From: an uncultured bacterium
Lineage (GTDB): Bacteria; Chloroflexota; UBA5177; JANWHV01
Direction: 5' to 3'
DNA: 64,000 bases
Assembly: GCA_963729625.1 (NCBI GenBank)
Contig: CAVSOU010000014.1
Location: 5,096-69,095 of the forward strand
Positions 1 to 64,000 of this stretch are shown one piece after another (position 1 is the stretch's first letter; every line of letters begins with the position of its first letter). The notes below the pieces were generated by a model. That model had not been told where the DNA came from and did not search any database. It saw only the letters and a program-made list of their open reading frames with translations. A program made the position numbers and the translations under genes.

Positions 1-681
1 CCAGTACCGTACTACTACAGACGAGGTTCAGCCGCCAGTCGTCTTTGCCCCTCCGACTTGAGCGCCGGCCTTTTTGACGGCGCCCGAATCCTGCACTGTA
101 CGGGCATAACACCGATCCTGAGTTCCGAGTGCCGGGATGCGGTCCGCCAGGCCATCGCGCTCGCTCGCCAGCGGCAAATTCGAATCAGCTTCGATCCGAA
201 TCTGCGCCTCCGCTTGACCACGATCGAGCACGCGCGCGAGACGCTGCTTCCCCTGCTTCACGAGGCCGACATCGTGCTTGCCGGTCTGCACGAAATGCGC
301 CTTCTGCTGGACGAGGATGAACCGATTACCCTGGCCTCGCGCCTTCGCGAGGAGTTCGCGGTTGACGAGATCGTATTCAAGGACGGCGCGCGAGGCGCAA
401 TAGTCGTCTCGCGTGCGGGTCACCTGGTCGGAGTGCCCCCGGTGACCGTAGGCCCGGAGGTCGATCCGACAGGCGCCGGCGATGCGTTCGATTCCGGATA
501 CCTTGCCGGGAGGCTGCGTGGAATGTCGCGCGTCGATGCGGCCCAGATTGGCGCGATAATGGGAGGCTTTGCCGTTGCACATCTGGGCGACTACGAGAAT
601 CTGCCGACCTGGGACGTTGTGCAAACGTATCTCCGGCACAACGCCGGCCCGGGCACGGGGACGCGTGCCGCCGCACTTTAA
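1..681 (+). CDS. kdgK: 2-dehydro-3-deoxygluconokinase-like PfkB sugar kinase (5' end lies outside window)
   Basis: Frame 1 is open from base 1 (PVPYYYRRGSAAS...). The C-terminal PfkB signature DPTGAGDAFDSGYLAG is present. The gene is followed by eda. Confidence 0.8.
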   Translation, partial: PVPYYYRRGSAASRLCPSDLSAGLFDGARILHCTGITPILSSECRDAVRQAIALARQRQIRISFDPNLRLRLTTIEHARETLLPLLHEADIVLAGLHEMRLLLDEDEPITLASRLREEFAVDEIVFKDGARGAIVVSRAGHLVGVPPVTVGPEVDPTGAGDAFDSGYLAGRLRGMSRVDAAQIGAIMGGFAVAHLGDYENLPTWDVVQTYLRHNAGPGTGTRAAAL

Positions 682-787
682 GCCCGGGCTCGAGAGGGTC
701 GATGATGTACGATCGCACCAGTGTGCGAGCAACGACGGACATGTGCCGTGCCCCTGCGCCGGCGCACGTGAATTGCGGAGGTCACCC

Positions 788-1429
788 GTGCAAGCCAGTC
801 ACGACCTGGTAGGACGAGCGCTCGCCTCGCGGATTGTTGCCATTGTCAGACTTGCTCGAGAGTCACCTCTGGTCGAGATCGCTGAGGCGCTGGTCGAGGG
901 CGGATTGCGGACGATAGAGTTCACTCTGACCACACCTGGAGCACTCGACGCCGTATCGGCGTGCCGGGCGCGTTTCGGCGATCGCGCGCTGATCGGCGCC
1001 GGGACCGTGCTCGATGCCGCGGATGCCCGACGATGTACGGCCGCCGGCGCTCAGCTGGTTGTGGCGCCGGACTTCAATCCCGAGGTCGTCGCGGAAGCGT
1101 TGCGCGGAGGAGCGCTGGCGATACCGGGCGCGCTTACGCCGACCGAAATCGTGACCGCATGGCGGTCGGGGGCCAGCTTGGTCAAGGTTTTCCCTGCACG
1201 CGCGCTTGGACCTCAGTACATCGCGGATATTCTGGCGCCGTTGCCCCATATCCTGTTGATGGCGACTGGGGGAGTGCATCAAGACAATGTTGCAGCGTTT
1301 GTTCGCGCGGGAGCGGCAGCCGTCGCCGTAGGCGGTAACCTTGTCGACAGGGACGTGGTCGAGCGGCGCGACTGGCGTGCGCTGTCGGAGCGCGCGCGCT
1401 CGCTGGTCGACGCAGTGCGCGAACTCTAG
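788..1429 (+). CDS. eda: 2-dehydro-3-deoxyphosphogluconate / 4-hydroxy-2-oxoglutarate aldolase
   Basis: GTG at 788 follows GGAGG at 777-781. The translation (IVAIVRL, GLRTIEFTLTTPGA, GAGTVL, KVFPA, ATGGV) is typical of KDPG aldolase. The longer ORF from 569 overlaps kdgK and its N-terminus looks non-coding. Confidence 0.85.
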   Translation: MQASHDLVGRALASRIVAIVRLARESPLVEIAEALVEGGLRTIEFTLTTPGALDAVSACRARFGDRALIGAGTVLDAADARRCTAAGAQLVVAPDFNPEVVAEALRGGALAIPGALTPTEIVTAWRSGASLVKVFPARALGPQYIADILAPLPHILLMATGGVHQDNVAAFVRAGAAAVAVGGNLVDRDVVERRDWRALSERARSLVDAVREL

Positions 1430-1482
1430 GCGCACGCAATATCTTCAGCGTGGTGTGGTCACAGGAAATCAGGGAGGCGCAC

Positions 1483-2652
1483 GTGAAAATCGTCGATATT
1501 CGAACGTACATTGCCGGCAATAGCTGGAAGAATTGGGTCTTCACACGAGTTGACACGGACGAAGGCGTGCATGGAATCGGCGAGGCGACGCTCAACGGCT
1601 TTGCAAAGACGGCCGAGGCGGCGGTGCACGAGCTCAAGCAACATGTGCTCGGCCGCGATCCGTTCGACGTGCAGGAGCATACGCTCCGGATGTTTCGAGA
1701 CGTGTTCTCCGACGGCGGACAGATCCACGGCGCTGCTCTGGCAGGCATCGAGTATGCATGCTGGGACATTATGGGTAAGGTGACCGGGCAACCGGTCTAC
1801 AGACTGCTGGGCGGTCGCTGCCATGAGCGGCTCCGCGTCTACGCGAATGGCTGGTACCGCGGACCTCGGGAGCCCCGAAGCTTCTACGACAAGGCGAAGG
1901 CCACCGTGGCACGGGGCTACACGGCCTTGAAGTTCGATCCGTTTGGTGATTCCTGGCGGGCAGTCGAGCCAAAAGACTTCGCATTGGCGCTGGAGATAAT
2001 CGCTGCGGTGCGCGACGCGGTGGGTCCCGATGTCGACGTGCTTGTCGAAGGCCACAATCGATTCAGCGTGCACACGGCGATTCAGTTCGCGGAGGCCATG
2101 GCAGGCTACATGCCGACCTGGTTTGAAGCGCCCGTCGCTCCGCAGCGGGTGTCCGCGATGGTCGAGGTGGCGAAGCGCAGCCCCGTGCCCATCGCGTGCG
2201 GCGAGGACTACTATTGTCCCGAGCAGTTTGCCGAATTGCTCCAGCACAATGCCGTGAACATTATCCAGCTCGAGCCTCAGTTCCTCGGTATGACGAACGC
2301 GCGCACGGTCGCGGGAATGGTGCACGCGTACGGCGGCGTCACCGCGCCGCACAGCGCGCAGGGTCCGCTGTGCTCCGTGGCTGCGGCCCATCTCAATACG
2401 GCGACGCCGAATTTCTTCATCCATGAGATATTCGACGACTTCAACGACGAATGGTCGGGTCGGGTGCTCACCAACCCGGTGCAGGTTATCGACGGATACA
2501 TCAGCGTCTCTTCGGATCGTCCTGGTTGGGGTACCGATCTCAACTACGACGAAATCGCGCTCCATCCCTACAGTCCCGCCAATTACATCCCGTTGTTTCG
2601 ACGCGGATGGGAGTATCGGAGATCGGTGTCGTCGATTCCAGGGCCGGATTGA
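1483..2652 (+). CDS. Enolase-superfamily (mandelate racemase/muconate lactonizing family) sugar-acid dehydratase, galactonate/mannonate-dehydratase-like
   Basis: GTG at 1483 follows GGGAGG at 1472-1477. The N-terminal capping domain reads KIVDIRTY...VFTRVDTDEGVHGIGEAT. GIEYACWDIMGK, the LKFDPFG barrel strand and a ~390-aa length fit the acid-sugar dehydratase subgroup. Confidence 0.8.
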   Translation: MKIVDIRTYIAGNSWKNWVFTRVDTDEGVHGIGEATLNGFAKTAEAAVHELKQHVLGRDPFDVQEHTLRMFRDVFSDGGQIHGAALAGIEYACWDIMGKVTGQPVYRLLGGRCHERLRVYANGWYRGPREPRSFYDKAKATVARGYTALKFDPFGDSWRAVEPKDFALALEIIAAVRDAVGPDVDVLVEGHNRFSVHTAIQFAEAMAGYMPTWFEAPVAPQRVSAMVEVAKRSPVPIACGEDYYCPEQFAELLQHNAVNIIQLEPQFLGMTNARTVAGMVHAYGGVTAPHSAQGPLCSVAAAHLNTATPNFFIHEIFDDFNDEWSGRVLTNPVQVIDGYISVSSDRPGWGTDLNYDEIALHPYSPANYIPLFRRGWEYRRSVSSIPGPD

Positions 2653-2697
2653 CACGCGTTGATGCCGCACAATTGAGTGCCGGCGGATGCCCAGAGG

Positions 2698-3882
2698 TCA
2701 GCGGCCGGCCGCGGCGCGCCGCGCGGGCGGACCAATCGAGCCGCTGTCCCTGAGTCTCATCGGCAGCAGCACGGTGCGTGGGGGCTTACCGGAGAGCATC
2801 TCCTGCAGCAGTGCGACGGCCGTTCGACCGATCTCCTCCGCCTGCTGCACGCCGCAGGTGGCAGCCGGCAGAGCCAGCGGGATGGCTTCAAGCGGATCGA
2901 TGCTCACAAACGAGATGTCTTCCGGGATTCTCAGACCCAGGCACTCGATTGCGCGAAATGCGACGAGGGCAAGGAATGCGTTGGTGGCGTAGACTGCCGA
3001 CACCTCCGGGCGGTCCCGCAGATACTCGGCGAACGCGCGTACAACGTGTTCCGAGGGCTCCCACATTGACCCCTCCTCCTCGGTGGCGACCACGTAGTGC
3101 AACGAGTAGTCTACCGGCACGCCGGCGAGCGTCAGGGCGCGAACGTAGCCTCTCACGCGATCCTCGATCGTCGACGTATGGCCCGGCGGAAACGTGACCA
3201 TGCAAATGCGCCGGTGGCCGGCGTTCAACAACGATTGCACCAGCTCCCGCGAGCCGCCTTCGTTGTCGCTCGAAACGACGGCGCAGCGTACGCCGCGCAG
3301 GTAGCGGTCCACCAGCACCACCGGATAGTTCCCAAGCACGAGCCGAAGAACCTCGGCGTTGTAGCTCTCGCCGTCCTGTATGAAGATCATGATTCCCGAC
3401 GCGCCTTCTGCCACCGCATCGCGGATGGCGGCGCCCTCGTCTTCGTGGGTCTCGCCGCTTCGGCCAAGCAAAAGCCCAAACCCTGCTTCGTGAACGCCCT
3501 TTTGCACCCCTTGCAGGATCCCCAAATTGAAGGTTGTTTCGATGCGACGCACGATCCAGGCCACTAACGGGCGGGGTACGGCTCGTGCATACTGGGCGCC
3601 CGCCTGCACTATCGTTCCTCGGCGTGGCGCTCGTGTCACGAAACCGCCTCGCGCCAGCTCGGATAGCGCCGAGGCGGCCGTGACCCGGCTCACATGATGC
3701 TCGCGCGCCAGCTCCATTTCCGTCGGCAGGCGATCGCCGGGCTGATAGACGCCGCCAATGATAGCGTCTTTGAGCGAGTCGGCGATTTGCCGGAAGCGGG
3801 CCTGGCCGCCCGCGCGTGCAGTCACTCTATTTGCCTTAGCAAATACCTCTGGTGCCGAATCGATCTCCAACAGCTTGACCAC
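2698..3882 (-). CDS. GntR-family HTH regulator fused to a periplasmic-binding-fold (LacI-like) sugar-sensing domain
   Basis: The N-terminus (FRQIADSLKDAIIGGVYQPGDRLPTEMELAREHHVSRVTAASALSELARGGFV) is a GntR winged helix. The remainder resembles a PBP type-1 sugar-binding fold. The start is uncertain: GTG 3882, or GTG 3825. Confidence 0.8.
   Translation of the reverse strand: MVKLLEIDSAPEVFAKANRVTARAGGQARFRQIADSLKDAIIGGVYQPGDRLPTEMELAREHHVSRVTAASALSELARGGFVTRAPRRGTIVQAGAQYARAVPRPLVAWIVRRIETTFNLGILQGVQKGVHEAGFGLLLGRSGETHEDEGAAIRDAVAEGASGIMIFIQDGESYNAEVLRLVLGNYPVVLVDRYLRGVRCAVVSSDNEGGSRELVQSLLNAGHRRICMVTFPPGHTSTIEDRVRGYVRALTLAGVPVDYSLHYVVATEEEGSMWEPSEHVVRAFAEYLRDRPEVSAVYATNAFLALVAFRAIECLGLRIPEDISFVSIDPLEAIPLALPAATCGVQQAEEIGRTAVALLQEMLSGKPPRTVLLPMRLRDSGSIGPPARRAAAGR
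3828..3845. promoter_or_regulatory. 18-bp perfect palindrome TATTTGC-CTTA-GCAAATA (candidate operator, site 1)
   Basis: Read directly from the sequence. It has 7-bp inverted arms and a 4-bp spacer. It lies at the 5' end of the regulator ORF, or just upstream if GTG 3825 is the true start. Confidence 0.45.
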
Positions 3883-3949
3883 CTACTCTTGACAACTCCC
3901 CACAGTATAGACTAGACTGCCGTCGTTGCGGATAAGCGTAACGCACGGA

Positions 3950-3967
3950 TATTTGCTAAGGCAAATA
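3950..3967. promoter_or_regulatory. 18-bp perfect palindrome TATTTGC-TAAG-GCAAATA (candidate operator, site 2)
   Basis: This is the exact reverse complement of site 1, with centres 122 bp apart. It lies in the divergent intergenic region about 150 bp upstream of the ABC binding-protein start. Confidence 0.45.
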
Positions 3968-4116
3968 GTCGAGATCGGCAGACTGGAGAGGAGGTGGCGG
4001 TCGCAGCCAGGCAAGGATTGTGGTGGCCGTCGGCCACCATGCACCATGTACAGGTCCGCGCGGCGCATTGTCGCCTGTTCGGAATATGCCTTGTCAGCCC
4101 GTCGTGAGGAGAGAGA

Positions 4117-5493
4117 ATGAAAAGCGTTCGCACGAAGCTAGCGCGTTTCGCACTACTTGGAGTGTTCGTCGTTCCCGGCTTGATGTTTCAGTCAAGCGAG
4201 AGAATTCACGCTGCCAGCCCGGTAACCATCACGGTTGCCTTCGAGGAGCAGGGGTCCCGTCGCAGGCTTCGCAGGACCTAAAGTGGTGGAACCAGATTAT
4301 CCCCGCCATCGAGGCGGCAAACCCCAACATCAAGATCAAGACCGAGGTGATCGTCGCGTCCGAAGGTGACTACTATACGAAGGTCGACCTGATGATGCGC
4401 TCGGCCAGCACCGCGCCCGACCTGGTGAAGGAAGACAGCTTCCTGGTAGGCTCGGACGCCACGGCCGGTTACTTGACCCCGCTGAACAAGTATCTGGCGA
4501 CGTGGCCGGAGTACAAAACGCAGTTCTATCCGGGCATGCAGTCGATCACCACGTTCAAGGGCGTGAACTACGGGGTGATGAACGGCACGGACGTGCGCGG
4601 CATCTGGTACAACAAGCACGTCTTCGCCAAGGCCGGTATTCCCGACCCCCTGGCAGCCCAAGAACTGGGCCGATATTCTGTCCGCCGCCCGCACGATCAA
4701 GGCGAAAGTGCCCGGCGTGGTGCCGATGAACCTCTACTCGGGCATCCCGATGGACGAGGCATCGTCCATGCAGGGCTTCGAGATGCTGCTCTACGGAACC
4801 AAGGACCCGCTCTACGACTACAAGACGAACAAGTGGGTCGCATCCAGCCAGGGTTTCCTGGATGCCCTCAATTTCGTGCAGACCGTCTACAATCCCAAGG
4901 ACCTGCTTGGGCCCGACCGACGACATCGCACTGAGCGGCCTCGCCTGGTCACCGATTCAGCTGCAGCTTTTGCCGAAGGACAAGCTGGGGATCGACATCG
5001 ACGGCTCATGGGTGCCTGGCACCTGGGCGTCGACTGGCGCAGCGCCCTGGCCGCAGTGGCAGTCGGTCATGGGCATGGCCAAGATGCCGACCGAGTTCGG
5101 GCAGGCCCCCTACTTCGTGACGCTGTCCGGCGGCTGGGCCTACTCCATCAGCCGCCAAGAGCCCCAACAAGGACGCGGCCTGGACGGTGACTCCAGGCGG
5201 CGAATAGCGCGCAGAACCTGGCCCTGTTCGACGTGCTTGTGGGCAACATCGGCGTGCGCAAGGATGAGTCGACCATCCCGTCCTACGCGGCGATTCCGAT
5301 GAATCCGTTGTTCACCAGCTTCGTCGCCTTCACGCAGTTCCGGCCCGGCTTCCCGGCCTATCCGAAGATCTCCAACCAGATCGACCTGGCCATGGAGAAC
5401 GTGATGTCCGGCACGAGCCCCAAGGATGCCATGTCGTATTACGCCTCAGCGGTGCAAGGCATCGCCGGCACAGCCAACGTCGAAACGCGCTGA
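4117..5493 (+). pseudogene. CUT1-type sugar ABC transporter substrate-binding protein, disrupted by about 5 frameshifts
   Basis: ATG 4117 follows GAGGAGAG. The signal peptide reads MKSVRTKLARFALLGVFVVPGLMF. Recognisable protein sequence continues only by switching frames near 4251-4256, 4646-4651, 4908-4918, 5150-5157 and 5188-5197. The last segment ends ...AMSYYASAVQGIAGTANVETR*. Confidence 0.75.
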
Positions 5494-5529
5494 GTCGGCA
5501 GCCTGCTAGGATCGATCGGGCAGTGGGCG

Positions 5530-5557
5530 GTCCCCGTTCCGCAGTGGCGACGGGGAC
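5530..5557 (+). other. Intercistronic stem-loop (8-bp stem GTCCCCGT/ACGGGGAC, 12-nt loop)
   Basis: Read directly. It lies between the binding-protein stop (5493) and the permease start (5608), a position common for mRNA-stabilising hairpins in ABC operons. Confidence 0.4.
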
Positions 5558-5607
5558 TTCCATGCCGGAAGCTTGCGCCATCATCGCGATCGAGGAGGAG
5601 TACGGCG

Positions 5608-6543
5608 TTGCAGGCCGATCGTCCAGCCACTCCGGCGCTGCGCGATGCACCGGCCGCGCCGGCTTCAAGCTGGGCATGCTGTTCTTGCTGCCCGCCTTCC
5701 TGGTTCTGGCCGTGTTCTTTCTGGGCCCGGCGGTGTACGCGGTCTACGTCGGCTTCACCAACATGTCCCTCACGGGTATCGGCGCGGCGACTCCGTCCTG
5801 GGTCGGCCTGGACAACCTCCATCAGATTCTGAGCGACCACCAATTCTTCGACTCCCTTCGCGATCTCGTTGACCTATCTGGTGGGCTCGGCGCTGATCGG
5901 TCAGGCCGCGCTGGGCATGCTGCTGGCTCTTTTGATGAAGAACCGGCGCCCGGTGTTTAAGACCGATTCTGGGCGGCATCATCGTGGCCTGCTGGGTGAT
6001 CCCCGACGTGGTGGCAGGGTACCTGTGGTTTGCCTTCCTCCACGCCGACCTGATGGGTCTCGGCACGGGAAGCGGGCTCTTCAACTCCATCGTCGGCGTG
6101 TTCGGCGTCCCGCAGCGCGCCTGGCTGCAGGACTTACCCATGGCCTCGATTATCGTGGCCAACACGTGGCGTGGTACAGCCTTTTCCATGCTGTTGTACG
6201 CTTCGGCCCTGGAGGGCATCTCCCCCGAGCTTCTGGAAGCTGCCTCGATCGACGGGGCGGGACTATGGGCGAGGGTGCGCAAGATCATCTTGCCGATGCT
6301 CAAGGGGACCATTGCCACGGATCTGCTGCTGATCACGCTGGCCACCCTCTCCGACTTCACCCTCGTCATGGTGCTGACCGGTGGTGGTCCGGGCTTCGAT
6401 ACCCAATTGCTGACGATCTACATGTACCAGCACGCGTTCAAGTTCTATGAGCTGGGCTACGGCACGGCAATAGCTCTGCTGATCATTCTGGCGGGCGCGA
6501 CCTGTCCCTTCTGTACATTCGCGTTTTGCGCGTGGAAGTGTAG
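5608..6543 (+). pseudogene. ABC sugar transporter permease 1 (MalF/UgpA-like), disrupted by about 4 frameshifts
   Basis: TTG 5608 follows GGAGGAG at 5593-5600. Permease-like sequence (FKLGMLFLLPAFLVLAVFF; LTYLVGSALIGQAALGMLLALLM; ACWVIPDVVAGYLWFAF...EAASIDGAGLWARVRKIILPML) requires frame switches near 5645-5665, 5850-5860, 5960-5970 and 6495-6502. Confidence 0.7.
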
Positions 6544-6554
6544 GAGGCGATGCC

Positions 6555-7386
6555 GTGAGACACCGTACGATTCGCTCCCGGCGCGGCCGGTCGCGTACGC
6601 GCATCCTGACCGTGCTTGGCCTCTTCTTCGTGCTGCCGTTCATCTGGGTCATCGTGGCCAGCTTCACCTTGAACGCCAACCTTGGCACGGTCTGGTTCAC
6701 CGGCTTCAGCCTCGACAACTTCCGCTACCTGATCGACAACGGCTACATGGAACGGCTTCAAGCAACAGCATCGTGCTGGGGGTCAGCACGATGGTGCTGA
6801 TGGTCGTGCTGAGCTGCGGGGCGGGCTATACGCTGTCGCGCTACCATTTTCGCTTCAAGCAGACGGTGATGCTCTTGATTCTGTTCTGCACCGGCCTTCC
6901 CGTTCTGGCTTTGATATTCCCTCTGTATGCACTGTATGTTCGCCTGAACCTGATCGACTCGACGCCGGGTGTGGTCCTCTTCTTCGTCGCCTCGGGCCTG
7001 CCGTTCAACATGTGGCTGATGAAGAACTTCCTCGACTCAGTTTCCATAGAGCTGGAAGAGGCGGCCTGGGTCGACGGGTGTTCGACATTCGGCTCGTTCG
7101 TGCGCGTAGTGCTTGCCGCTCTGCGCGCCAGGCATTGCCGTGGTCGGCATTTTCAGTTTCGTCGGCGCCTACACGAACTTCTTCGTGCCGTTCATCATCT
7201 ACAGCAGTGCCGGACAAGTTTCCCGCCTCCGTCGAGCTGTTCAGCCTGTTCGGCAATTACGGTCAGGTCAACTACGCTCAGCTTGCCGCCTACGCCATGA
7301 TGTACGCGCTGCCTGCGGTGGCGCTCTATATGTTTGTTTCGCGCTTCTTCGTCAAGGGTCTCAACGTCGGCGGCACCAAGGGATGA
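6555..7386 (+). pseudogene. ABC sugar transporter permease 2 (MalG/UgpE-like), disrupted by at least 3 frameshifts
   Basis: GTG 6555 follows TAGGAGG. The segments LTVLGLFFVLPFIWVIVASF / NSIVLGVSTMVLMVV...EEAAWVDGCSTFGSF / LPLCAPGIAVVGIFSFVGAYTNFFVPFIIYSSA / DKFPASVELFSLFG...FFVKGLNVGGTKG* lie in different frames. Switches fall near 6745-6765, 7108-7115 and 7205-7215. Confidence 0.7.
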
Positions 7387-8399
7387 GTGCGGGCCGTCTT
7401 GCCGCGATGGTCATCCTCGCGTTCTGTACCGGTCTCTTCCAGGAAACTCCGGTAGTCGCGCGCGCCTGCGTTGCATCGGTTCGGTCGTCGATGGCACTCC
7501 CCGGCCGCGTGGATAGCCTCGCAGCGGCGAGCGCAGGAGGCGTGGCCGTCGCCGAGGTCGGAGCGCGGGGCTCCACCATCATGTATCTGCCGCACGACAC
7601 ACTCGAGGTCGTGACGCTTACGGGCAACGGCTCGGCGCACGCCATTTCCACGCCTCAGTACTCCACTGCGCCCGGACTGGCACGATCCGCGCAGAGCAAA
7701 CTGCTCTACGCGCTTGCCGGGTCCACGCTGTACACGATCAATGGGGCGGATGGTCGCCTGTTGCGCAGGCAGGTGCTGTCGCTGCTGCCGGTCGGTTGGC
7801 CGGCGGCGATCGCCGCCGGGCCGGGTCGGGATCTGTACGTCGTGGGTCAGATAGCGAATGCCGAGGCCGCACAATTGTTCGCTTTCGATGCGGCGCCTGA
7901 CTTTAGCGTGCATGTGCGCTGGCGTGTCGCGCTCGGATATACGCATGCGGGGATCTGGATCGGACAGGCCGGGCGTGACGTACTGGCCGTCTATCTCCCG
8001 GACCAGCACGATTTGAGCGGCACGATCAGCCTGCTGGACACGGCGACAGGGGCACAACGCGCGTCCTACACGGCGCCGATGCCACCCATGGCTGCAGATC
8101 CTGACATCGATAGGCTGTATTTCTCAGGCGCCGGGCATATTGAAGCGCGAAGTCTGAGCACCGGGTCGCTCGCGGCGTCCGTCGATGGTGATCCTCCAAT
8201 GGCAGTTAGCGACATGGACAAAGTGGCATTCGTACGCGCCGGCCGGATTGTGCTGGCCGAGGGAAAGAGTCTCCAACCCACCAAGACAGTTCTGTTTCCC
8301 GAAGGACTGGCGCCTACAGCGCTCGCCTGGCACGGATCGAATTTGCTGGTTGGCAATGCCCATGGCATTGTTCGCCTGAGCCTCGGTGGATGCACGTGA
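7383..8399 (+). CDS. Hypothetical exported protein, possibly beta-propeller-like
   Basis: ATG 7383 overlaps the permease-2 stop (ATGA). The N-terminal hydrophobic segment is MSAGRLAAMVILAFCTGLF. No catalytic motif was recognised. Repeated G-x-LY/ hydrophobic-strand patterns are present. Confidence 0.55.
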   Translation: MSAGRLAAMVILAFCTGLFQETPVVARACVASVRSSMALPGRVDSLAAASAGGVAVAEVGARGSTIMYLPHDTLEVVTLTGNGSAHAISTPQYSTAPGLARSAQSKLLYALAGSTLYTINGADGRLLRRQVLSLLPVGWPAAIAAGPGRDLYVVGQIANAEAAQLFAFDAAPDFSVHVRWRVALGYTHAGIWIGQAGRDVLAVYLPDQHDLSGTISLLDTATGAQRASYTAPMPPMAADPDIDRLYFSGAGHIEARSLSTGSLAASVDGDPPMAVSDMDKVAFVRAGRIVLAEGKSLQPTKTVLFPEGLAPTALAWHGSNLLVGNAHGIVRLSLGGCT

Positions 8400-8507
8400 T
8401 GTGGCTTGGGAGCAAAGCATACAGTACATGGGAGACGGCGTAGGTCGCGGATCTTCGGGAACGTCGCACAACGGGAAGATTGACGGAATGGAGAGGGAGA
8501 GTCGGCG

Positions 8508-11500
8508 ATGGACCTAACCGCGCGCAGGCTTCGAACCCGGTCAGCCGAGCAAATGCGCTCGGCAGTTCTGGAAAGAGCGCCGCTACTGGCGCTGCGGATG
8601 AAGGGCGGCAGGCCTGCCGGATTCGCCGCCGATGCCGAGGACAACGCAGGGTGGAGCGACGTGACGACGGGCGATCGGTGGGGTGGCAGCGAGGCCTGGG
8701 CCGTCTTCAAGGCGACGTTTCGGGTGCCGGACGCGTGGGCCGGATCCCGGATCCGGCTCCGCCTCGAGCTCGGCGGCCAGGGGATGGCCTACCTCGACGG
8801 CACGGCATGGCAGGGACTGGACGAAAACCACCGGCATGTGACGCTGCCTTCGTCGCTCGTCGACGGTAAGGAACACGTGCTGTTGGTAGAAGCATATGCC
8901 ATGGGCGAGACTACCGCACCTCGCGCGCACGGGACCACATGCGCGGTCGGCGAGTGCAGCCTGGAGTGCGTGAGCGATGAGGCGGAAGCACTCGCATACG
9001 ATCTTCTTCTGGGGGCCGACACGGTACGCAGCCTTCCTCCGGAGCACCCGGCTCGCCAACCTCTTGAGGACCTGTTGCTTGAGTGCGAGCGTGGCGTCGA
9101 CCGCCGCAAGCCGGGCAGTGACACGTTCTTCACCAGTGTGCGCGAAGCTCGTGCCGTTCTGGCTGCCGGTCTGCCCGAGCTCGCGCATGCGTTTGGCGTG
9201 TGCGCCACAGCGCTGGCCATGGGGCACGCGCACATCGACACAGCATGGCTGTGGACGTTAGGTCAGACGCGAAGAAAGGTCGCGCGATCCTGGTCCACTG
9301 CCCTGCGGTTGATGGAGCAGTATCCTGACTTCCACTTTCTCGCCAGTCAGTCCCAGCAGTACAAGTGGATTGAAGAGGACGAGCCCGCGCTTTACCGGGA
9401 GATTCTTGCCCGGGTGCGCGAGGGGCGCTGGGAGCCGGCCGCGGCAATGTGGGTCGAACCGGACGTGAACCTTACCTCGGGCGAGTCGCTGGTGCGCCAA
9501 CTCCTGCACGGCCAGCGCGACTCACTGGCGCGTTTCGGCGCGCGGTGCGAGTATCTCTGGCTGCCGGACACGTTCGGCTATAGCGCGGCGCTGCCTGGTC
9601 TGATGCGCAGCGCGGGCGTGATCGCCTTCGTAACCAGCAAGCTGTCCTGGAACACCACGAATCGGATGCCGCACGACACATTTCGCTGGCGCGGTCTCGA
9701 CGGTTCAGAGGTGCTGGCATTCTTCATCACGGCCGGAATCGACCCACGAGCCGAAACGTGGATCACGGATCCCGATAATCCGTTGATCGGGATTGCCACC
9801 TACAACGGCCACTTTACCGCCCACGAAGTGAGCAGCGCGTGGCAGCGCTACAGGGACAAGGCCCGCAACGACACGGTACTCTATCCGTTCGGCTGGGGTG
9901 ACGGCGGCGGCGGTCCCACGGAACAGATGCTCGAGATGGCGGCTCGCATGCGCGCGTATCCTGGACTGCCGGCAGTGAGGCAGGGCTCGGCGGGAGCATT
10001 CCTGAAGCGACTGCACGAACGCGCGATCGACGATCCCCGCACTCCCGTGTGGGATGGCGAGATGTATCTCGAATACCATCGCGGCGTGTACACCAGTCAG
10101 GCTGGGGTCAAAGCAGGCAATCGCAGGTGCGAGCACGATCTGCATGATGCCGAGCTCTGGGTGAGCTGGGCCGCCGCTCGCGGTGCCGCCGTGGCGGACT
10201 GGCAGGCCCGCCTCGGCGAGGCGTGGGAGCTCCTGCTGGTGAACCAGTTTCACGACATCCTGCCCGGCTCGTCAATAGGCGACGTCTACGTGGACCAGGC
10301 GCACGACCACGCTTGCATACAGGAGCTGGCCGCCGATGTGGGGCAGCAGGCGCAGGCGGTCCTGGCTGAACAGGTCGAAGGTCCGGACGGTGCCCTGGTG
10401 CTGTTCAATAGCACGCCCTGGCCGCGCGCGGATGTCGAGGTCGATGCGGCTGAGTTGCATGACGTTTCGCCTTGCGGCCTCGACGGCAGCCCGCTGCCTG
10501 TACAGCGGGCCACGAATCTGGATGGGCGAGAACGAGTGCTCGTCGGTGGTCTTCAGCTGCCGCCAATGGGCTATCAGGTGGTCGGTCTGGGCGCGACTAG
10601 GTCGAGCAGGGAAGACGGCGCGCTGGTGGCCGGCGAACAGCACCTCGAGAACCAATTCTTCACTTTGACGCTCGATCAGGCAGGCAGAATCTCGCGCCTG
10701 TACGACAAGAGGTTCGATCGCGATGTCCTGCTTCCCCACGGTGGGGGAAACCGCCTGATCGCGTTCGAAGACAAGCCGATGGACTTCGATGCGTGGGACA
10801 TCGATGCGCACTATGTCGAGAAGTTCTGGGACATTGACGAGCTCAGCGATCTGAGGGTGGTCGAGCGCGGGCCGCTGCGAGCTGGCGTGGAGCTGCGGCG
10901 GTCTTGGGACGGCTCCACAATCACGCAGCGCGTTTTGCTGCACAAGGATATCGCCAGAATTGACTTTCAGACCAGTATCATGTGGCATCACCAGCAGGTG
11001 CTGCTGAAAGCAGCATTCCCACTCAACGTCCGCGCCACACATGCGCGGTACGAGTGCGCGTTTGGCTGGGTTGAGCGGCCGACCCATCGCAACACGAGCT
11101 GGGATGCCGCGCGATTCGAGGTCGCAGGCCATCGATGGGCAGACCTGTCTGAGGCAGACTACGGGGTCAGTCTGCTCAACGACGCAAAGTACGGCTACGA
11201 TTGCCTCGACTCAACGCTCCGGTTGACGCTGCTCAAGTCGGGTATCTACCCGGATCCATCGGCAGACCAGGGCGCTCACTATTTCAGTTATGCCCTTTTG
11301 CCGCACGGAGCCGGCTGGATGGTTTCGGACACGGTGCAGGCTGCCTACGGGCTGAATCTGCCGGTCTCCGCGCGTCTGCGCAGGGGCTCTGTGGGCGGCC
11401 TGCCCGCAACGCAGTCGCTGGTCAGCACAAACAGCCGGCATGCCGTGGTCGATACGGTGAAGCCGGCCGAGGACGGCGACGGCATCGTCGTGCGAGTGTA

Positions 11501-11684
11501 CGATTGCGCAGGCGGTCGGGAACGCACGACGCTGACATTCGCAACGACAATCGAGGCTGCAGAATCGGTCAATATCCTGGAAGACGTTGAAGACGGTACG
11601 GCTCGTCCTCACTGCGAAGGCAATTCACTCACCTTCGACCTGGGACCGTTTTCCGTTCGCTCGTTCCGCGTTCACCTGGCGTAG
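8508..11684 (+). CDS. Glycoside hydrolase family 38 alpha-mannosidase
   Basis: The 1058-aa ORF follows a GGAGAGGGAG RBS. GH38 hallmarks are present: GHAHIDTAWLW, WLPDTFGYS and NQFHDILPGSSI, plus a long C-terminal beta-sandwich region. Confidence 0.9.
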   Translation: MDLTARRLRTRSAEQMRSAVLERAPLLALRMKGGRPAGFAADAEDNAGWSDVTTGDRWGGSEAWAVFKATFRVPDAWAGSRIRLRLELGGQGMAYLDGTAWQGLDENHRHVTLPSSLVDGKEHVLLVEAYAMGETTAPRAHGTTCAVGECSLECVSDEAEALAYDLLLGADTVRSLPPEHPARQPLEDLLLECERGVDRRKPGSDTFFTSVREARAVLAAGLPELAHAFGVCATALAMGHAHIDTAWLWTLGQTRRKVARSWSTALRLMEQYPDFHFLASQSQQYKWIEEDEPALYREILARVREGRWEPAAAMWVEPDVNLTSGESLVRQLLHGQRDSLARFGARCEYLWLPDTFGYSAALPGLMRSAGVIAFVTSKLSWNTTNRMPHDTFRWRGLDGSEVLAFFITAGIDPRAETWITDPDNPLIGIATYNGHFTAHEVSSAWQRYRDKARNDTVLYPFGWGDGGGGPTEQMLEMAARMRAYPGLPAVRQGSAGAFLKRLHERAIDDPRTPVWDGEMYLEYHRGVYTSQAGVKAGNRRCEHDLHDAELWVSWAAARGAAVADWQARLGEAWELLLVNQFHDILPGSSIGDVYVDQAHDHACIQELAADVGQQAQAVLAEQVEGPDGALVLFNSTPWPRADVEVDAAELHDVSPCGLDGSPLPVQRATNLDGRERVLVGGLQLPPMGYQVVGLGATRSSREDGALVAGEQHLENQFFTLTLDQAGRISRLYDKRFDRDVLLPHGGGNRLIAFEDKPMDFDAWDIDAHYVEKFWDIDELSDLRVVERGPLRAGVELRRSWDGSTITQRVLLHKDIARIDFQTSIMWHHQQVLLKAAFPLNVRATHARYECAFGWVERPTHRNTSWDAARFEVAGHRWADLSEADYGVSLLNDAKYGYDCLDSTLRLTLLKSGIYPDPSADQGAHYFSYALLPHGAGWMVSDTVQAAYGLNLPVSARLRRGSVGGLPATQSLVSTNSRHAVVDTVKPAEDGDGIVVRVYDCAGGRERTTLTFATTIEAAESVNILEDVEDGTARPHCEGNSLTFDLGPFSVRSFRVHLA

Positions 11685-11712
11685 GGTCCCGCCGGGAAGG
11701 GGGAGGGCGCGC

Positions 11713-11742
11713 CGGCAGGGCCTCAACTGCGAGGCCCTGCCG
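11713..11742 (+). terminator. Perfect 12-bp stem-loop (CGGCAGGGCCTC-aactgc-GAGGCCCTGCCG) downstream of GH38
   Basis: Read directly, about 30 nt after the stop codon. There is no U-tract, as is often the case for high-GC genomes. Confidence 0.5.
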
Positions 11743-12422
11743 CGGCGTGCCCGCACCGCGCAAGCGCAGTGCGGTGCGTGTGGGGAGTTGTTGACGGCCT
11801 TCGGATTGCCGGAGTACGCGTCAATCCACCGGATCGCCCAGGCGGACCTGACGTCGCAAAGTGGCCAACTGCATGAACAGGTAAGAGAGCGAGTGATACG
11901 GGCACCTGTCGCACGTAGCCTCGGTCACCTGAACGCGAGATCGATTGTGCGAGCGCAGGACGGGCGATTCCGTGCCACGCGACTCGTGTGAGGACTCGTC
12001 GAGCCTCCTTTCCATGAGCTGTCTGACGCCCTCGCGCTTGCTCGTCCGGCGCCTTCGTCGCCAGAGAGCGTCAGCCGTGTGCAAGGCGCATATGGGCTTG
12101 TGTGTGGTGGTATGATGGTGCAAGCGACAGAGCACGATGCCGCCCGTTAGTCGGCGCAGCGCATGCTCGTGTGGCGTCGCCGTAGGGTCCATTCGCAGGC
12201 CCTATACCAGTGCCGTGCCTCGAGACGGCATGACGGGCAGGTTGACTTCGGCTGCTCGCTGATTCGCGACTGTCCGCAGGATGTCATCGCCGGCCACCCT
12301 GCGATTCCAGGCGCCCTCATTCCAGATTCTGCACGCAAGCCCACCCGACGTGTTGTCGCATGGTTCCGGCTCGTCGGCACGCACCCAGGCAGCGGCTCGT
12401 CAGCTCAGTGTGGCCGGGCGCA

Positions 12423-12560
12423 GACCAGGCGTGACGAGTCTCGGCCGGATGCGTGTACGACTGGTCCGGCGCATGTCGCGGAAGGCGAGCCCGCTATGCG
12501 CCCAGTAGACCAAGGAGAATTCGCATGAAGCGACACCATTTGGCGTTCCTGAGCGATCTG
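12423..12560 (+). repeat. 138-bp leader cassette, copy A (5' UTR + RBS + first 12 codons MKRHHLAFLSDL)
   Basis: Aligns without gaps to 16560-16697 with roughly 9 mismatches by hand alignment. Confidence 0.85.
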
Positions 12561-14108
12561 CGGCGCGTGACCCTCGCGTCCGTCCTCTGCGTTACACTTG
12601 CCAGCACCGCACTGACGGTACACGCGCAGGGCCTTACTCCAACCGCCCTGTCATTGGCTGCCGCTGCACCGGCACCTACCGCGACGACCACAGCGCCGCC
12701 CACGAGCACGTCCCTGCTCACCGGCAGCGTGACACCAATGCCGCCGACCAGTAGCCCAACCCCGCCGCCGAACTCTACGGCCGTGCTCCCAACTTCGACG
12801 ACCACGGCAGTGCCGTCAACTACTCACACGGCGACACCTTCTCCAGCAGCAACTCCGCGCCCGTGTTCGACCGGCACGATGGCGGCGCTGCTGCGCTGTA
12901 TCGAGCCAAGCATGCTGCGCGTGGCTGCGCGAGGCGCAGGTGGCACTCGTTCCGGCACGGCCTTTGTGGTGCGCGCGGACTCGTCTGGCTCCTACGCGCT
13001 GGTCACCGACAGTGTGGTCCAAGGCATCAGTCCCGGTCGTATTACCTTGACTTCTCTTGACGGCAAGGCGCACTATGCCGTGACCACTGTGCGAGCGATG
13101 CACGCACGAGGCGGTGGCACTGCTGACCTGGCGCTGCTTCGCCTCTTCCCGGCTCACATGGTAGCGCTTGCCTGGGGCAACTCCACGCAGCTGAAAGTCG
13201 GCCAGGCGGTGGTCAGCCTCTCCGCCGGCCAAGCTGGCGCGGCGCCCAGCGTCGTGGTGGACACCATCTCTGCCCTGCACTGCGACCGCGGCGACGGCCT
13301 GGGGCGCTTCTGGATCCGGCATGGCGCCCTTACGGCGAAGAGCGCGCCGGGCGGGCTGCTACTTGCCCGGGACGGAAGCGTCGTCGGACTCAACGTGCAG
13401 CAGACCGCCGGCACGGGGCTTTTCGCTATCCCGGCTGCCAGCCTCAAGGCTGCGGTTACTTCGATGTTCACAGTCATCCAGGCCCAGCTGCCCACGGCGT
13501 CGCCGACACCAACGGTCCCGCCGTCCGCCACGGCCTCGCCCTCGGCGACCGCCACGGCGATTCCGACCGCTACTCTACCGCCGACGGCGACGGCGACGAC
13601 ACCGCCCGCGGCGACGGCGACGACACCGCCCACGGCGACGGCCAGTGCTACTGCCACTGCGGAGACCACCACCTTCGCCGCCAGCGGGTACACCATTCAG
13701 CTGCCTGCAGGGTGGGCGTCTACCAACGTCGGTACGACGCTCGGGTTCCGAAGTGCGGACAACCTGGTCACACTACTGGCCGGAGTCTTTGCCAGCTCGC
13801 CGGGTTACGCGCAGAGCGACATTTGCCAAACATTAGCGAACAGCGTGGCAGAAGCAGTCATCGATTTCGCCAATCAAGGCATGCAATTCACCGCGATGAG
13901 CAATTGCCAACCACAGTCCATCGGGTTGTTGTCCGGCTACGGCCTCACGTTCACCTACACCAAGTCGGGAGTGGCCTGGACCACCTTCATCGGCCGCGGG
14001 ACGGATGGCACCCACAACATAGACGTCTCGTACAGCTATCCCGCAACGACACCTGACGCAGAGATTCAACTGGCAGCTGCGATGACTGCATCGATACGAA
14101 TCACATAG
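12525..14108 (+). CDS. Secreted modular protein P1: signal peptide, PT-rich linker, degenerate trypsin-like (S1C-like) domain, PT/A linker, ~145-aa C-terminal module
   Basis: ATG 12525 follows AAGGAG at 12512-12517. The signal peptide reads MKRHHLAFLSDLRRVTLASVLCVTLASTALTVHAQG. Trypsin_2-like blocks GTAFVV...LVTDSVV...DLALLRL...KSAPGGLLLARDGSVVGLN are present. The C-terminal block begins GYTIQLPAGW. Confidence 0.8.
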   Translation: MKRHHLAFLSDLRRVTLASVLCVTLASTALTVHAQGLTPTALSLAAAAPAPTATTTAPPTSTSLLTGSVTPMPPTSSPTPPPNSTAVLPTSTTTAVPSTTHTATPSPAATPRPCSTGTMAALLRCIEPSMLRVAARGAGGTRSGTAFVVRADSSGSYALVTDSVVQGISPGRITLTSLDGKAHYAVTTVRAMHARGGGTADLALLRLFPAHMVALAWGNSTQLKVGQAVVSLSAGQAGAAPSVVVDTISALHCDRGDGLGRFWIRHGALTAKSAPGGLLLARDGSVVGLNVQQTAGTGLFAIPAASLKAAVTSMFTVIQAQLPTASPTPTVPPSATASPSATATAIPTATLPPTATATTPPAATATTPPTATASATATAETTTFAASGYTIQLPAGWASTNVGTTLGFRSADNLVTLLAGVFASSPGYAQSDICQTLANSVAEAVIDFANQGMQFTAMSNCQPQSIGLLSGYGLTFTYTKSGVAWTTFIGRGTDGTHNIDVSYSYPATTPDAEIQLAAAMTASIRIT

Positions 14109-14789
14109 CGTGCACGGGCCAGGGCAGATGGGACGGTTCGAGCGGGGACGGTAGGAAATCGTCAGCGCCGTGCCGCGGGAAAGCACGGCTCGCGCAACGA
14201 ACCTGGAGGTAGGCTGACGTCGTGACTGGTCTCAGCAGGTACTCGCCGGCCGCGTATCGACGCTGATCACACCCGTTCCTCTCGCCGTCCAGGTTGCCGC
14301 CGGCCTATCCGTGCTCGCGTCGAGTGTTTCTGCTTTGGCATCGCGCCGGCAAAGGGGTAGGTTGCCGTGCCGCGATCGGCATGGTGAGGGAAGCTCGAGG
14401 ATGAACGGCATTGCGGAAGGCTACGGCCACTGCGGAGAGCGGCTGTTCGCCATCGCGACCCAAGCCCTGGTTGTGGCTGCGGCTCCAATTGGCTCGTTGC
14501 AGTTCAGGGGGCTCCGCGGCCCCGGATGAGAGTTCCGTACAGTGTTAGGCCTGTCGGTGAGAGTGCTTCGACCGCTAGTCTGGGCGTGCGGGTGGGGTGG
14601 ACATCCTCGACGACCGCCCTCCAATCCCGCAGATTCTGGGGAGCGCGGACATGAGTGCTGCCACGATGGACGACCACCGGCCGGAGGGCGGTTCAGCTGA
14701 CTGTGTGGCGACGACCTCACCGCGCGAGCATTTCGGGGCAACCTCGGGATCGTGCGCTTGAGGCGCCGTGCAGTTGAAAGGAGTTCACC

Positions 14790-16523
14790 ATGCGTCGCGT
14801 ACTTGCTCTGCTGCTATTGACCTTCGTGTTACCGCCACCGCTGGCTCTTGCGGCCGTGTCTCCGGCGTCGCGCAACCTCGCATTGTCCGGATCTTCTGCC
14901 GGTCACTCGGCAGGAGGTGAGGTCCTGTCTGCCCCGCTGACGTCGGCAGCCCACACCGCGGGATCTCAACCCGGGTCTGAAGGCAGCGCTGCCAGTGTCA
15001 CTACAGCCACTGTGACTGTCACGCCAACAACCACGATCACGGCTGCGGCCACGATCATGCCGACGTCCACCATCACGCCGACGGCCACTGCCTCGCCGCA
15101 ACCCCTGTTCATCGTGCTCAACGATCCCAAGGGCGTGAAGGGTACCCAGGCTCTCGGCATCAACGCGCAGGGGGATATCGTGGGGACCTACACGGATCGC
15201 GCGGGCGTCTGCCACGGGTTCCTGCGGCATCAAGGACGCTATACCACCGTCGATGATCCGAAGGGCGCGCTGGGCACCCGAGCCCTTGGCATCAACCCGC
15301 AGGGAGATATCGTAGGCTACTATGTCGACCGCTCCGGTACTGACCACGGGTTCCTGCGGCACCAGGGACGCTACACGCCCATCGACGACCCCAAGGGCGT
15401 GCAGGGCACCCAGGCCTTGGGCGTCAACGCACAGGGCGATATCGTGGGGTACTTCCTCGATAGCGCCGGCACCAGCCACGAGTTTCTGCGGCGCCTGGAC
15501 CGTTATACCACCGTTGGTACTCCAAAGCCCTGGCAGGGCGCCGTTGCCGTGGGCATCAACGTGCAGGCCGATATCGTGGGAACCTACACCGACAGTGCCG
15601 GCCTCGCCCACGGGTTCCTGCAGCACCTGGGTCGTTACACGACCATCGACGACCCCAACGGTGTAAAGGGCACCGATCCCTTTGGAGTCAACACGCAGGG
15701 GGATATCGTGGGTTACTACGTCGACAGCGCCGGCACCGATCACGGGTTCGTGCGGCACAAGGGCGCCTTCACCACGATCGATGTTCCCAGCGGCGTGAAG
15801 GGCAGCCAGGCTTCGGGCATCAACCCCCAGGGGGACATCGTGGGGGGATACACAGATCGGGCCGGCATCGGGCATGGGTTTCTGCTGCGCGCGGCCACCG
15901 CTACCCCCACGGCCACTGTGACAGCCACGCCGACGGGCACCGCGACGGCCACGCCCTCGCCGACTGTCACTGCCACAGCAACCGCCTCGCCGACCTTCAC
16001 CGCGACGAGCACCGCCTCGCCGAGTGCCACCGTTGCTCCTTCCGCGACCGCGACCATACCGCCGAGCCCAACGGCAACCGCTACCACGATGACCCCGCCT
16101 ACAACCATCTACAGCGGATCGGGTTTCAACGCGACGGTACCCCCCGGCTGGGTCTCCGCGCCCAATCCCAATGGCTACATGGGCTTCTCAAGCCCGGACA
16201 GCTTCGCCTACGTGGGAGTCCTGGTGCAAGCCGTGCCGAGCGGATTCACCTCGGACGAGATCCCGGTGCTGCTCCTCGTGGCGGCCTTGCAGACAGGCGC
16301 CCATATCACCGGCACGGACCAGCCAGTCACCATAGGCTCGCTGGCAGGCGACTCATTGGCGTGCACTTCCTCAGATGGATCAGTCGCCTTCACGCTCTAT
16401 CTGGTGACCGACGGCGTGCATGCACTTATCCTCCAGAGCAATTCCATGCCGTCCGCGACGCCGGCCGACATTCAGGAGGCCGCTCAGCTGGTCGCTTCGA
16501 TCACGCCCAACAACAACATTTGA
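14790..16523 (+). CDS. Secreted modular protein P2: signal peptide, TA/PT linker, six 44-aa HAF-like repeats, PT linker, shared C-terminal module
   Basis: ATG 14790 follows AAAGGAG. The signal peptide reads MRRVLALLLLTFVLPPPLALA. The repeat unit is DDPKG-x-GT-x-A-x-GIN-x-QGDIVG-Y-x-D-x-x-G-x-x-HGFL-x-H-x-G-x-YTTI. The C-terminal block begins GFNATVPPGW. Confidence 0.85.
   Translation: MRRVLALLLLTFVLPPPLALAAVSPASRNLALSGSSAGHSAGGEVLSAPLTSAAHTAGSQPGSEGSAASVTTATVTVTPTTTITAAATIMPTSTITPTATASPQPLFIVLNDPKGVKGTQALGINAQGDIVGTYTDRAGVCHGFLRHQGRYTTVDDPKGALGTRALGINPQGDIVGYYVDRSGTDHGFLRHQGRYTPIDDPKGVQGTQALGVNAQGDIVGYFLDSAGTSHEFLRRLDRYTTVGTPKPWQGAVAVGINVQADIVGTYTDSAGLAHGFLQHLGRYTTIDDPNGVKGTDPFGVNTQGDIVGYYVDSAGTDHGFVRHKGAFTTIDVPSGVKGSQASGINPQGDIVGGYTDRAGIGHGFLLRAATATPTATVTATPTGTATATPSPTVTATATASPTFTATSTASPSATVAPSATATIPPSPTATATTMTPPTTIYSGSGFNATVPPGWVSAPNPNGYMGFSSPDSFAYVGVLVQAVPSGFTSDEIPVLLLVAALQTGAHITGTDQPVTIGSLAGDSLACTSSDGSVAFTLYLVTDGVHALILQSNSMPSATPADIQEAAQLVASITPNNNI
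15120..15890 (+). repeat. Tandem in-frame array of six 132-bp (44-aa) HAF-like repeats
   Basis: The periodicity was read directly in the translation of 14790..16523. Confidence 0.85.
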
Positions 16524-16559
16524 TGTGTTACCTCAGGGCACAGCAGCAGCGAAGGCACG

Positions 16560-16697
16560 GACCAGGCGTGACGAGTCTCGGCCGGATGCGTGTACGGCTG
16601 ATCCAGCACATGTCGCGGAAGGCGAGCCCGCTATGCGCCCAGCAAACCAAGGAGAATGCACATGAAGCGACACCATTTGGCGTTCCTGAGCGATCTG
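16560..16697 (+). repeat. 138-bp leader cassette, copy B (followed by a truncated 42-codon ORF 16663-16791)
   Basis: Copy of 12423-12560. After codon 12 the ORF diverges (MKRHHLAFLSDL|MVGWACREQ...) and stops 14 nt before the P3 start. Confidence 0.85.
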
Positions 16698-16804
16698 ATG
16701 GTCGGCTGGGCCTGCAGAGAGCAACTGGTGAAACCGGCCACGACCGTCGTCGTGTGTCGGTTTCTTGTGGCCGGCGAAGACGCAATGTAGGTGGGAGACA
16801 TCTG

Positions 16805-18790
16805 ATGTCATCTTTTCGGGAACTAAGTACTGGTGGGTTCCGGTACCTGCTGCTCGTGCTCCTGCTCGGGATGGTCGCGCCACTCTTCCCAGGTAAAGCG
16901 AGGGCGACACCAGCCAGCGACGTGGACACGCCCGTAATGCTCCCCGACTCCACATGTACCGGCGCACTGAGTTCTGGGATGCTGTTCCTCATTCCCGGTA
17001 ACTTCAACCAATTCCCCTCGGGGACTGGCACCGTGTGCGCGGATGTCTCCACCTTCGGCCTCGCCGCCGCGGCAGTTGGGGTAGTGATTTACAGCAGCGC
17101 TGGGCAGGTGGTGTACCGAACGCCGCCAGGCTCGACCGCCACAGGATATCTCGACTTCGGCGGGGGCGCGTACGACGTGATGTTTACCGGGCTCTGCTAC
17201 CAAAACGCGTGCAATACTATCTGGCCGGACGGTGGGTATCTAACTGACGTCCTCCTCAATGGCACAGTCGCATCGACGGTCAACTGGACAGTAGGGACCG
17301 CCACACCGCCACCAGCACCGACGGACACGGGCACCAGCACGCCACTCCCGACCGCAACCTTTACCCCGGTGCCGCCGACCGCGACGCCGCTACCACCTAC
17401 CAGCACGCCGCCACCGCCGACCGCGACGCCGGTGCCCACTGTTCCGCTCCCCTCGGTCAGCACTGCGGCAACCACGGCGTACTTCGCCCACGGGAACACC
17501 GGCACCGCCAAGGTGAACGGCAAGGTGACCTTCACCGAACGCCTGTACTTGTACAATCCCGAAGCAACGCCCTCGAATGTGACCATCGCCTACGCGGTGT
17601 ACAATCCGGCAACCCAAGCCCGTACCACGCTCACAAAGCATCAAACGGTCGTGCCTGGTACGACGGTGTCGCGCCTGGTGAACCTGGATACTGGCAATGA
17701 CCGGATGGTAAGCGCCACGGTGATCGCCCCGGCGGGCATTGTGGCCGAAGAAGTCATCAGCCGTACCCGCGCCGACGGCACGGTTCTGGACTCCGACAGC
17801 AGTCTGGGCTGCGCTCGACTGTCCACGAGCTGGAATCTGGCCGAAGGCAATACCGGCGGCAGCATGGACGAGGACCTTACCCTGTATGACCCGGGTGATA
17901 GCCCCGCCCTCGCCCAGGTCCGCTACGCAGCCGGCACTGCCGCTTCCGTTCCTGTGCCTGCACACGGCCAAGTTACGCTCAACGTCGGCAAGCACCTGGG
18001 GCCTCTGGCAGCGAAGAGCGTTGCTGTGCAGGTCAGTTCGGACGTCGCCATTGCGGTCGATCAGGCGATGTATTGGGGCGACGGCAGCGGAATGGCAAAG
18101 TACGGCTACTCCCTCTCTCCAGCGATTGCGCTGGGCATGCAGAGCCAGTACTTCGCCCTGCTGCCTACGTCTGGCGGCTCGCAGTCGTTCGTTACCGTGC
18201 TGAACCCAAACGCGGGCAAGGTGCGTGTGACGCTAAGCGTATTCAACACCGTGGGCGCCACCCTCCGGACCGTGTCCGTAACGGTGGCCGGCCACGCCCA
18301 CACAGCATTCGCCGTATCGAGCCTGGTGTCCGGCGAACCCGGCTATGTCTCGGCAGGACTGGTGAGCACCCCGGCTGCAGTGGTGGCCGAAGCGAGCGTA
18401 TACTTCGGCGGCGCGCCAAACATCGGGCGCCGTCCCGGGCTGGTCATCCAGGGGAGTGCAGGTGCGCAGGTCGGCGCCCGTGCCGACGTCGACGCGCGCG
18501 GCGGTCAGCTGGGCATCTTCAATCCCAGCGCAAGTCCTGCACGTGTGCAGGTGCTCCTCGGCAGCAGCGTGGTCCGTGACTCGACGGTACCCGCGAACGC
18601 CACCGAAGTGATCCAGAATCCAGGCCGCAAGGAGTGCCCGCGGCGTGACGGTCTTGGCCAGCACGAATGTCACTGCCACGCTGATCAACGGAGGGCTTGG
18701 ACAGGTGCGCGCGTGGGGCGGTGTCGTGGGGTCCTCGTTGGTCTCTCCTGCAGTGACAGCCATGTCGACAGCAACGTTACCGCCTGCTAG
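16805..18790 (+). CDS. Secreted modular protein P3, N-terminal part: signal peptide, Cys-containing domain, PT linker, four ~100-aa beta-sandwich-like modules. The reading frame appears to break near 18612-18645.
   Basis: ATG 16805 follows GGGAG. The signal peptide reads MSSFRELSTGGFRYLLLVLLLGMVAPLFPGKARA. The modules end in ...IVAEEVI / ...AIAVDQAMYW / ...AVVAEASVYF. The last ~55 aa of this ORF are Arg/Cys-rich and look out of frame. Confidence 0.7.
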   Translation: MSSFRELSTGGFRYLLLVLLLGMVAPLFPGKARATPASDVDTPVMLPDSTCTGALSSGMLFLIPGNFNQFPSGTGTVCADVSTFGLAAAAVGVVIYSSAGQVVYRTPPGSTATGYLDFGGGAYDVMFTGLCYQNACNTIWPDGGYLTDVLLNGTVASTVNWTVGTATPPPAPTDTGTSTPLPTATFTPVPPTATPLPPTSTPPPPTATPVPTVPLPSVSTAATTAYFAHGNTGTAKVNGKVTFTERLYLYNPEATPSNVTIAYAVYNPATQARTTLTKHQTVVPGTTVSRLVNLDTGNDRMVSATVIAPAGIVAEEVISRTRADGTVLDSDSSLGCARLSTSWNLAEGNTGGSMDEDLTLYDPGDSPALAQVRYAAGTAASVPVPAHGQVTLNVGKHLGPLAAKSVAVQVSSDVAIAVDQAMYWGDGSGMAKYGYSLSPAIALGMQSQYFALLPTSGGSQSFVTVLNPNAGKVRVTLSVFNTVGATLRTVSVTVAGHAHTAFAVSSLVSGEPGYVSAGLVSTPAAVVAEASVYFGGAPNIGRRPGLVIQGSAGAQVGARADVDARGGQLGIFNPSASPARVQVLLGSSVVRDSTVPANATEVIQNPGRKECPRRDGLGQHECHCHADQRRAWTGARVGRCRGVLVGLSCSDSHVDSNVTAC

Positions 18791-19814
18791 CGGCACAGCT
18801 CAAGCACATGCGACTGTGACCGCGACGGCATCTGCGTTGGTCGTGGGGACGCCGACTGCCTCCGCCATCGCCACCGCCACCATTTCCGCGCCCACCTCGA
18901 TCGCCATGCCCAGTGCGACCGTCATGCCCACGGCCGGGGGCGCGTTCACGTGGACCGCTCGACAGTCGGGTACCAGCGCCTTGCTGAATGGCGTCGCCTG
19001 CCCAAGCGCCAACGCGTGCCTGGCCGTCGGCGACTCAAGCACCATCGTGAGCAGCTCGGACGTCGGCGCAACCTGGAGCAGCCGTCAGTACGGGACCAAC
19101 AACTACTTTGATGCCGTCACTTGCATCAGCAGCACTACGTGCCTCGTTGTGGGCGAGTACGGCACCATTCTGGCCAGCACCGACGGTGGGGCCACTTGGA
19201 GCAGCCGGCAGTCAGGCACCAACGACTGGCTGGCTGCCGTCACCTGCGCTACACCCAGCACCTGCGTGAGCGTGGGCGAGCCGGGTACTATCGTGGTTAG
19301 CGCCGACGGCGGCGCGACCTGGTCCAGCCGGCAATCCGGTACCATGCTCCCGCTGTGGGGCGTTGCCTGTCCGAGCGCCTCGACCTGCCTGGCCGTGGGC
19401 CAATCGGGCACGATCCTGGCCAGCACGGATGGCGGCGTCACCTGGACTGCCCGGCAGTCCGGTACCAGCAAGCACCTTGGTGCCGTCACCTGCGCAAGTG
19501 GCACAGCGTGCTTAGCGGTGGGCCAATCGGGCACTATCCTGGCGACCACCGACGGCGGCGCTACCTGGACCAGTCGGCAGTCCAATTCTGACTCTGACCT
19601 CTTCGGGGTCACTTGCCCAAGCACCAGCACGTGCCTGGCCGTGGGCACCCAGGGCACCATCCTGGCCAGCACGGACGGCGGTGTCACGTGGAGTAGCCGG
19701 CAGTCCGGCACCAGCATCCAATTCAACGCCGTTGCGTGCGCAAGCGGTGCTGCCTGCCAGGCTGTGGGGGACTCCGGCACCATCGAGTCCACTGTCCAAA
19801 CTGCCACTATCTAG
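18645..19814 (+). CDS. P3 C-terminal part: end of module 4, Thr/Ala linker, seven-bladed BNR/Ycf48-like beta-propeller
   Basis: The ORF begins with sequence that completes module 4 (GVTVLASTNVTATLINGGLGQVRAW). It then carries seven 41-aa repeats with S-x-D-G-G-x-T-W (BNR/Asp-box) motifs. AAGGAG lies 10 nt upstream of GTG 18645, so an independent start is also possible. Confidence 0.7.
   Translation: MTVLASTNVTATLINGGLGQVRAWGGVVGSSLVSPAVTAMSTATLPPASGTAQAHATVTATASALVVGTPTASAIATATISAPTSIAMPSATVMPTAGGAFTWTARQSGTSALLNGVACPSANACLAVGDSSTIVSSSDVGATWSSRQYGTNNYFDAVTCISSTTCLVVGEYGTILASTDGGATWSSRQSGTNDWLAAVTCATPSTCVSVGEPGTIVVSADGGATWSSRQSGTMLPLWGVACPSASTCLAVGQSGTILASTDGGVTWTARQSGTSKHLGAVTCASGTACLAVGQSGTILATTDGGATWTSRQSNSDSDLFGVTCPSTSTCLAVGTQGTILASTDGGVTWSSRQSGTSIQFNAVACASGAACQAVGDSGTIESTVQTATI
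18945..19811 (+). repeat. Seven tandem 123-bp (41-aa) BNR-type repeats, each with two conserved Cys
   Basis: The unit is W-[ST]-[SA]-RQSGT-x5-V-x-C-x5-C-x-AVG-x-x-GTI-x-x-S-x-DGG-x-T, read in the translation. Confidence 0.8.
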
Positions 19815-20161
19815 CAGGGAGCATTGGGGGTAGAGAGATATTGCACACGCGTCGGAGGCTCAAGCGAGCCAGCAATCTTTTGCCGGCGCTAGACTCAGCG
19901 CCGGTCCCGGGCACGCGGCTGCTGGCCGGGTGGGCGGGCGGTTGTGCAACCTGCTTTGGCCCCAACACTATCCAGCAGCGAGAGGCAGATCGTTATGAAT
20001 ATGCAGGTACTGCCGGCCAATGTGAGCGAAGAACATCGAGCGCCTAGCGCAGACCTCCGAAACGGTTGTCTGCCTCGCAACCAGCGATTGCTCACGCGAC
20101 TCGATTCCTTCTTCCTGACTGAAATAGCTCTGAAGCGCCATGAAGGTGAAAGGAGTTCCCC

Positions 20162-22786
20162 GTGCGTTGCGTAGTTGCTGTGTTCCTGTTGATCCTCGTA
20201 CTACCGGCGCCGCTGGCCGCTGTGGCCGCGTCCCCGGCGTCACGTCGCCCGACACTGTCCGCATTGCCGGCTCGTCAATCTGTCGTACGCGACGCTTTGA
20301 ACACGCCAGCGACGTCGGCGCCACACCCCGGGGAATCCCAACCCGTGCTTGAGGTCGCAGCGACCGCCGCCATCGCAGCCGCCGTGACCGTCATGCCGGC
20401 CGCCAACGCTTCGCCGGGTACGCAGCCCACGCCGCAGGATCGCTACGCCACCATCGATGATCCGGCCGGAGTGCAGGGCAGCGACGCCTATGGCATCAAC
20501 CCGCAGGGGGACATCGCAGGGTCCTACCTCGATGGCGCCCGTATCGCTCACGGGTTCCTGCTGCACCAGGGTAGCTACTCTCCCATCGATGATCCGAACG
20601 GCGTGCAAGGCACCCAGGCCATCGGCATCAACCCGCAGGGAGACATCGTAGGGGACGATACCGATAGCGCCGGCACCAAGCACGGGTTCCTGCTGCACGA
20701 GGGGACCTACACCACCATCGATGATCCGAGCGGCGTGCAGGGCACCCAGGCCTTTGGCATCAATCCGCAAGGGGATATCGTGGGGGAGTATACCGATGGC
20801 GCAGGCATGGGCCACGGGTTCCTGCTGCACCAGGGGACCTACACCACCATCGATGATCCCAATCGCGTGCAGGGCACCCAGGCCTTTGGCATCAATCCGC
20901 AAGGGGATATCGTGGGGGAGTATACCGATGGCGCCGGCATCTGGCACGGGTTCCTGCTGCACCAGGGCACCTATACCACCATCGATGATCCGAGCGGCGT
21001 GCAGAGCACCTTGGCTTCGGGCATCAACCCGCAGGGGGACATTGTGGGGGCCTACGCAGATGGCACCGGACTCTACCACGGGTTCTTGCTGCACGACGGC
21101 ACGTACACCACCATCGACGATCCCAAGGGCGTCCAAGGCACTCAGGCCTTTAGCATCGACCCGCAGGGAGATATCGCGGGCTCCTACCTCGATAGCGTCC
21201 ACACCCTGCATGCCTTCATGCTGAGCACGGTCAATATGGTCCAGGTCCAGGTCCAGCAGACGCCTACCCCGGCGGCTTCTCAACCCAGTCTTCAGGTCAC
21301 CGCTCCCGCAGCCACCACAGCCACCATGACTGTCACGCCGACGGCCACCGTCACGCCGACGGCCACTGTTACGCCGACGGGTCCGTACAGCACCATCGAT
21401 GATCCCAAAGGCGTGAAGGGCAGCGATGTCTACGCCATCAACCCGCAGGGGGACATTGTGGGGTACTACGCCGATAAAGCCGGCATTAACCACGGGTTCC
21501 TGCGGCACCAGGGCACCTTCAGCACCGTCGATGATCCGAAGGGAGTGCGGGGCACGCAGGCCCTGGGCATCAATCCGCAGGGGGATGTCGTGGGCGAGTA
21601 CTACGATGTATCAGGCGCCTACCACGGGTTCCTGCGCCACCGGGGCAAGTACACCACCGTCGACGATCCCAGCGGCGTGCAGGGCACGCAAGCAGTCGGA
21701 ATCAACCCGCAGGAGGACATCGTGGGGGCATACCACGCTGCCGACAGCGCGTACCACGGATTTCTGCTGCACCACGGACAGTACACCACCATCGACGATC
21801 CGAACGGCGTGCTCGGCAGCTGGGCCTTCGGCATCAACGCGCAAGGCGACATCGTGGGCGTGTACTACGATTTGTTCGGCAGCTACCACGGCTTCCTCCG
21901 GCACCAGGGGCGCTACACCACCATCGACGATCCGAAGGGCGCACAGGGCACCTGGGCGGAAGGCATCAACACGCTGGGGGATATCGTGGGGAACTACGTC
22001 GATAGTGCCGGCGCCAGGCATGGGTTCCTGCTACACCGGGGCCGCTACACCACCGTCGATAATCCGAACGGCGTACGGGGCTCCGAGAACGTTGGCGTCA
22101 ACCCGCAGGGGGATATCGTGGGGGACTACATCGATAGCGCCGACATCGAGCACGGGTTCCTGCGGCATGCGGTCGCCGCTGCTGCTAGCCCCAAAGCCGC
22201 CCTGACAGTCACGCCGACACCTACCGCTTCGCCAAGTGCCACCGAGACGAACACCCCTGCGGTGAGTCCCACCGTCGCTCCGTCCGCTACGCCAAGCGTG
22301 CCGCCGAGCCCGACCGCAACCGCTACCGCGACGGTTTCCCCGCCGGCGAGCAACTTTAGCGGCGCGGGCTTCGACGCGACAGTACCCAGCGGCTGGACCT
22401 CTGCGCCTGCATCCGGCGGCTTCACAGCCTTCTCAAGCGCGAACGGTGACGCCGTTGTCGGAGTGGAGGTGCGAGCGGTACCTAGCGGATTCGCACCGGC
22501 TGACATCCCGGCACTGATCACTAACTCGGCACTGCAATCGAGCCAGCAGGCGGGTTTCCAGATCACCGTTACCAATATGCAGGCGGTCACAATAGGCTCT
22601 CTGAACGGTTACTCAGCAACGGGCACCCCCTCGGACGGGTCAGTGACCTTTCGGTTCTACATTGTGACCGACGGCGTGCACTTGCTTATCGTCCAAAGCA
22701 ATTCTATGCCGTCCACGCTGCCGGCCGACATTCAACAGGCCGCCCAGCTTTTAGCTTCGATCACGCTGACTTCCGGGGCCGTGTAG
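20162..22786 (+). CDS. Secreted modular protein P4: signal peptide, two arrays of six 44-aa HAF-like repeats separated by a PT linker, then a PT linker and the shared C-terminal module
   Basis: GTG 20162 follows AAAGGAG. About 42 nt of upstream and start region resemble the P2 start. The signal peptide reads MRCVVAVFLLILVLPAPLAAVAA. One repeat ends in the literal HAF motif (TLHAFML). The C-terminal block GFDATVPSGW is homologous to that of P2. Confidence 0.85.
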   Translation: MRCVVAVFLLILVLPAPLAAVAASPASRRPTLSALPARQSVVRDALNTPATSAPHPGESQPVLEVAATAAIAAAVTVMPAANASPGTQPTPQDRYATIDDPAGVQGSDAYGINPQGDIAGSYLDGARIAHGFLLHQGSYSPIDDPNGVQGTQAIGINPQGDIVGDDTDSAGTKHGFLLHEGTYTTIDDPSGVQGTQAFGINPQGDIVGEYTDGAGMGHGFLLHQGTYTTIDDPNRVQGTQAFGINPQGDIVGEYTDGAGIWHGFLLHQGTYTTIDDPSGVQSTLASGINPQGDIVGAYADGTGLYHGFLLHDGTYTTIDDPKGVQGTQAFSIDPQGDIAGSYLDSVHTLHAFMLSTVNMVQVQVQQTPTPAASQPSLQVTAPAATTATMTVTPTATVTPTATVTPTGPYSTIDDPKGVKGSDVYAINPQGDIVGYYADKAGINHGFLRHQGTFSTVDDPKGVRGTQALGINPQGDVVGEYYDVSGAYHGFLRHRGKYTTVDDPSGVQGTQAVGINPQEDIVGAYHAADSAYHGFLLHHGQYTTIDDPNGVLGSWAFGINAQGDIVGVYYDLFGSYHGFLRHQGRYTTIDDPKGAQGTWAEGINTLGDIVGNYVDSAGARHGFLLHRGRYTTVDNPNGVRGSENVGVNPQGDIVGDYIDSADIEHGFLRHAVAAAASPKAALTVTPTPTASPSATETNTPAVSPTVAPSATPSVPPSPTATATATVSPPASNFSGAGFDATVPSGWTSAPASGGFTAFSSANGDAVVGVEVRAVPSGFAPADIPALITNSALQSSQQAGFQITVTNMQAVTIGSLNGYSATGTPSDGSVTFRFYIVTDGVHLLIVQSNSMPSTLPADIQQAAQLLASITLTSGAV
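20444..21224 (+). repeat. HAF-like repeat array 1 of P4 (six 132-bp units; units at 20701 and 20833 are about 93% identical in DNA)
   Basis: A direct 132-bp periodicity is present. GGGGACCTACACCACCATCGATGATCC recurs at 20701 and 20833. Confidence 0.85.
21380..22168 (+). repeat. HAF-like repeat array 2 of P4 (six 132-bp units)
   Basis: The periodicity was read in the translation (GFLRH / GFLLH every 44 aa). Confidence 0.8.
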
Positions 22787-23411
22787 GCCCGGTCCTAGAT
22801 TGCCGGGTTGCCGGTGGGTATCCTGCAGATTTCCGTATCTCTCCCGGAAGAGCGCGATCACCGGGCGGAGCAGGGTTGTGCTGCCCGGACAGTGCCACCG
22901 GAGAGGGTCGGCTGAATTGCGCGCAGGTCGCCGGAGATGTGATGGACACTCGTTGCCGCGCGGGCCAACCCGCGACCGTAGCATTTCGGCCATCAGCGAG
23001 TGAGCTATGGTCAGTGCCGTCTTGGTGCCAGAGCGAAGGCACGCCACATCAGGGAACCCGCGGTAAGCACCCTGACGTGACGCCGGCCGCCCCAACCGGT
23101 GACGCCGCACGCTGTCAGAGAGCCACGCGTGCGTTCAACAGCCTAGAAGGCTTGCTGGGGGTCGTCAACGGACAGTGCGGCAAAGCTGGTGAAGCCGGCT
23201 TCACTGGCCAATTGGCGTGCTCTGTCCGGGCCTACACTGCTCGAGGCCGTAGCGGTAGGGGTCGCGCACGTGCAGGTCCGACAGGCGCAGCTCGCGCATG
23301 TGCAGCAGCCAAGTGGTGGCGATGCCGCTGGTGGGCATGGCGGCGTCGTCGGCCGCTTGGTTGAGGATCTGCCACAGGTTGAGCGTGCTTCGTCAGCGAA
23401 GATGAAGCATA

Positions 23412-23449
23412 TTGCGTGATGCGCAACGAATTTGCGTATGAGGCAATAT
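23412..23449. promoter_or_regulatory. Nested dyad symmetry upstream of the IclR gene (TTGCG-TGATG-CGCAA; ATATTGC...GCAATAT)
   Basis: Read directly, 30-70 nt upstream of the IclR-family ORF. A direct TTGCGT repeat occurs at 23412 and 23432. Confidence 0.3.
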
Positions 23450-23478
23450 TCGCTTGACTGTACGGTTTTCCGCGTGCT

Positions 23479-24315
23479 ATGGTCACCAGTATTGTTCGAG
23501 CGATAGCGACGAACGGCGGACGAGGACCAGAGGTGATCAACTCGTTAGCTCGCGGTCTCGAAACGCTGCGAATCTTGGCCAAAGCTGATGGGCCGCTGGG
23601 CGTCAGCGACCTCGCCGCGAGGTTGGCGGTCGATCCCAGCTCGAGCTACCGCATTCTCGCTACGCTCGAGCGCTACGGCTTTGTGGCCCAGGAGCTGCGC
23701 GGGAAAAAGTACTCGCTTGGCTTCGAGCCTCTGATGCTGGCAGACGCCGTGCTCCGGCGCCTTGACGTGGTTTCGCTTTCGAGACGACACCTCGTCGATC
23801 TCGTCGCGCGCACCGGAGAGAGCGGGCACCTCGCCGTCTTGAGCGGCGCGAACGCCGTATTCGTGGGCCGCGAGACCGCCGTCGCGATGCTGCGCGTGGA
23901 GACAACCGTGGGAACCTCCGAGCCGGCGCATTGCACTGCGGTTGGGAAGGCGCTCCTGTTCGACTTCAGCGCTCCGGAGCTTCGAGAACTCTTCGGCGGC
24001 GCCGCACTGCCACGTTTCACGGATCAGACGATCACGTCGGTGGATGAGCTGATGGATGACCTCGCCCGGTCGCGTCCCCGTGGTTACGCGTACGACGACC
24101 AAGAGCTCCATGCGGGCGTGCGCTGCCTCGCGGCGCCATTGCGCACGCACCAGGGAAAGATCTTAGCGGCACTCGGGATCTCCGGCCCCAGTGCTCGCTT
24201 GACGCGCGAGCGAACGCCCGAGCTGGCGGCAGTAGTCTGCGAGGTCGCGGTAGAGCTTTCGGTGGAGCTGGGGGCGCCGCGGCCCTACGTCGAGGCCGGA
24301 TGCGCGTTAACGTGA
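23479..24315 (+). CDS. IclR-family transcriptional regulator
   Basis: The N-terminal wHTH reads SLARGLETLRILAKADGPLGVSDLAARLAVDPSSSYRILATLERYGFV. The C-terminal effector domain follows (...GISGPSARL...). The start codon is uncertain. Confidence 0.85.
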   Translation: MVTSIVRAIATNGGRGPEVINSLARGLETLRILAKADGPLGVSDLAARLAVDPSSSYRILATLERYGFVAQELRGKKYSLGFEPLMLADAVLRRLDVVSLSRRHLVDLVARTGESGHLAVLSGANAVFVGRETAVAMLRVETTVGTSEPAHCTAVGKALLFDFSAPELRELFGGAALPRFTDQTITSVDELMDDLARSRPRGYAYDDQELHAGVRCLAAPLRTHQGKILAALGISGPSARLTRERTPELAAVVCEVAVELSVELGAPRPYVEAGCALT

Positions 24316-24430
24316 CTCACGCGGCAATTGGAGGATCAGTCATGTCAGTTCGACGTCCGCGGGCGCTTGGCGACCGCGTCCGTCACTTTGCGGGCTAGGA
24401 TCTGAACGCGGCCAGGAGAGGGGGGTTAAC

Positions 24431-25258
24431 GTGAACATGAGTGGGAGCGTCGGTGCGGGCCTTCGCGTAGAAGGAGCGCGGGTGGCCCAGGGTACGGTGG
24501 TGAAGCTATCGCGGAACGACAGCGTACTGCACAACATCGGATTCGAAGCGGTGCGCTTTCGGGAGGGCGGCCGCCATGCCGGCGACACGGGATCGGATGA
24601 GGTCGCTCTCGTGATCGTCTCAGGAATAGTGACCGTCAGTACTGGAAGCTCGACCTGGTCGAGAATCGGCGAGCGACTCGATCCATTCTCCGGCAGCCCG
24701 TTTGCCGTCTACGTCCCGGCCGAACAGCATTACGAGATCCTTGCGCACGCCGACGCCGAGATTGGCATCTGCGCGGCGCCCGCTCGCGAGGCCATTCCTG
24801 CCCGGCTGATCGAGCCACGCGACGTGTCCTCGAACACGCGTGGCGCCGGCCAGGCATCGCGCACCATCAACAACATCCTCATGGAAGGCGCGCGCGCGTC
24901 GTCGTTGCTGGTGACGGAGGTACAGAGTCCGGCGGGCAACTGGTCGAGCTACCCGCCCCATAAGCACGACGTCGACAATCTGCCTGGAGAATCGCAGCTC
25001 GAGGAAACGTACTATTTTCGCATCAAGCCGGCGCAGGGATTCGCGTTCCAGCGCGTGTACACCGGCGACGGCGAACTTGATGAGACCGTCACTGTGCACG
25101 ACGGCGATCTCGTTCGCGTCCCGCGCGGATATCACGTTGTGGCAGCAGCAGCAGAGTACCAGGTGTACTATCTCAACGTGTTGGCAGGGCAGCATCGCGC
25201 GCTACGCATCAACTTTGATCCCGAGCACAAATGGATTATGGAGGGGTGGACGTGGTGA
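24431..25258 (+). CDS. iolB: 5-deoxy-glucuronate isomerase
   Basis: Cupin-type sequence with SYPPHKHD...EETYYFR..., about 275 aa, immediately upstream of iolD. Confidence 0.8.
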   Translation: MNMSGSVGAGLRVEGARVAQGTVVKLSRNDSVLHNIGFEAVRFREGGRHAGDTGSDEVALVIVSGIVTVSTGSSTWSRIGERLDPFSGSPFAVYVPAEQHYEILAHADAEIGICAAPAREAIPARLIEPRDVSSNTRGAGQASRTINNILMEGARASSLLVTEVQSPAGNWSSYPPHKHDVDNLPGESQLEETYYFRIKPAQGFAFQRVYTGDGELDETVTVHDGDLVRVPRGYHVVAAAAEYQVYYLNVLAGQHRALRINFDPEHKWIMEGWTW

Positions 25259-27147
25259 GCTCAGCAGCATCGCCGGTCGGCGCAACGCGGCGCATGACGG
25301 CGGCACAGGCAATCGTGCGCTTTCTTGCCCAGCAGTACGTCGAGCGGGACGGGAAAACGCAGCGGATGGTAGCCGGCGTCTTCGGCATCTTCGGGCACGG
25401 CGTTGTATCGGGTCTGGGCCAGGCTCTCGAGGAAGTCGGTGAAGCGCTTCCGTTTTACCAGGCGCGCAACGAGCAGGCAATGGTTCATACTGCCGCCGCG
25501 TTCGCACGGATGAAGAATCGCCTGCAGATCTTTGCCTGCACCTCGTCGGTGGGGCCCGGGGCTACCAACATGATCACCGGCGCCGCCGGCGCCACCGTGA
25601 ACCGCATCCCCGTTCTGCTGCTGCCGGGAGACACATTTGCCAGCCGTATCCCGCATCCCGTGCTGCAGCAGCTTGAATACTTCGGCGGACAGGACGTCAG
25701 CGTCAACGATGCGTTCCGGCCGGTGTCGCGCTACTGGGATCGGATTACACGACCTGAACAGATCCTGTATAGCCTGCCCGAAGCCGTACGGGTGCTGCTC
25801 GACCCTGCAGAAACCGGTGCCGTGACAGTCGCTCTCCCGGAAGATGTCCAGACCATGGCGTACGACTATCCCGACGTGTTTTTCCGACAACACCTGCACA
25901 GGGTGTTCAGACCGTTCCCGGCTCCGGCCGCGACCGCGGAAGCGGTGCAACGAATCCGGGCGGCCAAGCGGCCCATCATCGTTGCCGGCGGCGGCGTGCT
26001 CTATTCAGAGGCCTCGTCCGCGCTCGATGCGCTGGCTCGCGCGTGCGGTATTCCGGTCGTCGAGACTCAGGCTGGAAAAGGCGTGTTGCCGTGGGATCAT
26101 CCCTGGATGGCCGGCCCCGTCGGCGCCACGGGCGGCATCGCCGGAAATCGGCTTGCGGCGACGGCGGACCTTGTCATAGCGGTCGGCACACGGCTCAGCG
26201 ACTTCACCACGGCCTCAAAGACCGCGTTCCAGAACCCCGACGTCACGTTCATTGGCGTCAACGTCACCGCCATGGATGCGAACAAGCTGAGCGCGCTGCC
26301 GCTAGTCGGGGACGCGCGCAGCACGCTCGAGGTTCTTGCCGCGGCGCTGCGCGACGCCGGCTACCGGACAGGCGACGACTACGCCGGCGAGATCAAGGGC
26401 CTGAACCAGGACTGGCACAGGGCCGTGGATCTGCAGCGCGCGACTACCGATGACCAGCACCTGACGCAGGCGCAGGTCATCGGCATCGTCAACGACTTCG
26501 CGCGACCAACAGACGTCGTCGTCTGCGCATCCGGTGGCTTGCCCGGCGACCTCCACAAGCTCTGGCGAACCACTGACGCGAAGGGGTATCACGTCGAGTA
26601 CGGGTACTCCTGCATGGGCTACGAGATCGCGGGCGGCCACGGAGTGAAGATGGCCGACCCGTCGCGCGAGGTCTACGTCATGGTCGGTGACGGCAGCTAC
26701 CTGATGTTGCACACCGAGATAGTCACGTCGCTGCAGGAAGGTAACAAGCTCACGATAGTGGTCCTTGACAATGGCGGCTTCCAGTGCATTCGATCGCTCC
26801 AGCAATCGCTCGGATCGCCGTCCTTCAGCAATGAGATGCGGTATCGCAATCCGGCGACCGGGAGGCTCGAAGGAGGCTACGTGCCGATCGACTTCGTCAA
26901 GAACGCTGAGAGCCTCGGCGCAAGCGCGTACTTCGCCGCCACGCCCGCGGCGCTTCGCGAGGCGCTGGAGCATGCGTCCCGCGCCACCCAGACGGTCGTC
27001 ATTCAGGTCCCCGTGGATGTCGATGCCCGAGTGCCCAGCTACGACGGCTGGTGGGATGTACCGGTGGCGGAAGTCTCCGCGCAACCCGCTGTCGTACAGG
27101 CTCGCCACGACTATGATGCTGCTCGCACGAGGCAGCGGTACTTCTGA
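25231..27147 (+). CDS. iolD: 3D-(3,5/4)-trihydroxycyclohexane-1,2-dione acylhydrolase (ThDP-dependent)
   Basis: A 638-aa ThDP enzyme. The N-terminus MTAAQAIVRFLAQQYVERDG...FGIFGHG and the ThDP motif GDGSYLM...N are typical of IolD. The true start is probably a few codons downstream, which would reduce the overlap with iolB. Confidence 0.85.
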   Translation: MDYGGVDVVSSAASPVGATRRMTAAQAIVRFLAQQYVERDGKTQRMVAGVFGIFGHGVVSGLGQALEEVGEALPFYQARNEQAMVHTAAAFARMKNRLQIFACTSSVGPGATNMITGAAGATVNRIPVLLLPGDTFASRIPHPVLQQLEYFGGQDVSVNDAFRPVSRYWDRITRPEQILYSLPEAVRVLLDPAETGAVTVALPEDVQTMAYDYPDVFFRQHLHRVFRPFPAPAATAEAVQRIRAAKRPIIVAGGGVLYSEASSALDALARACGIPVVETQAGKGVLPWDHPWMAGPVGATGGIAGNRLAATADLVIAVGTRLSDFTTASKTAFQNPDVTFIGVNVTAMDANKLSALPLVGDARSTLEVLAAALRDAGYRTGDDYAGEIKGLNQDWHRAVDLQRATTDDQHLTQAQVIGIVNDFARPTDVVVCASGGLPGDLHKLWRTTDAKGYHVEYGYSCMGYEIAGGHGVKMADPSREVYVMVGDGSYLMLHTEIVTSLQEGNKLTIVVLDNGGFQCIRSLQQSLGSPSFSNEMRYRNPATGRLEGGYVPIDFVKNAESLGASAYFAATPAALREALEHASRATQTVVIQVPVDVDARVPSYDGWWDVPVAEVSAQPAVVQARHDYDAARTRQRYF

Positions 27148-27169
27148 TTAGGCGAAATGGAAGCTCGCA

Positions 27170-27661
27170 GTGGGTGAATCGCTGTCGGACCGGCTCATCG
27201 CGCTTCTGCGCGACAATGGTGCTGACTTCGAGGTGCTGCAGCATGAGCCGGTTCGCACGAGCGCCGAAGCCGCCCTGGTTCGTGGAACGACCATGGAGCA
27301 GGGGGCCAAGGCGCTCGTATTTCAGACCGCGGACCGGCTGCTTTTGCTCGTGCTTCCGGCGAATCTGCGTGTGGACTCACGTGGGTTCAGGCACGCGCTC
27401 GGCGTACGCAGCCTGCGGATGATAGCAGCCAGTGATTTGTTGCAGCAGTTCGATCTCGAAGTGGGAGCGGTACCGCCATTCGGCCGCCTGCTCGGGTTGG
27501 AAACCTATGTCGACGAGCGGCTGCTCGTCCAGCCGCGCATTGCATTCAATGCCGGCAGCAAGACAACCTCCGTCTTGCTGGCCACGGCAGACTACCTGCG
27601 TCTCGAGAAACCCACCGTCGGCAGCTTCGCGGAGGAGTCCCTTGAGGCAACGCAATCTTGA
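27170..27661 (+). CDS. YbaK/ProX-like aminoacyl-tRNA editing (trans-deacylase) domain protein
   Basis: About 160 aa with ...GAKALVF...LLLVLPANLRVD...GAVPPFG...AFNAGS..., typical of the YbaK/EbsC fold. Confidence 0.65.
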   Translation: MGESLSDRLIALLRDNGADFEVLQHEPVRTSAEAALVRGTTMEQGAKALVFQTADRLLLLVLPANLRVDSRGFRHALGVRSLRMIAASDLLQQFDLEVGAVPPFGRLLGLETYVDERLLVQPRIAFNAGSKTTSVLLATADYLRLEKPTVGSFAEESLEATQS

Positions 27662-27724
27662 GCTCACAGGCCGGCCGGGCCTTTATAGACTCCTCGCGCG
27701 TGAATCAAGCACCAGGAGGCACGG

Positions 27725-28639
27725 ATGCAACTTAGCTTCGCGACGACGGCGGTGCCGGAGCTATCGCTCACCGAGGTAATCGCGCTCGCGGGAAGAATGC
27801 GCTATCAAGCGGTCGAAGTGCAATGCTGGCCTCGCAGCGGGTCGCCGGGAGTGACCCACATCGACGTCGCGGAGTTCAATGCCGATTCGGCACGTCGCAT
27901 TCGCGAACTGCTCCAACGTGAAGGAATCGCTCTTTCGGCCCTTGCCTGCGTTCCTGCGACGGATGGTGAACTTCCCGATGGCTTGCAGGTCCCCGCCGCG
28001 CACTTGCACGCACTGGTCGACGCCGCGCACATGCTCGAGGTCCCGCGCATAATCACCTGCGTGAACGCCGCGCCAACAACGCCTGGCTGGTCCGACGCAA
28101 TCGCTCGCTTGGGAGCGCTCGCAAGCTACGCGTCACATCGCTCTGTCGTCGTGTGCCTCGAGCACGCGTGGCTTGACCCGACCGGGCGACATCCCGAAAC
28201 GGGCGAGCCGATCGCGCCACCCCTTGCCTGGTGGGAGCATGTCTGGAGGAATCTGCCGAGTCCGAGCATCGGGCTGAGCTATGAGCCGCTGATACTTGCT
28301 CGCCTGGGCGTCGACGAGGTTGCGCCGATCCTGGCGCTTGGAGGCACGATATGCCAGGTTCGCGCAACCGACAGCTGGCCTCGGCAGCTTGCCGCCGGGG
28401 GCGGACTCACCGCAGCGCAGACACGCGTGCGGTGGGATGCCATCATCGCCGCGCTGGGAGTGTCCGGCTTCACCGGTCCCATCACCGTCCGGTTGGGGCC
28501 TGAGCTGCAGAACATCGAGCCTGGAGGCACGCGTCGACGCGCTCCGCCATGCGTCTGCCTACCTTCGAGGGCATCTGGCTTCGTCGCATCGGCTCCGAGC
28601 CTGACGGTCTGTGACCTCTTGGTGAGATACCAAGACTGA
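27725..28639 (+). CDS. Xylose-isomerase-like TIM-barrel sugar phosphate isomerase/epimerase (IolE/IolI-like)
   Basis: The N-terminus MQLSFATTAVPELSLTEVIALAG...YQAVEV and the LEH... motif fit the AP_endonuc_2 / TIM-barrel family. The last ~40 aa look out of frame; see findings. Confidence 0.7.
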   Translation: MQLSFATTAVPELSLTEVIALAGRMRYQAVEVQCWPRSGSPGVTHIDVAEFNADSARRIRELLQREGIALSALACVPATDGELPDGLQVPAAHLHALVDAAHMLEVPRIITCVNAAPTTPGWSDAIARLGALASYASHRSVVVCLEHAWLDPTGRHPETGEPIAPPLAWWEHVWRNLPSPSIGLSYEPLILARLGVDEVAPILALGGTICQVRATDSWPRQLAAGGGLTAAQTRVRWDAIIAALGVSGFTGPITVRLGPELQNIEPGGTRRRAPPCVCLPSRASGFVASAPSLTVCDLLVRYQD

Positions 28640-28995
28640 CATTGCGTTGCCGGCGCAGAGATTGGGGCGTCCTCGGTCGCTGTGAATATGGCCAATCGAC
28701 GTTGACGATCCATCTGCAGTGCTCCTGGTCAGTCATGTGTGCTCTGAACCGGCGCCGCGGAGCCCTTAACTGCCCTGTTGCCGTAGCGTCAGGCTGAGGT
28801 CGCCACCGTTCGGTCGCGGCTCCTGCCTGCCACTCAGCAGCCATCCGCGGCCCGTTGGTACCATACACAGGCAGTGGTAGTTGGCAGGGCGCGGACGTGT
28901 GGTGCGGCACGGCGGCGTTTGTTGCGACGAACTACGTGAGTCGCGACTCGGCAGCCGGATCCGACCCTGGCCGCGTTCTGAGTGCGGAGGTGAGC

Positions 28996-30372
28996 ATGGG
29001 CAACGTAGGCAAGGAATCGGCCCTCGATCTCTCACAGAAGATCATGACATTGCTCTTTGGTCCCCCGTCAGTGCGCGCGTTCGCGACACGCTACTGGGAC
29101 GGAAGCAATGAGCAATCTGGCGGCACGTCGACGGCTCCGTTTACTATAATCCTGCGCCGGCCCTGGGCGTTGCGACGGCTTCTCTTTCCGCCTACCGAGA
29201 TCGCGGCGGCTGAAGCGTACCTCAGGGACGATTTTGACGTCGAGGGCGACATGGAACAGGTAATGGCTCTCGAGCAATCACTCGGGGAGTCGATTCGGTC
29301 GCCTTTGCGCCTTGCCCGCATTCTGTCACTTGCAAGGCGCCTGCCGCCTCCCGAAACCGGCGAGCCGCTGAGTGGGCGCTCGGCCGAACCGCGTCGTACT
29401 CTTGGCCGTCGCCACTCACGCAGGCGAGACTCGGCGACAGTGAGATCTCATTACGACGTTGGCAATGACTTCTACAGCCTGTGGCTCGATAGCCGACTCG
29501 TCTATTCGTGTGCGTATTTTCCCACGGGGGAGGAGGATCTTGACGTTGCGCAAGAGGCGAAGCTCGAGTACATCTGCCGCAAACTGCGCCTGAAGCAGGG
29601 TGAAACTCTGCTGGATATCGGATGCGGCTGGGGCGGGCTCGTGCAGTATGCTGCGGAGCATTACGGCGTTAAGGCCACGGGCATCACGCTGAGCGGCGAG
29701 CAGGCGCGCCTCGCCCGCCAGCGCATTGCCGGCGCCGGCCTGAAGGACCGAGTGCTGATCGACGTGCGCGACTACCGGGAGATTCCCGGCGGGGACCGCT
29801 TCGACAAGGTCGTGAGCATCGGCATGCTCGAGCACGTCGGTCGCGCCCACATGAACCAATACTTTGACGTTGCCCGGCGAGTCACCCAACCTGGCGGGCT
29901 ATTCCTTGCACACGGGATCGTGGATCAGGTGGCTCCTCAAAGCGGCCTTTCACTCGGGCATCTGGCCAACCGTGCGCGCGGCTCGGGCAGGTTCATCGAC
30001 GAGTATGTGTTTCCTGACGGCGAGCTTCTTGCGACGTGGGAGTTAGCCAGAGCGGCGGCTCACGCAGGCTGGGAGCTTCGCGACGTCGAGAATCTGCGCG
30101 AGCACTATGCGCGCACGTTGCGCCACTGGGTCCGAAGGCTCGAGATGCATCACGACGACGCTGCTTCCCTCGTGGGCGAGCCGACCTACCGCGTGTGGCG
30201 GCTGTACATGTCTGGCGCGGCGCACGGCTTCGCGCGTGGGGACCTCGGCATTATCCAGCTGCTCCTGTCGAACTGCGTCGAAGGCGGCGCTTGCACGCTT
30301 CCGCCGACGCGTGCCGATCTCTATCAAGAGACAGAGAAGCGGGGGGTGGTTGCCTCGTCGGCATCGAACTGA
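28996..30372 (+). CDS. cfa: Cyclopropane-fatty-acyl-phospholipid synthase (SAM-dependent)
   Basis: ATG 28996 follows GGAGG at 28986-28990. HYDVGNDFYSLWLD...YSCAYF and the SAM motif LLDIGCGWGG are present. Confidence 0.85.
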   Translation: MGNVGKESALDLSQKIMTLLFGPPSVRAFATRYWDGSNEQSGGTSTAPFTIILRRPWALRRLLFPPTEIAAAEAYLRDDFDVEGDMEQVMALEQSLGESIRSPLRLARILSLARRLPPPETGEPLSGRSAEPRRTLGRRHSRRRDSATVRSHYDVGNDFYSLWLDSRLVYSCAYFPTGEEDLDVAQEAKLEYICRKLRLKQGETLLDIGCGWGGLVQYAAEHYGVKATGITLSGEQARLARQRIAGAGLKDRVLIDVRDYREIPGGDRFDKVVSIGMLEHVGRAHMNQYFDVARRVTQPGGLFLAHGIVDQVAPQSGLSLGHLANRARGSGRFIDEYVFPDGELLATWELARAAAHAGWELRDVENLREHYARTLRHWVRRLEMHHDDAASLVGEPTYRVWRLYMSGAAHGFARGDLGIIQLLLSNCVEGGACTLPPTRADLYQETEKRGVVASSASN

Positions 30373-30455
30373 AATGTGCTTTGCACCCCCGCAAACTCCC
30401 CGGGCTAGAGGCCAGCGTTTCTTTCACGCTAAGACTCGCGCGTGAATACTGCAGG

Positions 30456-31364
30456 TTAGTCGGGCGCTGCGGGCGCGGGCCGCGCTCGCCGTGCGGCGGC
30501 TGGCAGCCTCCCGGCCGTTGACAGGTATGAGCCGAAGATAATCAGCACGAAGCCGAAGACCGTGCTCACGCTGAGTGGTTCGGCGAGAAATGCGACGCCG
30601 AGCAGCACCGACACGACGGGATTGACGTAGGTGAACACCGTACCCTTGCTGGCGCCAACTTCGGCTACGAGTGCGAAGAACGTCAGCTCGGCGAGCGCCG
30701 TGCACACGAGACCCAGGACCAGAAGACTTACGACCACGTCAGCACCTGGCATGTGCGTCGGCAGCCGTGTAGCCGCTATTGGGGCAAGAAGAATCGTCGT
30801 AATCGCGCACTCGACAGCTACTACTCCCAGACTCGGTAACCGCGAGTACGTACTGGCTCGCAGCATGAGGGCGCTGGCCGCGTAGCAACACGTGGCAATC
30901 AACACCATGAAAGCCCCTACGAGGCGCATACTTCCGCCTCCGATATCGAGGCCAAACAGCACTGCGACGCCCGCCGCCCCGATCACGAGCCCCACAAAGC
31001 GCACGCCGTCCACCTGCTCGGCGCGGTCAAAGTGAAGCGCGAATAGCGCCACTAGCATCGGTTCCGCGGCGATAATCAAGCTGGCGAGAGATGACGCGAT
31101 GTGTTGCTCGCCGTAGCTGATCAGCAGAAACGGAATGGCGATCTGCACCAATGTGAGTCCTGTGATTGGCAGGATCTGACCGGCAAGCTGTCGCAGCGCT
31201 CCGCGAAACCAGGCCACTGGCATGAGCACAACAGCAGCGATTCCAACCCGGGTACACACCACGATCGACGGATCGACGGCCTTTACCGCGATCTTGATGA
31301 AGAAGTAGGGGATGCCCCAGAACAGCGAGATCGCGACGAAAAGCATCCAGCCTCTTGGGGTCAC
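30456..31364 (-). CDS. EamA/DMT-family transporter
   Basis: A 302-aa protein with about 10 predicted TM segments and two EamA-like halves (FWGIPYFFIK...). Confidence 0.75.
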   Translation of the reverse strand: MTPRGWMLFVAISLFWGIPYFFIKIAVKAVDPSIVVCTRVGIAAVVLMPVAWFRGALRQLAGQILPITGLTLVQIAIPFLLISYGEQHIASSLASLIIAAEPMLVALFALHFDRAEQVDGVRFVGLVIGAAGVAVLFGLDIGGGSMRLVGAFMVLIATCCYAASALMLRASTYSRLPSLGVVAVECAITTILLAPIAATRLPTHMPGADVVVSLLVLGLVCTALAELTFFALVAEVGASKGTVFTYVNPVVSVLLGVAFLAEPLSVSTVFGFVLIIFGSYLSTAGRLPAAARRARPAPAAPD

Positions 31365-31627
31365 GATCCGTTTCTCCCGACGTGTCTCGATCGGCGCATG
31401 CCCTTAGGCTAGCAGCCCTGCCGGAGGGATGTCACTGGAGCTCCAGTTCGGCGCATGAAAGGCGACGGCTGTGGCCGGCCGCAAGGGACCACGGTCAAGT
31501 CCTGGGCCACCGTATGGGCGTTCGCAGGAGCGAGGACCACGACGCCTGCCGAGGCGACGGCACCGACTACCGGCGCGCAAGGAATGCCCGAGTCGGAGGT
31601 GCATGCACCTTCGCCTGAGAAGCACGC

Positions 31628-32338
31628 TTAGCTGAAGTTTCCCGTGCGGATCGCAGAGGCCTGCGAGTTGAGAATCTCCTCGATCCGATTGCACGAAGCC
31701 AGGCTTGGCAAGAGCACGAGTGTTCCGCCAATCGCGTCGCCCTCGACCACGATCTTCGTTTCGATGAGAATCCCATAGGCTTGGGTCTGGGCCATCTCCA
31801 CCACAATAGACTGGAGTACAGCGGCCCACATGTCACGGACGACAAACGGTGGCGAGGGTAGGACGGTGAGCTTGGTGGTGTCGGCAACCGCATTGAGAAA
31901 CGCTGAAGCGGCGACATTTCCGAGCTCGCTAACCATTGAATCGGCAAGGTATCGCATCTCCGGCGTGTCAAGGTCGTCGGTCATAAGAAGCACGCGCGAG
32001 ATGAAGTCCGAGGCTTCCGGCGCCATGCACAGTGCTACGTGGCCATCGATGTCACCGGAAAACGCGACGTACACGGCCGTAACCGGGCTCTCCGCGCCTG
32101 GGTCGTAACAGTCAAGCAGATCTTCCAGCCGAGTGTACGCCGCACGGGAGCCACGGAACTGAATGTCGCGCTCCACGAGTCCAGCGAGCTGGGCGCCCGC
32201 GTAGGCGAGGGCATCCATGAACACGGCGGCCAATGTCGGAGTGAGGACGGGAAGTGCTTTACTCGCCACCTCGTCCATGGTGCTAACTCCTCCAATGCGC
32301 TCATGCCAACTTCGCTCGAGTAGCTTGTCAACGCTCAT
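31628..32338 (-). CDS. CheC/CheX-family (CheY-P phosphatase-like) protein
   Basis: Contains SMVSELGNVAASAFLNAV, which matches the CheC active-site pattern [DS]-x3-E-x2-N. The length is 236 aa. Confidence 0.6.
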   Translation of the reverse strand: MSVDKLLERSWHERIGGVSTMDEVASKALPVLTPTLAAVFMDALAYAGAQLAGLVERDIQFRGSRAAYTRLEDLLDCYDPGAESPVTAVYVAFSGDIDGHVALCMAPEASDFISRVLLMTDDLDTPEMRYLADSMVSELGNVAASAFLNAVADTTKLTVLPSPPFVVRDMWAAVLQSIVVEMAQTQAYGILIETKIVVEGDAIGGTLVLLPSLASCNRIEEILNSQASAIRTGNFS

Positions 32339-32566
32339 GCATTGCGGTGGCGATCAGGCCTCAAGCTGCGGCATCAGGGTAGCATCACCCGCTCTTGTGA
32401 GTACCCGCCACTTTGGTGCCAGGTGAATGTAGCTGATGATATTTGACAGACTACTAAAGAGGTATTCGGCACAATGTGGCAGATCACCAGTGCATATGGC
32501 TACACTTTTGGCAGAATCTGCCGATAGGTACGTGAGTAGCAGTCAGGACATGCGGGGAGGGCATAG

Positions 32567-33415
32567 ATGGTCCAGCCAACAGTCTCCGGGGAGAACAATC
32601 CTCCGGCGCCGTTTCAGATAACCAAGAAGACGCTGCAGTCTTTGGCGCCGCTGCCTGCCACGGCCGTACAGCTGCTTGCCCTTCTGGATCAGCCGGACAC
32701 ATCCTTGCGCAAAATCGCAGACGTGGCCAGTCGCGATGTGGGTATTGCCGCGGCGATGCTTCGCATGGCCAACTCGCCGATCTTCGGCATGCGCGGCCGG
32801 GTAGGAAGTATTGGTGAGGCCATACGTCTCATCGGTACTGCCCAGGCTCGCCTGCTGGTGCTTACCTGGGGCGTGGCGCAGGCAGGACAAAAGGAGCTTT
32901 GGCTCTACGGTCTGCCCTCAGGCGCCTTCTTGCGCCACAGCGAGCTGGTGGCAACACTCTCCATGGCTATAGCGCGCGAGGTACAGTACCCGGCTTCAGG
33001 GGTTGCGTACAGCGCAGGCCTGCTGCACGACATTGGCAAAGTGATCATTAACGCTATCGTCGTTCAGGGTGGGCCAGGAGCGCCAAAACCCGAAGCGTTC
33101 GTGAACGAGCATGCGCAGCCCGCGGCGAGCATCGTAACTCTGGAGCGCGATGGTGTGGGCACCGACCACGCCACCGTCGGTCGCGATCTGGCCACGCTCT
33201 GGTCGCTTCCGACGGAACTGAGCGACGCCATGTTCTTGCACCACGCGAACCCGGTGAGAAGCCCCCCATCGTTGGCCGCGATCGTCGCGCTTGCAAACGC
33301 GGTCGCGGGCCAGGTCGACGAACGCTATCCCGCGGTGCTAAGAGCGGCGTTCCCGGAGACCCACTTGGTTCCGATCGATACGCTCGTTGCGCTCGCACAG
33401 GAGGCCCTCGAGTAG
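32567..33415 (+). CDS. HDOD-domain signalling protein
   Basis: LPATAVQLLALLDQPDTSLRKIADVASRDVGIAAAMLRMANSPIFG...IGEAIRLIG and the later LLHDIGK are typical of HDOD. Confidence 0.8.
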   Translation: MVQPTVSGENNPPAPFQITKKTLQSLAPLPATAVQLLALLDQPDTSLRKIADVASRDVGIAAAMLRMANSPIFGMRGRVGSIGEAIRLIGTAQARLLVLTWGVAQAGQKELWLYGLPSGAFLRHSELVATLSMAIAREVQYPASGVAYSAGLLHDIGKVIINAIVVQGGPGAPKPEAFVNEHAQPAASIVTLERDGVGTDHATVGRDLATLWSLPTELSDAMFLHHANPVRSPPSLAAIVALANAVAGQVDERYPAVLRAAFPETHLVPIDTLVALAQEALE

Positions 33416-33444
33416 GTTCCTCCTATTGAGACGTGCGCGGTTCT

Positions 33445-33807
33445 CTAGGGCTCGGCGTGAACGGCGGTTGAAGGCTCGGTGGTCAGAACGTGCTCGACCA
33501 CTCGAACCAGCTCGGCGCGCGGTCGCGCACCAACCAGGCGCTTGATTTCCTTGCCTCCCTGGAACATGGAGATTGTCGGAATGCCCTGGATGCCGTAGCG
33601 CATGGCCACCTCGGGACTGTCGTCGACGTTCACCTTGACTGTGCGAAGCCGCCCCTCGTACTGGCCGGCCAGCTCTTCGACGATTGGTCCGACCATCCGG
33701 CACGGGCCGCACCAAGGCGCCCAGAAGTCGACAAGGACAGGGACGGTCGACTGAAGGACAGTCTTCTCGAATCCCTGGTCGTCGGTCGATATCACATGCA
33801 TGCTCAT
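33445..33807 (-). CDS. trxA: Thioredoxin
   Basis: The sequence is MSMHVISTDDQGFEKTVLQSTVPVLVDFWAPWCGPCRM...GIPT. The WCGPC active site is present. The longer ORF to 33996 has an implausible N-terminus. Confidence 0.9.
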   Translation of the reverse strand: MSMHVISTDDQGFEKTVLQSTVPVLVDFWAPWCGPCRMVGPIVEELAGQYEGRLRTVKVNVDDSPEVAMRYGIQGIPTISMFQGGKEIKRLVGARPRAELVRVVEHVLTTEPSTAVHAEP

Positions 33808-33901
33808 TGCTTGATCCTTGCTACCAACGCGTAATCCACCAAACGGTACTTCAGCGTACCATACCCTGCTACGGTATACAAACCGAGTGCTTGGCTGCGT
33901 C

Positions 33902-35020
33902 TTACGATGGGAAGAAGCCCGCGAAGTGCTCGCGCCTGACCGAGGACGCCAGCGCCCGCCCGATGAGCTGAAGATCGGGTATTGCCTGCACGACATCCGG
34001 ATGTCGCAGGCGGCTCACGTCGGTGATCCGTTGCAGTCCGTAGCCGTCGAGCGACGCACGCGACAGATCGATATCGTAGCGCAGGTACGTGAAGAGCTTC
34101 GGCTCGACTGGACCCCGGTTGCCTCTCAGGTCGCCGACCTCGGAGTCAATCGGTAGGCCTGCCCTACAGCGCCCGAAAATGCGACACAGCATGTCCTGCT
34201 GCACGGTGGACGCTGAAAGCATTGCCTGAGGCACGGTCGTGGCCTGGTAGAACAGCGTCATACGCTCGGGCGTTAGCCCTGGTTCGGCGCGCGATGACAT
34301 ACCCGTTCCCACCGACACGAGCAGCATACGATCTTCGCCACAGGGCCACCTGAGCCGATATTCATCCACCGTAGCCGAGAGGAATAGCTGAAAGGCCGGA
34401 TTTGCAAATGGCGTCAAACTGCCGTCGACAAATATGTGATCGCGGTCGCCCACCGTGATCACCTCAGGTGGGAAAAAGATCGGAGCGGCGGTGCTGGCGC
34501 GTACGAGCTGCCACAGTGGAAATTGCAAGTTGCACGAGGGCAGTTCCGGATCATTGAACAGTGCGGCGGGGTTGTTCGATACCGGCCACGGAGAGTCAGT
34601 GGTGGCATCTCGGAGCATGATCAGCAGCAGTGTCCTCAACCTGTCACTGCCAAGCGTCGTGCCGGCGCCGAGCCTCTCCTTGAGCATCACTGCCAGTGGC
34701 TCGTCATCGTACTGAAAGCGCAGCCTATCCCGCAGTCGCGCGGGGCTGAACATGAGTGGCCCGCTCTCCTCGTAGAGCGAACGAATCTCGTCTGTCGGCA
34801 GTCCGACGGCCAGCCCGGCTGCGATAATCGCCCCAGTACTCGTTCCCGCGATGTAGTCAAAGCAGTCCGCGAGTACCAGATGGGGTTCTCCGTACGCTTC
34901 ACGGGCCAGTCGCTCGATCTGCATGAGTACTTCGATGCTCAATACTCCCCGGATTCCTCCTCCATCGATGGCCAGCAACTTTCTCGGTCCACTCGCTGCC
35001 AGGACCTCGCCCACCGACAT
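33902..35020 (-). CDS. Patatin-like phospholipase
   Basis: The oxyanion motif LAIDGGGIRG, the nucleophile motif GTSTGA and the catalytic DGS/DGG region (FVDGSL) are present. Confidence 0.85.
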   Translation of the reverse strand: MSVGEVLAASGPRKLLAIDGGGIRGVLSIEVLMQIERLAREAYGEPHLVLADCFDYIAGTSTGAIIAAGLAVGLPTDEIRSLYEESGPLMFSPARLRDRLRFQYDDEPLAVMLKERLGAGTTLGSDRLRTLLLIMLRDATTDSPWPVSNNPAALFNDPELPSCNLQFPLWQLVRASTAAPIFFPPEVITVGDRDHIFVDGSLTPFANPAFQLFLSATVDEYRLRWPCGEDRMLLVSVGTGMSSRAEPGLTPERMTLFYQATTVPQAMLSASTVQQDMLCRIFGRCRAGLPIDSEVGDLRGNRGPVEPKLFTYLRYDIDLSRASLDGYGLQRITDVSRLRHPDVVQAIPDLQLIGRALASSVRREHFAGFFPS

Positions 35021-35165
35021 CTAGATCCTCCCAAACCGCAATTCAGCTGAGCCTGAAACACGCTCGAGCGCCGCCTCCGGTCCCGAGCGTGGATTGGTGC
35101 GCTGCCAAAACAAGGCCGATTCGACCCCGTTCAGGGCCGATGGCGAGCATGCAGGAGTTGCACGT

Positions 35166-36350
35166 TCAGGTACTGACGCCGACGACGAGGCCAAGGCCGA
35201 ACGTCCCTCCGCCCACGATAAGGCCAGCGAGCGTCATTTCAAGGCCGGAAAACCACCAGCTTCGCAGTGTGAAAAGGGACTTCGCGGCACCCACGCCGAA
35301 GTGCGCTAGCAACGATACGGCGAACGCGATGACCAATCCGCGGGCTCCGCCGACGAAGAAGAACGGGATCACCGGGATAATCGCGCCCAATCCCGTGCTC
35401 ACCAGGCCGGCGACTGCCGCGGTCCAGGGGTCCTTCCCCTGTTCGAGCCCGCCGAACTCTTCGACGGCAAGAGCGCTGAGCATGGCCTCCGGGCTGCGGG
35501 ACAGCTTTGCGACGAAGTCTTCTGCTTCAGCCTTGCTCAGTCCCTTGAGTTGGTAGAAGAGCGCTAGTTCCTCCGCCTCCTCTGCCGGATGGATCTCCAG
35601 CTCTCTTCTCTCTTGCGCGAGGGTAGCTTCGGCTATCTCGTTGGCTGAACGTGCCGCCAACCAGGCTCCCACGCCCATGGAGAGCGCGGACGCAATCGCC
35701 CCGGCAAGGCCTGCTGTGAGCACGCTGACCCTCGTGGCCCCTGTGGCGCCGGACACGCCGGCGACGACGCCGAAGACTGCTGCCAACCCATCATTGGCCC
35801 CGTAGATGGCATCGGACACCCAGCCCGAGCTCGTGTGGTGTCGCTCGCGGCTGAGCATGCGGTCCAGGCTGGCCTGAATCGTTTCCTTCGACTCCACCGG
35901 CAAATGTAGCGCGGATTGTCCCAGCATGTCGCTCACGGCCATCGCGTGCGATCGTTCGTCCCGCCTGAGTTCCTGCAGCACGGCATCAGTGGCTGGATCG
36001 CCCGTTGGCCTTCCGTATTGGTGGAGAACCTCCTCGTCCTCTGCCGCTTCGCGGGCGCGAAGGAGCCGGTCGATCGGGGCCAGTCGCGCCTGCATACGAA
36101 GCCACGAGGAAATATGCACCGTCGAGGGATCGGGAATCTCGACGTGCAACTCGCGAAGACGCGCCTCGATAATGCTTCGGTGCTTGCCCTCCGCGTCAGC
36201 TATCGCGCGGAGTATGCCCGACCGGTGATTATCAGGTTCTCGCGCCGCTATGACGTCGTAGACGTACCGAGCCTGAATCTCACCGCGCCAAGCGGCGAGC
36301 AAGCGCTGGGCGGCCGCCGCCGATGCTTCCTGACTGGTTTCTTGCTTCAT
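35166..36350 (-). CDS. Ferritin-like (erythrin) domain fused to a VIT1/CCC1 iron transporter (MbfA-like)
   Basis: The N-terminal four-helix region has E...EGKH and E..H motifs. The C-terminal region reads AIYGANDGLAAVFGVVAGVSG..., as in the VIT family. The start was chosen at the MKQETSQ Met. Confidence 0.75.
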   Translation of the reverse strand: MKQETSQEASAAAAQRLLAAWRGEIQARYVYDVIAAREPDNHRSGILRAIADAEGKHRSIIEARLRELHVEIPDPSTVHISSWLRMQARLAPIDRLLRAREAAEDEEVLHQYGRPTGDPATDAVLQELRRDERSHAMAVSDMLGQSALHLPVESKETIQASLDRMLSRERHHTSSGWVSDAIYGANDGLAAVFGVVAGVSGATGATRVSVLTAGLAGAIASALSMGVGAWLAARSANEIAEATLAQERRELEIHPAEEAEELALFYQLKGLSKAEAEDFVAKLSRSPEAMLSALAVEEFGGLEQGKDPWTAAVAGLVSTGLGAIIPVIPFFFVGGARGLVIAFAVSLLAHFGVGAAKSLFTLRSWWFSGLEMTLAGLIVGGGTFGLGLVVGVST

Positions 36351-36528
36351 GCCGCGGCGTGCTGCTCCTTTCGTGACAGCGCCTCTTGAACGACACATGC
36401 CACTCCGAGGCGTGTTTCTTCTATGCTATCGCGCTCGGTCATGTTCGGTGTCAGGCCTCACAATAGACGAGCAGGAATCTGCGTAAGGGCGCACACGTCA
36501 CGGGACGCGGCGCCCGACGCGATCAGCA

Positions 36529-37023
36529 TCATGCCAATGTGGAGAGCCAGACAGCAAGCGCGACGATCGCGACATTGACGAACAGGTTGACCACCGAGAG
36601 TTGTATGGACCGCAACTGAAGCGACTTTCGCCGCTCGGGCTCCAGAATGCTGGTGGCCTGGCCTGCCGATTGCTCGAGACGGGGGCCGTAATATGCCCCG
36701 TGGATGCAGGTCAGCACGAGCACGATTGCCACCAACACAATCTTGGCGATTAATACGTGGCCCCACTTCGAGTCACGCAGAATCGATGCGGATACACCAT
36801 GTGCGTTCGCGTTAAGCAGCCCGGTGACGAGCAGCACGGCGAGCGACAATCCGCCATAGACGCCGAATCTGCGGCCGACAAGACTGACAATACGCACGCG
36901 CTCGGGCTCGGACAAGGAGTGCCTGACCACTGGAAGTAGCACCATGAAAAGGAAGAGCTGGCCGCCCAACCAAAACATGGCTGCCATCACGTGCAGCCAC
37001 AAGATCACGGCCGCCGAGCTCAT
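36529..37023 (-). CDS. CopD-like integral membrane protein
   Basis: A 164-aa protein with four TM segments. The N-terminus AVILWLHVMAAMFWLGGQLFL resembles the CopD/DUF-type membrane family. Confidence 0.5.
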   Translation of the reverse strand: MSSAAVILWLHVMAAMFWLGGQLFLFMVLLPVVRHSLSEPERVRIVSLVGRRFGVYGGLSLAVLLVTGLLNANAHGVSASILRDSKWGHVLIAKIVLVAIVLVLTCIHGAYYGPRLEQSAGQATSILEPERRKSLQLRSIQLSVVNLFVNVAIVALAVWLSTLA

Positions 37024-37077
37024 TCACACTCTCGCATGTGTGATGCCTTCGCGTTCGCGCGCGCCAGGGCCGTCGGC

Positions 37078-38115
37078 TCAAACCGGTGTCGCGATGCGCC
37101 AGTAAAGCTCTTCGTCTATTTGTCCAGTCTCGATGAGGTGGCGTATCTGCTTGAGGCGTGTAAACGCCCTGAACGCAAAGGTATCGGGTGACATGCGAAT
37201 GGACATAAAGACCTCATGGAGCTCACGCGCACCTGTCGCCGCGTCGCGGCTACAGCTGAATGCCGGCATGTGCGCTCGGATCTTCTCGAAGGACACCCGG
37301 TAGCTGCGGTTGTCCTTGTCTGGCTTTCCAAACGTGACCGTGCATCCCGGAAACGCCTCTGCCACTATCGTGGCGACTTCCCTGACCCTGTAGTTGAAGC
37401 GCGAGTCGCCAACATTGAACACCTGATTGTGCACGGCGGCTGGCGGCGCATCGAGCGTACACGCTATCGCCTCGCAGATGTCGAGGACATGCACGAGCGG
37501 CCGCCATGGCGTGCCGTCACTGGTCATGGCGATCGTGCCTGTCGTCCATGCCAGGCCGGCCAGGTTGTTGAGCACGATATCGAAGCGCATCCTTGGTGAC
37601 GGGCCGAACGCAGTGGCATTGCGCAGGAACGTCGGCGAGAAGTAGTCACCCGCCAATGTCTGCACGTCGCGCTCCACCAGGAGTTTGCACTCGGCATATG
37701 CAGTCTGCGGATTCGGGACGCTTTCCTCAGTCATGATCTCGTCCGAGCCTACCCCGTAGACGCTGCAGGACGACGTGTACACGAAGCGACGCACGCCCGC
37801 CTCTTTGGCCAGCTTGGCCAGCCGCACGCTGCCAATATGATTGATCCGGTAGGTAAGTCCCGGGTTCTGCTGACCCAGTGGATCGTTCGACAGCTCGGCC
37901 AGATGCACAACTGCATCAACACCTGCGAAGTCCTGGACATCCAGCGTGCGTATGTCCTTACGAATTGACGTGGCGCCAGGGTCGATCGTGCCGTAGAGCA
38001 GACCGTCGCGATAGAAGCCGGTGTCCAATCCGGATACCTCGTGACCGCGTGCCTTGAGCACCGGGACCAGCTGTGAGCCGATATATCCGTCTGTCCCGGT
38101 AACAAGTACGTTCAT
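37078..38115 (-). CDS. NAD-dependent epimerase/dehydratase (extended SDR)
   Basis: Begins MNVLVTGTDGYIGSQL (Rossmann GxxGxxG) and contains a catalytic YxxxK region (YAECK). The longer ORF to 38280 overlaps the upstream gene. Confidence 0.8.
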   Translation of the reverse strand: MNVLVTGTDGYIGSQLVPVLKARGHEVSGLDTGFYRDGLLYGTIDPGATSIRKDIRTLDVQDFAGVDAVVHLAELSNDPLGQQNPGLTYRINHIGSVRLAKLAKEAGVRRFVYTSSCSVYGVGSDEIMTEESVPNPQTAYAECKLLVERDVQTLAGDYFSPTFLRNATAFGPSPRMRFDIVLNNLAGLAWTTGTIAMTSDGTPWRPLVHVLDICEAIACTLDAPPAAVHNQVFNVGDSRFNYRVREVATIVAEAFPGCTVTFGKPDKDNRSYRVSFEKIRAHMPAFSCSRDAATGARELHEVFMSIRMSPDTFAFRAFTRLKQIRHLIETGQIDEELYWRIATPV

Positions 38116-38144
38116 TCGAATTATCTCCCTGCGACTGCGCTGCG

Positions 38145-38789
38145 TCAGAGCGCGATCTTCTTGCTGTAGAATGCCTCGGCGAAACCCGACGGCGATGCAG
38201 ACTCCATGCCCCGAATACGCAACAGCGAATAGAACAGGTCCGAAGTGAACCAGTGTTTGCCTCGCTGAGTACCAAAACACGCCAATAAGTGGTCAATCTT
38301 TGCCTGGCAGGTCTCCCTGTCCAGGTGAAAATACACATTTGGCACGCCGAAGTCGCCGTCGTACTTGGGAATCTCGTATTCAAGGATGAGGTGGTTCCTG
38401 AACGTATTCCAGGTCAGCTCGTTGACGAGGCGATGATCCTGGTGCGCATCTCTTGCCTGATGAGTGAAGATCACATCAGGAAGGAAAGCGGACTTGAGGG
38501 CCTCAAAGCAATCCTTGATCTCCGCGCCCGTGTACGGAAAGTACCCGTCTCTAAATCCGTGCACGTCTATGGTGCGCGACGACGCCTGCGCCAACATCAG
38601 TTCAGCGCTCTGCCGTGCCTCAGCGGCACGCTCGCCACCGGCGCCGAACACTACCCAGCGAACGTCGGCCTCGGGACACATCGCGAGCAACCGGAAGACG
38701 GTGCCGCCACATCCGATCTCGATGTCGTCACTATGTGCCCCGAGGCACAGCACGCGTCTCGGTGGGCTGGCGAAAGTCAGGGCCTGCAT
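38145..38789 (-). CDS. PIG-L/LmbE-family N-acetylglucosaminyl deacetylase
   Basis: VLCLGAHSDDIEIGCGGT and HQDH metal-binding motifs are present. Confidence 0.8.
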   Translation of the reverse strand: MQALTFASPPRRVLCLGAHSDDIEIGCGGTVFRLLAMCPEADVRWVVFGAGGERAAEARQSAELMLAQASSRTIDVHGFRDGYFPYTGAEIKDCFEALKSAFLPDVIFTHQARDAHQDHRLVNELTWNTFRNHLILEYEIPKYDGDFGVPNVYFHLDRETCQAKIDHLLACFGTQRGKHWFTSDLFYSLLRIRGMESASPSGFAEAFYSKKIAL

Positions 38790-38805
38790 GCTCGTGCGTG
38801 TCCTT

Positions 38806-39600
38806 CTACCCTACGCGTGGGACCGGCTTGAGCCAGACTTCCCAGGGAACGTCGCCACGCGCGTACATGTCATCAAATTGCTGCTTCTCTTTGAAGGTGT
38901 CCATACACGACCAGAAACCATCATGCTTGTAGGCGGATAGCTGATTCTCGGCAATCAACCGCTGAAACGGCTCGTGGACCAGTTCATCTCCGGGCTGAAT
39001 GTAGTCAAATATCTCATGCTTGAAAACGAAGAACCCGCCGTTAATCCGAAAATCTGCATCGCGCGCGTCATGGATGCTGCGCACAGCGCCATCGGGGTCG
39101 ATTGTGACGCGATGGAACGTTTGCGTCGGTCTGACTGCCACGAAGCAGCCAATTTTCCCCGCGTCGCAGAAGTGGTCCAAGAGGGTAGGCAACGCCAAAT
39201 CGGTCAGCCCATCGGTGTAGTTAGCCAGGAAGACCTTCTCGCCATCGAGATACGGTTCAACTGCCTTCAGCCGCTGACCGATGTTGGAGGTCAATCCGGT
39301 GTCGATGAACGTAATTCGCCAATTCTGAATATCGCTGCTCAGAAGCTGCAGGTTTCGCCCGCCATCGGATAAGGTGAAGTCATTGGAGACAGCTTCGTTG
39401 TAGTTGAGAAAATACTCCTTGATCACATGCGCCCTGTAACCCAAGCACAGGATGAAGTCCGTATGTCCGTAGTGAGCGTAGTACTTCATCACGTGCCACA
39501 GTATTGGGTGGTTACCAATCGGAACCATCGGTTTCGGCACGCTTTCAGAGAATTCCCTGAGGCGCATGCCCAATCCACCACAGAACAATACTACCTTCAT
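38806..39600 (-). CDS. rfbF: Glucose-1-phosphate cytidylyltransferase
   Basis: Begins MKVVLFCGGLGMRLREFSESVPKPMVPIGNHPILWHVMKYY. The ~260-aa length is classic for RfbF. Confidence 0.85.
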   Translation of the reverse strand: MKVVLFCGGLGMRLREFSESVPKPMVPIGNHPILWHVMKYYAHYGHTDFILCLGYRAHVIKEYFLNYNEAVSNDFTLSDGGRNLQLLSSDIQNWRITFIDTGLTSNIGQRLKAVEPYLDGEKVFLANYTDGLTDLALPTLLDHFCDAGKIGCFVAVRPTQTFHRVTIDPDGAVRSIHDARDADFRINGGFFVFKHEIFDYIQPGDELVHEPFQRLIAENQLSAYKHDGFWSCMDTFKEKQQFDDMYARGDVPWEVWLKPVPRVG

Positions 39601-39703
39601 CGCGCCTCACTCCCTTGATTGTGGGCGGACACGCTATCCGACTGGCTCTGTTCGCGCCGACGGCCTGCGGTTGCCGCAGGTACCGGTAGTCTAAACGTAC
39701 CAC

Positions 39704-40585
39704 TCACAAACGGGATGCGCTCGTCTCACCCGCGGTCGCTTCGGAGAGCTGCATCGGTTGCAGCGGTTGAGCGGACGCCAGCCTGTATGCGCCTCGCGGG
39801 CGGTGCACCCATTCGCGTAGAATCGTCTTCAAGACACGAAGGCCGTCCGGACCTGCTCGAAGATTACTTGCTCCTGTGAGACGACTTGCTTCGAAGCTCG
39901 GCACTTCGATAACCTTGAGTCCGGCGTTGGCCACCCGCACGTTGATCAGCGTTTCCACCTCGAAACCGTCGGCGTCCACGTTCAGTGCCGATAGATGGCG
40001 GGCCCAGAAAGCGTTGTAACCATAGCAGAGATCCGAGTAATCGGTTCGGAACAGGAGGTTGACGCAATGGGTCAGCACCAGATTCCCCAGACGTCGCACC
40101 AACGTGATATCGGCGCTCCCTCCTCCTTCCAGGAATCTAGAGCCCTTCGCGAAGTCCGAGCCGGCAAGCAACGCACTCACGAAAAGTGGTATTTCTTGAC
40201 CGTCAGCAGATCCGTCGGCGTCCAGCATCACGATAATGTCTCCGCGAGCAGCGTCGAACCCGCATGCCAGCGCGCTGCCCTTTCCACGCCGGGATTCCTG
40301 AACCACTTTGATGCCCGGCCAGTGCGCGGATGCCACCGCGACCGTGTCGTCCGCGGAGTGGCCATCGACCAGAATCACCTCATAGACGTCGTTTGGAATA
40401 CGAGCTAGCACATGCGGAAGGTTTAGGGCTTCGTTCTTTGCTGGTATTACCACGCTGACGCGTGGCCAGCTCGTGTTCGTAGTGCGGCGCCGATCCAGCA
40501 TCGGTGCAGGTGCGTCCTCCGATGCACCGCGCGCCATTTCGTAGCACGTGCCTGCAGGCTCTAGGTGCGACGTTTTCAGTTGCAT
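39704..40585 (-). CDS. Family 2 glycosyltransferase (polyprenol-phosphate glycosyltransferase-like)
   Basis: VSVVIPAKNEALNLPHVL...VILVDGHSADDT...MLDADGS (DxD) is present. The start is uncertain among Met codons at 40585, 40537 and 40501. Confidence 0.75.
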   Translation of the reverse strand: MQLKTSHLEPAGTCYEMARGASEDAPAPMLDRRRTTNTSWPRVSVVIPAKNEALNLPHVLARIPNDVYEVILVDGHSADDTVAVASAHWPGIKVVQESRRGKGSALACGFDAARGDIIVMLDADGSADGQEIPLFVSALLAGSDFAKGSRFLEGGGSADITLVRRLGNLVLTHCVNLLFRTDYSDLCYGYNAFWARHLSALNVDADGFEVETLINVRVANAGLKVIEVPSFEASRLTGASNLRAGPDGLRVLKTILREWVHRPRGAYRLASAQPLQPMQLSEATAGETSASRL

Positions 40586-41188
40586 CGTCAGTGGGCTTCC
40601 CCTCTTGCACTTTCCAGGCTCAGTGTATGGTTGACCATTCGGGCGACAGCCTCCAAGCACCGCAAGGAGCGAGATCTGATGTACGCGACCCCCTCCGCAC
40701 GACGCGGCTCCATCGCCAGGCATGAGCTGCTCCGGTCCCACTCGCGGGTCAAAGTGTCTCGAATACTTGCGAGGAAGGCCGGCCAGAGGCGAGGGCGTGC
40801 TCCGTCGCCGGATTCAGCGGCGAGCTACCAGAACATGTTGCGCCCCAGCGGACCCTGCAGCACGGCGCGTAGACTGGCGGCGATGCCAGAGGACCGCTGC
40901 CTTCGCGCCACGTGAATCTCTTCCCTATCTTGCGTAACCGCGACATTTACGATTGGCTACAACTGTTCCTGACTCCAGAATAGATAGAACTATTCATGTA
41001 GTCAATACTGCTTAAGCTGTTGTGGCGTGCCACCTCGATGGGATAGGTAGCCGTGCCAGACCCGTGAGTATGAAGAGATTGACCGCATTCTACTGGCAAG
41101 TTAGGACGGGAGCCAGTAGCATTCTCATCAATGGCATGTCAGAGCCGGCCCGTGACCGACTTCAATACATCGCTCCGGCGCCAATGAA

Positions 41189-42430
41189 ATGAGCCCGTTG
41201 ATTGGTGCTCATTCAGTGATCCCCGCACGGTTCGGTCGCGCCGATCGTCTGGGTGTGGCTTCTCAGCGCCTGCGGCTGGCATGCACGCTTTTCGTGTTAG
41301 TTGTCTCATTGTCACTCGCGGGAAATACGCGCGTGAACGCAGGGCGTCAAGGCGATCAATTTCAGAACACTGTCGCCCTCGGCATCACGATCAGTCTTGG
41401 ATCTGAGACCGTGTTCAGCAATCCCGGGCTCCTCGACGCCTACGCGTCGCTCACCGGCAGAATGCCTGCGATCGTCAACGTCGGCAGCGACTGGGAGCAC
41501 TACCCGGAATTCAACGCCACAGTCATGGGGGCGATCAGATCCCGTGGCGGCATGCCGATGTGGACCTGGCTTCCGGACAACTACAACCTCGCGGGTTATC
41601 AGCCCGGTTTCAAGCTCACGACCATTGCGTCAGGGGCCTACGACGACTATATCAGACGTTTCGCAATGGACGCGAAGAACTGGGGCTTTCCTTTCCTCCT
41701 GAGATTCGCTCACGAGATGAACGCGACCTGGTACCCGTGGAGCACGGGGACGGGAAACGCCAATGGGAATAGTCCAAGCGACTACATCGCGGCATGGCGG
41801 CACGTTCACGATATCTTCACTAGCGTCGGCGCATCGAATGTGCTATGGGTCTGGTGCGTGAACACGGAATCTCCCAGTGCCACGCCGATAGCGCAGGACT
41901 ATCCGGGCGACGCGTACGTTGACTGGGTCGCGATGGATGGGTATAACTTCGGGTCAACGGTGCCGAACGGCCAGTGGCTATCACTTGCCCAGGTTTTCTT
42001 GCCCACGTATCAGGACATCAGCAGGTTGACGTCCAAGCCCTTGATGATCTCGGAGCTCTCTAGCGCCGAACAGGGTGGCGACAAGGCGGCCTGGATTACT
42101 GATGGCTTGCTCAGCGCGTTGCCTTCCCTGCTGCCTCGCGTGCGGGCGGTGCTGTGGTTCGATGCTGTCGACGGCTATGACTGGCGAGTCGACACTTCAA
42201 CAGCATCATTGACTGCATTTCGACAGGTTGTCGCGTCGCCGATGTTCCAGAGTACCTTTGATCCCTTTGTCGTGGACGACGCTCCTGTCCCAGCGGCTCC
42301 GCAGGCGCTGCCTACCATTGTGGTCGCTCATGGTCCGCCACCTCCGCCGGCGCGGAAGCCGGTGCGAGGGTCCAGGACGGCGCGAAGGACATTTCGATGG
42401 GGCAGTCCGCGATCGCCTATCCCGTCGTGA
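41189..42430 (+). CDS. Glycoside hydrolase family 26-like (beta-mannanase-type), exported, with a Pro-rich C-terminal tail
   Basis: A TM/signal segment is present. FLLRFAHEMNATWYPWS (acid/base Glu region), WVWCVN and LMISELSS (nucleophile Glu region) follow. It is preceded by an unusually AT-rich intergenic region. Confidence 0.7.
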   Translation: MSPLIGAHSVIPARFGRADRLGVASQRLRLACTLFVLVVSLSLAGNTRVNAGRQGDQFQNTVALGITISLGSETVFSNPGLLDAYASLTGRMPAIVNVGSDWEHYPEFNATVMGAIRSRGGMPMWTWLPDNYNLAGYQPGFKLTTIASGAYDDYIRRFAMDAKNWGFPFLLRFAHEMNATWYPWSTGTGNANGNSPSDYIAAWRHVHDIFTSVGASNVLWVWCVNTESPSATPIAQDYPGDAYVDWVAMDGYNFGSTVPNGQWLSLAQVFLPTYQDISRLTSKPLMISELSSAEQGGDKAAWITDGLLSALPSLLPRVRAVLWFDAVDGYDWRVDTSTASLTAFRQVVASPMFQSTFDPFVVDDAPVPAAPQALPTIVVAHGPPPPPARKPVRGSRTARRTFRWGSPRSPIPS

Positions 42431-42541
42431 TTTCTGACATTGCCGCGCAGGCGGGACCGTTGAGCGCAGCCAGGTTTCGCCACGTCAACGTGCGTCATCT
42501 GGCACACTGAAGCATAGTGCTCGGGCGGCGAATGGGAAACG

Positions 42542-43669
42542 ATGATGGCGGACAGGCGCTTGGCGATTACTGTGCTTCCCCCGATGTACCTCGAGTCGAG
42601 CGTTGTGCAGTCCCGACAGCCGTTGGTCTCAATAATCATCGACAACTATAACTATCGCGAGTTTCTCCCCTTGGCCATATCGAGCGCGCTCGGGCAGACG
42701 TACCCGAAGGTGGAGGTCGTCGTGGTAGACGACGGTTCCACTGACGGCTCGCAGTCAGTCGTTCAGGGTTACGGCGACCGCGTCACGGCGATATTGAAGG
42801 CGAACGGCGGGCAGGCTTCGGCATTCAACGCGGGGTTTGCACGCAGCAGTGGCGAGATCGTTGTCTTTCTGGACTCAGACGACATATTGTTGCCGAATGC
42901 AATCTGCCTCGTCGTAGACGCGTTTCGAGACGACCCCCGTCTGGCAAAGGTTCATTTTCACATGTCTGTCATCGATGCCGAAGGTCGCCTGACCGGTGCG
43001 TCAAGACCCCCCGCTTACGCGACGATGCTCGATGGCGACCTGCGCCGGCACTATCTGACGTTTCCCGACGACGTATGGCGGTTGCCCACAAGCGGAAATG
43101 CATTCGCCGCGGCGGTGCTTCGCCGGATTCTCCCAATCGACGAAGCAGCGTATCGGGGCGGCGCGGATACGTATCTCACGCATGTCGCTCCACTTTATGG
43201 ACGGGTCCGCTATTTGCCCTGTGAATGCGCGTACTACAGGATCCATGGGCAGAACAACTACGAGTTGGATGGCACGAGACTGAATCTGGCCAGGATTCGG
43301 CGGAATGTAACCCACTCGCGGCAGACGCACATCCACATCAATGCTCATGCAGTTTGCGTTGGCCTGCTCGACGGTCAGCGCGAGATACTCTCGGTCTCCT
43401 ACATAATCAACCGCATGATCTCGCTCAGGTTGCAGCCCAGGCAGCACCCAGTGGCTGGTGACTCGCGGTGGAAGCTCTTCGGACTTGGCATGCGCGCGTC
43501 TGCCGAGCGCTTCGATGCCGGGCCTGCCATGCGGATGGCGTACGTTGGCTGGTTCATCGGCATGGCGCTGGGACCGCGCCCGCTGGCGTGGCGGCTCGCA
43601 CGTCAAATGGTATTTCCGCAGACCAGGCCGCGCCTCAACCTGGTGTTGAAGGTCCTCGGTCGTGGTTAG
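42542..43669 (+). CDS. Family 2 glycosyltransferase
   Basis: VSIIIDNYNYREFLPLAISSALGQTYPKVEVVVVDDGSTDGS...LDSDD is present. Confidence 0.8.
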   Translation: MMADRRLAITVLPPMYLESSVVQSRQPLVSIIIDNYNYREFLPLAISSALGQTYPKVEVVVVDDGSTDGSQSVVQGYGDRVTAILKANGGQASAFNAGFARSSGEIVVFLDSDDILLPNAICLVVDAFRDDPRLAKVHFHMSVIDAEGRLTGASRPPAYATMLDGDLRRHYLTFPDDVWRLPTSGNAFAAAVLRRILPIDEAAYRGGADTYLTHVAPLYGRVRYLPCECAYYRIHGQNNYELDGTRLNLARIRRNVTHSRQTHIHINAHAVCVGLLDGQREILSVSYIINRMISLRLQPRQHPVAGDSRWKLFGLGMRASAERFDAGPAMRMAYVGWFIGMALGPRPLAWRLARQMVFPQTRPRLNLVLKVLGRG

Positions 43670-44945
43670 CGCCCGCGTCGCTGGCGTGCCGTCGCAGCGG
43701 AGGTTTCACAGGACCGTGCTGGCCAATGCGGGGTCGATATTGACCACAAACGCCATAAACATGGCGCTCGGGGTGCCGTACTGGTGGATTGCGGCACGCT
43801 GGTTCGATCCCTCCGCAGTTGGCTTCGCGTCTGCGGTGAATGCGGGCATGAACCTCATGGGCACGCTTGGCATGCTCGGGCTCGGCACGCTGCTCATCGG
43901 AGAGCTCCCGCGCCGGCCGGCAGAGCGTGAGCGCCTCCTCAGCACCGGCTTGCTCGTCGCCGCTGTGGCCGGAGGTCTGCTCGGCACAGGATTCGCCCTC
44001 ATGGCTCCTCATGTCTCAAGTGGGTTGCGGAGCCTGGCAGGCAGCCCGGCGACTGTCGCGCTGTTTGCCTTAGGTGCGGGACTGACATCCCTTGCTCTCG
44101 TGCTTGATCAGGCCGTGGTCGGGCTGCTCAGGTCGTCACTGCAGGTGTGGCGGAACTCTGTATTTGGCATATCGAAGCTTCTCGCGCTGGTTGTAGCCGC
44201 GGCTTTCGCCGCTCGCGGCGGGCTGACAATTTACGCAACCTGGGTCTTCGGGCTTGTCGTCTGCTTGCTCGCGCTGGCTTCGCAGACTGGCGCCCTGCAT
44301 CACGCATGTCGGCCCAGCATGGCGGCGGTGCGCAGACTTGGTTGGCAGGCGCTGGGGCACCACGTGCTGAACTCCGCGCTCCAAATCAACAGCCTGGCAA
44401 TGCCACTCGTAGTCACTGCGGTTCTGTCCACGACTGTGAACGCCTACTATAGCATTGCAGGACTCATCTCTGCGCTCGTCTATGTGGTTCCCACCGCACT
44501 TGCCACGGTTCTCTTTGCACTAGGAGCCAGCGATCCAGCGGCGATCGCCGACCGCGTTCGCTTCACCCTCGTGCTGTCGCTAGCCTTGACTGCTCTGGCC
44601 AGTCTCGTGCTTGTGTTCGCGTCCGTGCCGATCCTCGACGTGTTCGGTCACGGCTACGCACGGCACGCTGCCGTGCCGCTGGTCGTATTCGCTCTGGGGG
44701 CGATTCCATTGTCGATTCGCGAGCACTTCGCGGCGATACAGCGCCTGAGGGGCCGGCCGATTGGCGCTGCGCCGTACGTCCTTGCCGGCAGCGCGCTCAA
44801 GCTCGTGCTGGCAACGAAGGGCGCGACCATGGATGGGCTGGTCGGCCTGAGCGTAGGCCTCCTGGTGGCAAGTTGTGGTGAGGCGCTCGCGCTTGCTCGT
44901 CCCGTGTACTTGGTTGCGGCCGGGCGCGCGCCGGGCTTTGTGTGA
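43662..44945 (+). CDS. Polysaccharide biosynthesis/flippase (Wzx/MOP-superfamily-like) membrane protein
   Basis: A 427-aa protein with about 12 TM segments. It overlaps the upstream GT2 gene by 8 nt. Confidence 0.65.
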   Translation: MVSARVAGVPSQRRFHRTVLANAGSILTTNAINMALGVPYWWIAARWFDPSAVGFASAVNAGMNLMGTLGMLGLGTLLIGELPRRPAERERLLSTGLLVAAVAGGLLGTGFALMAPHVSSGLRSLAGSPATVALFALGAGLTSLALVLDQAVVGLLRSSLQVWRNSVFGISKLLALVVAAAFAARGGLTIYATWVFGLVVCLLALASQTGALHHACRPSMAAVRRLGWQALGHHVLNSALQINSLAMPLVVTAVLSTTVNAYYSIAGLISALVYVVPTALATVLFALGASDPAAIADRVRFTLVLSLALTALASLVLVFASVPILDVFGHGYARHAAVPLVVFALGAIPLSIREHFAAIQRLRGRPIGAAPYVLAGSALKLVLATKGATMDGLVGLSVGLLVASCGEALALARPVYLVAAGRAPGFV

Positions 44946-45037
44946 ACACCTGTTGGTTTCCAACGGCTTGCGCGGGGCGCGAAAGAGTCCATGCAGTGGC
45001 CATGTATGCTGCAGACTAGAGAGTGAAGGGACATTCC

Positions 45038-46015
45038 ATGTCGGTCGCCGAACCTGCCAAGACCGGCCAGCTAGACAGTGTGCCAGGACAACGTGTGCTC
45101 GATCCGCGAGTCAGCGTGGGAGTGCCGGTATACAACGGAGAGAAGTACCTGCGGCTGGCGCTGGACTCGCTGCTCGCGCAGACCTTTCCCGATTTCGAGG
45201 TGATCATCTCGGACAATGCGTCGACAGATTCGACAAACGAAATTGCACTGGACTATGCGCGACGCGATCACCGGATCCGGTACTACCGGCAGGCACGGAA
45301 CCACGGCGGTGCCTGGAACTTCAACCATACTGTGGAGCTGGCGCGCGGTGAATACTTCAAGTGGGCTGCGCACGACGACGTCCTCGCTCCTTCATTTCTG
45401 GAACAGTGTGTGGCGGCGCTGGACTCCTCGCCGCGTTGCGTGCTGGCTGCGCCGCGCACGGTGAAGATCGATGAACAGGGAAACGAGCAAGTCAGAGTTG
45501 GCATGCGACTCCGCACCGAATCGTCCTCGGCTGCAACACGGTTTCACGACCTGATTCGGGTCCCGCACGGCTGCTACCAGGGTTCCGGACTTATCCGTAT
45601 AACCGCGCTCCGAATGACGCCGCTTATCGACATCTATGCTGGATCAGACCGCGTTCTCCTTGCCCGACTCGGCCTCATCGGCGAGTTCTACGAGGTGCCG
45701 GAGTACCTCTTCTTCTCCAGAAGCCATTCCGCGCAGTCTGTTCGCTCGAATCGCTACGATCGCATGTGGTGGTTTGATCCGACGAAACAGGGACACATAG
45801 CGCTACCTGCTTGGCGCATATTCGGCGAGCTGGTGGAGTGTGTCTGCGAGGTGCCGCTGAGCTCCGCCGATCGCGCCAGGTGCCTGTTCGACGTGCTGCG
45901 GTGGCCGCTCTGGAACGGCAACGGGATTGAGATGGCGATCGACGTTGCTCGGGCGATCGCAATGGCGCCTCGCGCCATTCTGGGCGCCCGATGCGCAGGC
46001 GACAAGAGCGTCTGA
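45038..46015 (+). CDS. Family 2 glycosyltransferase
   Basis: ATG 45038 follows GAAGGGA. VSVGVPVYNGEKYLRLALDSLLAQTFPDFEVIISDNASTDST is present. Confidence 0.8.
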   Translation: MSVAEPAKTGQLDSVPGQRVLDPRVSVGVPVYNGEKYLRLALDSLLAQTFPDFEVIISDNASTDSTNEIALDYARRDHRIRYYRQARNHGGAWNFNHTVELARGEYFKWAAHDDVLAPSFLEQCVAALDSSPRCVLAAPRTVKIDEQGNEQVRVGMRLRTESSSAATRFHDLIRVPHGCYQGSGLIRITALRMTPLIDIYAGSDRVLLARLGLIGEFYEVPEYLFFSRSHSAQSVRSNRYDRMWWFDPTKQGHIALPAWRIFGELVECVCEVPLSSADRARCLFDVLRWPLWNGNGIEMAIDVARAIAMAPRAILGARCAGDKSV

Positions 46016-46273
46016 CCAATCATTGGGCGATCGCCACTGTGCGTGAGACACGCGCTCCGGTTGTAACCGCGACCTATACGGCGGTGCAAGTGCACACCAC
46101 GGGCGGCGCCAACCTGCTAGGATACATCGCGAGGACGTTGACCATTCTCTTAGTTTGACCCGCACCTGCAGCAGCACTGAGGGGCAACCCACAGCAGCAC
46201 CATCGCGCACTGCGGTCGGAACAGGCGTCTTCGATCTCACAAGGACGCTTGCTCATAGTGGACAGGAGGCAGC

Positions 46274-47398
46274 ATGAGTGACAGACTCGAGCATGATTCT
46301 CGCGTTACAGGGACCAGCTACCCGGAGGGTTCTCGTTCAGGCCAAGTTTCCTCGGAGCGTTTCTCGGTTTACGACGGCCGGCAGGTTCATCGCTACTCGT
46401 TGACCAACGCCGGTGGCATGAACGTGCGGATTCTCGACCTCGGGGGCATTGTTCAATCGATTGACGCCCCCGACGCGTTTGGTAATCTTGCAAACGTTGT
46501 CTTGGGTTATGCGGATCTCGATGGCTACGTGCATGACGCAGCCTATTTTGGCGCCATTATCGGACGTTTTGCCAATCGAATTGCCGGCGGCACATACGAG
46601 GTGGATGGTGTCAGCTACACGGCAGCGCTCAACGATGGACCGAACTCGCTTCACGGCGGCGCGCGTGGCTTTAACTCGATGGTGTGGGATGCCACGCCCC
46701 TGCACGTCGACGGTGCCGCCGGACTTCGCCTTACTCGAATGAGCCCGGAAGGTGAAGAAGGCTATCCAGGAACGCTTTCGCTGGAAGTCACCTACATGCT
46801 CAAGAACGACAACTCACTGGAAATCCGTTACGCGGCCAGCACCGACAAGCCGACGGTGCTCAATCTGACAAATCACAGCTATTTCAATCTCGCGGGACAG
46901 GGATCGGGGAACATTTATGGCCATGTGCTGGAGCTCAATGCAGATCGATATACGCCGGTCAACGCGAACCTGATCCCTGTTGGTGCTCTTGAACCTGTCG
47001 CAGGAACACCACTCGACTTCACGAGACCGCTCCCTCTGGGTGCGCGCATTCGTGATGGCCACGATCAGCTTGTTCTCGCTCATGGTATCGACCACAACTT
47101 CGTGGTCAATCGGACAATCGGGGACTCCGGATCCCTCGTCCTTGCCGCCACGGTGCACGACCCTCAGAGCGGTCGGACGCTCGAGTGCTTGACGACGGAG
47201 CCGGGAATCCAGGTATATTCCGGAAACTTCCTGCGTGGTGATGCTCGCCTGGCCTGCGGAAAGACCGCTCGGCAGGGGGACGGATTCTGCCTTGAGACGC
47301 AGCACTTTCCTGATTCGCCAAACCAGCCGCACTTCCCGAGCACCGTTCTGCGTCCTGGCGCTTCGTTTGAATCTACGACCGTGTACCGATTCCGATAG
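46274..47398 (+). CDS. galM: Aldose 1-epimerase (galactose mutarotase)
   Basis: NSLHGG..GF...W, TNHSYFNL and FCLETQHFPDSPN motifs are present. Confidence 0.85.
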   Translation: MSDRLEHDSRVTGTSYPEGSRSGQVSSERFSVYDGRQVHRYSLTNAGGMNVRILDLGGIVQSIDAPDAFGNLANVVLGYADLDGYVHDAAYFGAIIGRFANRIAGGTYEVDGVSYTAALNDGPNSLHGGARGFNSMVWDATPLHVDGAAGLRLTRMSPEGEEGYPGTLSLEVTYMLKNDNSLEIRYAASTDKPTVLNLTNHSYFNLAGQGSGNIYGHVLELNADRYTPVNANLIPVGALEPVAGTPLDFTRPLPLGARIRDGHDQLVLAHGIDHNFVVNRTIGDSGSLVLAATVHDPQSGRTLECLTTEPGIQVYSGNFLRGDARLACGKTARQGDGFCLETQHFPDSPNQPHFPSTVLRPGASFESTTVYRFR

Positions 47399-47598
47399 CC
47401 GGTATTCACGACGCTCTGGCCAGATCTCGGCGCCCACGAAGGGTAGTCCGCCTGGCCGACTGCCGTGCACGCACGATGCCTGCTGGTTCATACGAGCGCG
47501 CATTCTGCGGTGCCGGCCGCTGGGCATTGCCCGAGCGCAGGAAGTATGATGTAGAAGCAGACATCCGCGCACGGCGATGGCCTGCCTGACACGCGGAC

Positions 47599-48522
47599 TT
47601 GAATCCCGGAGTGAGTACCGAACAGATGGCGAAATCGGGTCGGAAGAGATATTGGCGTGCCGAGCGCCCAGAGCGTGCCAGCATCCCGTTTGCTACACAG
47701 CCCGACTATGCCGAGCCCGGCGACGATATGTCGGACCCGGATTCGGTCTGGGAGATGCTGGCGCGCGACGTGCGCATGGATCCGACGGAGGCCGAGCCCA
47801 TCAAGATGGGCTTCGTCAAGCGCCTGTTTTCCGCACTGTATGACCACCTGGGTTCGCTTATTCTGTTGAATCTCGCCGTGGCGCTACAAGTACTGCTGGG
47901 GGTGGCGGTCGGACTCGCCTTCGGGGCTGTTCTGTTCGCAAGCTCGATTGTCGGCATTGTCGTCGCTGCCCTGATCATCATCGCCGTCGCGGCGCCGGCC
48001 TTTGCCGGCATGTTCAACTACGCGCGGTGCCTCTTTTCCGAAGATGAAAGCGCAACGTTGTCACGGTATGTCGCGGGGATGCGCGCATTGGCGAGGCGAA
48101 GCTGGGCGTTGATGGGCCTGCAGGCGGCCACCGGGGGCCTGCTCGTCCTCTCCGTCAGATTTTACGCGAGTCTCGGCGGCCCGGTGGCGTTCGGCGCCGA
48201 GCTGCTTATCCTGTTTCTTCTTGTTGTCTGGGCCATGGCAGGTTGCTACGCGTGGCCTCTGCTGGCACGCGGCCTCGAGATGTCGTTGATTCTCCGCAAC
48301 TCAATTGCCCTGGCGATGGTCGCACCTGGCAGCACGATCGTCATGCTTGTAGGGCTGCTTGCGGTCAGCACATTGTTCATCGTAATACCGGTCGGCGCTG
48401 TGCTCCTGCTGTTTGCCGTTTGGGCCGTAACCGAGAACGCGTCGACATCACGATTGGTGCGCGTTATTCGAGAGCGGCAAGAAGCGCTTGCGCGTCGCAA
48501 TGACGGCGCCGATTCGACCTAG
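47599..48522 (+). CDS. Integral membrane protein (DUF624/YesL-like?)
   Basis: Several TM segments follow ...FVKRLFSALYDHLGSLILLNLAVALQVLLG. The start codon is uncertain and the family assignment is weak. Confidence 0.45.
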   Translation: MNPGVSTEQMAKSGRKRYWRAERPERASIPFATQPDYAEPGDDMSDPDSVWEMLARDVRMDPTEAEPIKMGFVKRLFSALYDHLGSLILLNLAVALQVLLGVAVGLAFGAVLFASSIVGIVVAALIIIAVAAPAFAGMFNYARCLFSEDESATLSRYVAGMRALARRSWALMGLQAATGGLLVLSVRFYASLGGPVAFGAELLILFLLVVWAMAGCYAWPLLARGLEMSLILRNSIALAMVAPGSTIVMLVGLLAVSTLFIVIPVGAVLLLFAVWAVTENASTSRLVRVIRERQEALARRNDGADST

Positions 48523-48564
48523 TCCCGCCTGCGCACCGCGAGCGGCTCGGTCGGCCGGCACGCC

Positions 48565-49461
48565 ATGTCGGCCGGCAACCGTACGCGGTTGCCTCGTGTG
48601 CGTGCCCTGCCGGCCCATCGGTTGTGGTTCGGTCCGGAGAAGGTTCTGTCTTCACTACTCGGGCACCGCAACGGTTGTGCCTGGGCCGTGCCGATGCACG
48701 TGAGATCCGGCGTGATCGCCCAGTCCTACGTGCCCTGGATTGGGGTTACGGGATACACCGTTCGTGTGCCGGGTATGCAGCGACTTCAGCCTGGACAATA
48801 CATGCTTTGCGCGTCGAGCGCACTGTCCTGGCAGGTGCTTCCCGACGTCTGTGTGCCAACTGCTCACGACGCGGTTACAGGCACCGTCGACATCCTGATC
48901 ACTGATGGAACAGCGGCGATTCGCTGGGAGATAATGGCCAAATCCTCCATGCCATTGACGGTAACCGCCCCGCTCGGCAAGGGCTTCACATTCGACACCC
49001 GGGTCCGGCGCGCCCTGCTCGTCGACTACGGGTCGCCCGCCGCGCCTCTGCTCTTTCTTGCAAGGAATCTGGTCGAGGGCGGAGTCGAGGTAGTCTATCT
49101 TGCCGGCCGCGCGCTGGAGTCGTGCCCCGTCCCGGCCTCAGCTCTTCCGCCGGAAATCGAATACAGACCTGTTGACGACGAATCTCGCGGCTCCGGCGAC
49201 GTACTTCGTGCTGTCGACGAACTCTCCCAGTGGCCGGACGCTGTATTTCTCTCCGGCTCCCGATCGCGCTTGCTTGATGTCGCGACGCTGCTGAGGCGAA
49301 AGCTGCTGCGTCTTCGCCGCGGCTTCGCGCAGGCAGTCGTCTCCCCAGATACATTGCCCTGCGGCGTAGGGGCCTGTGGCCTCTGCGCTATCGAGACGCG
49401 GTCGGGCACGCGCAGGCTGTGTCGAGATGGTCTCGTTTTCGACCTGCTAGATCTTGCGTGA
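48565..49461 (+). CDS. PyrK-like (dihydroorotate dehydrogenase electron-transfer subunit family) protein with a C-terminal 2Fe-2S Cys motif
   Basis: PGQYML, APLGKGF and the C-terminal C-G-V-G-A-C-G-L-C-x11-C pattern are typical of PyrK. The start may be ATG 48694. Confidence 0.6.
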   Translation: MSAGNRTRLPRVRALPAHRLWFGPEKVLSSLLGHRNGCAWAVPMHVRSGVIAQSYVPWIGVTGYTVRVPGMQRLQPGQYMLCASSALSWQVLPDVCVPTAHDAVTGTVDILITDGTAAIRWEIMAKSSMPLTVTAPLGKGFTFDTRVRRALLVDYGSPAAPLLFLARNLVEGGVEVVYLAGRALESCPVPASALPPEIEYRPVDDESRGSGDVLRAVDELSQWPDAVFLSGSRSRLLDVATLLRRKLLRLRRGFAQAVVSPDTLPCGVGACGLCAIETRSGTRRLCRDGLVFDLLDLA

Positions 49462-49544
49462 CCATGCCTACGTGCCGGAACGACCGGCGCGCAAAGTAGG
49501 TGGAGCGCGGAGGGCCCGGACGATGGATCGCTCGTGTGCGGCCG

Positions 49545-50951
49545 TCATTGCGGGTTCGGTTCGACGTCACCATCGGGCTTTTGCCTCCGCTGGGCCGGCG
49601 ATGTGAACCTTGCAGTCGGATTCTTTGCCAGCAAGACCCTGCAATAGGCGCTCACGCGATCGTGATCTTCGCGCGTGTACTGCAGAAACTGCACGCCTAT
49701 GATGTCCTCTTCACGCCACGCCGTCTTCCCGATCAGGTGAACGGCCTGCGGCAAACCGGGCAATGCAAGCTTGATTTGGAGCACGTCTCCGGGAATCGGT
49801 CTCGCGGCGTCTCCATTCAGCCGACATCGCACTCCGCCGGGACTGATGTCGACAATGGTGCCTGCGCTGTACGCCGCGCTCGCGAGGTCGTGCAGGCTGA
49901 TCTGAGCCGGCAAGGAGCAAGGTACGCGAATGTATTGGCGTTCATTCCGGTTCACCGGCGGAGCCGGCTCGAGCACTGGCAGGATATGGCCGGCCACCGC
50001 CAACTCGACATGGTGCAGGCCGTTTTGCATGGTCGTAGCCAGATAGAGGTCCCCTGAGGCAACCAGCTCACACTGCCATGCCTGCGTACGCACGTGGATG
50101 TCCCCGCGGGTGTCGACCGTCGCGAGGCGCACCTGGTCGAGCGTCACAGCCGTCGCCGACAGCACATGTGCCTTCTTCGCGGGCGAGCCCGTTACTACTC
50201 CGGCAACCGTGACCGCGGCGGCATTGCTCTGCAGATGCGCTTCGATCACGCTCCCCTTTACGAAGATGTCCGCGTTTGCCGTTACGCGCGCACCCTCGCT
50301 CACCGAGCCGGTGATGAATATCGGCAGCGTCGGGGAGTCGATCCTTGCGCCCGTTCCGACATCGCCTTCGTGGATGAATGCGGGAAACACGTCAATCCGC
50401 ATATGTTGAAAGACTGCTTCTCCATCGCACGCTGCCACCAGCGTCATTCGGTCGTCGCCAAGCGTTGTATTCATGCCGGATGGCAGCAGGGGATCCTTTG
50501 GCGGCCTCGGCTGAATTACACCCCGCCGCAGGTCATGTCCGGGCCGACCGGGCTTGCCAGGGTGTCTCCTTACCAGCGGCGTCCCGGCCTTCACTGCCAT
50601 CCGATTCAGGCGGAAGGAATCACCGGCGGCCACGACAGGTACATTTACGAGCAGCTCGAGGCTGCCGTCTGTCGGAGCCACTGGCGGGAACGCTGAAACC
50701 ACGCTGAGCCATTGTCCCGGCGACGACATCTCCAGGGCCGCGGCGACATCCGAATATGGCGGCGGATTCGTGACGCCAAGGCGCTCGCACTCAGTACAGA
50801 GCTGGGCATAGAGATCGCGTGCACTCAGGCCGGATGAGTTTCGAGGCACAAGCAGCTGCAGCGCACTGTCATCAGGAAGAACCCGGAGTACCAGGACTGG
50901 TTTTGCTGCCACGCTCGTGACTCCGTTTGCGCATTGCTTGCACACCGTCAC
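49545..50951 (-). CDS. FapA/DUF342-like protein with a C-terminal PilZ (c-di-GMP-binding) domain
   Basis: The central region has repetitive beta-helix-type sequence (GSV.EGARVTANADIFVKGSVIEAHL...). The C-terminal region carries RQYIR (RxxxR) and DISPGG (D/NxSxxG) motifs. Confidence 0.65.
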   Translation of the reverse strand: MTVCKQCANGVTSVAAKPVLVLRVLPDDSALQLLVPRNSSGLSARDLYAQLCTECERLGVTNPPPYSDVAAALEMSSPGQWLSVVSAFPPVAPTDGSLELLVNVPVVAAGDSFRLNRMAVKAGTPLVRRHPGKPGRPGHDLRRGVIQPRPPKDPLLPSGMNTTLGDDRMTLVAACDGEAVFQHMRIDVFPAFIHEGDVGTGARIDSPTLPIFITGSVSEGARVTANADIFVKGSVIEAHLQSNAAAVTVAGVVTGSPAKKAHVLSATAVTLDQVRLATVDTRGDIHVRTQAWQCELVASGDLYLATTMQNGLHHVELAVAGHILPVLEPAPPVNRNERQYIRVPCSLPAQISLHDLASAAYSAGTIVDISPGGVRCRLNGDAARPIPGDVLQIKLALPGLPQAVHLIGKTAWREEDIIGVQFLQYTREDHDRVSAYCRVLLAKNPTARFTSPAQRRQKPDGDVEPNPQ

Positions 50952-51040
50952 TTATGGGCAGTGTAGGGTCGACGGAAGGGGCGTGCAAGGCTTCCGTGGA
51001 CCTCTGCCTGTTGCGACTCAGACCAGTATTGCGCGAGGTG

Positions 51041-51790
51041 CTATGCAAGTACCTGGATCGGCGCCCTCGGCAGGCCGCCACTGACAAATCGGACATGACA
51101 GCGATCCGTGATCTGCTCTTCCGCCTGGCGATCCCTGCGTGACACGCATTGACTTCCGAAAAGGTAGTACCGCCACGGCAAGTCGGCCGACTTCCTGATG
51201 CCCACTCTCCTGGAAACGACGATTGGCTGCAGCGCAGTCGGTGCGTCGACGATCAGCAGTGGTGGCCTGGAGAGGTCGTGCCCGTCCAGGGCAGCACCAA
51301 TGGCGAGGCCTTTGCCGATATTCCCTGGTCCTCGCAGCAGCTCATCTGGGTCCGTGATTCCTCTCAGTCGTTGCATCACTTCGATGCCGTGAACCGGCTC
51401 CATGGCGCGGAGCAATACAGCGGACGCTGGGCCGTGATCTTGCGTTGTGACGACGTTCAGCATGGTGTGAATGCCATAACATCGATAGACATACGCTCGT
51501 CCCGCGGCGCCGAACATCGATTGGTTGCGACGTGTGACTCCGCGGAATGAGTGGCTGGCCTGGTCCAGATCGCCGGCGTAGGCTTCGGTCTCCACAATCC
51601 TCGCCACGAGTAACTCGGGACCAAGCAGGCGAATGATCAGCTTCCCGAGCAGCTCGCGCGCCACAATCGTGGCCTCGCGGGCCATGAACTGGCGATCAAG
51701 CGGTGGATACCCGTCGTATGGGGCCGGCAGGAGGGCAATCTCAGCCCAATCCGGGGCGCTAGTCGCGCGCCGAAGGCTCTCTGGGCTCAT
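51041..51790 (-). CDS. mpg: DNA-3-methyladenine glycosylase (Mpg/AAG family)
   Basis: VARELLGKLI...ARIVETEAYAG..DQASHSFRG.T.RN..MFG..G.AYVY..YG is present. The chosen start is ATG 51790, which overlaps the upstream gene by 32 nt. Confidence 0.8.
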   Translation of the reverse strand: MSPESLRRATSAPDWAEIALLPAPYDGYPPLDRQFMAREATIVARELLGKLIIRLLGPELLVARIVETEAYAGDLDQASHSFRGVTRRNQSMFGAAGRAYVYRCYGIHTMLNVVTTQDHGPASAVLLRAMEPVHGIEVMQRLRGITDPDELLRGPGNIGKGLAIGAALDGHDLSRPPLLIVDAPTALQPIVVSRRVGIRKSADLPWRYYLFGSQCVSRRDRQAEEQITDRCHVRFVSGGLPRAPIQVLA

Positions 51791-53165
51791 GCTCTTCCGA
51801 CGGTGCCGGCTGGGCGAGGAGCTTGATCTGCACCTTGTCGGCATGTCTGTTTGAGACGCTCAGCACTGTGATCACCGCCTCGTCATCGACTTCGATCACC
51901 GCGCCGACCGTCGGTAGGTCCTCAAGCCGGTCGATGATAAAGCCGTTGAGTGTGTCGTAGTCTTCAGACTTGAGTGCGAGGTGTATCTCGTCTTCGAGGT
52001 CCTCCAGATAGATCCTTCCGTCGACGACGTACGCATCCGGACCAATCTGCTCGATCGTCGGTTCGGAGCCGGGCTTGTCATACTCATCCTGTATTTCGCC
52101 GACAATCTCCTCGAGCAGATCTTCGATGGTCACTATTCCGGCGGTACCGCCCGATTCGTCGATCACGATTGCGATGTGTATCTTTCTGGCCTGGAACTCC
52201 CTGAACAGGTCGCCGACGCGCTTTGTTTCGGGAACCTCGAAGGGCTTCCGTCCAAGCTCCCGAACGGACATGTCGTCCTGGCCATCTCGGAGGGCTCTCA
52301 GCAAGTCCTTTACATAAATTATACCAGTAACCTTATCGATTGACTCGGCGTAGATTGGTATGCGGGATCGGCCCTTTTCAAGCGCAATGTCGACTGCTTC
52401 CTTGACGGTGAGATCTGCTTGTACGGCGGTGATGCGAACACGCGGTACCATCACTTCCTTGGCCATCGTCTCTTCGAATTCGATGACGCCGTGGATCATC
52501 TCCTTCTCTTCTTCTTCGATCACGCCTTGCTGCTCGCTCAGTGAGACGAGGCTGATCAGCTCGTCTTCCGTGACAAACGGGCCAGTGCGTGGCTTGATGC
52601 CAAGGAGGCGCATGACCAGGTCGGTCATGGCGCGGAGCAACCCTATCAGCGGTCTGAGGAGCGTCGTGAGACCTATTACCGGTCTGGCAAAACGCAAAGC
52701 AGTCGGCTCGGCAGTGTGAATTGCAAGGGTCTTTGGAATTATCTCGACTACCACGAGCACGACGGCCGAGGTGACGATGGGAGCGATGACGGCACCCAGA
52801 TTGTCACCCAGCAGACCAACGAGAATTAGCGTTGCCAGCGTCGACGCCACGATAATGGCGACGCTGTTCACAATCAGGATGGCCGAAAGGAACTGGTTAG
52901 GGTCACGTATCAGCAACGCAACCTGATTGCTGCCCTTCACACCTTGGTCGAGCAAATGGCGCGTTCGCAGGCGGCTGAGTGAAGTCAGCGCTGTCTCCGC
53001 GCCGTTCGCAAGCGCGGAAAGCAGCAGGCAGGAAAGCAGTCCAATGGCTTGAAGGGTATCCGCACCATCCCAGGCATGGCCGGCGAGCGCAAGCACTGGC
53101 TGTCCAAGCACGCGAGGATTGCCGGTGAGCACGCCGGCCACGTGAGCCAAATGATGAACGACCAC
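51759..53165 (-). CDS. CNNM/CorC-TlyC family protein (DUF21 membrane domain + CBS pair + CorC_HlyC)
   Basis: The N-terminal TM domain is followed by CBS-pair sequence (VMVPR...) and a C-terminal transporter-associated domain. Confidence 0.8.
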   Translation of the reverse strand: MVVHHLAHVAGVLTGNPRVLGQPVLALAGHAWDGADTLQAIGLLSCLLLSALANGAETALTSLSRLRTRHLLDQGVKGSNQVALLIRDPNQFLSAILIVNSVAIIVASTLATLILVGLLGDNLGAVIAPIVTSAVVLVVVEIIPKTLAIHTAEPTALRFARPVIGLTTLLRPLIGLLRAMTDLVMRLLGIKPRTGPFVTEDELISLVSLSEQQGVIEEEEKEMIHGVIEFEETMAKEVMVPRVRITAVQADLTVKEAVDIALEKGRSRIPIYAESIDKVTGIIYVKDLLRALRDGQDDMSVRELGRKPFEVPETKRVGDLFREFQARKIHIAIVIDESGGTAGIVTIEDLLEEIVGEIQDEYDKPGSEPTIEQIGPDAYVVDGRIYLEDLEDEIHLALKSEDYDTLNGFIIDRLEDLPTVGAVIEVDDEAVITVLSVSNRHADKVQIKLLAQPAPSEEHEPREPSARD

Positions 53166-53195
53166 TAAGGCCTTTCTCCGATGCTGGCCATGCTC

Positions 53196-54134
53196 CTATC
53201 TGAAAAGCGCGCTTACCGAGACATCCTCGTGGATTCGCTTGATCGCCTCGGCAATGAGCGGAGCAACAGTCAACACTTCGATCTTATCACCCTTTTGGAC
53301 CTCTGTAACTGGAATTGAGTTTGTCACCACCAGGTGGCGTATTCTGCTTTCGGCTATCAATTCCGCGGTGCGCCCTACCAGAGGTGCGTGCACACCGAAC
53401 GCATAGACCGCCTTCGCCCCTCGTTCCAGCAACATGTTTGCAGCCTCGAACAGCGTTCCGCCGGTGGAGATAATATCGTCAACGATTATCGCGTTCTTGT
53501 CGCGGACCTCGCCGACCATCTCGATCATCTCGGCGACATCCGGTGCGGGTCGCTGCTTGGCGATAATTGCGAGCGACGCGCCGAGACGCGCGCGAAAGTC
53601 GTTCGCACGAAGCACGCCGCCCGGATCCGGTGACACGACGACCACGTCGTCCAGCTTCATTTGCTTGCAATGCGCCACCATCACGTTGGCGGAACGCAGG
53701 TGGTCGACAGGAATGTCGAAAAAACCCTCGATGGCCGGCGTATGCAAGTCCAGCGTGAGCACGCGGTTTGCGCCCGCGACCGTGATCAGATTGGCGACCA
53801 GCTTCCCGGTGATTGGCTCGCGGCCGACGCTCTTCTTCTCCTGCCGCGAATAGCCAAAATACGGTATCACCGCTGTGATTCGTCGCGCTGATGCACGGCG
53901 CAGCGCTTCGATCATGATCAGTAGCTCCATGATATGGTGATCGACGGGGCGGCAGGTTGGTTGCACGACGAAGACATCGGCACCTCGGACGTTATCCTCG
54001 ATGCGGACCCGGGTCTCTTCGTCTCTAAACGTGCCGACGAACGCGCGCCCAAGCGGGATGCCCAGAATCTCGGCGATCTCGCCGGCGAGCGACGGGTTCG
54101 CCGAACCAGTAAATACCTGGAGCCTTCCCTCCAT
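53196..54134 (-). CDS. prs: Ribose-phosphate pyrophosphokinase
   Basis: VFTGSANPSLA..., DLHTPAIEGFFDIPVDHL and the PRPP-binding loop VDDIISTGGT are present. Confidence 0.9.
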   Translation of the reverse strand: MEGRLQVFTGSANPSLAGEIAEILGIPLGRAFVGTFRDEETRVRIEDNVRGADVFVVQPTCRPVDHHIMELLIMIEALRRASARRITAVIPYFGYSRQEKKSVGREPITGKLVANLITVAGANRVLTLDLHTPAIEGFFDIPVDHLRSANVMVAHCKQMKLDDVVVVSPDPGGVLRANDFRARLGASLAIIAKQRPAPDVAEMIEMVGEVRDKNAIIVDDIISTGGTLFEAANMLLERGAKAVYAFGVHAPLVGRTAELIAESRIRHLVVTNSIPVTEVQKGDKIEVLTVAPLIAEAIKRIHEDVSVSALFR

Positions 54135-54139
54135 CCGAT

Positions 54140-55516
54140 CTACTCCTCACTCTCATGCGTTCGCGGCTGGTTGCCGAGCACTGTACCGCGCCGTATTTCC
54201 CTCGCGGGCGTCCCGGCCACGGTCGTGTTATCGGGCACGTCGTGCAGCACGACACTGCCAGCGCCGGTATACGCGCCATCTCCAATGACGATCGGTGCAC
54301 GCAGCATCGTGCCGACCCCGAGAAACACCTTATCACCGATTGAGGTCTTGTGCTTCTTCGCCCCATCGTAATTGGCGGTGATGGTGCCGGCTCCAACGTT
54401 GACGTGATGACCGGTGGTTGTGTCTCCCAGATAACTGAAATGTCCCATCTTGGTACCTTCGCCGATGAAGCTGTTCTTGGTCTCGGCGAAATTTCCGAGA
54501 TGTACGTCGTCGGCAAGCGTCGACCCCGCGCGCAAATGTGAGTAGGGACCAACGTGCACGTGATCGCCCAATTCGGAGAACTCAATCTGCGACGATATGA
54601 TCGTACAGTCATTTCCGATCGACGATGCGACAATCCGGCTCTGCGCGCCGATATGGCATCGCTCGCCGATCGTGACGCCCGGCTCCACGATCACGTTCGG
54701 CTCGATGACGGTGTCTCGCCCAATGGACGCGTCGGCCGCGATATACACTGAGGCCGGATCGATCAGCGTCACGCCGGAGGTCATAATCGTCTCGTTCACG
54801 CGCCGTCGCATGATCGCTTCGGCGTGCGCCAAACCAATTCGGTCGTTGATGCCGACGAATTCATCCGCCGACGCGCCAGGCACGACCAGGAGCCCACCGG
54901 CCGCGGCCGCCAACTCAGCGGCGTCGGTGAGATAGATTTCGTCGTCCCCGTGCCTCGGCAATGTCGGCATCGTATCTTCAAGCCACTGTGCATCGATCAC
55001 GTACAGGCCGGTGTTGATCTCATTGATCATGCGCTGGGTTTCGGTCAGCCATTTGTCTTCGACGATCGCGAGGGGTGCTCCGCCTGGATCGCGGATAATC
55101 CGGCCGTAGCCGTCTGGCCGCGCGACGTACGCGGACTGGACTGTCAGTGTGGCTCCGTGCTCGCGGTGCCGCGCCCTCAGGTTGATGAGCGTCTCGGCCG
55201 TGATCAGCGGCATGTCCCCATACAGCACCATCAGCTCAGTGCATGGCGCGCTGATCGCCGCAAGCGCGATGCTTACGGCATGGCCGGTTCCGCGCTGCTC
55301 GTGCTGCACCGCAGTCTCAACGTCCGCTGGAAGCAGACCGCGCACGATCTCGTGCTCATGTCCGATGACGTAGAGGGGCGTTAGGTCTGGTACGGATGCA
55401 ACGGCGCGATGTACATGCTCGATCATCGCCAGGCCCGCGACCTTGTGTGCGACTTTCGGAAGTGCCGACTTCATGCGCGTGCCCTTGCCCGCCGCGAGCA
55501 CAATGGCAACAGTCAT
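54140..55516 (-). CDS. glmU: Bifunctional UDP-N-acetylglucosamine pyrophosphorylase / glucosamine-1-phosphate N-acetyltransferase
   Basis: The N-terminus is AIVLAAGKGTRMKS. The C-terminal region is a left-handed beta-helix of hexapeptide repeats. The glmU-prs gene order is classic. Confidence 0.9.
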   Translation of the reverse strand: MTVAIVLAAGKGTRMKSALPKVAHKVAGLAMIEHVHRAVASVPDLTPLYVIGHEHEIVRGLLPADVETAVQHEQRGTGHAVSIALAAISAPCTELMVLYGDMPLITAETLINLRARHREHGATLTVQSAYVARPDGYGRIIRDPGGAPLAIVEDKWLTETQRMINEINTGLYVIDAQWLEDTMPTLPRHGDDEIYLTDAAELAAAAGGLLVVPGASADEFVGINDRIGLAHAEAIMRRRVNETIMTSGVTLIDPASVYIAADASIGRDTVIEPNVIVEPGVTIGERCHIGAQSRIVASSIGNDCTIISSQIEFSELGDHVHVGPYSHLRAGSTLADDVHLGNFAETKNSFIGEGTKMGHFSYLGDTTTGHHVNVGAGTITANYDGAKKHKTSIGDKVFLGVGTMLRAPIVIGDGAYTGAGSVVLHDVPDNTTVAGTPAREIRRGTVLGNQPRTHESEE

Positions 55517-55926
55517 TCGAAGGCACCTCCTCTAGACGCCAATACTAAATGCCAAAATTGGCTCGCGTGGGGGGTGGTAGCTCGCCGATCTCCGCCGGCC
55601 GGGAGGAATGCAGGTCCACCGAGCTTTGCAATAGACTCGCCCGGCCAGCTCTCCAAGCCGTCATGCCGCACCTCGCCGTGCGCGCTCCGGCTATCAGTGT
55701 AGCAGGTGGCGTCGGGTAGAAGGCTCAGATACTCGGGGCCGGGCGCCAGACCGATACGCGGCGTGAGGCGCAGTCTTGGATGGCTGCAACAAGCGCGGCC
55801 CGTTGCGCAAGCGTCAACGTGAAGGAGCGTCAATGAGCGCTGCCAAGGCGAGAAGCAGGACCAGGGGCGGCGCTTGGCATGGCCGCAACGAGGCGCGCAC
55901 AGATTCTGGCGGCGGCGGAGATGTGC

Positions 55927-56148
55927 CTATATTTGCCAGTCGAAAGCCCCAGCAACGTCCTCGTCGTCGATGCCGGCCATGGCACGCGCGATATGCCGCG
56001 CATTCGACTCCTCATGCCTTTGAATGCCGGCAGCGACCGCCTGACCAATCGCGGTTGCCAGACCATCGAGGGCTCGCGGCTCATCGGGTGACCATCCTGC
56101 GAGTGCTAATCGTGCGGCGTCTGTTACGATCTTGATCAAGTCCTCCAT
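55927..56148 (-). CDS. Small hypothetical protein (73 aa)
   Basis: A good RBS (AAGGTGGAG) lies 5 nt upstream of the ATG. The composition is acidic and helical. No family was recognised. Confidence 0.5.
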   Translation of the reverse strand: MEDLIKIVTDAARLALAGWSPDEPRALDGLATAIGQAVAAGIQRHEESNARHIARAMAGIDDEDVAGAFDWQI

Positions 56149-56189
56149 CGCGACTCCACCTTGGCTGCTCGTTTCACGCGTACCGCACG

Positions 56190-56834
56190 CTATTTCTTCG
56201 GAGGCGTCGGCGTTCCAAATGGCTCACCGAGGAACGGTGCATTATCCTTAACCAGTCGAATCATGCTGTCTCGCATGCCGGCGGGGAGCATGTTGGTCAA
56301 CTGTGGCACGTTCTCCCACAGCCAAACGGCAATCTGGGCCTGATGAACTTGCTTGTTGAAATCCGTAGAGTTGAACTGCGCCAATCCTGCCAGCAGGATC
56401 ATGCTCAGCAGTACGCCGCGCGCCAGCCCAAGTGCGAGGCCGCCAACACGGTCGATCCAGCCAAGCATAAGGAACCGTTCGACCCACACGAGCAAGTTGG
56501 CCGCAATTTCGACGACGATCACAATGGCAACGAACGCAATGAGAAACGCCCATCGACCGTTGATCGCCGGGTGCTGGATTCCTGCCTGTTTGAGAGCCGG
56601 GTCAATCTGAACCGCCAACTGACCTGCGAATAGCGCTCCAAGGACGATTCCGGCGATCCCTGCTATAGATCGGAGCAGGCCTCGCCAGAGTCCGAAAAGC
56701 CCTGAGACCACGATAATGCCGGTGATCGCCGGGTCCAACCAATCGGAACTAGAATTGGCAGCTGCTGCGGCGTTCAAGATCACGGCGTATCCTCCGGTAA
56801 TGGGCAACCTTGCGCGGCCAAGCCCCAGTCGCAT
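56190..56834 (-). CDS. cvpA: CvpA-family membrane protein
   Basis: The pattern DP.ITGIIVVSGLFGLWRGLLRSIAGIAGIVLGALFAGQL is typical of the colicin V production protein family. Confidence 0.75.
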   Translation of the reverse strand: MRLGLGRARLPITGGYAVILNAAAAANSSSDWLDPAITGIIVVSGLFGLWRGLLRSIAGIAGIVLGALFAGQLAVQIDPALKQAGIQHPAINGRWAFLIAFVAIVIVVEIAANLLVWVERFLMLGWIDRVGGLALGLARGVLLSMILLAGLAQFNSTDFNKQVHQAQIAVWLWENVPQLTNMLPAGMRDSMIRLVKDNAPFLGEPFGTPTPPKK

Positions 56835-57155
56835 AGTAGCACAGGACGCTGCTCCGAAATAGCCTAACCCCGGACAAAGCTATCCGCACGGAGCCGCCCG
56901 CCCGCTGCGGAAGAATGGAAGGGCGATCCATTGGGTACCGCCGGGGTACCTGCCCGAAGGGCGGGTCGTCGCGAGTCGTGGTACCCGGTCCTGCAGCCGG
57001 CTGTGCGTACGGTAGACACTTCAGTCTAAGCGATGGCCCGCGAAGCGGGTCGCGGGCCATCGCGTGCTGCGGCCAGTGGGCGCGATGTGACATCATGCTC
57101 AAGATGTCCACCGAGTTACCGCCGCGGACATCTTCAGCAGGACCGTGCGCCGGTG

Positions 57156-57755
57156 TTACACGTCGGTTGTCGGCGGTGCCGGCGGTGCCGGCGGTGCCGG
57201 CGGTGCCGCCGGCTCGGCAAGAATGCTATAGATCTCCCGACGAGCACGGTCGATCGCATCGCGGAGCCTGGCAAGCCTTGCCGGGTCTCCACTGGATGTT
57301 CGGGCTGCCTGCACGACAGCACGGCCAAATTCGAACACCTCGCGGCCGAACGCCCGAACCTCAGGCGAAGCGCCAAATTCGGGTGGACCCCAGTGGTGGC
57401 CGGTTCGCTCCCGGTTGTGAGACTCCAGGTACTCGCGGCCCTCGTCGGTGATCGAATACACGCGTTTGCCGTCTTCGGTGACAGACCGGACGTAGCCTCG
57501 ATCCTCGAGCATCTGCAGTGTGGGATAGACAGAGCCGGGGCTTGGCGAATAGAAGCCCGAGAAGCGGCTCTCGAGCTCCTTGATCATCTCGTACCCGTGC
57601 TTCGGCCGCTCCTTCAGGAGGTCCAGCAGCAGAAACTTGATGTCTCCGCGCCCGAACCGCCGTTCAGGTCCCATGCCAAAACGCCGTCCAAAACCGTTCA
57701 TCCAGATGTACCCCCTCCAGTGCGCTCCGGGCCCGCAGTATGTCGACGCAGTCAT
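57156..57755 (-). CDS. PadR-family transcriptional regulator with an (APP)n C-terminal tail
   Basis: GDIKFLLLDLLKERPKHGYEMIKELESRFSGFYSPSPGSVYPTLQMLEDRGYV is present. The start is either ATG 57755 or ATG 57701; both have a GGAGG-type RBS. Confidence 0.8.
   Translation of the reverse strand: MTASTYCGPGAHWRGYIWMNGFGRRFGMGPERRFGRGDIKFLLLDLLKERPKHGYEMIKELESRFSGFYSPSPGSVYPTLQMLEDRGYVRSVTEDGKRVYSITDEGREYLESHNRERTGHHWGPPEFGASPEVRAFGREVFEFGRAVVQAARTSSGDPARLARLRDAIDRARREIYSILAEPAAPPAPPAPPAPPTTDV
57171..57206. repeat. Four tandem copies of the 9-bp unit CGGCGGTGC
   Basis: Read directly. The repeat encodes the PAPPAPPAPPAPP tail of the PadR protein on the minus strand. Confidence 0.9.
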
Positions 57756-57986
57756 TGCTGATCCCTCCTCGGTACATAGATAGCGACTGCTAGCGATATA
57801 TCGATAGTAGATCCCGTGCGGGTTCAGCGCAAGTACTTGAACTGCAACATGGCGAATGCAGATGGGATGTCGCAAGGATTGGCCACGTCGCTCGCGGCAG
57901 AAACCGTGTACCGTGTAGCGTAATTGCTGGAGCCGGACGGCGCCGGCCGTTTGTTCGTGCGGGACCGACCCTGGAGGACCTGCGGT

Positions 57987-58277
57987 ATGGCACAGACCTT
58001 CCGAGTAGCCTACGTAAAACAACCGGGATCGAACCTGATCATCGTCTTTGTTACGCCGTTCTTTCGCGACCTAACTTTCGACCAACAATGTGTGCTTTCA
58101 GACGAACTGCAAGCCAGGGCAAAGGCGGCGGGCATGCGAGGCCAGGTTGGGTTCGTCTGGACGGATAGGGACGGGACGATGGGATTTTGGGCGCCCAAGC
58201 AGTTCGATTCGTTCCTGAGCAAGCTCAGTCCGCTGATACTTGCCAAGAGTCTTGACCGCACGCTGACAATCGAATAG
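57987..58277 (+). CDS. Small hypothetical protein (96 aa), divergent from PadR
   Basis: ATG 57987 lies 8 nt after GGAGGA. The composition looks coding (MAQTFRVAYVKQPGSNLIIVFVTPFF...). No family was recognised. Confidence 0.5.
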   Translation: MAQTFRVAYVKQPGSNLIIVFVTPFFRDLTFDQQCVLSDELQARAKAAGMRGQVGFVWTDRDGTMGFWAPKQFDSFLSKLSPLILAKSLDRTLTIE

Positions 58278-58326
58278 CGGCCCGAACCGGAGAATCAGGT
58301 GATCGCGCGTGGTGACCGGAGGGCTA

Positions 58327-59565
58327 TCAGCGAGCTCTATGGCTGACTTCCGCCCGCATCGTCCCCCTGCTGGCTACCGTCCGAGAAGCGACGGCGGCAA
58401 AGAGTGTGGGGACGCGGAGATGCGCGAACAACGGTACGAGGGCGGCGGTGATCCAGCAGAGTGTGCCGACCATGCGAGGGCCGATCTCCACGGCACCGAT
58501 TGTCGTAGCGCCTGCGACCATCAAGAAACCGGAAAACCACTCTGCCGTTTGGGCGTTGCTCCGGATGGGAATACTCTCCCTGAAATGCAGGAGCGCCAGA
58601 GGCCGGACCAGCGCCCCGACTAGTAGAAGGAGCGCTCCCGGCAGTCGTTGCCAAATGTCAGCCGCAGGAACCAGGAGCATGCCCGTGACCGCGCAGAGCA
58701 GAATCGGACAGTCTAGCGGCCGCAGATCCGGCGACCTGCGACGCTCTACGCGGAGTGCGCGCTGCATGCCGACAACGGGACGAATATCGCCGGCACGCGC
58801 GCGCCACGCACGCCATAGTCGACGCCAGCACCAGTATGTGGCAAGGCACGCACTGACCAGCGCGAAACTCGCAACACAGTCGAGTACGTAATGGTTCGCC
58901 GTAACAACTACCGTTGCGACCATGAGGGTTGGGAATAGCAGCGACAGCATACGCTGGTCCCACCTGCGGCCTGCCACAAACAGGCCCAGTCCCGTAACAA
59001 GTGCCCAAACCATATGGATACTGGGCATCGCCGCGTACGGATCGTACCCGCCGAGCTCCCGCAACTCCTGTGCGGACGCGGTCATCATCGTCACGTCTTG
59101 CATGCCGTATGGCTGACCTACAAGCACGAATCGGGGAGGCGCCACGGGATACCATGCCGCGATGAGTATACCGATGAACGTGGCAGCAATCGCGAGAATG
59201 CACAGCCGTGTGAACAGGCGGGGCCTAAACAACAAGACCCAGAGCAGCAGTGAGGCTACCCACGGGACCTGGCCACCGGCATAGATCAGCTTGGACGCCG
59301 CCCGGACCGCGGTATCGTCAAGCAGGGGGCTGAGCAACGGCGGCCGACCGTGATGCAGTGCGAGATACTGGAGGCGAGGCTCGATCAGGATGCCCAATCG
59401 CTGCTCGAGGCCCACCAGGGCCTCCGCGTGCTCATGCGCCAGAGCAGGCTCTTTCGGCACAGACCTATTGACGCGCCCGTAGAGCTCCAATGCGGCTATC
59501 GCCACGACAAGGTGCGGAGCCATGCGCGGCAGGTTCGCACTGACGCGCAACAGCCTGTGTCTCAT
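58327..59565 (-). CDS. PAP2-superfamily (PAP2_3 / Aur1-Ipt1-like) integral membrane protein with an extra C-terminal multi-TM region
   Basis: AMPSIHMVWAL and TANHYVLDCVAS (PAP2 C2/C3-like His/Asp motifs) are present. The ATG overlaps the stop of the upstream paralog (ATGA at 59562-59565). Confidence 0.7.
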   Translation of the reverse strand: MRHRLLRVSANLPRMAPHLVVAIAALELYGRVNRSVPKEPALAHEHAEALVGLEQRLGILIEPRLQYLALHHGRPPLLSPLLDDTAVRAASKLIYAGGQVPWVASLLLWVLLFRPRLFTRLCILAIAATFIGILIAAWYPVAPPRFVLVGQPYGMQDVTMMTASAQELRELGGYDPYAAMPSIHMVWALVTGLGLFVAGRRWDQRMLSLLFPTLMVATVVVTANHYVLDCVASFALVSACLATYWCWRRLWRAWRARAGDIRPVVGMQRALRVERRRSPDLRPLDCPILLCAVTGMLLVPAADIWQRLPGALLLLVGALVRPLALLHFRESIPIRSNAQTAEWFSGFLMVAGATTIGAVEIGPRMVGTLCWITAALVPLFAHLRVPTLFAAVASRTVASRGTMRAEVSHRAR

Positions 59566-60950
59566 GATGCCCTTTCCCGACCAACGGCGCTCAGCGGTTG
59601 CCGCAAGATCGTCGCAGGCGCCGCGTCGGCTTTTGCCACCCGGACACGAGCAATCAGCGGTAGCAGCGCGGCGGCAAGCCAGAGTACGGCACTGCCGAAC
59701 CGAGCGTTCGCATCGCCCGCGCCCACACATGTGCTGCCTACTACGAACAGGAAGCCGCAGTACCAGTCGGTCCTGTCAGCACGCGTGCATAGAATGTCAC
59801 CATGCTGGATCCGATGCCGAACGACTGGCGGCACGGTGGCCAAGCACACGAGCAAGCCAAGACCGATCGCGCGCTGCGCAGGATCGCTTGAAATGATCAG
59901 GATCACTGCCATCGTGGCTCCGAGAGCGAGCGGGCGATCCAGGGGGCGCAGATTGGGATTGCTCCGACGCTCATGTACCGGAAATGCGGACGCGAAAGTA
60001 CGCTTGTGATTGGCTCTTCGAGGGCGCCGTGCGCAGACCCTCACACGTGCGCGTTCAGCCAGAATGCACGCTACCACGAGCACCACGGACGCGATACAGT
60101 CCAGGATGTAGTGGTTACCCGTGACGATTACGGTTGGCACCATGGCGGCCGGAAACAACGCGGCCAGGAGCCGTTGCCATGAGGATGTGGCTGCAGCGTA
60201 CAGGCCGAGACCGGTCAGCGCTGCCCAGAGCATGTGAGTGCTCGGGAGCGATGCGAAGGGGTCAAACACGGACTGCCGCACGAGCGCCGCTTCTGACTGA
60301 AAAGGATGAAGCACGTCAACGACCCCATACAGAGGGCCGGTCATGGCAAACCGTGGCGGCGCAACAGCATAGAGTGCGGAGAACGCGATCGCAAGCAACG
60401 TGCCGGCAACGAGTACGTTCCTTATCGGAGCGAACCGCTCTCGATGGAACACGTATAGCCAAAGTAACATCGCCGCCAACCAGTGCAGTTGACTACCTGC
60501 ATAGACCACGCGGACGATCTGCCGGATTGCGCCTCCGTCCAGAAGTCCGGAACCGGCAAGTGAGCCGTGCTGCAACGCAGCCCGCTGCACCGTTCCTTCG
60601 ACCGCGATCCCGATGCGGCGCTCCAGGTCGATGAGCGCGGTCGCATGGGCGTGGGCGAGTGCGGTCTGGCGCGGCGCGCGCAGGCTGATGGCGCGATAGA
60701 GCTCGTAGCCACCCAACAGTATGATGACGTTCGGCACCGCCTGCTTGAGGTTCTTGCAGCACGCACACACGAGTGGCATGCGTGATGAGCGTTTGTACGA
60801 ACGCATCTCGCAGTTGCTCTTGCCGCGAGCCAGCAGGCGCGCGATCGCACCGGGGAAGTCTTTCGGGCTTCGACGCTGCGATTCGGTGCCGGCACTCAGC
60901 GGCAGCATTGTTGGCTCGCCCGCGTCGTCCCGCTGCCGAGAGATAGACAC
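59562..60950 (-). CDS. PAP2-superfamily integral membrane protein (paralog of 58327..59565)
   Basis: SLPSTHMLWAAL and TGNHYILDCIAS are present, with the same overall architecture as the paralog. The start codon is uncertain. Confidence 0.7.
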   Translation of the reverse strand: MSISRQRDDAGEPTMLPLSAGTESQRRSPKDFPGAIARLLARGKSNCEMRSYKRSSRMPLVCACCKNLKQAVPNVIILLGGYELYRAISLRAPRQTALAHAHATALIDLERRIGIAVEGTVQRAALQHGSLAGSGLLDGGAIRQIVRVVYAGSQLHWLAAMLLWLYVFHRERFAPIRNVLVAGTLLAIAFSALYAVAPPRFAMTGPLYGVVDVLHPFQSEAALVRQSVFDPFASLPSTHMLWAALTGLGLYAAATSSWQRLLAALFPAAMVPTVIVTGNHYILDCIASVVLVVACILAERARVRVCARRPRRANHKRTFASAFPVHERRSNPNLRPLDRPLALGATMAVILIISSDPAQRAIGLGLLVCLATVPPVVRHRIQHGDILCTRADRTDWYCGFLFVVGSTCVGAGDANARFGSAVLWLAAALLPLIARVRVAKADAAPATILRQPLSAVGRERAS

Positions 60951-61422
60951 CTCAGGGCGTGGCTACATGCGCATCGCGATAAGCGGCCAAGCATGGGCAA
61001 GCCACGGTTCAAGCAACTCATATCCTGATGCCCAAAACTCCACATTGGTTTCGCGCCGGATACCAGTATCAGTTAACCATGTGTCGAGCCTCAATTGTAT
61101 TACCCATTCGTGTGTTCGCGTTTCAGGGGGACGACAACGACCGCGATGCGCAGCACGTCGCACATGACGCTCGCGCGATCATGGCGGGTGTCAAGCTGCG
61201 GAATCGTGTTTCCGGCAGAGGCGGCCAGGCCATAGCCGAGCTGACGGTCGACAATTTGTGCTTCAGCCGGCCGCGCACAACAGTTCGCGTGCGTCACTCA
61301 CCCATGCCTTCATCCGCAGGGTCAACGTCCTGCCGCGCCTTAAGCAACCCGGCCCGAACCATCGGTTGCTTGTCTCCTCTGTGCCGGTCGGGATTGCTCG
61401 GGCGGGCTCCGTCGACCGCCCG

Positions 61423-62397
61423 TCACTTAATGGCGAGGGCGTTGGCCGGCGATCCTGAGCCGCCGATCTTGTTCAGCGGCGCCGCAGTAAACAATCCCTC
61501 GTACACCCTGTCCGTAGCGCAATGCTGGGCGAGAGCGTCTAATACGAATAGCTCACCCACCGCGAGGCCCAGGAGTGGGATCATATGATAGTGCAAGAAC
61601 CCGTCGACGCTGCGCACATCCGGAGGCAGCGACTCGACCGTGGGGCAGTCTGCCGCAACAGCCGCAAGATGATGATCCCAGAGCCACGCGAGCGTACAGT
61701 CCTCTCGAGAAAGCCCTGGGGCGGGAAAGTACGGCTGCGCCGCCAGCCATTCGCGTGTTGCCGGGGACGTGGTCTCATACCAGCCGATCCAACCAAACCG
61801 CAGAAGCAGAATATCGCCGTCCTCGAGCGACACACCCTGGTATTCCAGCGTGGCGTCGACGTCGTCTACGGTCACGACCACCTGTTGACTGTTGTCGACA
61901 GAGCGGCCTTGGCTCCGATAGTAGGCCTCGACATCGGCCAATACAAATCGCCCGGCGATGCCGCGACGTCCCCAGTTATCGATGCCGTTGCGGCTGCCAG
62001 GGCGCCCGGTGATGTCGTCTATTGTCCGACCGTTATAGTAGCCGTATTCAGGATGGGCCATATGTGATAGCGCGTCCCATTGGCTCGACGCTTGTGGCCA
62101 GAAGCTATCGTAGTGGTCGTCCGTTCCCGGATGGACGATCGGAGCGAGGTCGGTAATTGTGTGTTTTAGGGCGCGCCGGCCAAGGATCGGCGGGTTTGGC
62201 ATTTCGAGGTCCCAGTTCAACGAGAAGACACGCCCTTTGCGCACCAGCGCGGCAGCACGGCGCACACGCTCGGGTGTGAGCAGATTGATGGTGCCAACTT
62301 CGTCCTCGGTGCCGAAGACGCCCCACGCCGAGTGGGCCGGTTTCGAAGTATCGATCGGCAGGCTCGCGTAGGTCGGCAGATTTGTGGTCATACCCAA
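61423..62397 (-). CDS. Putative cyclase-family (kynurenine-formamidase-like fold) protein
   Basis: AWGVFG..DE.GTINLLTPERV..AA.LV..G.VFSL and the HPGTDDHYD region resemble the cyclase family. The assignment is by motif only. Confidence 0.6.
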   Translation of the reverse strand: MGMTTNLPTYASLPIDTSKPAHSAWGVFGTEDEVGTINLLTPERVRRAAALVRKGRVFSLNWDLEMPNPPILGRRALKHTITDLAPIVHPGTDDHYDSFWPQASSQWDALSHMAHPEYGYYNGRTIDDITGRPGSRNGIDNWGRRGIAGRFVLADVEAYYRSQGRSVDNSQQVVVTVDDVDATLEYQGVSLEDGDILLLRFGWIGWYETTSPATREWLAAQPYFPAPGLSREDCTLAWLWDHHLAAVAADCPTVESLPPDVRSVDGFLHYHMIPLLGLAVGELFVLDALAQHCATDRVYEGLFTAAPLNKIGGSGSPANALAIK

Positions 62398-62454
62398 CGC
62401 AGTAACCCTCTCGTCACACTTGTTCTTCTCAACAACGGCGCTTGCCAGAGCGCG

Positions 62455-63243
62455 TCACTCCCGGTAGGCGGACAAAGCGCCAGTAATGTATGCCACGACC
62501 TCCTCGGCTGTGGTGCTCTTCTTCGGGAGATCCGCAACTTTTTGTCCACGGCGGAACACGACAACCCGGTTGCAGACCGACCACAGGTGTTCCATGTTGT
62601 GACTGACGATGACCATGGCGATGCCGCGTTCGGCCATGCGTTCAATCAGCGACAGAACCTCGCGCGACTCGCGAACCCCCAGAGCCGCGGTGGGCTCGTC
62701 GAGCAGCATGCAGCGTTGACCCCAGAATGCTCCTCGCGCGATTGCCACGGCCTGGCGCTGGCCGCCCGACATCCGGTTGAGCGTGTTGGAGCGAAGGTCC
62801 GGAATGCTGATGCTCAGCTCGGCAAGCGATGCAGCTGCCGCGGCGGCCATGGCTCGTTTGCGCATGGCAAGAAACGGCCGCATCCACCCCTGATAGACCG
62901 TCTCGCGCCCAAGGAAGAAGTTCTCGGCCACTGTAAACGAGCCCAACAGCGCGAGATCCTGATACACCGTCTCGATACCGTATTGGCGCGCATCGGCCGG
63001 CGAGGCAAGCGTCACCGGGACGCCATTTATAGCGATGTTCCCATGCGTCGGCATATAGACACCGGAGAGGATCTTGACGAAGGTTGACTTACCGGCGCCA
63101 TTGTCTCCTACCAGACCCACGATGTCGTGATCCCAAACATCGAGCGAGACGTCATCTAGGGCCTGCACGCCGCCGAAGCGTTTGGAGATCGCGCTCGCGC
63201 GCACCAACGGGAGTGCGCCGGCGGACACATTCTCTTCTACCAT
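62455..63243 (-). CDS. Sugar ABC transporter ATP-binding protein (single NBD)
   Basis: Walker A GDNGAGKST, signature MSGGQRQ and Walker B MLLDEPTAALG are present. The start was chosen at MVEENVSAG. Confidence 0.85.
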   Translation of the reverse strand: MVEENVSAGALPLVRASAISKRFGGVQALDDVSLDVWDHDIVGLVGDNGAGKSTFVKILSGVYMPTHGNIAINGVPVTLASPADARQYGIETVYQDLALLGSFTVAENFFLGRETVYQGWMRPFLAMRKRAMAAAAAASLAELSISIPDLRSNTLNRMSGGQRQAVAIARGAFWGQRCMLLDEPTAALGVRESREVLSLIERMAERGIAMVIVSHNMEHLWSVCNRVVVFRRGQKVADLPKKSTTAEEVVAYITGALSAYRE

Positions 63244-63343
63244 CTGGGTACTCCCGTCTCGGCCTTGAGCGCAAACTGGATAGTCGCGCGTGACGGCGTC
63301 GTATCTCGACCTGGACAGGTCATGTTCGGGTCGTCGCACATGG

Positions 63344-64000
63344 TCATCCGCCTGACCGCGCGTAGCGCCTCCCCAATGTGCTGAGGGCAACGGCTACTAC
63401 CAGCAGGCCTCCCGACAACATGTACTGAGCGAACGTCGAGGTACCAACGATAGCCAGCCCGTTGAATCCGACCGCCACGGTGATCACGCCGATGGCCGTC
63501 CCTACCACGTGGAACTGGCCGTCGCGCAAGGCCGCCGAACCCAGGAAGGCGGCGGCATACGCTTGCAGCATATAGGCGTCGCCGGCGGTTGTGTCTCCAC
63601 TGCCCAGGACAGACGCGGTCAAAATGCCGGTGGCGGCCGCGCAGACGCCCGCTATCGCGAAGGCCGCGATGCGCACGCCGTCCACACGGATGCCATAGCG
63701 CCGCGCGATGTCCGGATCGTCGCCTACTGCCCTGAAATGCTGGCTGAAAATCATGACATTAAGCAAGTACCAAGCCAGGGCAAGCACGACGAGCATGATG
63801 ATGATGGGATTCGGAATCCCCAGGGTGCTCCCCAGGCCGATTTGCACGAAGGACTGCGCAGAGGTCTTCAGGTCGACCGGGACGCCACCAGTGTAGGCAT
63901 AGTTGAGTCCGACGATCAGCGTTCCGGTGCCCAGCGTAGCAATGAACGCGTTCACACCGAGCTTCGTCACGATGAATCCGTTGATCAGACCTATTACAAC
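63344..64000 (-). CDS. Sugar ABC transporter permease (RbsC/XylH-like), N-terminus outside window
   Basis: A multi-TM sequence whose ORF stays open to the window edge. It sits upstream of the ATPase on the same strand. Confidence 0.75.
   Translation of the reverse strand, partial: VVIGLINGFIVTKLGVNAFIATLGTGTLIVGLNYAYTGGVPVDLKTSAQSFVQIGLGSTLGIPNPIIIMLVVLALAWYLLNVMIFSQHFRAVGDDPDIARRYGIRVDGVRIAAFAIAGVCAAATGILTASVLGSGDTTAGDAYMLQAYAAAFLGSAALRDGQFHVVGTAIGVITVAVGFNGLAIVGTSTFAQYMLSGGLLVVAVALSTLGRRYARSGG

Follow-up and report, generated by a model that had tools for sequence, protein, structure and literature searches.

The window (that is, the whole 64-kb stretch of DNA analysed here) contains four reading units on one strand, P1–P4, which in the ORF listing lie where an earlier sequence-only reading had placed four genes (Table 1), with the reservation that P3 is not a single ORF in the window. 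As the G+C content of the region equals that of its flanks, the 'island' of that reading is a gene cluster rather than a compositional island; horizontal acquisition was rejected on account of this flank-like G+C content together with the lack of mobile-element genes among the scanned ORFs of the 64-kb window. The N-termini of all four proteins are hydrophobic and signal-peptide-like in a heuristic hydrophobicity scan (not SignalP), which agrees with the signal peptide previously read on each, and, judged from this N-terminal hydrophobicity alone, P1–P4 are probably exported. The scan gave no further 19-aa hydrophobic segment after the signal peptide and none of the four proteins has a lipobox; for P1, P2 and P4, the profiles and the scan likewise gave no other anchor (that is, no transmembrane segment, SLH domain or LPXTG motif). 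Linkers rich in Pro/Thr/Ala/Ser precede the tails of P1 (aa 318–392), P2 (aa 365–445) and P4 (aa 669–736), bearing out a head–linker–tail layout for these three proteins; P3 ends in a propeller and has no tail module.

Table 1 Features of the P1–P4 gene cluster, in window coordinates.
Feature	Position	Strand	Size or remark	Source
P1	12525..14108	+	527 aa; identical to database protein P0001	ORF listing, domain profiles
P2	14790..16523	+	577 aa	ORF listing, domain profiles, structure model
P3	16805..19814	+	3010 nt; frameshifted in the window	ORF listing, profiles, comparison with P0022
P4	20162..22786	+	874 aa; GTG start	ORF listing, domain profiles, repeat search
Tail of P1	13662..14105	+	aa 380–527	tblastn; AF2; Foldseek PDB
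Tail of P2	16101..16520	+		tblastn, family search
Tail of P4	22343..22783	+		tblastn, family search
Frameshift in P3	18617..18618	+	extra A (AA versus A in the intact allele)	translation versus P0022
P1 5′ region with RBS and first 12 codons	12417..12560	+		repeat family D10, alignment, blastn
Copy of P1 5′ region with upstream ORF	16554..16790	+	copy proper 16554–16697	repeat search, alignment

Different heads on the four proteins

From its N-terminus, P1 comprises a signal peptide, a Pro/Thr-rich linker, a Trypsin_2 domain (aa 144–289), the second Pro/Thr-rich linker and the tail. Its head had been described as a degenerate trypsin-like domain, which is supported by a Pfam Trypsin_2 score just over the cut-off (30.5 versus 27.6 bits), a partial match to TIGR02037 and an alignment in which the triad columns read Ser-Asp-Pro, the catalytic His-Asp-Ser triad (GNSGGP) being absent. 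Outside the family, the protease domain finds its closest relatives in PDZ-bearing HtrA/PepD proteins, and the tail of P1-type proteins sits where HtrA proteins carry PDZ. P1 resembles the HtrA/DegP/PepD (S1C) proteins in its Trypsin_2/HtrA-like head and in this placement of the tail, but differs from them in that P1 and most of its relatives lack the catalytic triad and in that a Pro/Thr-rich linker and a PsbP-like domain replace PDZ, for which P1 gave no profile match.

P2 and P4 form a paralogous pair. P2 is ordered as signal peptide, linker, six HAF repeats (aa ~105–367), Pro/Thr-rich linker and tail, and P4 as signal peptide, a first array of six HAF repeats, Pro/Thr-rich linker, a second array of six, Pro/Thr-rich linker and tail, in line with the one and two six-repeat arrays noted previously; the repeats have an exact period of 44 aa and score 62.6 (P2) and 78.8 bits (P4) against HAF_rpt (TIGR02913; cut-off 22.65). 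The head of P2 was modelled with high confidence (pLDDT 95–98) as a six-bladed β-propeller, which Foldseek places near six-bladed fucose lectins, the PknD sensor domain, NHL and TolB, and on this model the P2 and P4 heads are predicted to be six-bladed, lectin/sensor-like β-propellers. PEP-CTERM, expected as the usual end of HAF proteins, did not prove to be so: PF07589 is present in only 2 among the best 120 HAF relatives, and the closest ones are tail-less proteins of 318 aa. More than 245 HAF relatives match the P2 head only, with the tail in none of them, and no HAF-plus-tail protein outside the window was found among 1.84 billion cluster representatives and the HAF relatives.

P3 consists of a signal peptide, an N-domain (aa 30–161) that is common to P1-type proteins of other organisms, a Pro/Thr-rich linker, middle modules (putatively the four β-sandwich-like ones read earlier) and a seven-repeat BNR/Ycf48-like propeller. 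The BNR propeller, predicted from the letters to be 7-bladed, is recovered by profile (PSII_BNR, 79.9 bits versus a cut-off of 27). It has seven repeats of 41 aa, in which a regular expression picks out five strict SxDxGxTW boxes and a TTDGGATW variant was noted by eye in P0022. In the window, the gene is split between two frames (frame 2 stops at 18790; frame 0 spans 18645–19814) because of the extra A (sequence GATCCAGAATCC); the intact protein (P0022, 1002 aa) is encoded in a Logan assembly.

Sequence and predicted fold of the tail

The homologous tail of ~140 aa occurs in three copies in the 64 kb, and tblastn gave no further ones. The tails of P2 and P4 are 60% identical (E 1e-42) and that of P1 is 32–35% identical to the other two (E 4e-9 to 1e-11), so the relatedness proposed for these C-terminal modules, at tblastn E-values of 1e-9 to 1e-42, is far beyond chance. 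Of the motifs proposed with it, the opening G[FY]xxx[LV]PxGW is found as written in all three tails and FxxYxVTDGVHxLIxQSNSMPS in both P2 and P4; the closing motif fits literally in P4 only: one residue is inserted in P1 (PDAEIQ), and in P2 the Thr adjoins the Pro with no residue between them (SATPADIQ). The proteins of P1, P2 and P4 end in ...ASIRIT, ...ASITPNNNI and ...ASITLTSGAV, respectively, and a D-G-x-H motif is nearly invariant among the tails of the family.

Searches of Pfam, NCBIfam and PDB sequences gave no match to the module (the three window tails have no Pfam match at all), and none of the tails reaches the gathering score of the curated PsbP (PF01789), PsbP_2 (PF18933) or DUF1795 models. 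Below threshold, 2 of 18 family tails touch Pfam PsbP (best E 0.039), the 18-tail profile meets PsbP in the PDB exactly on the opening motif (E 0.4) and a distant relative, P0015, touches PsbP_2 (E 2e-4; 21.8 bits versus a cut-off of 27).

An AF2 model of the P1 tail, built on a three-sequence alignment, reached pLDDT 80.2 and pTM 0.71 and has the order five β-strands, α-helix, five β-strands, α-helix, with two long helices; the tail of P2, modelled as part of the full-length protein, reached low confidence only (pLDDT <50). Foldseek against the PDB gave 23 matches to the P1 tail model at E ≤1e-3, all of the PsbP/Mog1 class (among them CyanoP, plant PsbP, BT_1490, PnsL-type subunits, SciW/Eag, LpqN, 3lyd, Mog1 and Tsi3), the best being CyanoP 2xb3 (E 6e-6, TM 0.70), and just short of this cut-off came DcrB (E 5e-3) and then Mtc28. 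The Foldseek probability was 1.0 for PsbP, CyanoP, SciW, LpqN, Mog1, Tsi3 and DcrB, and no match of the tail to an enzymatic family was found. Given these structural matches, with which the sub-threshold PsbP profile matches agree, the by-eye guess of a PsbP or DUF1795 (DcrB-like) fold holds, and the tail is predicted to be a globular Mog1/PsbP/DcrB(DUF1795)-like α–β–α sandwich that is too divergent for curated sequence models.

Proteins of this fold work through binding to partners, in many cases at membrane-anchored complexes, with which the bacterial members are typically associated (PMC7716261). The tail is most like PsbP/CyanoP in structure (plant PsbP 1v2b and 2vu4 also match) and in the opening β-hairpin motif that yields the sub-threshold profile matches, and, on the model, may be likened to these proteins as extracytoplasmic, non-catalytic binding proteins. 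It is unlike them in that its scores all stay below gathering, the window offers no photosystem context, and PsbP proteins are stand-alone whereas the tail is the C-terminal domain of multidomain proteins. DcrB/DUF1795/Eag proteins (SciW, EagT6) and Tsi3 are of the tail's fold class (SciW E 1e-4, Tsi3 E 3.5e-4); their action consists solely in binding to a further protein or to a transmembrane helix, and DcrB is envelope-associated (PMC7716261). However, TM values are lower (0.45–0.53), the tail has no Pfam DUF1795 match, no T6SS genes lie near the window genes, and these proteins are single-domain cytoplasmic chaperones or lipoproteins. The mycobacterial LpqN/LpqT/Mtc28 and the actinobacterial 3lyd likewise have this fold (LpqN 6e5d E 1.3e-4, 3lyd E 1.8e-4, Mtc28 4pws E 2.5e-2). 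They are found in the envelope or secreted, in bacteria in which proline-rich segments are also in use, and LpqN, LpqT and Mtc28 bind the periplasmic domains of MmpL membrane transporters (PMC8427324). All these proteins are stand-alone lipoproteins or secreted antigens, unlike the multidomain tail proteins, and have no sequence-level relationship to the tail; MmpL-type partners are absent from the neighbourhood of the window genes.

Family census

A word-indexed protein search with the three-tail profile gave no match, not even P1 itself (judged an index limit), and an exhaustive search of 1.84e9 cluster representatives with the same profile was used instead, which returned 18 matches; an alignment of the P2 and P4 tails gave none in genomes and metagenomes. 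All close relatives with enough sequence are P1-type: a signal peptide, a Trypsin_2-like domain and the tail are present in P0003, P0004, P0005/19, P0006, P0010/20 and P0011, and the fragments P0008, P0013 and P0014 retain the end of the protease domain before the tail. The His-Asp-Ser triad is kept only by P0011 among the P1-type census members and also in L006, an RCC1-propeller/active-protease protein whose divergent tail scores only 22 bits, well below library-wide significance. As the three-sequence census missed this tail, the family is larger than 18, and further tail-bearing proteins with other heads may exist in the source genome, of which the 64-kb window was searched here. Homologues come from independent metagenomes and MAGs and belong to soil and peat bacteria; the named relatives are one 'uncultured bacterium' MAG and a distant Anaerolineae protein.

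The tail is C-terminal in all close relatives, as the sequence-only reading would have it, whereas its placement behind a Pro/Thr-rich linker holds for the three window proteins but is not constant beyond them (short linker in P0011, almost none in P0004, none in L006). In one lineage (P0004) the tail is in tandem, and tail-bearing genes number one per locus elsewhere and three in the window. In a neighbour-joining tree, the P2 and P4 tails nest inside the P1-type tails and group with tails of other organisms, which, together with an identity of only 27–31%, argues against recent local copying of the P1 tail onto P2 and P4. On the basis of these sequences, the native setting of the tail is the C-terminus of a rare, putatively Sec-exported HtrA-like (S1C) family, most members of which lack the triad.

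A possible docking role for the tail

We consider it moderately probable that the tail serves in docking or binding without catalytic activity, that it originated in the HtrA-like family and was also acquired by the ancestor of the P2/P4 pair (that is, moved onto HAF six-bladed-propeller proteins), and that it has a common partner. Each protein would be exported and its signal peptide removed, the Pro/Thr-rich linker would serve as a flexible spacer and the tail would bind one partner common to all (a protein or an envelope component), so that pseudo-protease and propeller heads alike would be brought to one extracytoplasmic site. The role proposed for the tail is an extrapolation from its fold class, within which functions vary widely, and the common partner is hypothetical.

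The tail had previously been taken for a sorting or anchoring domain of a cassette of surface proteins. It does share with PEP-CTERM, LPXTG, the T9SS CTD, SLH and dockerins the layout of a constant C-terminal unit that a flexible linker joins to heads of different kinds in one cluster, and in the source genome the search for enzymes covered the 64-kb window. Nevertheless, we regard a true sorting signal (an analogue of PEP-CTERM/exosortase, LPXTG/sortase or T9SS CTD that a dedicated machine recognises and perhaps removes) as very improbable, since the tail is a folded 140-aa α/β domain, differing in fold and size from those systems and without a Pfam match to them. It is neither a motif with transmembrane helix and basic tail nor a T9SS CTD (an 80–100-aa Ig-like β-sandwich; no CTD family match), and the hydrophobicity scan of P1, P2 and P4 showed no hydrophobic or charged terminal signal. 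Its tandem occurrence in P0004 also speaks against such a tag, as does its very small range of cargoes (three proteins in the window and, outside it, a single tail gene per locus with essentially one partner head, mostly a dead HtrA-like protease domain). A co-occurring processing or anchoring gene was not found: sortase, exosortase, rhombosortase and T9SS genes are missing from the scanned ORFs of the window, processing-enzyme genes from the ±10 kb around the gene in L001 and L002–L005 and from the ORFs read around it in L006, and no neighbour gene recurs among the window, four independent related loci and a sixth, more divergent one. A non-covalent envelope anchor, in which the tail docks the proteins on a membrane-protein ectodomain, lipid or wall polymer so that the heads are displayed and not released, is unlikely but deserves more weight. 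It would not contradict the docking explanation but form a special case of it, and docking of this kind is possible for the predicted fold. It would suit the C-terminal placement behind a long flexible linker in P1, P2 and P4, the lack of any other anchor in these proteins, and the membrane-associated partners of bacterial fold members, including the MmpL binding cited above. However, no partner gene is conserved beside the family at the examined loci, the linker is not constant, and the envelope-associated proteins known from this fold depend on a lipid or transmembrane anchor of their own and do not serve to anchor others.

Alternatively, the tail might substitute for the PDZ of HtrA proteins, binding peptides, unfolded proteins or a small ligand and gating or targeting the head without any common partner. 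Its PDZ-like position, PDZ-bearing closest relatives of the head, the intact triad beside the tail in two members (P0011 and L006), the nearly invariant D-G-x-H and the groove in which some fold relatives, such as LpqN and Eag, bind lipids or helices are all compatible with this. We nonetheless judge it rather unlikely, as most family members are catalytically dead and offer no protease activity to regulate, the tail is also found on propeller heads unrelated to proteases, and the ligand site is only putative. From the frameshift in P3 and from the absence of the exact P2 and P4 sequences from the protein collection it might be argued that the genes are not real, or that chance or low sequence complexity accounts for the similarity; the likelihood of this is negligible, given the tail E-values in a 64-kb search space, the P1 tail model, the confident domain models, the census matches in independent metagenomes and MAGs, and the intact P3 of another assembly.

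Returning to the docking explanation, an improbable extension of it is an undescribed system of non-covalent assembly in a little-studied lineage of soil or peat bacteria, with the tail as its docking half, so that different heads (a dead protease, single and double lectin-like propellers) plug into one receptor. If true, this would be a multi-protein extracellular or surface complex functionally analogous to cohesin–dockerin or SLH display, built with a fold that is not known in such a role; its traces could include the fusions of the P3 N-domain with P1-type proteins elsewhere, the occurrence at another locus of a P3-like gene at 9 kb from a P1-type one, and the 5′ duplication between P1 and P3. 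More generally, a common partner of the tails would mean a new way to assemble or display extracellular proteins; if there is none, the tail would be another lineage-specific binding domain. In either case, it defines a sequence family held by no curated library and now assigned, by its predicted structure, to a known fold, and a new domain model could be started from the alignment of the 18 tails. PsbP-like domains, normally stand-alone, here appear as C-terminal modules on putatively secreted multidomain proteins and replace PDZ in a group of HtrA-like proteins, most of which are now pseudo-enzymes, documenting domain shuffling among protease-like, propeller and PsbP-like modules via genes with Pro/Thr-rich linkers in an uncultured soil lineage.

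A duplicated 5′ region

The 5′ region of P1 (RBS AAGGAGAA) has a 93% identical copy upstream of P3, for which neither Rfam nor RNA folding gave anything. Within the copied region, the start codon at 16662 opens a 42-codon upstream ORF that ends 14 nt before the start of P3.

Three neighbouring proteins share a C-terminal domain

Of the four neighbouring genes P1–P4, which encode modular proteins, three (P1, P2 and P4) end in a related module of about 140 amino acids (hereafter the tail), as the sequence-only reading had noticed; the ORF listing places these three on the same strand and where that reading had put them, and the whole 64 kb holds exactly three copies of the tail. Those of P2 and P4 are 60% identical (E 1e-42), and that of P1 is 32–35% identical to both (E 4e-9 to 1e-11). 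The opening motif described for the tails is present in all three and the mid motif in both P2 and P4; the closing motif was right in spirit, but its literal form fits P4 alone.

Coordinates of the features discussed (nucleotides of the window unless a locus elsewhere is named)
Feature	Position	Remarks	Basis
P1	12525-14108	same strand as P2, P4	ORF listing
P2	14790-16523	same strand as P1, P4	ORF listing
P4	20162-22786	same strand as P1, P2; GTG start	ORF listing
P1 tail	13662-14105		sequence comparison
P2 tail	16101-16520		sequence comparison
P4 tail	22343-22783		sequence comparison
P4 HAF array 1	20451-21146		
P3, frame 2	16805 to stop 18790	661 aa	
P3, frame 0	18645-19814	389 aa	
P3 N-domain	16892-17287	aa 30-161	
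144-nt direct repeat	12417-12560 and 16554-16697	93% identity	
uORF before P3	16662-16790	42 codons	
Gap 5' of P1	11685-12524	840 nt	
Gap 5' of P2	14109-14789	680 nt	
Overlapping ORFs	5984-7300 and 7113-8399	different frames	
P0004, tandem tails	L005 10001-11635	aa 220-362 and 390-533	
Divergent 838-aa protein	L006 2200-4716	contig Ga0187876_1004545	metagenome scan
P3-middle homologue	L002/L003 20667-21608	contig Ga0187876_1000462	

Signal-peptide-like N-termini, as claimed for each of P1–P4, were found on all four (that is, a basic stretch followed by a 12-residue hydrophobic core with Kyte–Doolittle values of 2.3–3.6), and the same purely heuristic hydrophobicity test revealed neither a lipobox nor a further hydrophobic segment. 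A Pro/Thr/Ala/Ser-rich linker precedes every tail, and the proposed layout of variable head, linker and tail holds for P1, P2 and P4. The head of P1 matches Trypsin_2 (30.5 bits; cut-off 27.6) and, in part, HtrA models, with Ser-Asp-Pro in the triad columns, in keeping with the degenerate trypsin-like domain that had been proposed. The 6-repeat arrays (one in P2, two in P4) correspond to HAF repeats (TIGR02913; 62.6 bits in P2, 78.8 bits in P4) of exactly 44 amino acids each. The P2 head is modelled as a six-bladed propeller (pLDDT 95–98), the nearest structures of which are the fucose lectins AofleA, AAL and AFL, the PknD sensor domain, NHL domains and TolB.

Fold of the tail

At the sequence level the tail is, to judge from profile searches, an uncatalogued family: Pfam and NCBIfam models gave no match to it, nor did PDB sequences match profiles of the three tails or of the 18 census tails (see below). 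The sole recurrent weak signal is PsbP, exactly over the opening motif (PDB PsbP chains reach E about 0.4 at positions 3–22 of the 18-tail profile, Pfam PsbP is touched weakly by 2 of the 18 tails and the distant relative P0015 gives a weak PsbP_2 signal at E 2e-4). An AlphaFold2 model built on an alignment of only the three tails (pLDDT 80.2, pTM 0.71) has five strands, a long helix, five strands and a C-terminal helix. A Foldseek comparison with PDB structures gave 23 matches at E<=1e-3, of which CyanoP/PsbP is the best (E 6e-6, TM 0.70); the others are BT_1490, the NDH-PSI subunits of PsbP-like type, chaperones of the SciW/Eag kind (DUF1795), LpqN, 3lyd from Jonesia, Mog1 and Tsi3, with DcrB (E 5e-3) and Mtc28 (E 2.5e-2) just under the cut-off. 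As these matches all belong to one fold class, the by-eye assignment to the PsbP/DUF1795 (DcrB-like) fold was right at the level of the fold.

A rare family of putatively secreted HtrA-like proteins

An exhaustive HMMER census of 1.84 billion 50%-identity representatives with a shallow tail profile (E<=1e-3) yielded 18 proteins, including P1 itself; of the 17 clusters looked up, only two have more than one member, and their sources are metagenomes and MAGs of soil or peat. The close relatives of sufficient length (P0003, P0004, P0005/19, P0006, P0010/20 and P0011) are all built like P1: the signal peptide is followed, in some after an additional N-domain, by a linker, a Trypsin_2-like domain, a second linker of very variable length and the C-terminal tail. 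The fragments P0008, P0013 and P0014 keep the end of the protease domain. P0004 carries two tandem tails. Fragment P0008 resembles a frameshifted relative of P0004. Among the P1-type proteins of the census, only P0011 keeps His-Asp-Ser. Outside the family, the nearest proteins are HtrA/PepD proteases of the ordinary kind, which carry PDZ domains, and the tail thus occupies the usual place of the PDZ domain. P0015–P0018, which are distant relatives, are secreted proteins or lipoproteins in which PsbP-like units occur two or three times in tandem.

The 838-aa protein of the more divergent locus L006 combines a signal peptide, an RCC1-like propeller, an S1C protease that is, judging from its His, Asp and GNSGGP, catalytically intact, and a divergent tail. 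This very divergent tail matches the 18-tail profile from end to end with a score of 22 bits only, below the detection limit of the census, and the family therefore has more than 18 members.

Possible origin of the tails of P2 and P4

The relatives found for the HAF part number more than 245; they cover the head of P2 only (38–63% coverage) and none of them carries the tail. The closest (318 aa) have a signal peptide and six repeats and end with the last repeat. Others have DUF4214, cytochrome c, LamG, FG-GAP or beta-helix parts, and 2 of 120 have PEP-CTERM. Motif scans of 185,579 species genomes and 241 million metagenome records found no further tails of the P2/P4 type. In a neighbour-joining tree (no bootstrap), the P2 and P4 tails are nested in the P1-type tails, where they adjoin P0002/P0003/P0007, not the neighbouring P1. 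At the DNA level the repeats of P2 and P4 are 60–88% identical and their start regions 83% identical. The simplest history suggested by these comparisons would be a single old transfer of the tail onto a HAF protein, with a later duplication giving P2 and P4. In our view the tail would originally belong to a rare group of secreted HtrA-like proteins, most of them catalytically dead, and in this genome it may have been shuffled onto two HAF-propeller proteins. Separately, the HAF repeats in array 1 of P4 share up to 88% DNA identity with one another, exceeding their identity to the P2 repeats, which suggests that the array has recently undergone tandem duplication or gene conversion.

Sorting, anchoring or binding

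The tail had been proposed as a possible envelope-anchoring or sorting domain, and a search for a conserved processing or anchoring gene had been suggested. Its position at the C terminus behind a linker notwithstanding, a sorting role is not supported: the tail forms a folded domain that lacks any hydrophobic or basic signal at its end, one relative carries it in two tandem copies, only one tail-bearing gene occurs per locus outside the window, and no gene recurs beside it in the window, L001, L002–L005 and L006, where it is surrounded by unrelated genes for metabolism, regulation and peptidases. A possible role in docking non-covalently onto part of the envelope would be compatible with the fold. 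The Mog1p/PsbP family is described as diverse in function yet often linked to membrane-anchored complexes (PMC7716261), and LpqN-family proteins bind the periplasmic domains of MmpL (PMC8427324). Our best reading, in which function is extrapolated from the fold class, is that the tail would be a divergent PsbP-like domain for binding or docking.

P3 and its links to the other proteins

P3 had been described as one gene (16805-19814), which is how it exists elsewhere, but in the window it is split into two reading frames. The annotated product of the first part is present in the protein collection and clusters with P0022, whose 1002 residues, encoded in an independent Logan assembly, comprise both parts, with the junction at '...EVIQIQAARSARG...'. 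The window has one surplus A at 18617/18618 (GATCCAGAATCC versus GATCCAGATCC; AA versus A in the other assembly). The two parts and the surplus A, set against the intact P0022, indicate that P3 is a real 1002-aa gene, the shift reflecting either an error in the assembly or a mutation at the strain level. A predicted propeller, in keeping with the 7-bladed BNR propeller assigned to P3, was recovered at its C terminus (PSII_BNR, 79.9 bits; seven 41-aa repeats with five strict Asp-boxes), and a variant Asp-box, TTDGGATW, was found by eye in P0022.

Several observations connect P3 with the tail-bearing proteins. Its N-domain, of about 130 amino acids including Cys and without a Pfam family, has homologues in two P1-type proteins, namely in the N-domains of P0011 (E 5e-12) and P0003 (E 3e-5). 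In another organism, the P1-type gene P0020 is followed, about 9 kb downstream, by a homologue of the P3 middle region (38% over 208 aa, E 6e-28). A 144-nt direct repeat, which at P1 takes in the 5' region, the ribosome-binding site and the first 12 codons, recurs upstream of P3, where it opens a uORF that ends 14 nt short of the P3 start; Rfam gave no match to this repeat, its RNA stability is not unusual, and it may be a shared promoter or leader. These fusion- and neighbourhood-type observations are hints, not proof, that P1–P4 might work together.

Surroundings of the cluster

The G+C content of the cluster (0.63–0.66) is that of its flanks, one of which holds a sugar ABC transporter and a GH38 mannosidase and the other an IclR regulator and inositol-catabolism genes. 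The non-coding gaps 5' of P1 and P2 are unusually long, and contain no Rfam match and no convincing ORF. Upstream, two long ORFs overlap in different frames, the first with an ABC permease domain and the second with no Pfam hit, an arrangement that may reflect a second frameshift in this assembly.
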